Of a DNA stretch of 50,522 nucleotides, positions 1 through 50,522 are shown piece after piece; the stretch's first letter is position 1, and the number at the start of each line of letters is the position of its first letter. The DNA lies in NCBI GenBank assembly GCA_009103225.1, contig RHPI01003762.1:216956-267477 (forward strand), written 5' to 3'. The notes under the pieces were generated by a model that was not told the DNA's origin, did no database searches, and saw nothing but the letters and a program-made list of their open reading frames with translations. A program made the translations under genes and the position numbers. This DNA comes from Chlorokybus atmophyticus (lineage: Eukaryota; Plantae; Mesostigma and Chlorokybus algae).

Positions 1-10985: not shown

Positions 10986-12530
10986 ATGGAGCCTTCCATC
11001 TCAACCAACTCCATGCGCTTCGCCGAACGCCCTGGCACCACCTCACTTGATGAGTTCATCATCAAGTTCCACTCCAAGATGCGGCAGCAAGCCCTCAAGA
11101 GCAAAGACTAGACAGATGAGGTATCGTTTCATGTGTCCGCTCAATACCTTGATCACGAAGCACATGATGTGTGGAAGTCCGTTGCTGAGTTGCACAAGAT
11201 TGACGGCTACGGCGAGCTGGCTAGTACCATAGCCTCCGCATCACTGCATCCCCCATCAGCTGCTGTCTCTATAGCAACGGCCCCACCAGCATTATTCACT
11301 GGTCTCACCCTAGCCGCAGCCATGGAGAAGGCAATAAATGAAGAAATTGAGGTGGCAGTGGCTTCCTTAACTCCTGCAGAGATTAAGGCCAAGAAGGCTG
11401 ATCGTCGGAATAGGATACTCAACCTCACCGCTGCCATCATCAAGGAGCAACAAGCTGCAGCGTTGGAAGTGGCTACTCCCTTGCTACCAACACCGAGCTC
11501 GCGTGCTCCAGCAGGAGGCTTTTCACCCTCGGATCCGTGGCATTGCGTGCACTCGCGCTTACGGTGGGCACTGCCATGTCGGACTCTCTTTCGAAAGACC
11601 TCTAAGCCGCACTTCGGCGTACGTTCCCTCAAACTAACAGCAAGGTGGAGGAGTTGAGGTGCTTTTCATAGAAGCCCAACGAGGACCCTTTTCGGCTGTA
11701 TTCGCGGTTGGAAGGGTTGCTTAAAGACATTGACTATAACATCGATAGTGAGGAGGCGGCAGCAGTGGTGTATGTGGCCGAGTTGGATCCCACCTTGAGC
11801 GAGTCAATGCGCCTAACGCTGAACTACAGCAGGCCCCTTGGCTACCTCCTCAAGGAAGCTTTCGAGATTGCACAAGCCATCCACAAGCGCGCGGTGTATG
11901 GGAAAGCAGTGCTGGACACCACCCGCAGTGCCTCACGACCTATAGCAGGAACAAGTGTAGAGCCCCCTCGGCGAGACCGCAGTCAGAGAGACTCAAGGAG
12001 TTCACAACAAGCATGAACGGTCAGCTCATGCTGCCCTTGTTGCTCCAGTGGTCTGCCATCGGTGTGGTCGGTATGGCCACTACAAAAAGGAGTGCACCGA
12101 AGAGTATGGCAACCTTGTGTGCGACTATTGCCACAAGACGGGACACTTGGAGACCGTATGCTGGCTCAAGTTCCCTGAGCTGCGGCCCTCTATTGGCTAC
12201 AACATCTGCAACAGCGCTGGTGGCTACTGCGGCAACAACAACAACAACAACGGGGGCTACCACAACAGCAACAACACTGGCGACCACAACAACGGCAACA
12301 ACACTGGTGGCAACCACCCCAACATCCTCAATGCCGGCAACCGCAGAGAGGAGCCGGGCTACAGATGGAAACACCGCCCTCCACACCGCAAAGGACCTGA
12401 GGGACGTCCTCGTGCTGGAGCGGCGGCTGTCAAAGCACCAGCACCTCAATTAGCCGTTGACCAAGTTGCAGCCCTTATGGCGCGCGTGGCACAACTGGAA
12501 GAGGACAAGGAGCACGATGATCAAGCCTGC
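10986..12530 (+). pseudogene. gag: gag with two CCHC zinc knuckles
   Basis: CHRCGRYGHYKKEC and CDYCHKTGHLETVC in ORF 12048. Upstream capsid-like pieces (SLDEFIIKF..., LYSRLEGLLKDI...) are broken by stops and frameshifts. Confidence 0.75.
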
Positions 12531-14759
12531 TGCTCTGCCCACTGGGCTTTAATGACACCAAAACGGGACACTCCCCCGCCATCGCGTGTGTTACCAAAAA
12601 GACGTGCGCGCAGAGAAGCTGGCGCATCAGCATTAGCGGCATTGTCAAAAGATACAAATGCTGATGCCTTGGCAGCCATTACCACTGGTGGGACGACGCC
12701 GTCAACAATATCATCGGCATCCACACCAACCACGACAGCAGGTGCAAGGACCCCTGGCACCATGCTATCTTCGGTGATGGAAAGCACTGCCGCGGCAGCC
12801 ATGGCCGGCGGGTTTGTGGGTGGTGAAGCTACCACTCCTGCCTCCATTAGAGCCGCAACATTAGCCACGACTGCTGCCACCCTCACTGCTGCAACCTCGG
12901 TGACGACAGCTGCTGCAGGTGCCACAACCATCACTTGAAGTGATGCTGCCGCACCCACGGCAATACCACCTGAGGTTCGAGCAGCACCGCCACCAGCACT
13001 TGATGTCACTCAGCAAGTGCCACGCGGACCGCAAGCAGACCGAGCCTGGGCTTCCGTTCTGCGCAACATCGAGCCCACCACCATTGCGCACGGATTGGCG
13101 GGGCTGCGCACCACACGCGTGGCACGCAATGATCGCATCTTGCCCCTACCACCTCCATAGTACCACACGCTGCCGGAACCCACCCAGCAACAACTGGAGA
13201 ACAAAATTCTCGTCGGCACTGCTCCAGAGATGCGGGATTAGCTTCTCAGGGTTACCTACCGGCGACCTGCTGTGTTGGAGCTGGCTATACATCTGTTCTT
13301 GGCGTTGCATGCAAGGCTGCAGGGCGCACCCAGTCAATCGCGAACTCCAATGCCCGCGCAACAGATTGGCTTCGAGCCCTCACCACTGGACCCGCTCGGA
13401 CTTCAGCGCCGCAGAATACAAGACCTCGTGGTGACCACGTCGGACATGCCGTTGGGCACTGACCCTGGGCTTCGAGGGCTCACTCAGGGAAGCCTGCATG
13501 AGCGGTTTTCTGCCCTCGAATAAGCACATCGCTATCGAGTGGACCAAGCAGCATAAGTTGACGCACGCCGTCAAGCATACAAAGCAGCACACGCCGTTCC
13601 AGTGCCGACCGCTGCGCCGGCGGATGTCGCCAGCACCTCCACTACACTGACCGTGGTGCAGCCCACATCAACTGCAGTCGCTCCGCAAGGGCAGCAACTG
13701 TTGCGGACCAAGCAAGGGCGTTGGCGCAACAATTGAGGGGGGTAATTGCCCAGCTGCTGCCTCCTTTGGTTGAAGACATGCCCGAGGATCAACGCAATTC
13801 AGGGCGAGGGTACCTCACCCCACAAGGGGACACTACACAACGAGGAGGAGCTGGTATGGTGAGCAACAACTCCATACCGCACTCATACGAAAATCAGTTA
13901 TGCTGCACAGGCCTGAGGGCAGTGCATTAAGACAGGTGATGGGGATGCGAGAAGGCAGCCACCCTAGCACGTCTGGTGACATGGCTCGTCGCTAATCACC
14001 CTGCCGTCCCCGTGTTTACCTTTGACATCAGAGCATCACGGTGGGGGGCATTTGTTCGCTCGCTGCGACAAGCATACAAGGCTGCCACCACGGCTCCGGA
14101 CACGTTGAAGGGAGTGCAAGAGGCAATGCTGCGGTTGCCAGGGGTGAAAGCAGCGCGGCAATGACGGCGCATTGCCATTGCTCATGAGCTACACGCACAG
14201 CAGATGGACCTCTAGCGCACCATACGTGCACGCACCATAACCGTGGTCGTTTTCGGTTTGGTACAAGGAAGGTGGGATGCCTACATGGCAGGGATCTTGC
14301 GAGTCACCACCATCACCCACGACATGCTGCGACAGCTACTACACGCAGTGTACCTGCAACCCATGCCTCAATACCATCATTGGCCTGACATGGACACGGA
14401 GCCCACGGCCACGTGGGAAGGGACATTGGTCAGGGAGGCGACTCATGACGTCCAACGGACATACGCAGCAGAGCAACCTGAACGCGAGGCAGGCCCACAA
14501 ACACCGGGTCCTCCGAGTTTTCCTCCACAACCATTGGGTACACCCGCGGGCATGATCCCATCCTCGCAAAGGCAGCATCCACCTGCACCGCCACCACAAC
14601 CGGCGCTGGAACCCCTAGCACCAAGGCTTCCCCGTGTCTACCAACCACTACGACAAGGTCGGTTCGGCAGGGGGAGAGGGCAAGGAGGGGGTCCTCCGGA
14701 CCCAGCAGGTAGAGGAGCTTTAACTGCACTATGCTCAGCACTCCCAGCTGAGAGACATG

Positions 14760-15163
14760 AGGCCCCAATGGTGGCAGCCCGCACGGGGAGGCTGCGCATC
14801 AACGCCAATGCGGCCATGGTTGCCAATCAAGGCCAGCACGTGACCGTCAACGTGCTGGCACCCAAGCATGTGATGCTGGACACCGGAGCACAGCCTGTCA
14901 TCATTGGGCGTTTTCTTACTCGGTCCCTTGGCATCACCAGCTTGGACTTGCGGCCTTATCCATATGTGTTGGACACCGCTACCGGCAGTGGCGACAAGGT
15001 GATGGGGATCACCAAGGAGGCCCTCTGCATCCGTTTGACAGGGTTGGACCCAACCCACACCACGGAGATCATTCAGCAATTCGTGGTCACCAACGCCGGC
15101 TCCTTCGATTTTTTGCTTGGACAGGACTTCAACTTCCCCGTGGGCATGGGCATGGACTGCTGA
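14760..15163 (+). pseudogene. Retroviral-type aspartic protease
   Basis: HVMLDTGAQPVIIG active-site motif and FDFLLG flap/end motif. Confidence 0.8.
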
Positions 15164-15597
15164 ATAGAGCGGGCTTTGTTCCGACCACATTGGGATGAAG
15201 ATGACGAAGAGGTACATGGCTACCTGCCCCTCGAGTTGGTTTCATGCACGCGTGCCCCACGCAAAGTGGCTGCCGCAGCCACACGCAGTTACGTGCGCGC
15301 TCGGGAGGCTGCATCGGCCACATATGACAGCGCTCGCACAAGAGTCGCTGCTGTCGCCGCCGCCCCTTGCCGCACCGGCGACACGGCTCCCATTCCTTAC
15401 AATAAGGAGCATAAGGATGCCACCGTTGAAGTGGCATTACAAAATCCGGCCCGAACGCCGTTGGCTTGCGCAAGTGGACACGCACCTCTTGCTGACCCAG
15501 CCGTTGGGCACCTCACGCTTTCATCTACATGGGACACGGCAAGGTGCAAAGTCAACACATGGTAGCCACGGGGGTGGTGGAGTTCCATACCTTCTGG

Positions 15598-16070
15598 CCA
15601 CAGCAGGGCATTACAGTGTTGGAGCTGTTGGGAGGCATCGGCAGTGGCCTCGCTGCGGTCCTAAACACAGGTGTTAAACAAACAGCCTTAAGCACCATCT
15701 GCATCAGCTGCACGAGCGCTATCCACAGCAACCGACCTTCGGTGTTGCAAGGCAGCCTCAAGGCATATGTCAAGCTTGACCACAGCCACTTCTACCTATG
15801 CAACCAACCGGGGCAACCGCGACGCGCACTTCCCACTTTAGTGTCCTACCCGGGGTCCTACGCCTCTCGTAATGGAGGTGACGGCATGGTGTTCGACAGC
15901 ACAACAAAGCAATCCACAGCACGTGAGCACGAACGCGCCATGGGCTTCTTGCCCGACAGTATCATAGGGTCCCAGCTAACCCGATTATTAGCAATGTCAA
16001 CTGCTCGGCCGCGCCATGGACCAAAACAGCATGCTCTGGTTGCTGGAGCTGAGTTTCGCATTGCAGGACC
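15598..16070 (+). pseudogene. C5 cytosine DNA methyltransferase remnant (DNMT3/DRM-like) inside pol
   Basis: Motif I-like ITVLELLGGIGSG (15610-15648), motif IX-like EHERAMGF (15925-15948) and motif X-like QLLGRAMD (15998-16021). No PCQ or ENV motif is visible, so the centre appears deleted. Confidence 0.65.
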
Positions 16071-17620
16071 GCCATGTGTCCTTTGAGGATCTTGAACACC
16101 TAGCTGGGGGGTGGGCTGATTACGTTGCAGACACCAAGGCAGCTAACACAGCCCTCGAGGTGGCCCACATGGAGGAGCAAGCCGCACTGACAGTGGAAGA
16201 CATCCCCGTGGTTGCAAACGCAATGTCATGGGACCACGCCATTGGCCCTTTTGCCACAGATGACACACGAGAGAAGCTGGAGACTCTCCTCAACAAGTGG
16301 AGGAGCCAATTTAGCTTCAACGTAAAGGAGCTGGGTACATGTTTAGTGTACCAGATGGACATTGAGCTAATGGACACCGAGCCGGTGTTCCAACGGCAAT
16401 ACAAGCTCTCCAAGGTGGAGGAGGACCTGGTGGAGCAAAGATGTAAGGCTCTGCTGGACGCAGGCCTTATTGAGGAGTCCACATCGGACTTTGCCGCCGC
16501 GGTCATGCCATTGAAGAGAGATTCAGTTGGCAATTGTACAGAACGAAGTATGTGCGGCGACAATTGCCCCCTCAACAACAAGATCAAACAAGACAGGTAC
16601 CCAATGCCTACAACAGAAGGTATCTTCGACGATGTAGGAGACTGCACAGTCTTCAGCCCTCAACATGCGCCAAGGGTACAATCAAATCGCCATTAAAGAC
16701 GAGGACAAGCACAAGTCTTCCTTCTGAGGCAACCGACAACTATACCAATGAAAGGTGATGCCGTTCGGGCTGAAGAGCCCCCTGCTAAGTTCCAGCGCGT
16801 CATGCACAAAGCCTTGAAAGGGCTGGACTTCGCGCGATGCTACATTGATGACATCCTCATCTTCAGCCGCAGCAACGAAAAGCACCTATAGCACATCGAG
16901 GAGGTGCCGGTGAGACTCAAGGGGGTGGGGATAGCAATGCACCCCGACAAGTGCACTTTCTTCACTCACAAGGTATCACACCTTGGGCACATAATTGTGC
17001 CCCACGGTGTGTACATACAGCAGGCAAAGGTGGAGGCCCTGGAAGCTATCCCTGCTCCAACGGACCTTACGCGCCTGCGCGCTTTCTTGGGGCTTGCCAA
17101 CTATTATCGCCGATTCATGAAGGACTTCGCAAAGATTGCGCGGCCCCTCAACGAGCTACTGAAGAAAGAAGTGGAGTTTGCGTGGAAGGAGTCACAGGAG
17201 CAGGCTTCTCAGGAGATAAAGGGCAAGCTCACCATAGCTCCCATCCTTCAACGCCCTGACTACACCAAGCCCTTCATCCTCCACACCGACTGGAGCAAGC
17301 TTGGGATGGGGGATGTGCTGGTGCACGATGAGAATAAGAAGGAGCGGGTGGTGTCATATGCCAGCGGAAGCAATAACAGCACCGAGGCCAACTACAGCAG
17401 CTACGAGGGGGAGTGCCTCAATGCAGTGTGGGCTATCTCTTTCTTCCGACCTTTCCTCTTTATTTGACAATTCGAGTTGATCACCGATCATCAGCCACTC
17501 AAGTGGTTGATGACCAACCAACCTCTGACAGGGAAACTTGCTTGCTGGGCCCTGCTATTGCAGTAGTATAACTTCGAGCTCGACCACTGCGCCGGTCTTA
17601 CCAACCAAGACGCCTGTGGC
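16016..17620 (+). pseudogene. pol: Reverse transcriptase and RNase H
   Basis: DRYPMP, KVMPFGL, CYIDDILIFS (about 16840), LRAFLGLANYYRRF, PFILHTDWS, NYSSYEGEC, ITDHQPL; several stops and frameshifts. Confidence 0.9.
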
Positions 17621-17950
17621 CTCAGTCGTAACCCTCACCTCAGCACCAACGGTACAACCGGAGCTCGGCATGAGCTCGGCCCTACAGCAGCAGCTCCCAC
17701 CGTGGCAGTTATGTTGGCTGCTGCCGCATTACGCTCAGGGCGCAAGACCAACACTACTGCCACATTGACGGCGGAGGAGATTCTTGCCCTTGAGTCTACC
17801 TGCCTCACAGTGACTAAACCCCTAAGGGACGCCCTCGCAGTCGACCTTGAAGTCGATGACACCGAGCTGGCACCCACTGACACCAGGTTGGACATATGGC
17901 TGAACCAGCCACCACTTTCCTTCCTTTAAAATGGCCAGCTTCCATCCAGC

Positions 17951-18960
17951 ATGAGTGCACGAGAGAGAGATCGTGTTAACCAATGCACCCGCCACTATCG
18001 GTGGGCAGACGGCAAGCTGTATCGCCGTTTTCATGATGAAGACAAGGAGGTGCCGACACCAGCCACACGCGAGGGCATCATTGCTGCCCTCCACACTGAG
18101 TTTGGACATTTCGGTGTCAAGCGTACAGTCAGCCTAGTAAGAGCACGATATTGGTGGTATGAGTTGTCCAAGCAGGTGCAGGAATTCGTAGGTCACTGCC
18201 AATAGTGTGACCTGGTGCGCGCCAGCCTCAACACACGCAGCGCCACCTTGCATCCACTACCCATCTCGGGTCTCTTCTATCGTTGGGGACTCGACATCTT
18301 GGGAGACTTGGCACCCTCGGCACTTGGCAACTGTTACGTCCTGGTCATGATCGAGCACTTCTCCATATGGGTGGAGCTGGTGCCACTACCCGACAAGGGC
18401 AGCAGGGGGGTGTCTCAAGCCTTCCTCTCCCATATCCTCAGCCGGTTCGGCAGCTGTGCTGAGGTCATCACCGACGAAGGCACTGAGTTCAGAGGGGAGT
18501 TCGACACCCTTTTCGATATATGCTACATCAATCATCGCCGTACTGCGCGTGACCACCCCCATGCCAACGGTCTCACTGAGCGTATAGTGCAGACCATTAA
18601 GAAGGCACTCCGCAAGTACGTGCTGGACTATGAGAAGAACACCTGGGATGACCACCTTCCGTGGGTGGCCCTTTGATACCGATTGTCAAAGCAGGCGGCT
18701 CTGCGCGAGTACAACCCATACTACCTGCTGTTCGACCGTCCGCCATTGCTTCCCTGTCGTGCACAGCAGGAAGTAGATCGTGTGGTGAACAATCTTGACG
18801 ATCCCGACTTGATGCACCACGACATTATCACACGTGCCGCGCTGTTCGAGCGCACCGTCCCTATGGCCTTCAACAACCTATGCATCGCGCTGCACCGCGA
18901 CACTCTGCGCTACGAGCGTGTGCGCAGCAGCTTCTACAAGGAGTGCCAATGGCGGTTTTA
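17951..18960 (+). pseudogene. Integrase (HHCC zinc-binding plus DDE core)
   Basis: LHTEFGHFGVKRT...CQ*CD, RWGLDILG, VITDEGTEF, HPHANGLTERIVQTIKKAL. Confidence 0.9.
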
Positions 18961-19190
18961 AGCAGGGCTTTGCCTACCGCATGGCAGCCACCAAGGACAC
19001 GCTCGACACCTCCGTGAACCGCACCGTCTACAAGGTACTCAAGGTGTACCCCACAGGGGTGCTGGACCTCCTGAGTAAAAACGGAGAGAGGTTGAAAGAC
19101 AACAACATGGTGAACTGCGCGCCATGTCACCTCCCTTATGTAGCCGGCTTTAGGCGCATCCAGCACCCTCGCCCCGCCCGCAGCACACGC

Positions 19191-19328
19191 TGTGAACGCT
19201 GCGGCAGCGCCGACGACGACGCACTCATGATGCTCTGCAATGGCTGTGTGAACAAGGGCCTGCAGTGCTACTGTCTGGAGCCCCCATTGGACGCAATATC
19301 CATGGAGGAGTATTGGTGCGACGATTGC
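19191..19328 (+). CDS. PHD finger at the pol C-terminus (part of the pseudogene)
   Basis: CERC-x9-LC-x-GC...QCYCLEPPL...YWCDDC matches C4HC3 spacing; the His position is replaced by Gln. Confidence 0.75.
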
Positions 19329-19402
19329 CGCGCCAACGGCCCTCCTCACTTGCGTTGGTAGCTGAATCTTGGAGCTGGAACCTCCCCAGAAACTCCGGAG
19401 GG

Positions 19403-19644
19403 GTGGCTTGTTTACTGTGTGTCCTACAGCACAGCACGTACACCATGAAAGACACCGACTCCACATGTCCGTATTATTCAGCAGCAGCGAAGCAGCTCCA
19501 CAAAGCCCTTGTCGCAAAAAGAGCTGGGTTATCCTTTGCTTTTGCTACACGTTACAGCATATTAAAGTAGCATGGCTAGCGAGCATGTCTTTCCCCGCAG
19601 GTGTCTGAGACAGCGTGACCCTCAACTCTCCTCGACCCGACAGC
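19403..19644 (+). repeat. Repeat B, copy 1
   Basis: Aligns to about 20231-20478; preceded by the purine run GGAGGGG. Confidence 0.85.
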
Positions 19645-20240
19645 TGTCATTCCTATGTCCGCGCATACCAGCCTTCATCGGGCATGCCTACATTGAAGCC
19701 CTCACCCGGCCTACCAGCATACCGACCTGCGCGCGTCAATGACCAGTAGCTAGGTCATGACGCTATATTAGCTCATGACCATAGCCTACATAGGCACCGC
19801 GCGTAGCTGTTCGGTTATGTGAGTTCAGATATAAGTTGTGTTTTATAGCGAGTGGGGATTATTGTGGAGATAGCCTCGATATGACCATTAGCTTATGTTC
19901 CGAATAGTCATGATTTGATTTGTATAAGTAGTCACGGTGTTTACCGGATCAGCTGGTGACACTGTCAGTGAGAAAGCTAAGAGCTTGTGAAACTTGAACC
20001 ACGAACACGCCGTCCCGGTTACCAACAAACCCCTCACCATGTGAGAGCCATTGCATGCTCGTGTGCGCCGCGCTGTCACTGCTATGAGCATGGTGTGCTT
20101 GGTTGCGGTGTGCGAGTTGGCATCAGTCAAAGCATAGCATCCCCGTGTTGCTTGCTCATTCACCTCACTTAATAGTGTAACACATTTTCCACTTATGCAA
20201 AGAAATATGCAAACAGCACTACATATAGTAATGGTTTATT
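19645..20240 (+). repeat. LTR-like repeat A, copy 2
   Basis: Aligns to 9971-10568. Confidence 0.85.
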
Positions 20241-20478
20241 GATTGTGTTTCCTACAGCACAGCATGTATATCAAGGAGGACACCGACTCCACATGTCCGT
20301 ATTATTCAGCAGCAGCGGAGCAGCTCCACAAAGCACTTGTCGCCAGAAGAGCTAAGTTGTCTTTTGCTTTTGCTACACGCTACATCATGTTGCAATAGCA
20401 TGGCTAGCGAGCATGTCTTTCCCCGCAGCTGTGCAAGACAGCGTGACCCTCGACTCTTCTCGACCCGACATTTGTCAT
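20231..20478 (+). repeat. Repeat B, copy 2
   Basis: Shares blocks such as GACACCGACTCCACATGTCCGTATTATTCAGCAGCAGCG and GCATGGCTAGCGAGCATGTCTTTCCCCGCAG with copy 1. Confidence 0.85.
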
Positions 20479-22026
20479 GCAGCCTTTATGACTGTGCAAC
20501 GTAAGGTGTGATGGCGACTAGCGCCTACCGTATTGCGGGACTACTTGACGCACGCAATGCAACCTGCACGAAGCGCACACGAAGAACAACTTTCAATAGC
20601 CCGGCTTGTTGGCAAGTAAAGTTACCGAAGGCGCGGCAACGCTGCGCGCTGTTGTCTTATATGTGATGTTACTTAATTGTAAAATTGCAAATGCTCATAG
20701 CAAGTGTGATGATGTATTGCAAATATGTTGTGCAGAATATATCAAAATGATTTTGCACAAGTATAAAATACCATTTGCAACAGCGTGCGTTGTAACAAGC
20801 ACACATCGTATATATAGTCACACGTTCTGCTTGCAAGAGTGCTTTTAGAAAGTGATTTGCAGTAACGCAGCTATGCGTGTTACGTTTTGTCATGATCAAG
20901 CGTAAAATGCACAGCATGTTTTGCCGATAGTGGCTGGCTTACACGTCTAACGCGTGTGCTAATTGTAGCACAACCCTCAAGCCTCGTGTTTGACACACAT
21001 GACCTCACAATAGACAATGTTACTTGGATGAATTCCACCCTTTGCATATGAAAAGCAAGTACACGTGAATGTAAGATTTGTGAGCTGATTGGTACATGCA
21101 TTTGCACAACATCACTGACTTAACCATGCAGTTAGCAACATGCACTTTCATGTTGCATATACGATTATCAGGCAAACCACCTGTAAACTTTGCACATCCG
21201 GCCGTCACGATTATCACGACTTTACTTTCGGATTCAGTAGTGATATGTTTTTTTAATTGACATGCCACTATGCATGATAGGTAGAGGCATGTTTTTTGAG
21301 ACATTTAGGTTTTGCTCAATTCCTCAAAACATTTCGTATACAATTCCGCCATTCAACTCGTTATGATTATGAGATAGCAACACTCGTCGGGACGCAGCGA
21401 GCGGCCAGCTATCTCTCACCGTGGGAGCTACTCGAGCTGTCTGTCACCGCCGATCGACCTACAACGTTTGCCGACCGTTCAGATATCGTTGCATTTCAAA
21501 GTTGAACGGCACAAGTTGCACTGATGATTTCATTTGGTTTTCGTTACCGTCCTGTCCAATGGCTATGCGCGCACGTGCAAATAATAGCGGCGGCTAGAAG
21601 TTTAAAACTTCTGGCCGTCTGTGGGCTGCTGCCTGAGCGGCGGAGGCAGCGGTAGTCGCTGGCGTGTAAAGCTACAGCGCTGCAGAGCTGCACCACGGTG
21701 CTGTGTGTAATGTTGAAGTCAAGCTTGAACGGAAAAAAGTTTCACCCTGCGTTGGCTCCGTGCCTGTGTTTCACACATGCACGTGCGCACACTCTTTCAC
21801 ACACTTGCGTTGATGCTTACATGTTTGCTGCCTCCCCCTCTAGAGATCGGCATCCCCCACTCTACACGCGCTACCTTGAGAGACTGGTGCTCAGCACGCA
21901 CATGTGCATGGGTACATACGCACACACGAATGCGCGCACAATGTTTTTGTGCGTGACTACATATGTACGATAATAACAGTTGGTAGAGCAAGTGCAACTG
22001 GCACACAACAGTCGCATATGTTGCAG

Positions 22027-22492
22027 GCCGTCCGAGCTGTGGGGGACGTGGTGGCGACCTACCACAAGGACTCAGTCCCGCACTGCTTTGCTCTTGTTGG
22101 CAGCGCATACAACTCAGAGGTTGGGCTTGTTCAGATCAGCATGCATGGGCACTCGCGCATATGCGGACATGCACGCATGCACGCATAGAGAGACGCACGC
22201 TCACACATGTACACGCGTGGCACTCACGCACATGAAGCTGCATCAAGCATGCACTGACACACCATGCTCACATAAACATGCACGCTCATCCGCACCGCAC
22301 GTGCAAACTCGTGTCGCTGCAGCTTCAGACGCTCAGTGAGCGGCTGAATGTGGTGCTCGCGTTTCATTACAAGGACAATGCTGCCTTGGGTGAGTTGAGA
22401 GCTGCATACCATTTGGCATGTGTGGCTTGAAACACGAGTTGACATGTTCGTATGCTCAGGGGAAGATGGAGCCCATCAGCCGAGAACAGGAG
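22027..22492 (+). pseudogene. Possible exons of an unidentified intron-rich gene
   Basis: CAG-flanked open segments AVRAVGDVVATYHKDSVPHCFALVGSAYNSE (22027-22119) and LQTLSERLNVVLAFHYKDNAAL (22323-22389, GTGAGT donor). No product recognised and later phases are inconsistent. Confidence 0.25.
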
Positions 22493-22539
22493 GTCATGCG
22501 GCACGCCACTGGCCTTAATACGCTGTGTGCAGCGCACGT

Positions 22540-23310
22540 GCATGCGTGTGTGCGCGCTGGTGGGTGGGTGGGTGGGTGGGGTTGGGTGAGCACATGTGTG
22601 TGCGTGCGCGCGCTTGCATGTGCGAGTTGGACAACGCAACCTCACGCACGCTCGCACACGTGCTCGTACACGCATGAGCCAGCACGCACACAGCCTCACA
22701 CTCGCACGCCACATACACGCAGCCTCACGCACTCACGCATGCAGGCACATACATACACACATACATCCATACACGCAGGCCACACGCACGCAGCCTCACG
22801 CATGCACACACGCGACATACCCACAGCCTCACGCCCGCATGCATGCACGCATGCACTTACACGCGCACGCACATACATACACACATACATACATACACGC
22901 ACGCGCACACGGACATGCACGCCACACGCACGCAGCCTCACGCATACACGCACGCGACATACCCACAGCCTCACTCACGCATGCATGCACGCATGCACTT
23001 ACGCGCATGCAAGTGCACACACAATCACGCTTACACACGCCACATACATGCAGCCTCACGCACGCACGCACGCACTGACATACACGCACGCACGCACACG
23101 CACAGGCACGCCACACATATGCAGCCTCACGCATACAGGCACGCTGCATACATACGCACGCACGCACCAGCATGCACACGCATGCGCTACATATACACAG
23201 CTTCACGCACACACTTGCTGGTGCAGGTGTCAACACGCACGCCTCACACGCGTGCCATATATACATAGCCTAACACGCACGCGCACACACGTCCACAGCA
23301 ACTTACACCT
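22540..23310. repeat. CA/ACGC-rich minisatellite and low-complexity tract
   Basis: Recurring GCAGCCTCACGCA unit and an approximately 140-bp duplication (about 22780 vs about 22920). Confidence 0.85.
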
Positions 23311-25855
23311 ACATGTGGGCCATCTCAGGGCCTTAAAGCCGGTGTGAAATCAAGTGATGGTCACTCCACCATCAACAGCAGCTGCAGTCAACCGCACTTC
23401 CTTGTAATGTGTGGTTGGGGCGGCGGCTGTGTTGCTGCTACAACTTATGTCGCGCAGACAACCCCGCCCCCCTTAGCCAGCCCTGTAGATACTTGTGTAA
23501 GACTTAGACTTGTTGACTTGACAGTGGGTTTCTTGCATCTGTGCATGTATTTGTGCCCCTATGCATGCTGCATGTGCGTGCTAGTTTTTTTCCCATATGT
23601 GTCTTTGATGGTGTAGGTGTGAGTGCAAGCATGCGGCACAACCCATCACCCATCATTATACCGATTACATAAAGGATCATGCACAACGTAGCTATCAATC
23701 GCTCGCAGCAAGAATAATGGACACACAAATAGGAACATTTGAACGGCCGGGGTGTAAAGCTTACAACCTCCAAACTTCACCTACTCAAATACAGCTACAT
23801 GCAAAATGTGCGTGCATGTACATACACATGCACTTGCGTGCAATAACGCAAATCTTTCGGCATGACTGACTAGGGACTGAGGGAATGACCCTGCCTGACC
23901 CTAACGGACCCTAACGACTTGGGCCATAAAGGGGGTGAGTGGACTGCCGATGCATATCATGGACAATTTGTAACGGCCGGCTGCTTGTCGTACTTAGTAC
24001 TGGTTTAATGTTTGCCGGTTATAACCTTTAAGCAAATTGTGATCACGGCCGACCACCGATTGTACAGGACCCGCGGCGGCAACTTACTTACAATAGCAAT
24101 TAGGTGACCTCTCGGGCCCGTAATGGCGACTAATGATACCCGTCAGTGCCTTTTCACCGGCGGCCGGCTACCGACCGTACAAAGCGCGCGGCGGCGACAT
24201 GCCTTTATTGGTAAGCAAGTCTCCGCTTAGTCTTACCTTAAGAACGAGCGATGGCGGCGGTGTGACTGTGACATATCAGTCCCAAACAGTTAAGTGGAAC
24301 ACTTACTGGACTTACGGTACCATAAGTCTACGAGGATACATGGCAAACTCGTACCATCTGATGCATCGAATGGTAGGAGTGTGCCATAGTACTTGTATCC
24401 TCACGGACCTATGTTCAATGGCGCTATTGAACCATGGTACGATATCGCCAATGAAGCCGTTGCGCTTTTGAAACGCTGCTGCCCAAGTAGCAGCGCTTCA
24501 AACGTACAACGGCTTGAAGCAAGTTGGGCAGGTGTGCGGCGGCGGCGATTATGGCACAATAGGTGAGACTGTTTGCATTTGTATACATGTGTGAGTGCCG
24601 TTGTGTTGAGCGCAATAGCGTAGCGTCACACTGCCTTTCTTGCCGAGCAGACCAGGCCGACCTGGCCAGGTCAGGCTAGGGGCGGCGGCGGCAATAATGG
24701 CATCGTAGGTGAATTGGTTTGTGTATGTGTGTGTGTATATAATGCCGTTGTGTTGCGTAGTAGCCTAACCGCTCTGCTTGCTGAGCAGGTCAGGCGGAGG
24801 TGCTAAAGCGGCAACAAGGCGGCGGAGGGGGAGGGGGAGCGGCGGCGCAGGACAAGGCGGCGGAGGGGCGGCGACTTAATTAAGGACTTCCTGTAAGGGC
24901 AGTGGAGGGTAGTTGTTACGTTGAGCATTTGCACTATGCCATGTAAGCAAAAGGCGCTTACATGTTAAGGTTTCCTTAGGACTTATAGTTATTCAAGCCC
25001 CCACCCAAGGGGCTATTGTAACCGTAGTGGAGTAGAAGAAGTAGTAGTAATAGTGGATTACAATATACTATAGCAACAGCATGTAATGTGTTATTACTTT
25101 ATGTTTCACAATTTTGAATGGCAATTTCGCTTGTGACATGCCGTCTCTCTCTCACAATATGAACAATATCTGTTAGTACCTTCGAAAGTGATGTCAGGTA
25201 GCATAACGTATTGTACAGGTACCTGACAGTTAAATCCCTTCGACGTAAAGTCGCCTGTGCCTAACTGTTGGGTACCTTCGGTTGGTTAGGTCAAGTCCCC
25301 TTTGCTTAACTAATGGGTACCTTACAGGTATCTACCAATTAGAGTCAGTCCCTTCATGCAGACGGCCGCCGACTCATGGTGACGGCCATTTATACACATG
25401 TCTTTATATCGAGATTACAGTTGGACTGAGCCACGACATTTGAAATGGGTATCTTCAGGTGCACGACAATTGCCAATATTTAATCGGTCGATAGGGGAAA
25501 CATTTTGCAACGAATTGACATTTAAAGTAAGCCCTTCAATTCAACGTAGTGACTGAGCATATCATTAATAGAGTAAAATAAGCTTCGTCTACACACGTAT
25601 AGGTTGCTTCCTTCCATACGAGTTGCTTACCGTCATGAAATATGTGTGTGTTTGCACATGCTATGGTGAATCCATATAAATGTAGGTGTATATGCATGTA
25701 AGAGTAATGATGTGCAAGGTTTGAAAGCTTTATACACTTATCAGTGTGTTGTATAGTAGACCAACATGCAAAGCATAGGAAGTGTGACAAAGCACACTTA
25801 AATTGCTATATAACGCCAGCCTTTGTCTTCAATGTCGTTGTGCTTTATTTAGCAT

Positions 25856-25877
25856 GGGTTAGGGTTAGGGTTAGGGT
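25856..25877 (+). repeat. Interstitial telomeric repeat GGG(TTAGGG)3T
   Basis: Direct read; same orientation as the terminal array. Confidence 0.9.
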
Positions 25878-26270
25878 CCTGGTGAGCCGGCACGCCCACA
25901 AAACCGTTCGACGGTGATACTCAACATCGTCGCGAAATGGCTGAGCAGGACGCGGCGCCCGAAATTGGGATCTCTAATCGCGTTTCCCACCTGACATAAT
26001 CTATATCACTAGATCGGGTCGCTTGTCAACTTGATGTCCCGACGCGGCATTGCCTTGCCGGCTTTTGCGTCCCGACGCGGACTTTCTCTCAATTTCTGAG
26101 TCCCGACCCGGGTTTCCCCCTTCTGTGTGAGCCGACTTACCAAATTCAAACCAACTCCGGCAACGGTAGCAACGCGCGGGTACACTTCCACAAAAGTGTA
26201 ACGCCTGCAACCGATCGCATCGGTTAACCCATGAAACCGCATTGGAAAGCCGATTGCGGTAGCGGCATGC

Positions 26271-26340
26271 GCTAGGTCGGAGCGGGTTGAACTCGCGACC
26301 ACTATGTTACAAACGCTACGCTCTACCTACGATACCTAGC
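26271..26340 (-). pseudogene. tRNA-like remnant (Thr-UGU-like) or SINE head
   Basis: Minus strand has a perfect 7-bp acceptor stem GCTAGGT/ACCTAGC, GGTAGAGCG (D arm / A box), loop TT-TGT-AA and GAGTTCAACCC (T arm / B box). D, anticodon and T stems are degenerate. Confidence 0.5.
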
Positions 26341-27405
26341 CAACTAGACTATAACCTAAAGAATTTGCCTGTATAAGAGGACAATTTGTTAATGCTAAAC
26401 GTGTTGCAACCGAACGCCGCCGGATATAACGGTGGGTAAAAGCGCGGTCCCGACCGGTGGTGCAGGCCAGAAAGTACTCGCGTAACCGGCGCGACACCGG
26501 CCGCCCGCTTGCCCGTCCCGGGGGCTCCAGGCGGCACACAAGAGCTCATAATCATAGTATTTACAACTTCCTGAAATGCATACGAGATAGAGGGCTAGGC
26601 TGTGGCTGCAGCTACTATGATAGCGGCTATCATGACATGCATGGTGGTAGCCGTCAGCTGCTCACGGTCGTGTCATCTATAACGACGCATAGGCTGTAGA
26701 TATATATTTATCCGTACAAATTGTATTGCAGGACCGGTAGGGGCCTACTGTGAGGGCTGCATCTTTCATTACCACTCTTACCAAATCTTACTCTTACTCT
26801 TACATCTTACTCTTACTCTTACCAGCGGTAAGTTACCACTGGTAAGAGTAGGGGGCTATATCAAGTTGACAAGCCGTGCTTTACGCATATTAATGATTGG
26901 CGGCATACCGCATGCTATTTCCTCGCAGTCAGCCACGCTTGAATCAATATGTTCACGTCGAACCTTGTTACCTGATGATGCAAGGTGTGCGTCCGAAGCC
27001 TTGGCAGCTTGTAACAAACCAGTCCGTTGTTACATTCAAACACACGCGCGCATGGTCGTGATCCGCACATGTAGGGTAAGTGATTGCAATCTCGGACTGA
27101 TTACTTTTCGACATCAAAGTCTGTGACTGATTGTGGTGGTGATCGGCGGTTGATTGGGGCACATAATAGCTTGTTGCATAGCAGCTAACCCCACAGACAA
27201 GACGCATCTACCGTATTCACCCGATCAGAGGCCCAGCCATTTTACCACAGGCCGCACCTGATGTGCAGTCGCTTCCGAAGCGCCTCCACGTACCCCATCA
27301 ACATTTATTCTTGTTACCTGTAAGTTAACAACTCAGTGTGTGTGTGCTTGTCAAGGCATAATGAGCTTAAACAGCGAGACAAGCAAGAGAGGCGGGGGGG
27401 GGGGG

Positions 27406-27615
27406 NNNNNNNNNNNNNNNNNNNNNNNNNNNNNNNNNNNNNNNNNNNNNNNNNNNNNNNNNNNNNNNNNNNNNNNNNNNNNNNNNNNNNNNNNNNNNNN
27501 NNNNNNNNNNNNNNNNNNNNNNNNNNNNNNNNNNNNNNNNNNNNNNNNNNNNNNNNNNNNNNNNNNNNNNNNNNNNNNNNNNNNNNNNNNNNNNNNNNNN
27601 NNNNNNNNNNNNNNN
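27406..27615. other. Assembly gap (210 N)
   Basis: Run of N. Confidence 0.99.
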
Positions 27616-28379
27616 GGCAGAGGTTAGGGGTTGCACTCCTTATTCTGCACGCATGCACACAAATGCGCCCGCCCCAGCACTCTTGCGTACACAAAAAGTT
27701 GCTGTCATTCAACTACACCGACCTGCATGCGTGGGATTGACAGCATGCTCGGGCTGAGACTCACGCATAGGCACATGCACATTTTTTCGCGTCTCTTCAC
27801 GGCTTGCATCACCCATCGGATCATGGCCATGCGTCAAGTCAACTGCAACGGTGTTGTTGGTATGCTCATCAATAATAATAACAATAGACAGCACCATTGG
27901 ACCCGTCAACAGTCATGCGAGTTGGCACGCGCACACACATACAAGATTGGAGTCATGTATACTGCACCTGCATTGCTGGAGATGACAACATGCTCGTGCC
28001 GTGCTGGGGCGCATGCCTCAGCATCTCTGGGCTGCTTGGATTGCCTTGCGAAGGCAAAGGAATGGGGACGTCATCATGCGTCAAGTCAACTGCAACACAT
28101 CATGTGTGTTGTGAGGCAATGACATACGCAATCAGCAGTGCTGCAGCAGGGTGGGGGGAGAAGAGAGACATAAATCGAGCAGGAGCTGGGCTCACCGGAG
28201 ACGCCACTGCTAGCCTTGCATGCTGCAAAGGTACCTTGGCCATTGTTACAACACTGGTGCTTCGTGGGCACTGAGGGGTGTGCTGCCAGCGACTCTGTCA
28301 AGACAATTGTAGTAGTTGCTGAGTTGAAGCAAGCACGTTGATGGTTGTTGTGGTGCTCCTACTGTGTCACCTTCTTATG

Positions 28380-29516
28380 TGGCTATGTCACCTATATGTA
28401 ATTGGATCGGTTCAAAGCAATGCTGAGCACTTTCTTTTAACACCTCTTCAATTAGAGTGTCAACAGCCCTGATGCCGGTGCCGCACACCATTGTGGTAGC
28501 TGCGTCCTCGTCGTCCACCACCAAGGACCCACGCATCTCTATGAGGATTGCTTTAACCCCGAATGCTTCGGTGGAGTGATGTGATACTGGCACCCACACA
28601 CAGCATACGGGACTTTCTCGCAATGCAACCTAGCTGCCAGCTCTTGTATGCGCTCAAGTATCCGCTGGTCATATACGCGGAAAGTCTTCACCTGCCAATT
28701 CTTGATAGCCGCATGGGTATTCCACCGGTGCAACAGATCTTCAACCAAGGATTCCACCGTTTCAATGTTGCTCGGTGCGTTCAATGAGCGCGGCGCGTGA
28801 GAGTTACCTCCCTCCAGCTGACTGGTACCACGCTTGGTGATGTACACCGGGTGTGCACCGCTGCCGATATTGATGTACATCTGTTCAAACGACTACGGGT
28901 CTGCCAGCAAAAGAAACAGGTATGTTGGACATGGAACGGGTGCAGCATGTGCTCAAACTGTGCAGCTTATACGGATGAAGTGAAAAGGTGCAGACATGTT
29001 GTGTGCGTGAAAGCGAAGGAGGCCCAGTGCTTGCTGCTCGTACAAGATTGCTTGAGTAGGAGGCGCCCAGGCAGGAGGCAAGGTTGTGCACATGCACGCG
29101 CGCTCGTTCACACATGCGTGCGCATGTGTGTGCAAGCTGCGCGTGCATGCGCAAGCTGGTGTCACGCTTTGCTGCATGCACAGCATGCATATGCGCCAAG
29201 TGCACAATGTAGTTCTCACTGCTGTCGCCCATACTTTACAAGCTTGATGGCGTTCTCATGCGCGGTCATTAACTCTGGCGAAAACAGTGGCACACCCGTG
29301 GAGACATCGACTGCAACTTGGAACCGCTCGTACACCGCCATGAGCCGTTGCTCGAGTTCATCGGCTGCAGGTATACCACGCTTGCATTGGCGACGCAGCT
29401 GTAACTCCAGGGCATCGGCAGACACGCCTTCTGCAGCCTTCGCTCTGATTTTGGCCTCGTCCCAAATGCTGCGCGTGCTGAACAAGGCACTCGTCCATGC
29501 AGCGATAAAGCTGCCT
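28380..29516 (-). pseudogene. Mutator-like (DUF6729-type) transposase, C-terminal fragment, copy 2
   Basis: GSFIAAW...RRQCKRGIPAADELEQRL...STGVPLFS...YINIGSGAHPVYITKRGTSQLEG (E at 28812-28814)...HRWNTHAAIKN. Confidence 0.65.
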
Positions 29517-29557
29517 GCATAGCCGTCAACATGTTGGGTCATGATATGCGTTTGCAT

Positions 29558-29769
<212 letters not shown>

Positions 29770-30268
29770 AGCTTGCTTGTCATTGTCGAAGCCCCTGGCA
29801 CGCACGGCACTTCTGTCGGCATCATCGCAACGGTTGGCGCTACAGCCGGCACGGTGAACGCCCCTCCCTGGCCTGTTGCACATGGATAGTACTATGCACA
29901 ATTTTGTCGTTGCGCATGCAAGCGCGATCGCTGGTGCAAAAAGGCATGCATGTGAGTGCGTACATGTGTGTGCGCACGCATACATAAAAATGCTCACCTG
30001 TTGCAGTGGTGAGCGAAGACAATTGTGCAGCTGCCGGCATCGCAGCCGTCGTTGGTGTGCTGCTGCTGTCTGTGTCGCAGGAGCTGTACAAGAGCGTGAG
30101 TTGTACAAATGTAGTGACTTGACACGCGTATCAGTAGCACGCAAGTGTGTCAATCACATGCAACCTATGCATGCGTGCACATACGCATCAAGTACGGTTG
30201 CACGTCGAGGCACACAAACGAGCTTACTTGCACGGTCCGAATTCAGCTCCTGCTGCTCCGACAACAGC

Positions 30269-33066
<2,798 letters not shown>

Positions 33067-33139
33067 ACATGCGGTCAGTCATCAGCTTGCGTGGTAAGCT
33101 GTTGCGCTGTGGCCATGGGCTTGTGCTGCAGGCTGCTGA

Positions 33140-33600
33140 TGGCCTGCACGATGCCACTTGCGCATGATGGTGACCAGTCGGACAGAACTGTCACTTGGGC
33201 ACGCGTGCATGCACAGCATCAAGCCACGCGCAGTCGCATTGCTGGCTAGTGCAATGGCTGAAGTCGTAGTGAAACAGAACTGAACACACGGTTGCAATAC
33301 ATGCTACTCAACAGTGCCACATGCGCATGATGATGACCAGCTGAGGATGGTCGCTTAGGCACACGTGCACAACAACAAGCCATGCGCAATTGGATTGCTG
33401 GCTAGCGCAATTGGATTGCTGGCTAGTGCAATTGCTGAAATCGCAGTGAAACTGAACATAACACACGCTTGCAATGCACGCTACTCAACTGTGCCACTTG
33501 CGCATGATAGTGACCAGCTGGAGGACTGTTGCTCGGGCACGCGTGCATGCACAACAACAAGCCACGCGCAGTCGCATTGCTGGCTAATGTAATCGCTGAA
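33140..33600. repeat. Tandem repeat, unit about 163-177 bp, about 2.7 copies
   Basis: GCCAC(T/A)TGCGCATGAT..TGACCAG at 33153, 33316 and 33493; a 20-bp internal tandem duplication at about 33385-33430. Confidence 0.85.
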
Positions 33601-35820
33601 GTCGAGTAGCAGTCGTCGACACTACATACACACATGGTCTCAAAGCACGCTACTACTCACATTATTAGCATCGAGACGCACCGGCATCAACAGTATCACA
33701 AGTGCCGCGTGCAATACAGCATTTCGCAGCAAACAAAGCATTCATTCAATTGTTTGCATGCTCGGCAACAACGACGCAAGAGGCAGCATGCAGCGACCAA
33801 ATCTCACTTGAAACCGGGGAGGCTAGCCAGCACAACAACACGCAAGTCGCGAATGCTCAGCAGCAGCCGTGCTCGCATGATGCAGCCAACAAGCCGACTG
33901 CAACAACGGCACGGCGAATAAATATCAATAATGAGCACAATGTGCACGATGCACATGCCGGCATATTGTTGCATGTGGCCCATATGATTTGAGATGTAAC
34001 ACACTTATCTAAGGTGGCAAAACAATATCTCTGATGTGTTGCAATATGAAGCACATATGTTGCGATATGAATACATATGCTGCAATATGGTGCAATATGA
34101 TGCAATATGGTGCAAATTGGTTAGCCTGCAGTTAAGTGTTTCAAAACTTATTTCTAATGTAAGGTTTACGCCACGGTACTTGCTGCGATATTCAGTAAGT
34201 AATGCCTAGGTTATAACCATCAAAATAATGCTAACCTAAATTACCTTAACGTTAAGATTCAACTAAACGAAAAATTGCATTGTTAGGCCACCATTTGGTC
34301 ACGCATGAATTGATCAAATGGGATCGCAACAGTGACAACAGTAAGTTGCTGAAAAAGGCAGCGAAATGGCCAGTCATTGCAGAGATGCGTAAAAGATGCT
34401 GAAAATGAATTCAGCGGCAACTGCTGACCAACGGCGACCCAAAGTTGCTAAGGATTCGGTGCAATTGCAGCACAGTTAGTGGTTAAAACAGCCGCGTTTT
34501 TGGCGGTACGAGGCCGGGGCAGGCCCCATACCCATAAAGACATGCCGCCACTACTCACCCTCGTTTTAACTAATCCACTCTACCATGTAACGCTAATTGA
34601 TTGCACGCTATAGTTACGGCGTCATAAACCATGGTCAACAGCCGATCTATGCATACCGTATTTACCCGTTCACAATGCCCCCCTTCCAACACAGTGCCCC
34701 CCTAAAATTTATGGGGTAAATTGTTAATTTGTTAACTACATTGCTACGCTAGAAGGCCTTCTGCTGGAAGCAGGAGGCGGTGTTGGCGGCGGCGCTGGTA
34801 GGCGCTAGTAGTAGTAGGTTGATGTAAGCAGTCATAGCAGCGTTGATAGCGGTGGCATGCAGGAGCATTAGCATGCGTTAGCTTGCATGCTAACGCTGCA
34901 ATCTTGTGTAAGTAATTGTGTTGATTGCTTTTTCACGGCTGCGTCCCTGCATGTATACGGTATGCTTGTCTACATGTGCACAACTACCTGTGTGAACTTG
35001 CGACGCCCACACAGCAGCATGTGCACACGTTCGCGCTTACGCATGCGTGCGCACACACACACGCAGGAGGAGCGTACAGCTTGAGGCGTTAACGTGTCCT
35101 AGGTAGGCAAGCGCATACGCGCAGTAGCACGCACGCACGCACGTGTCAGCCGTTGCCGGTAGTTACCCGCACATGCACGCGAATATGTATACAGGCACCG
35201 CAGGCTGCGCACAGTCTCACGCACGAATACGCTAATACATATCATGATATTAACAGCTCTATTGCTAATGCCAAAAGGCAAATAGGCACGCACGCAAGCA
35301 TGCATAACTAGAAATGAAAGTCACCCTCCCACAAGCAAGCACTCACCCACATATTTACACGCCACGCAAGCACAAGCACGGATACACTACCTGGAGCGTA
35401 CAATTTTTGAAAAGTTGTTGAGTCAACCACTAGTCGGTGCCAACAGGCATGCGCGCACGCACGCGCGCATCCTTACACACATGCAGGAGCGACCAGTATA
35501 CACACACACGCATATGCAAAGGCGCAGTCACCGGTGCCACTATATGTGCGCACGCACTCAAGTAAACAACCAGCCACTGGCACTGTGACAGGTGCGTATG
35601 CGTGCACACACGCATACATGAGCACTTGACGGCAGGCGATGACTGATAACGCTGGTTACGCATTGGCACGCATGTTGATGTGCAGGAGCTGCGCATGGTT
35701 GTTGAGCGCATTGTCGGGCACGCGCACGCGCACACGCACGCGCACGCTGTGTGGGTTCGTGTGTGAATGTGGCGCTGAATAACACAGCTTGAACGATGAA
35801 GCCTAATACATGTCATGTTC

Positions 35821-36930
35821 CTATGCAGATTGGCTACTTTCGTCGCTTGTTCTTGCATAAGCAATCAACACGCAACACTTCTCGACCCATCCGCTGTGTG
35901 CAAGCCACACAAGGCTTGGGTCTTCCCTTTCGCCCTTGATGTTTTTTTTTTTTGTCTTTTTAACTTTTGCAGTCGTCGACTTGGGTGCCGCTGTGACTGT
36001 AGCCCCAAGCCTGGATGTTGCTGGCGCAGTTGTTGTGGTTGTGGTAGCTTCCGTGTACGGTGCTGCTGGTTGCTTCGGTGTAACACGGCGTGGCTCGTCA
36101 CGTGCAATCACGTCAGGGGGTCTCTCGGACTGAGTTGTGGCGTGCTGCAAGCGACGATAGTCAGATGAATCGATAGCCGCTTGTTGCCGTATCAAGTGCT
36201 TCTCATATTTCTGTAACTGAGCTCGAACTTTCGGCCTTAGCTCGCACGCTATGGCCGCTGCGCATTTCAGTTCAAGTGCAATGCGCACTTCCTGATTCCA
36301 CCGTCACGTCAATGCTTGTCACTTCGTGGCAGTGCCGGGCGTGTGCTCAGCATGCAACTTGAAGAACAACACGTGCTCAGCACCAGTCAGTACCGGTGTC
36401 GGCAATGCATAAAGGCACTTAACATGCGACATTTACTGTCTCTTGCTCAGCAAGCGCGACGACGAGAGTTGCACGCAAGGTGCAGCTCCAGTTGTTGTAC
36501 CCCCTAGAGAAGCGCACCTGATGTGCAGTCGCCTGCGAAGCGCCTCCACGTACCCCATCAACACTTTTATTATTGTTACCTGCAAGTTAACAACCCATAA
36601 ACACTGGGTTGTTAACTTGCACGCCGCCGTCGCGAGGGCCGACTGTCTGTGCACGCGTTCCGAGCCGCTCCCCGCCCTCGGGCCCCCGCTCTGGCAACGC
36701 CTGGCGACGGCGATGGCGGGCTCTGGGCGGGGATCAGGAGCGCCATCCGACTGCCGGGCGAGCGCTTCTGTGGTGAGTAGTAGCCTGCTCCGCTGCTTGC
36801 GCCCGCTTGTGCGACGGCCACAGCGTGCGTCTGCAGTTCTGAACTGCATGCCATGTGTGCTTGCTGTTGCTCTCGTTGCTGCATTCCGCGACCTCCCTCT
36901 GCAGGGCCGAATGATGTCAAACAGCAGCAT
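35821..36930 (-). pseudogene. Unidentified spliced gene remnant (Thr/Ala/Lys-rich), probably a transposon accessory gene
   Basis: ORF 35821-36288 and a small CAG/GT-bounded exon at about 36508-36571 that is duplicated at about 27256-27320. Confidence 0.3.
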
Positions 36931-38945
36931 CTACTCCCGGAAGCGCAGAAGTCCGTGCTCGCGGGTGCATGCGTGCTCCCAATCGTTGGCTAGTATGTCA
37001 GTATGCAAGTGCAGGTGCATTGATGCGGGCATACCGTTTTGAGTTCCAAAAAAGACCTGCTCCTCCGAATTACTTGTGTATATACAATTGCTGACCTACT
37101 CGACATGCAACACTCATTGCTGATGTCCTGTTGTGCAGGTCGCAACGCCTAGCCTTCGTGGCAAGCAATGCCCAAGCGCTAACCAATGCTAGCTTTTCTG
37201 CATTTTTAACTTCCCCCTTGTCATGTGGTTGAAGACTCGAGTCGCCTCACCTCTCCACCTCCTATGCATGTGGTTATTTGTGCACGCTAACAACTCTTGT
37301 GGCGTAGAGAGACCGGCTTTGAGCAATCATCATAAACAAATGTAGTGAGACGTGTACTTGTCAATGCAATGTAATGTAATGTAATGCTGTAATGTTGTTC
37401 AAGTTTTCCACATTGTACTGGCATATCCATGTGGATTATGACTTGAGAGCATGGAAACTCGTGTTACAAGCCATGCCACAACACTTTTAGAGCACACTCT
37501 GTCCGCTTTCTGTGAATGCAAAGCAACCATGGCTTCAACGGGTCATGGCATAACTTGCCCTGATATCATGATGCCATTTCCTCTCTATATCGTACGATTG
37601 GTAATGTCAGACTGCGCCACAAGCTCCCAACACACTTCTACACTCCCAACACACATCGATACATAATGTAACAGCATGCGCGCTAAATGGTAGCATGACA
37701 ACTGTCGGATCACAATCCCTTTTGCTTTTCAACAAGCAACAGTGGGACACCGTACACAAGAGGCGCCACGTGTAAAGTGCGGCAACCTGCACACGTCTCT
37801 GTATGTGTGGAGAGCTCTTGCCAGAAGTAGAGCTTCACTATCGGTCACCCATTGAAGCCATTGCTCGAGTACGGCTTTGCTGAAGCAATCTATCTCAGCA
37901 TCCGTGACATTCCAGGCTGCCAATGGCTATCGGGCAACCCGCGTATATGTACGTCAGCACAGGACCCGTGGGCTGAAACATCTCCTAAAACTTCAACTTG
38001 TTGCTGCGACCCATGTCAAAACAAGCTGCACAACGGCGTTGCGAAGGGTTGTTGCACATGCATACTGCGACCCTGCGTTATCAGGCAAAGCTCGAGAGCA
38101 GATGAACATAACCAAAACAACTATGACAACACGGACATGTACTTACCGCTAACACGACCGCAGTAGACCAAAATGTCATGCTGGAGATATGCATCGGTGC
38201 ATTCTACTATGCTCGGCTGCTCCCCAACTTTGCCATGCGACATGATCAGATCGGATTGGGAACACACTCAAACCATGGCTGCGCACATGTCAGGCACGAG
38301 TTCAACCACACGAATTCTGATACAAACCTGCCAGCCGGGCTACTTTGCAAAGTCACCTTCCAATGCTGCCTGCATGTCAGACACATCGTCACCAGGGTTC
38401 AACCACACGTGTCTTTGATTGACTGCACGTGGCGACCGTCCACTAGCATGCATGAAGCGCACGAGCTGTGCCAGATTTGCACCCAACAATGGCGTCCTGT
38501 AGACATCACACGTTTGCAGCGCAAGCATGCCTTCCAATGAGAACGCATGAAGCACAACATGGTTCTTAGTGACCTCAGGAGCATGCTGTAGCATGCAAGG
38601 CTCGATGCTTGTGTGCATGTGAGTGCAACACACCTGGAACTCCACAGCTTGAATGAGTACCACTGGGTGCCTGCTAGTTGGCATTGCGGATCATGAGCTG
38701 AGCTGAGTAGTCAACGGGTAGTGTTAGGGTTGGGCTGCAAGCTGTTCTACTTGCTGCAGTTGATTTTGGGTGGGTCGCTCTTGCGGCACACACATCCAAG
38801 TAGACGAGGCCAAACTCTAGTGCGCACAGGTCAGCTTTCAACAGCGTGTCAGCGTGTCGTCTGAGGCCTGTAGCAATCCGACCAACAGAGGGTCCACAGC
38901 GGCGTTGGCAAGAGGCTGCGAGTGCTTGGCGAGCTCCGCAGCATG

Positions 38946-39996
38946 TGTGAGGCTCTGATTATCTCATTCAATGAACTAACAGTTGATTCACTTGTGAACT
39001 AACTCAAGTGAACTGTCAACGTGAACTATTTTTGTTCAGTGAACTAATTCCATCAGTCGCGGGTGCTTTGGAAATATGCAACACTTGTGCATACTAACAT
39101 GCTACCCTATCACAGTTGCCAACTTTAGGCATGTGAACAACTGATCTTAGATAAAAGGGGTTACTACCCAATTAGCTTTCCTACAACATCTAAGTTGTAA
39201 CCGAGTGAATCACAAGTATACCATCTTAGTGTAAGTGTGAATCACTCAGTACCTGGAAAGGCTTTGATACCGCGTTCCCTTGAATGGCCTCTCTCCGATC
39301 ACCCAAGAACTCTAACCCTTAGTACCAGCCTTCACTCCAGTAGAGCTCCGCTTGTCACCCATTGAAGACAACGGAATGCCGACTACTTGGCACTGCCCCT
39401 TTTTATACTCCGGGGTTCCTGTGCCTTTGTTAGTTCATTACGCCCGATCGGACCCTCGGAAACTATTATTCCGAAGTGCCAACGCTTTTGGGCGAACATC
39501 GGAAATCTATTCCGAAGTTCGACCCCTAATACAATTCTCCTATGTTCGTAACTCTCAACCTAGGCCGACATCACTTTCGTTCAACCTTCCTATACAGGAG
39601 TGAACTAGTAGTGCGGAATTCCCTATGTTGATTTACGACATAGTTCGACAATCCCTATCCTCGGGAATTGTACTAGGTCGGAGTTCCCAATGGTACCTAC
39701 CATTGTCGTAACTCCGATAGAGAGGTACCTTTTAGGTACTTCATCTATTCCTGCTTTCTATGCTCATTGCATTGGCGTAGGTCACTTTAACGCCATTACC
39801 TTAATACTTAATGGTCAATGGATTTTGTGGTCTTAACGCGGTGTTAAAATACCCTTTTGAATCCATTAGATTTCAAGGACTCTTAGTCCATAACGGTAGC
39901 TCGATTTCGTCGCATTAACCCTTAACGATCAATGGATTCCAAGGTCTTTTAATTAAGGTCGTGGCTATTAAGTTGTCGCGTCAGCCAAGTACCACA
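38946..39996 (-). repeat. 3' LTR (1051 bp)
   Basis: About 19 substitutions (counted by eye) and one 17-bp indel versus 45221-46288. Confidence 0.95.
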
Positions 39997-40009
39997 TACC
40001 TCCCCACTT
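39997..40009 (-). promoter_or_regulatory. Polypurine tract
   Basis: AAGTGGGGAGGTA immediately 5' of the 3' LTR on the minus strand. Confidence 0.85.
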
Positions 40010-40177
40010 GTTCCTTTGACGTCCTCGTCAAACTCACTTAGTTGATAGCCGCAAGACTTAGAGTTGATCAGGCCCTAAGACGGCATACCTCTTTTTAGGT
40101 ACCCTATTAGAACAAGCTTAGCTTAGTTTCGGGGTATATTCTAGATCAAAGGGACACCTTGGCTGTATTATTTCTCC

Positions 40178-41540
40178 CTATACTTGGTCAATCGTACGCA
40201 CGAATTGATCAAGTAAATCATGATAATGACTTTGGAGAAACCTCTCTGATACTCGAGTGTTGTGCTCCGCACTCAATCCCTCCAATGTAACGAGATACTC
40301 GAGAATGCGTTGTTGGCCCCAGAGACAGCGAGCTAAGATCGCTTCTATCCCGTACCCAATTTCCCCTTCTACTTCGGGAATTGGCGGTGGTTGTCTTCGA
40401 CCATTCGTTCTATATTCCTTCAACAGAGATACACGGAACACATCATGTATTTTCCATTTCTCTGGAAGTTTAAGTTGATAAGCGACTTCCCCAATTCGCT
40501 TAAGGACTTGCATCGGTCCTAGCCATCGCGGCCACAACTTTTTCTTTTCTGGTCACGCCATTTCTTAAGCCTTAGGTTTTTCGTACTGAGCAAAACAAAT
40601 TGCCCAATACTGAACACTACTTCACGGCGGCTCTATCGGCATGAGCTTTTTGACGGCTTTGGGCTTGTTGCAAAAAGGTCTTGGTATTTTGCCAAACCTC
40701 ATGCATTTCGGCCGCAAATTGTTCTACCGCCAACACTGGAGTCTTTCTCCTTGTGAAGTTTTCTAGGGGAGTCTTGGGATGTTTCCCATAATTCAAAAAG
40801 AACGGTGTATTCTTCACCGACCTTTGATAGGAGTTGTTTATTGCAAACTCCACAATGCTGAAATATTGGTCCCACTCGTTGAGAATTCCAAAAGCGTACT
40901 GCCTTAAGCATTGTTCTACTATTTGATTCATGCGCTCTGTTTCACCATCCGTTTGTGGATGGTAAGCGGTAGACATACACTGAGTAATGCCTGTTGATTC
41001 ACAAAATTGTTTCCAATACGGCGCAGTGAATCAAATGTCTCTATCGGTTACAACCTCCTTAGGCCAACCATGTAGCCGAAATACTTCCCTTAAGAAGATT
41101 TGTTGTAACTCCTTTGCACCGGTATCGTTGGAACTAGGTGCCATGTGTACCATCTTGGTAAACCGGTCGATAAATACAACTATTGCATTATAACCGTTCT
41201 GGGTTTCCGGCATTCCCTTAATCATATCTATGCCAATTGAAGACCAAGGTTCTTCTGAAATTTGCAAAGGAATTAAAGGGCCGGCCTTTTGTTTATGTGA
41301 AAATTTGTTTCTCTGGCAGCTATAACAAGTTGCCACATAATTCTCTACATCTTTTGAAACAGAAGGCCACCAAAAGGTCCTCTTTGCTAACTGAACGGTT
41401 TTCTTTTCGCCAAAATGCCCGCGATAAGGCGGGTCATGTAATTCGGAAAGACATGCGCGCCTTAACTCGGCGTCGTTAGGTACAACTACTGCGTTGTCTT
41501 TATACCATAATTCTTTTCATAAATTAGGGTATCCTTTTCC
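40178..41540 (-). pseudogene. Integrase with GPY/F motif and C-terminal chromodomain
   Basis: CH..AYRGHFG...CYSC, PWSSIGID, VVTDRD, HPQTDGETERMNQ, WLGPMQVL...AYQLKLP and YGIEAILAR...EYLVTLEGLSAEHNTRV; frameshifted. Confidence 0.88.
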
Positions 41541-41599
41541 AATCTTGCGAACCATTCATCGATTTGGTATAGCTCCTTTATCTTCTCTTCCAAAGGAAC

Positions 41600-43460
41600 T
41601 GACCAAATATTAGACCTTCTCGTTAAGGTCACCGCGACTAAGTGGGGTCCCCCTACTTATAGGGTCCGCCACATTCATTCGACCTGGTCTATATTGCCAT
41701 TGAAAGTCGAATCGCGATAGAAATTCAACCCACCTAGCTTGCCGCCTTGACAAGTTGGGTTGTTGCGGAAGATATATAGAGAGGGTTGTGATCAGTAATG
41801 ACCATAAACTTTACCCCTTCCAAGTAACACCGCCACCGTGTAAGTGCATGAATTACCGCTAATAATTCTTGCTCGGTAGTAGTATAGTTTCTTTCCGCAT
41901 CAGTAAACTTATGTGAATCAAACGCCACCGGTCTCCCTTCTTGGAGTAATACTGCACCAGTACCTACTATACTGGCGTCGGTAATAACTTTAAATGGCTT
42001 TTTGAAGTCCGGTAGAGTTAATACAGGCGCTTGTAACAAGGATTGCTTAATCCTTTGAAACGCCGATTCACAATTTTCATCCCAATTCCACTTGGCACCA
42101 TCACATAATAACTTGTGTAATGGAGAAGCCATGGTTGAGTAGCCCACCATATATCGGCGAAAGAAGCCCGTAAGTCCCAAGAAACGCCTCAACTGAGTCG
42201 CGTTGTTTGGTCTTGACCAGTTACGAACTATCGCAACTTTCGCGGGATCGGCCTTTACCGAACCATTGCCGATAATATGTCCTAAGTAAAGGACCTCCTT
42301 CTCAAAGAATTGGCACTTCTCAAGGCACGCAAATAACTTGTGCCTTCTCAAGGTTTCAAACACCAACTGAAGATGATACTCATGTTCTTCTTCATTATCA
42401 CTATAGACCAATATCATCTAGATATACTAGTACAAACTTATTAATAAATGGTGCTAGTATGCGGTTCATAACCGCTTGGAATGTAGCGGGGGCATTTGTT
42501 AAGCCGAAAGGCAGAACCTTATACTGATAATGCCCTTTTGGTGTTCTGAAACCAGTTTTGGGGACATCCTCTGGTGTTATCCGAATCTGATGATACCCCG
42601 CTGTTAGATCAAGGGCACTAAAAACGTTTGCCTTCCTCAATTGATCGAACATGTCGTCAATTCGGGGAATAGGGTACTTGTTTTGTATCGTCTTCGTGTT
42701 CAACGAACGATAGTCTACGCACATGCGTAGCCCTCGACCATGTGGCTTTGGAACGAAGAGAATAGGTGCCGCATACGGTGAAGTACTTGGCTCAATTAAT
42801 CCTTTTTCTAATAACCCACTCAGGTTCTTTTCCATCTCCGCGAATTCTATAGGACTTTACCTATAGAGTGGTCGCGTAGGGGGAGGCGTCTCATCCTTTA
42901 ATGGAATGGTATGCCAAATCTCTCTTTCCGGCGGTAACATAGGAAGTGTGTCTATGAAAAGATCTCTATTCCTTTGTACCACCAGAGGTAAAGTATGCAA
43001 CAATACCTCCCCTTCTAACTCCGGGGATGATTCTTCTTGGTAACTGACCATTGCAATTACTCGCGCTCGGTTACTTTGCGCTACTAAGTAATCGTGAATC
43101 CTCATCTTCGGAGTTCTTATTTTCTGAGAAAGGGGTAGAGTGAATATACGTTCACCCTTTTTAACCCGACATGTTCTTTTCTCAAAACCCATTACCGATT
43201 TGGTTTGACATAACCAATTGGTACCAAGTACCAATTGCAAAATCCTGTATTTGCATCTTGCAAACTTGGCATTTTTCTATCTTTTCGGTGTAATCGCCTA
43301 ATTGGACTTTCACTTCAACTTGGCCCAAATCTGGTAAGTTAACACCGCTTATGTCCGCATACAAGTCCGAAGTGGTTTCTACCTTCATACTTCGGACTGA
43401 ACGGCGATCAATCAAATTCTTGGTTAATCATGAGTCAACTAAGACACCTATTTCGCGACC
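41600..43460 (-). pseudogene. pol: Protease, reverse transcriptase and RNase H
   Basis: VLVDS* (GGA>TGA in DSG, 43428-43430), [49 protein letters not shown] and TTTEQELLA; frameshifts near 43235 and 42405. Confidence 0.92.
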
Positions 43461-43519
43461 TAGCGCTGTACCTTTCAAGGTACTTACCGTTTCGTCATTC
43501 ACTCGGTAGCTGAGCTCAT

Positions 43520-43889
43520 CTGTCCATATAACCAGGGACTTCCCATTGAAGGATTCTTCCTTGTTCAGGGTACCAACTTTGGTAAAACCGCTTAGTTTAG
43601 GGAACCAATTGCCTTTGTATGTTGGTGTAAGCACAACTGCCTTTACTCCGGGGTTCTTTATTTTATGATCTAAATACACTTGTATTAGATCTTTAAGCTT
43701 TGAAGTAGCCCCATGAATTAGAACACTTTTCATATTCGGTTCTAAATTAATCACACTTGGCAGTTGATACATTGCATTTCCCAAACAGACATCACACTCA
43801 AAAGGCAGTTTATTACACCATTTTGACTTAAGTTCATTTACAAAAGTCAAAGCTATGGTGCTATTCACTGCCTCAGCTACCCAAAAATC
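43520..43889 (-). pseudogene. Degenerate DNA N6-adenine-methyltransferase-like domain between gag and protease
   Basis: PF.CD.C.GN...SVLIHGAT...YLDHKIKNPGVKAVVLTP...WFPKLSGF..V; recalled resemblance to retroelement Dam-like domains, with HGAT at the expected NPP(Y/F) position. Confidence 0.45.
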
Positions 43890-45158
43890 CTATTTGGGGC
43901 CGGAGACGCGCTGAGGGCAGTTCTTAATCAAATGCCCTTTTTCCTTACAGAGGAGGCACTTCCCCTCCTTCATAAGCGCCAATTTCTCAGCTTCCGTAAT
44001 GGTGAGGTTAACATACCCCGCTTTGTTGGCTGACTTTGCCGGAGACCCTCCCTTCTTGGGTTTCGCTTTCGCGAAAGTGGGCTTGTTTCTCACAAAATCG
44101 GCGTTGGCCTTCTTGTGATGCGGGTTAGCCTCTTCTTTACCCCGCTTGTTCAAGCCTTTGTTGCGGGCTGTCTCAAGACACCTGTCAACCAAATCATCAA
44201 ACTCATGACCCTTCCATGGGGCCAAAGTTTTTGGATTCTCGAAAACAACTGGGCAGTCTTTCATAGCTTGGGAGAGGCCGGAGGTGAAGCGATCCACCTT
44301 CTCTTTTCCATCTATGCTGCCTACACTTGAAACAATGCGAGCAACCCAGTAGCGAAACTGCTGGGCATACTCCGAAACATTGCCCTTCTCGCGCAACTTC
44401 TTCAGCTCAGCCCGGGCTTCCGCTACCGGATTGACTGAAGCATAATGGCTTCTCAGCATAGCCTCTAGCTCACTGAAATCTGCCTCTTTCCCCTCAGCCA
44501 GTGTTTCCACCTTGGCTTTCCATAGGGTCTGTGGGACATCACCTAAGAAGGTGATTGCATCTGCAACCCATGACTCCACCGGACTATGCCTGGCGGTGAA
44601 GTAAGCGACTATGGTTTGAAGCCAATTCTCGATACTCTGATCCTTGTCGCCGTTGAACTTGGGAGGGCGAATAGCCAGTTTGCCCTTCCCTCTTTCTTGA
44701 GCAAGAAGTCTGGCCTCCAGAGAAGCTATCTTGTCACTCATCTCTGTGGCCTCCTGCTCATACTTGCTGACATGTGAATCAAGTGCCTGAGCAGTGTTAA
44801 ACAACAAGTCATTGTTCTCGACCACTGTATGAACAGGTACATTAGATTTCAGAGGCCCATAGTAAAGCTCCAGCCTGGAAATGCGATGCTGATCGCGCTG
44901 AAGTCGGCGACACAGCAACTCAGCTGCCTCACCATAAGCTTGAGAACCCATTGGTTCTCTCAAGCCATCACGAACCGTTGCCCATCTGGGAGTCAGCTCA
45001 TCTGAGCTCGGTACCGAAACTGAGACTGACCGGAGTCTCTCTGGCAGCAAGTTCACCCCGGCAGTGGAATCTATGTCCATGATGGTGGCTGTATCTGGGT
45101 TGTTGGTGTTGGCCACAGCTGCTGCGTTGTTGGCATCACCCATCCTGGAAAGGAACAA
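43890..45158 (-). CDS. gag: Gag, 422 aa, intact ORF
   Basis: RPPKFNG...IENWL capsid motif, YWVARI...DRFTSGL, and zinc knuckle CLLCKEKGHLIKNC. Ends in a TAG that is in frame with pol. Confidence 0.9.
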   Translation of the reverse strand: MFLSRMGDANNAAAVANTNNPDTATIMDIDSTAGVNLLPERLRSVSVSVPSSDELTPRWATVRDGLREPMGSQAYGEAAELLCRRLQRDQHRISRLELYYGPLKSNVPVHTVVENNDLLFNTAQALDSHVSKYEQEATEMSDKIASLEARLLAQERGKGKLAIRPPKFNGDKDQSIENWLQTIVAYFTARHSPVESWVADAITFLGDVPQTLWKAKVETLAEGKEADFSELEAMLRSHYASVNPVAEARAELKKLREKGNVSEYAQQFRYWVARIVSSVGSIDGKEKVDRFTSGLSQAMKDCPVVFENPKTLAPWKGHEFDDLVDRCLETARNKGLNKRGKEEANPHHKKANADFVRNKPTFAKAKPKKGGSPAKSANKAGYVNLTITEAEKLALMKEGKCLLCKEKGHLIKNCPQRVSGPK

Positions 45159-45204
45159 CCCAAGTCTTAGTTTACTGAGCCCACTCCAAGCACAGTGGAT
45201 CTAA

Positions 45205-45218
45205 CGGCTCCGATACCA
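45205..45218 (-). promoter_or_regulatory. Primer-binding site, tRNA-iMet type
   Basis: TGGTATCGGAGCCG begins 2 nt after the 5' LTR's terminal CA. Confidence 0.88.
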
Positions 45219-45220
45219 AA

Positions 45221-46288
45221 TGTGAGGCTCTGATTATCTCATTCAGTGAACTAACAGTTGATTCACTTGTGAACTAACTCAAGTGAACTGTCAACGTGAA
45301 CTATTTTTGTTCAGTGAACTAATCAGCCAAGTGAACTAATTCCATCAGTCGCGGGTGCTTTGGAAATATGCAACACTTGTGCATACTAACATGCTACCCT
45401 ATCACAGTTGCCAGCTTTAGGCATGTGAACAACTGATCTTAGATAAAAGGGGTTACTACCCAATTAGCTTTCCTACAACATCTAAGTTGTAACCGAGTGA
45501 ATCACAAGTATACCATCTTAGTATAAGTGTGAATCACTCAGTACCTGGAAAGGCTTTGATACGGCGTTCCCTTGAATGGCCTCTCTCCGATCACCCAAGA
45601 ACTCTAACCCTTAGTACCAGCCTTCACTCCAGTAGAGCTCCGCTTGTCACCCACTGAAGACAACTGAATGCCGACTACTTGGCACTACCCCTTTTTATAC
45701 TCCGGGGTTCCTGTGCCTTTGTTAGTTCATTACGCCCGATCGGACCCTCGGAAACCATTATTCCGAAGTGCCAACGCTTTTGGGCGAACATCGGAAATCT
45801 ATTCCGAAGTTTGACCCCTAATACGATTCTCCTATGTTCGTAACTCTCAACCTAGGCCGACATCACTTTCGTTCAACCTTCCTATACAGGAGTGAACTAG
45901 TAGTGCGGAATTCCCTATGTTGATTTACGACATAGTTCGACAATCCCTATCCTCGGGAATTGTACTAGGTCGGAGTTCCCAATGGTACCTACCATTGTCG
46001 TAACTCCGATAGAGAGGTACCTTTTAGGTACTTCATCTATTCCTGCTTTCTATGCTCATTGCATTGGCGTAGGTCACTTTAACGCCATTACCTTAATACT
46101 TAATGGTCAATGGATTTTGTGGTCTTAATGCGGTGTTAAAATACCCTTTTGAATCCATTAGATTTCAAGGACTCTTAGTCCACAACGGTAGCTCGATTTC
46201 GTCGCATTAACCCTTAACGGTTAATGGATTCCAAGGTCTCTTAATTAAGGTCGTAGCCATTAAGCTGTCACGTCAGCCAAGTACCACA
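45221..46288 (-). repeat. 5' LTR (1068 bp)
   Basis: Near-identical to 38946-39996. Confidence 0.95.
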
Positions 46289-48595
46289 GCATGCCTCCGA
46301 AAAAGCAGCTGCCTTCCGCGTCTGGCAGCAGCAGGAGCAGACGCGTTCCAAGGCCCCAGCGGCTCGCTCTCTTTCAAATCGCCTGCCTGCCTGCGTGCGT
46401 GCGTGCGTGCGTGTGCGCGCGTGTGTCTGTGTGTATGGGACTCGACAGAGTAGTTGTTTTTCTGATCTAAAGCTGCAAGGCTCAAAGCAATGTAGTATGA
46501 ACCAAACAAGTACTCATCACAGCTCGCAGCTGTTTGTCGAGCTTCGCGATTTGACACCACCAATTGCTGGTCTCTGTCAGGCGGACCTGCCGGCTGCGTT
46601 GGCGAACCGCAAACAGCTCTTCCGCAGCTTTGCCCAGAGTGAAGACATCGCGACTTTCACTTGATCATTGCCTAGAAATGTGGCTGAGCCAGTGCGCAGT
46701 GGCAGTGGCTCGTCAGCTGCTGTAAGAGTCGGCTGATAAGTATGGCGGATGGCCTTCGTTTGCATCTGAGTGAGAACCATCCCAGATAACGCTCAGCGAG
46801 CAAACCACCAAGCCGTCAGGTAGCAGCTGCTTTGCCAGCCGCTGTGTCGCTTGACTTGCACCCATCTTATGTGACTCACTCTCCTGCCAATTGTTACAAG
46901 GGCGTGTGAGGCATTGAAATTAGGCATGCGCATATGTCATGCATGCAACAGAAGTTGTGGTACCTCAAGACCTGGAGCACGCCTCGAAGGCAATCCAGGG
47001 ACTGGCACGCAGCTCCTTGCTTTGCTACGTCCTTCTGCAGATTGCTGCACTTGCTGTGTGAGGCTCGCTGCCTGCAGCCTGGCTAACGTTCCGGGGGAGA
47101 GTTTATGGAGAAAGAAAATGCCAGTGCGCTGTTGGAACGAGTCAATAGCCTTCTCCCAGCATCCTGCGTACGCGTCGTTGCTGAAGCAACGACGCTTTCT
47201 TGCAGTGCGCATAAACATTCTGCTAGAAGGTGCTCAAGGCAATCATCGCTTGCTCTCTCATCACCTACTACACATCCAAAAACAACGTGACTGCAGCCGA
47301 TGGACTCTGCGAGGGTTAAACAACAAGTGGAACCACACAAACAGCGACTACCGGAAGCTTGCGCAGGAAGCAGTGTCTTTGGTCGTTGGTGTGCGCACGC
47401 AAAGACACACGTACACGACAACCGTGCACATACCGACAACGCACATTCGTGCGCCTGCTAGCACATGCACGTACACTCTCGTCGCGATGTGCAGTTTTGC
47501 AAGCGTGGTGTTGGCGTATAATACCAGGGGCTGTGTTTGTGAAATGACAAGGTGGTAAAGGCGCTGGTGCTACCGAGCCAAGCACTCCAGGTACATGTGT
47601 CGCACATATACTGCACACATGCATGCACATGATGCTCGTACTGAAGTAGTGCTGACTGTCCCAAACTGCACGTATTAACTTACTGCACTTCAAGCGTGTT
47701 CACACATGTATATGCAGAGGTGCACACTCGCAGCCACTTACTGTACGCGCGTCTATGTGTATAGTATGACATGGCATGCCCTAGCAGGTTTGCTGTGTGC
47801 ATGTGTGTACATGCGCACAGTCACACATCTGCAGACGTGAACACCCGCCTGTGTGCGCGTACCTGTGGCATGAGATACCACATGTACTCTGCTGAGTGCG
47901 CGTGTGTGTGCACTTCTTTGCATGTATGCTATGTACCTCTGCCGCAACTGGATACTTCGCCCTGCCTTCATCGTGCTTACAAGTACAACTTCTCTCACCA
48001 CAGGCAGCTGCAGATGGAGTTGCTGGTACATGTCGGCAAGGGTGTTGGCGGTAGCATGACACAACGTGTGCTATACTGTGTGCTAGCTGAGGTGATAGCG
48101 GAGCCTGGTAGATGTTAGGGTACCTGCACGCGGGGCAAAAATAATGAATGCTTGCTCCCGATTCATGCACCCAACGGGAGTGATAGTGAAGTACGTAACT
48201 ACAAAGTCGTAGTGCTAGCCTACGGGTCGACGCTTTTTTTTTATACATACTATGCAGCATACAAGGGTATGCAAGGCAGGGAGCAAGGGGCTACTCCTCA
48301 TGGACGCAGAATTCTGGGCAACATCCAGCTATAAGTACTGTTAGTATACGCTATGTCGTATATAGTGTACATTGCAAACAACATGCTGCATTTTGCACAA
48401 CAGACCTGCTTTGAAAGTTACATACGCACGTCTGATTTCTATGTATATGTACATGATCTGGTCAGCAACTCGCTGATTCAACATAGATATGTCCACCCTC
48501 ACACCCTGGCGTTGCACACAGCATGTTTCGATTACAGCAGAAGAGCGAACACGCTGGCGCATCGCAGCATCAGGGAGAGGAGTTGCGGAACAGAA

Positions 48596-50426
48596 CTAAC
48601 GCCTCTGGTAGTTCAACAACTGGATGCCGAAGACCACAACCATGGCAAAGACAGCAACAAAACCGGTGAGGATCGCTGCCGTTTGGCCGAGGAAGGAGTA
48701 GCTGAACCCGAAATAAGCGTTGATGTACTTGCTGATAGGCTCTTCACCCGCGTCCGCCAGGCTGATCATGGTGTTGTCCTTCCCCAACTGGCTGCTGATC
48801 AACCCATCGAGCGTCCATGCCAGAGGATTGCAATAGGAGTACCATCGCCACCACCCAGGCATGTTATTGCGAGAGACAATAAAGCCAGCGAATAGGTTCC
48901 TGTGTTCATGCCACACAGCGATCAACAACATGTAGGACACATTGGTAAGCGAGGAGACCAAAAAGAGACCCATAGCTAACAGGTTGCACACACACCAGAA
49001 GGAGTAAAAGAAGGTAGAAAGAACGGCTGCCAGCTGCACACTAGGAGTAAGCACCGCGCAAGACATGCCATAGTATGTAAAGCAGGATAGCGTCAGAAAC
49101 ATGAAGAAGAAATACCTGCTATGTATGCAAGAGATGAAATGGTCGGCCATGAGTGTGCTTGTGAGATGATGACTTTATGCAGGAACCACACGTCTGCCAC
49201 AGACGCTTACCATAAGAAGCTGGCTGCGTCCCATTGGAAGTCGACCGTTGCATAGGTGATAACAGCGTACGTGGCAGTCTGAACCAGAATGTAGAGGATT
49301 TCAATCAGCGGTTGACCGAGAGCATAAGGCACAGCCGAGTAGTACCCCGCCGCACGCTCGCGGTAGAACACTCCTCTCTCCACTGCCACCACGGGCTGTA
49401 CCGTGGAGGCATTCTGGATTCCGAGGCAGAACACGACAAGATACACGCCACCGGCAATGTTCAACACATCCTGCTGGCTGCTTCGGTCGTTGCCCTTCCT
49501 CCAAAAGGTGGCGCCGAAAAAGAGCCCAATGAGGACCGTCATGCCCAGCCGCACAGCGTTGTACTGCGGTGAGCGCCAGTATGTGATGTGCTGCTTCCAC
49601 AAGTTCGCCAGCAGCTGTTCTGAGAACGGCCTTGCGTACTTGTTGTCGAACTTCACAAACTCCAGCCCCGGCTGTGGTTGTGACAACTCTTCAATCATAC
49701 TCTCGTTTCGCCTGTGCACGAAGCGACCCACAGTCAGTCAGTCTCCTCCGCAAGATCTTGCTGTGCGAACAGCGCCATGTTGTAACCGCGGCATGCATGA
49801 CAACAACAAAGGCAAAAAACAAAACGCGCAGCATGAAGTTCCATGTGCTACGTGCTTACTCGAGGAGATACGAATTGCGGTAGTATCTACCAAAGTCGAC
49901 ACCCGTGGACTTCTCCACGGCGGGGGTGGAGCACTCGAGCATCCAGGTGGCGGGGTTCTGACCCTCCTGAATGCGGGGCACTGCGGGAATTGCCTGAAAG
50001 AATGTGACGAGCTCGCAGGACTCGTGGCCAAGGCCACCGAAATAGATCACTTCGCCCCCGCGTTGGAGCAGCAGCAACTCATCGAACGACTCAAAGATGT
50101 CAACCGATGGCTGATGGATGGTGCACACAACTGTTCGGCCCGTATCGACCGTGTTGCGCACCGCTCTCATCACAATGGCTGCAGCGCGTGCATCAAGTCC
50201 GGAGGTTGGCTGCTCAGCACACACACAACATGCAACCTTGGTCTCACCTTGTGCATGTGCGGGTTGCACGCATGTGTACGGACTACGCAATACGCACGAG
50301 CAAAGCACTCCTGTTTCTTGTTGCGCATGTACACACTGCCAGCTGGAAAGAGAGCATACCTCGTCCATAAAGATGATGCTTGGGTTTGCAACGAGCTCGA
50401 CAGCCATGGTCAGGCGCTTGCGCTGC
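48596..50426 (-). pseudogene. 5'-truncated ABCG/PDR transporter (second half of NBD2 plus TMD2): complement(join(48596..48899,48996..49115,49211..49711,49860..50209,50360..50426))
   Basis: [22 protein letters not shown]|[58 protein letters not shown] and PGWWRWY..NPLAWTLDGLISSQLG. Four GT-AG introns keep the frame. Walker A and the whole N-terminal half are absent. Confidence 0.92.
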
Positions 50427-50441
50427 AGCCATTGTGATGAG
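50420..50441. repeat. 22-bp perfect inverted copy of 50166-50187 at the gene/telomere junction
   Basis: GCGCTGCAGCCATTGTGATGAG is the reverse complement of CTCATCACAATGGCTGCAGCGC; both flanks mismatch. Confidence 0.93.
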
Positions 50442-50522
50442 GGTTAGGGTTAGGGTTAGGGTTAGGGTTAGGGTTAGGGTTAGGGTTAGGGTTAGGGTTA
50501 GGGTTAGGGTTAGGGTTAGGGT
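50440..50522 (+). repeat. Terminal telomere array (TTAGGG)n
   Basis: Uninterrupted repeats to the end of the window; G-strand points outward. Confidence 0.97.

What the first reader, a model, noticed from the sequence alone, without database searches (positions are those of the whole stretch)
50166..50522. Chromosome end healed inside a gene: break, 22-bp fold-back template switch, then telomere addition
Seen: the PDR coding sequence runs to ...(E)QRKRL at 50426. Positions 50420-50441 are a perfect inverted copy of 50166-50187 (the AAAIVMR codons), and TTAGGG repeats begin on its final AG with no subtelomeric spacer. The first 7 nt, GCGCTGC, fit both the native EQR codons and the copied tract (microhomology, inferred from the conserved EQRKRL motif). 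Inference: the broken 3' end folded back about 230 nt, was extended 15 nt, released, and was then extended by telomerase. This would be a base-resolved record of de novo telomere healing.
Basis: partly seen in the sequence, partly recalled or inferred. Interest (0 to 1): 0.76.

Follow-up and report, generated by a model that had tools for sequence, protein, structure and literature searches.

The report
Healed chromosome break with fold-back scar
At this chromosome end a transporter gene has lost its front two thirds, and between the stump and the telomere sit 15 bases copied backwards from 232 bases further in. This looks like a broken end that briefly primed on itself before being capped, which combines two known repair steps, and no sequencing reads were available to confirm it.

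Summary
Positions 50420-50441 are a perfect reverse complement of 50166-50187 (22 nt, 232 nt apart). A perfect TTAGGG array starts on the last two bases and runs to the window end.

A minus-strand ABCG/PDR gene is cut in the signature motif of its second ATP-binding domain. Homology to full-length PDR proteins begins exactly at Q of EQRKRL (50425). The remaining C-terminal ~447 codons, in five exons with four GT-AG introns, are undamaged, so the truncation looks recent.

The 15 inserted bases have one possible template in the window. The 3' end's annealing site, GCAGCGC, occurs once in the 3.4 kb upstream, at that template.

Best reading (about 0.58):
- A break was resected.
- The 3' overhang snapped back on 6-7 nt of microhomology and was extended 15 nt.
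- The new strand was released and capped by telomere repeats.

Each step has precedent: short fold-back insertions at yeast breaks, and extra bases at healed human terminal deletions. I file it as a new member of a known kind.

It remains unverified. Other first-stage notes report telomeres capping truncated genes and transposons elsewhere in this genome (Chlorokybus, by those notes). None reports a fold-back scar of this kind.

The parts
48596..50426 (-). Remnant of a full-size ABCG/PDR transporter gene: the C-terminal part of the second nucleotide-binding domain (from the signature motif onward) plus the second membrane domain, about 447 codons in five exons, stop TAG at 48596-48598.
   Evidence: tblastn with full-length PDR proteins aligns residues 1007-1453 of P0006 to 50425-48599. 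Pfam ABC2_membrane matches at 1.8e-32 and 8.9e-10. All four introns are GT-AG and all exons are in frame.
50362..50426 (-). First surviving exon: (E)[22 protein letters not shown], i.e. signature motif to Walker B. Native sequence ends somewhere in 50419-50426.
   Evidence: Upstream of Q the frame reads SSQWL instead of the near-invariant LSxE.
50210..50361 (-). Intron 1 of the remnant (GTATGC...GAGCAG). It makes up most of the 232-nt loop of the inferred fold-back.
   Evidence: the ORF read-through.
50181..50187 (+). GCAGCGC, the site on the same strand to which the 3' end GCGCTGC can anneal.
   Evidence: It is the only occurrence in 47000-50419. It forms the inner part of the proximal arm.
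50166..50180 (+). Template of the 15-nt insertion (codons AAIVMR of the next exon).
   Evidence: It is the only reverse-complement match of the insertion in the window. Arm I1.
50420..50426 (+). Overlap (microhomology) GCGCTGC. It fits both the native R, Q and (E) codons and the copied tract.
   Evidence: Six nt are shown, because CAGCGC encodes the conserved Q and R. The seventh is inferred from GAG use, 14 of 19.
50427..50441 (+). Templated insertion AGCCATTGTGATGAG, the reverse complement of 50166-50180.
50440..50522 (+). Telomere array (TTAGGG), 13.8 perfect units to the window end. Its first AG is shared with the insertion.
   Evidence: CCCTAA/TTAGGG is the reported telomere motif of Chlorokybus atmophyticus (PMC8287931).

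Best explanation
This is a chromosome break inside, or distal to, a PDR transporter gene that was repaired in vivo in two steps.

(1) Inferred: the 5'-ended (minus) strand was resected by at least about 260 nt.

(2) Inferred from the sequence: the single-stranded 3' tail ending in GCGCTGC folded back and annealed to GCAGCGC at 50181-50187 on the same strand, making a 232-nt loop. Any 3' flap distal to it was trimmed. A DNA polymerase (Pol delta- or Pol theta-type snap-back synthesis) then copied 15 nt.

(3) Inferred: the new strand unwound, leaving a T/G-rich 3' end ...TTGTGATGAG.

(4) The repeats are seen; the enzyme is inferred. Telomerase aligned on the terminal AG and added TTAGGG repeats, stabilising the truncated chromosome.

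The gene stump is a by-product with no expected function. Shown directly: the 22-nt perfect inverted repeat, its position between the last native codon and the first telomere unit, the truncation point, and the intact state of the stump.
For: - The 22/22 inverted repeat with a 232-nt spacer abuts the telomere.
- The insertion has a single possible template in the window, with chance about 2e-6 within 1 kb.
- Only 8 comparable inverted repeats occur in 50 kb, and none of the others is at a telomere.
- The annealing heptamer is unique in the 3.4 kb upstream and sits exactly at the template.
- Homology to 6 PDR proteins starts exactly at Q of EQRKRL. The preceding residues depart from the LSxE found in about 127 of 137 homologue contexts.
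- The stump has no stop or frameshift and has four GT-AG introns, so the event is young.
- No N-terminal part of the gene is present in the window.
- The telomere motif and orientation are right for the reported species.
- Precedents: 2-150 bp fold-back insertions at yeast breaks, with a 10-bp microhomology, a 41-nt loop, Pol delta synthesis and unwinding (PMC11724301); Pol theta templated extension in cis (PMC4912351, title and abstract only); a 1-5 nt overlap with the telomere unit at 14 of 19 healed human breakpoints, and extra bases (2, 14, 20 nt) at three (PMC3136441).
Against:
- The window comes from a scaffolded assembly with N gaps, and its method is unknown to me.
The prior for GAG-CAG-CGC from codon usage alone is only about 0.23.
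- The folded overhang is not especially stable (z +1.0), and its minimum-energy fold uses a competing 7-nt pairing (50174-50180 with 50401-50407) rather than the terminal one.
- The 232-nt loop is longer than in the yeast example (41 nt).
Confidence: 0.58

Rival explanations
1. The first step is the same (fold-back priming and 15-nt synthesis), but the telomere was captured rather than synthesised. The unwound 3' end was joined by NHEJ or alt-EJ to a telomeric-repeat fragment or another chromosome's telomere, using the AG as junctional microhomology.
For: In the yeast model the fold-back product is captured by a second DNA end through NHEJ or alt-EJ with 0-5 nt of microhomology (PMC11724301). 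For cancer neotelomeres, short non-telomeric inserts (22% of sites) and 0-3 nt microhomology were taken to favour end joining or capture (PMC11293586). The 2-nt overlap seen here fits either route.
Against: Repeats are perfect and in register from the first unit, and no subtelomeric sequence of another end lies between them. An overlap of 1-5 nt with the repeat unit is also the classical telomerase signature (PMC3136441).
Confidence: 0.12
2. A long fold-back inversion formed first (hairpin-capped end, then an inverted duplication or dicentric). It broke again, or was cleaved at the palindrome centre, only 15 nt into the distal arm, and that second break was healed. The 22 nt are the last trace of a large inverted duplication.
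For: Fold-back inverted duplications with short spacers and microhomology, followed by breakage and sometimes de novo telomere addition, are established in yeast and humans (PMC10622511; PMC3907307, abstract). Palindrome centres are preferred cleavage sites (established knowledge).
Against: Only 22 nt of inverted sequence exist. A second break within 15 nt of the fold-back junction is unlikely for dicentric breakage, which in yeast occurs kilobases away near centromeres. This route also needs more steps.
Confidence: 0.08
3. The junction is not part of the main genome. It would be a chimeric or rare molecule (a library artefact, or a sub-clonal broken chromosome in the culture) that the assembler used to extend a contig end, while most cells carry the intact gene.
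For: There is no independent support. The assembly is gapped. Other first-stage notes describe many telomeres fused directly to genes or transposons in this genome, which could reflect a systematic artefact as well as biology. The gene stump is pristine, as expected if the intact gene still exists.
Against: An artefact would need two precise joins 15 nt apart: a microhomology-primed inverted copy, then telomere repeats in register. Ligation chimeras carry no templated insert, and strand-switch read artefacts give long palindromes without a spacer (reasoning). A 7-nt overlap cannot mislead a k-mer or overlap assembler. The array lies at the sequence end in the correct orientation.
Confidence: 0.17
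4. The 22 nt are native. The intact gene has an intron ending ...CTCATCACAATGGCTGCAG just before CGC AAG, and the telomere happens to start at the edge of a pre-existing inverted repeat.
For: The minus-strand tract ends in CAG, a possible splice acceptor.
Against: It needs a 15-22 nt perfect match between an intron end and a downstream exon (chance about 1e-6 to 1e-4). It also needs the break to fall exactly at that match's outer edge (about 8 such repeats per 50 kb). It would place Q of the invariant EQRKRL in another exon while the tract still encodes Q in frame.
Confidence: 0.03

Closest known systems
Chromosome healing by de novo telomere addition at terminal deletions (e.g. human 22q13 deletions, PMC3136441; neotelomeres in cancer, PMC11293586)
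   Same: Telomere repeats in the normal orientation abut unique, non-subtelomeric sequence. There is a 1-5 nt overlap with the repeat unit, and the distal sequence is lost. Some known junctions carry 2-20 extra bases, one with a 7-bp inverted palindrome. About 22% of cancer sites carry 1-10 nt inserts.
   Different: Here the extra 15 bases can be traced base for base to a template 232 nt inside the same end, with 6-7 nt of priming microhomology. The setting is the germline-equivalent genome of a streptophyte alga, not a patient or tumour.
Very short fold-back (snap-back) templated inversions at double-strand breaks in yeast (Yu et al., NAR 2024, PMC11724301); Pol theta templated extension in cis (PMC4912351); SD-MMEJ snap-back synthesis (PMC2943611)
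   Same: A resected 3' end anneals to an inverted microhomology on its own strand, a short stretch is copied (2-150 bp, mostly under 14 bp in yeast), and the nascent strand unwinds.
   Different: In those systems the unwound strand is captured by the other side of the same break. Here it ends in a telomere. The loop here is 232 nt against 41 nt, and the polymerase is unknown.
Large fold-back inverted duplications with terminal deletion (inv-dup-del; PMC3907307, PMC10622511)
   Same: Fold-back priming at a resected break with a short spacer and microhomology, a terminal deletion, and eventual acquisition of a telomere.
   Different: Those duplications span kilobases to megabases and pass through a dicentric intermediate. 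Here synthesis stopped after 15 nt, and no duplication beyond 22 nt exists.

Membership tests
De novo telomere addition (chromosome healing) | Species-type telomere repeats, G strand 5'->3' toward the end, joined directly to unique non-subtelomeric sequence | tested here: met
   TTAGGG x13.8, perfect, at the window end, starting at 50440. The motif matches that reported for Chlorokybus atmophyticus. The species identity comes from other notes of this scan and was not verified here.
De novo telomere addition (chromosome healing) | Sequence distal to the junction is lost (truncated gene) | tested here: met
   Only residues ~1007-1453 of a ~1450-aa PDR protein are encoded. No N-terminal part is found in the window. 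The rest of the genome could not be searched.
De novo telomere addition (chromosome healing) | Short (about 1-5 nt) overlap between the last non-telomeric bases and the repeat unit | tested here: met
   AG at 50440-50441 belongs both to the copied tract and to the first repeat. Compare 14 of 19 human junctions.
De novo telomere addition (chromosome healing) | Junction present in independent reads or molecules and physically terminal | not testable with these tools
Exact-ORF look-ups in other assemblies were blank.
De novo telomere addition (chromosome healing) | Repeats added by telomerase rather than captured | not testable with these tools
   The sequence alone cannot separate the two routes.
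Fold-back (snap-back) templated insertion | The inserted bases are the reverse complement of nearby sequence on the same side of the break | tested here: met
   50427-50441 is the reverse complement of 50166-50180, the only match in the window.
Fold-back (snap-back) templated insertion | Microhomology at the switch point | tested here: inconclusive
   Six nt (CAGCGC, encoding the conserved Q and R) fit both the native and the copied sequence. The seventh is inferred from GAG use. The native bases themselves could not be read from an intact copy.
Fold-back (snap-back) templated insertion | Template within the resected single-stranded tail | tested here: met
   The template lies 232-260 nt from the end. 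This is within the few hundred nucleotides of short-range resection cited in PMC11724301.
Fold-back (snap-back) templated insertion | Dependence on Pol delta or Pol theta | not testable with these tools
   This needs genetics.
Large fold-back inverted duplication (inv-dup-del / BFB product) | Inverted duplication of kilobases or more flanking a short spacer | tested here: not met
   The inverted match is 22 nt and does not extend.
Functional full-size ABCG/PDR transporter | NBD1-TMD1-NBD2-TMD2 with Walker A in both NBDs | tested here: not met
   Only the part of NBD2 from the signature motif onward, plus TMD2, is present. It is a gene fragment.

The most novel reading that the evidence does not exclude
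The scar is one visible instance of a genome-wide habit. In this asexual streptophyte alga, chromosome ends may often be made by breakage and telomerase healing, as other first-stage notes of telomeres fused to genes and transposons would suggest. Snap-back synthesis on the resected tail would then be a regular way of turning a poor 3' end into a T/G-rich telomerase substrate. If so, telomere-adjacent junctions across the assembly should often carry short inverted copies of nearby sequence.
Probability: 0.1. Interest if true: 0.7.

Novelty: new member of a known kind. Interest (0 to 1): 0.4.

Why it matters
If the junction is real, it is a clean natural record showing that two repair activities can act in series on one broken end: microhomology-primed snap-back synthesis, then telomere addition. 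That would explain the unexplained 'extra bases' seen at some healed human and tumour chromosome ends. It would also add a data point on how chromosome ends turn over in an early-diverging relative of land plants. It does not reveal a new mechanism or gene, and the truncated transporter is most likely just debris.

Tried and rejected
Tried without result:
- Independent assemblies: the look-up of encoding contigs was blank for three ORFs. These were the 183-aa sense ORF, the 184-aa last-exon ORF, and the 109-aa antisense ORF that spans both junctions.
- Intact paralogue or allele, to read the native Glu codon:
  - There is no second copy in the window.
  - The HMMER search of representatives gave no hit above about 75% identity.
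  - The word search with the 183-aa ORF gave no hit above about 77%. That search is limited to proteins of 100-320 aa, so full-length PDRs of this species were out of reach.
- Earlier notes of the scan: searches by sequence and by words found no paralogue and no similar scar.
- The paper describing this genome's assembly method was not in the library.

Considered and rejected:
- A stable hairpin as the driver. The overhang folds no better than shuffles (z +1.0).
- A native intron end (see rivals).
- A k-mer or overlap mis-join through the repeat. A 7-nt overlap is too short for that.
- The N-terminal half of the gene relocated within the window. It is absent.

Full report
**1. What is in the sequence**

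The last 357 bases of the window were read directly.
- The repeat finder reports one inverted pair in 49000-50522. Its arms are 50166-50187 (CTCATCACAATGGCTGCAGCGC) and 50420-50441, 22 nt, 100% complementary, 232 nt apart. blastn of the terminal 2 kb against the whole window finds the same pair and nothing else.
- Neither edge extends. Base 50165 would dictate A after 50441 where the sequence has G, and 50188/50419 do not pair.
- Tandem Repeats Finder gives a perfect 6-nt array at 50440-50522, 13.8 copies. It is TTAGGG on the + strand, so the G-rich strand runs 5'->3' to the end of the window.
- The array's first AG is also the last AG of the distal arm. There is no spacer.

**2. The gene**

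The coding strand is the minus strand.
- The ORF list and direct translation give exon 50426->50362 as [22 protein letters not shown].
- A GT..AG intron follows at 50361->50210.
- The next exon, 50209->49860, starts [35 protein letters not shown].
- Further exons carry Pfam ABC2_membrane (1.8e-32 and 8.9e-10).
- tblastn with six PDR proteins returned by the representative search aligns the window from 50425 down to 48599. This corresponds to residues 1007-1453 of the 1453-residue P0006.

The window therefore keeps the last ~447 codons of a ~1450-codon full-size ABCG/PDR gene, starting inside the signature motif of the second nucleotide-binding domain.
- Upstream of Q the frame reads S-S-Q-W-L, then the telomere's TAA (and reading).
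- In the homologues fetched, the four residues before QRKR are LSxE in about 127 of 137 contexts.
- All four remaining introns have GT-AG borders, and every exon is in frame to the TAG at 48596-48598.
- The stump has not decayed, which argues for a recent truncation. It is equally what one would see if the intact gene still exists in most cells.
- No other part of the gene is in the window.

**3. Is the inverted copy more than chance?**

- The 15 bases that cannot be native (50427-50441) have exactly one reverse-complement match in 50.5 kb, 232-260 nt away. About 2e-6 such matches are expected within 1 kb and about 1e-4 in the whole window.
- The window contains eight perfect inverted repeats of 14 nt or more within 1 kb, against 0.3 in Markov shuffles. 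The others lie in transposons, and none touches a telomere.
- The first six bases of the distal arm, read on the coding strand, are CAG CGC. These encode the conserved Q and R in the right frame, so native sequence and copied tract overlap by at least six bases. The seventh base needs the lost Glu codon to have been GAG, which the stump uses in 14 of 19 Glu codons.
- The heptamer GCAGCGC, to which a 3' end GCGCTGC can anneal on its own strand, occurs once in 47000-50419, at 50181-50187, exactly at the template.

**4. Mechanism**

The inserted bases equal the minus-strand sequence, so they are what a polymerase would make if the + strand 3' end primed on the + strand itself. That requires both sites to be single-stranded, meaning the 5'-ended minus strand was resected by at least about 260 nt.

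The inferred order is:
- break, at 50426 or further out, with the flap trimmed after annealing;
- resection;
- snap-back on 6-7 nt;
- 15 nt of synthesis;
- unwinding;
- telomere addition on a ...TTGTGATGAG end, with 2 nt of overlap.

None of these steps is observed directly; only the product is. Folding the 300-nt tail as DNA shows no unusual stability (z +1.0). Its minimum-energy structure uses a competing 7-nt pairing, 50174-50180 with 50401-50407. The fold-back was therefore opportunistic rather than driven by a strong hairpin.

**5. Comparison with what is known**

- Yu et al. (PMC11724301) describe 2-150 bp fold-back insertions at an HO break in yeast, most under 14 bp. They are primed by a 10-bp imperfect inverted microhomology with a 41-nt loop and made by Pol delta. 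They are then unwound and captured by the other end through NHEJ or alt-EJ.
- Pol theta 'templated extension in cis' and SD-MMEJ snap-back synthesis are related activities (PMC4912351 and PMC2943611, titles and abstracts only).
- Large fold-back inverted duplications with a terminal deletion, and sometimes de novo telomere addition, are known in yeast and humans (PMC10622511; PMC3907307).
- Healed human 22q13 deletions show 1-5 nt of overlap with GGTTAG at 14 of 19 breakpoints. Three junctions have 2, 14 and 20 unexplained extra bases, one containing a 7-bp inverted palindrome (PMC3136441).
- In cancer genomes, 22% of new telomeric sites carry 1-10 nt non-telomeric inserts (PMC11293586).

Both halves of the proposed event are thus established, and extra bases at healed ends have been seen. 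What this locus adds is a traceable template and priming site for those extra bases, in an alga.

**6. Rivals**

- (a) Same snap-back step, but the telomere was captured by end joining rather than made by telomerase. The 2-nt overlap fits both routes.
- (b) A long fold-back inversion formed, then broke again 15 nt into the arm. This is possible if the palindrome centre was cleaved, but it needs more steps, and no longer arm exists.
- (c) An artefact or a sub-clonal molecule. The assembly is gapped: N runs at 4254-4740 and 27406-27615, and single Ns at 29603 and 31370. No independent support could be obtained. Against this, two precise joins 15 nt apart, the first microhomology-primed and the second in telomere register, do not match common library or assembly artefacts.
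- (d) A native intron end. This is rejected on probability.

**7. Limits**

- Three exact-protein look-ups in other assemblies were blank.
- The representative search and the word search returned no relative closer than about 75-77%, so the intact paralogue's codons could not be read.
- The exons were searched separately.
- The identification of the genome as Chlorokybus comes from other notes of this scan and was not verified here. It agrees with the CCCTAA-type telomere reported for C. atmophyticus (PMC8287931).
- Those notes also list several other telomeres fused directly to genes or transposons in this genome. None mentions a fold-back scar of this kind, and none of them was checked here.

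**8. Verdict**

- It is a new member of a known kind (chromosome healing with a short templated insertion), not a new mechanism.
- Interest 0.4. It would rise if reads confirm the junction and if other ends of the assembly carry similar scars.

Noticed in passing
window 25857-25878: An interstitial GGGTTAGGGTTAGGGTTAGGGT (three and a half telomere units) lies about 60 nt upstream of an ATG at 25938 (MAEQDAA...). It may be a telo-box-type promoter element like the one another note of this scan describes at a TRB gene, or a relic of an older end.
   Followed up: partly
window 4254-4740, 27406-27615, 29603, 31370: N runs of 487 and 210 bases and two single Ns. The window comes from a scaffolded, gap-containing assembly, which bears on how far contig ends can be trusted.
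   Followed up: partly
window 50174-50180 and 50401-50407: A second 7-nt inverted match (ATGGCTG / CAGCCAT) lies beside the one that was used. It competes with the terminal pairing in the predicted fold of the single-stranded tail.
   Followed up: partly
window 48869-48994: Intron 4 of the PDR stump is in frame and free of stops, so the last two exons and this intron read as one 184-aa ORF (48596-49150). A prokaryote-style gene caller would mis-annotate it.
   Followed up: partly
window 43890-45158 (-): A retrotransposon gag ORF (Retrotrans_gag plus a CCHC zinc knuckle) lies 3.4 kb proximal to the PDR stump. The chromosome end is transposon-rich (see also the Gypsy and transposon notes at 20-20478).
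   Followed up: no
same genome, other pieces (notes s1-079176, s1-079221, s1-186456, s1-192605, s1-183872): Several other first-stage notes report telomere arrays fused directly to truncated genes or transposons, including a 7.5-kb segment with telomeres at both ends. Taken together they suggest either frequent breakage and healing in this alga or a systematic feature of the assembly. This is worth a genome-wide junction survey.
   Followed up: no
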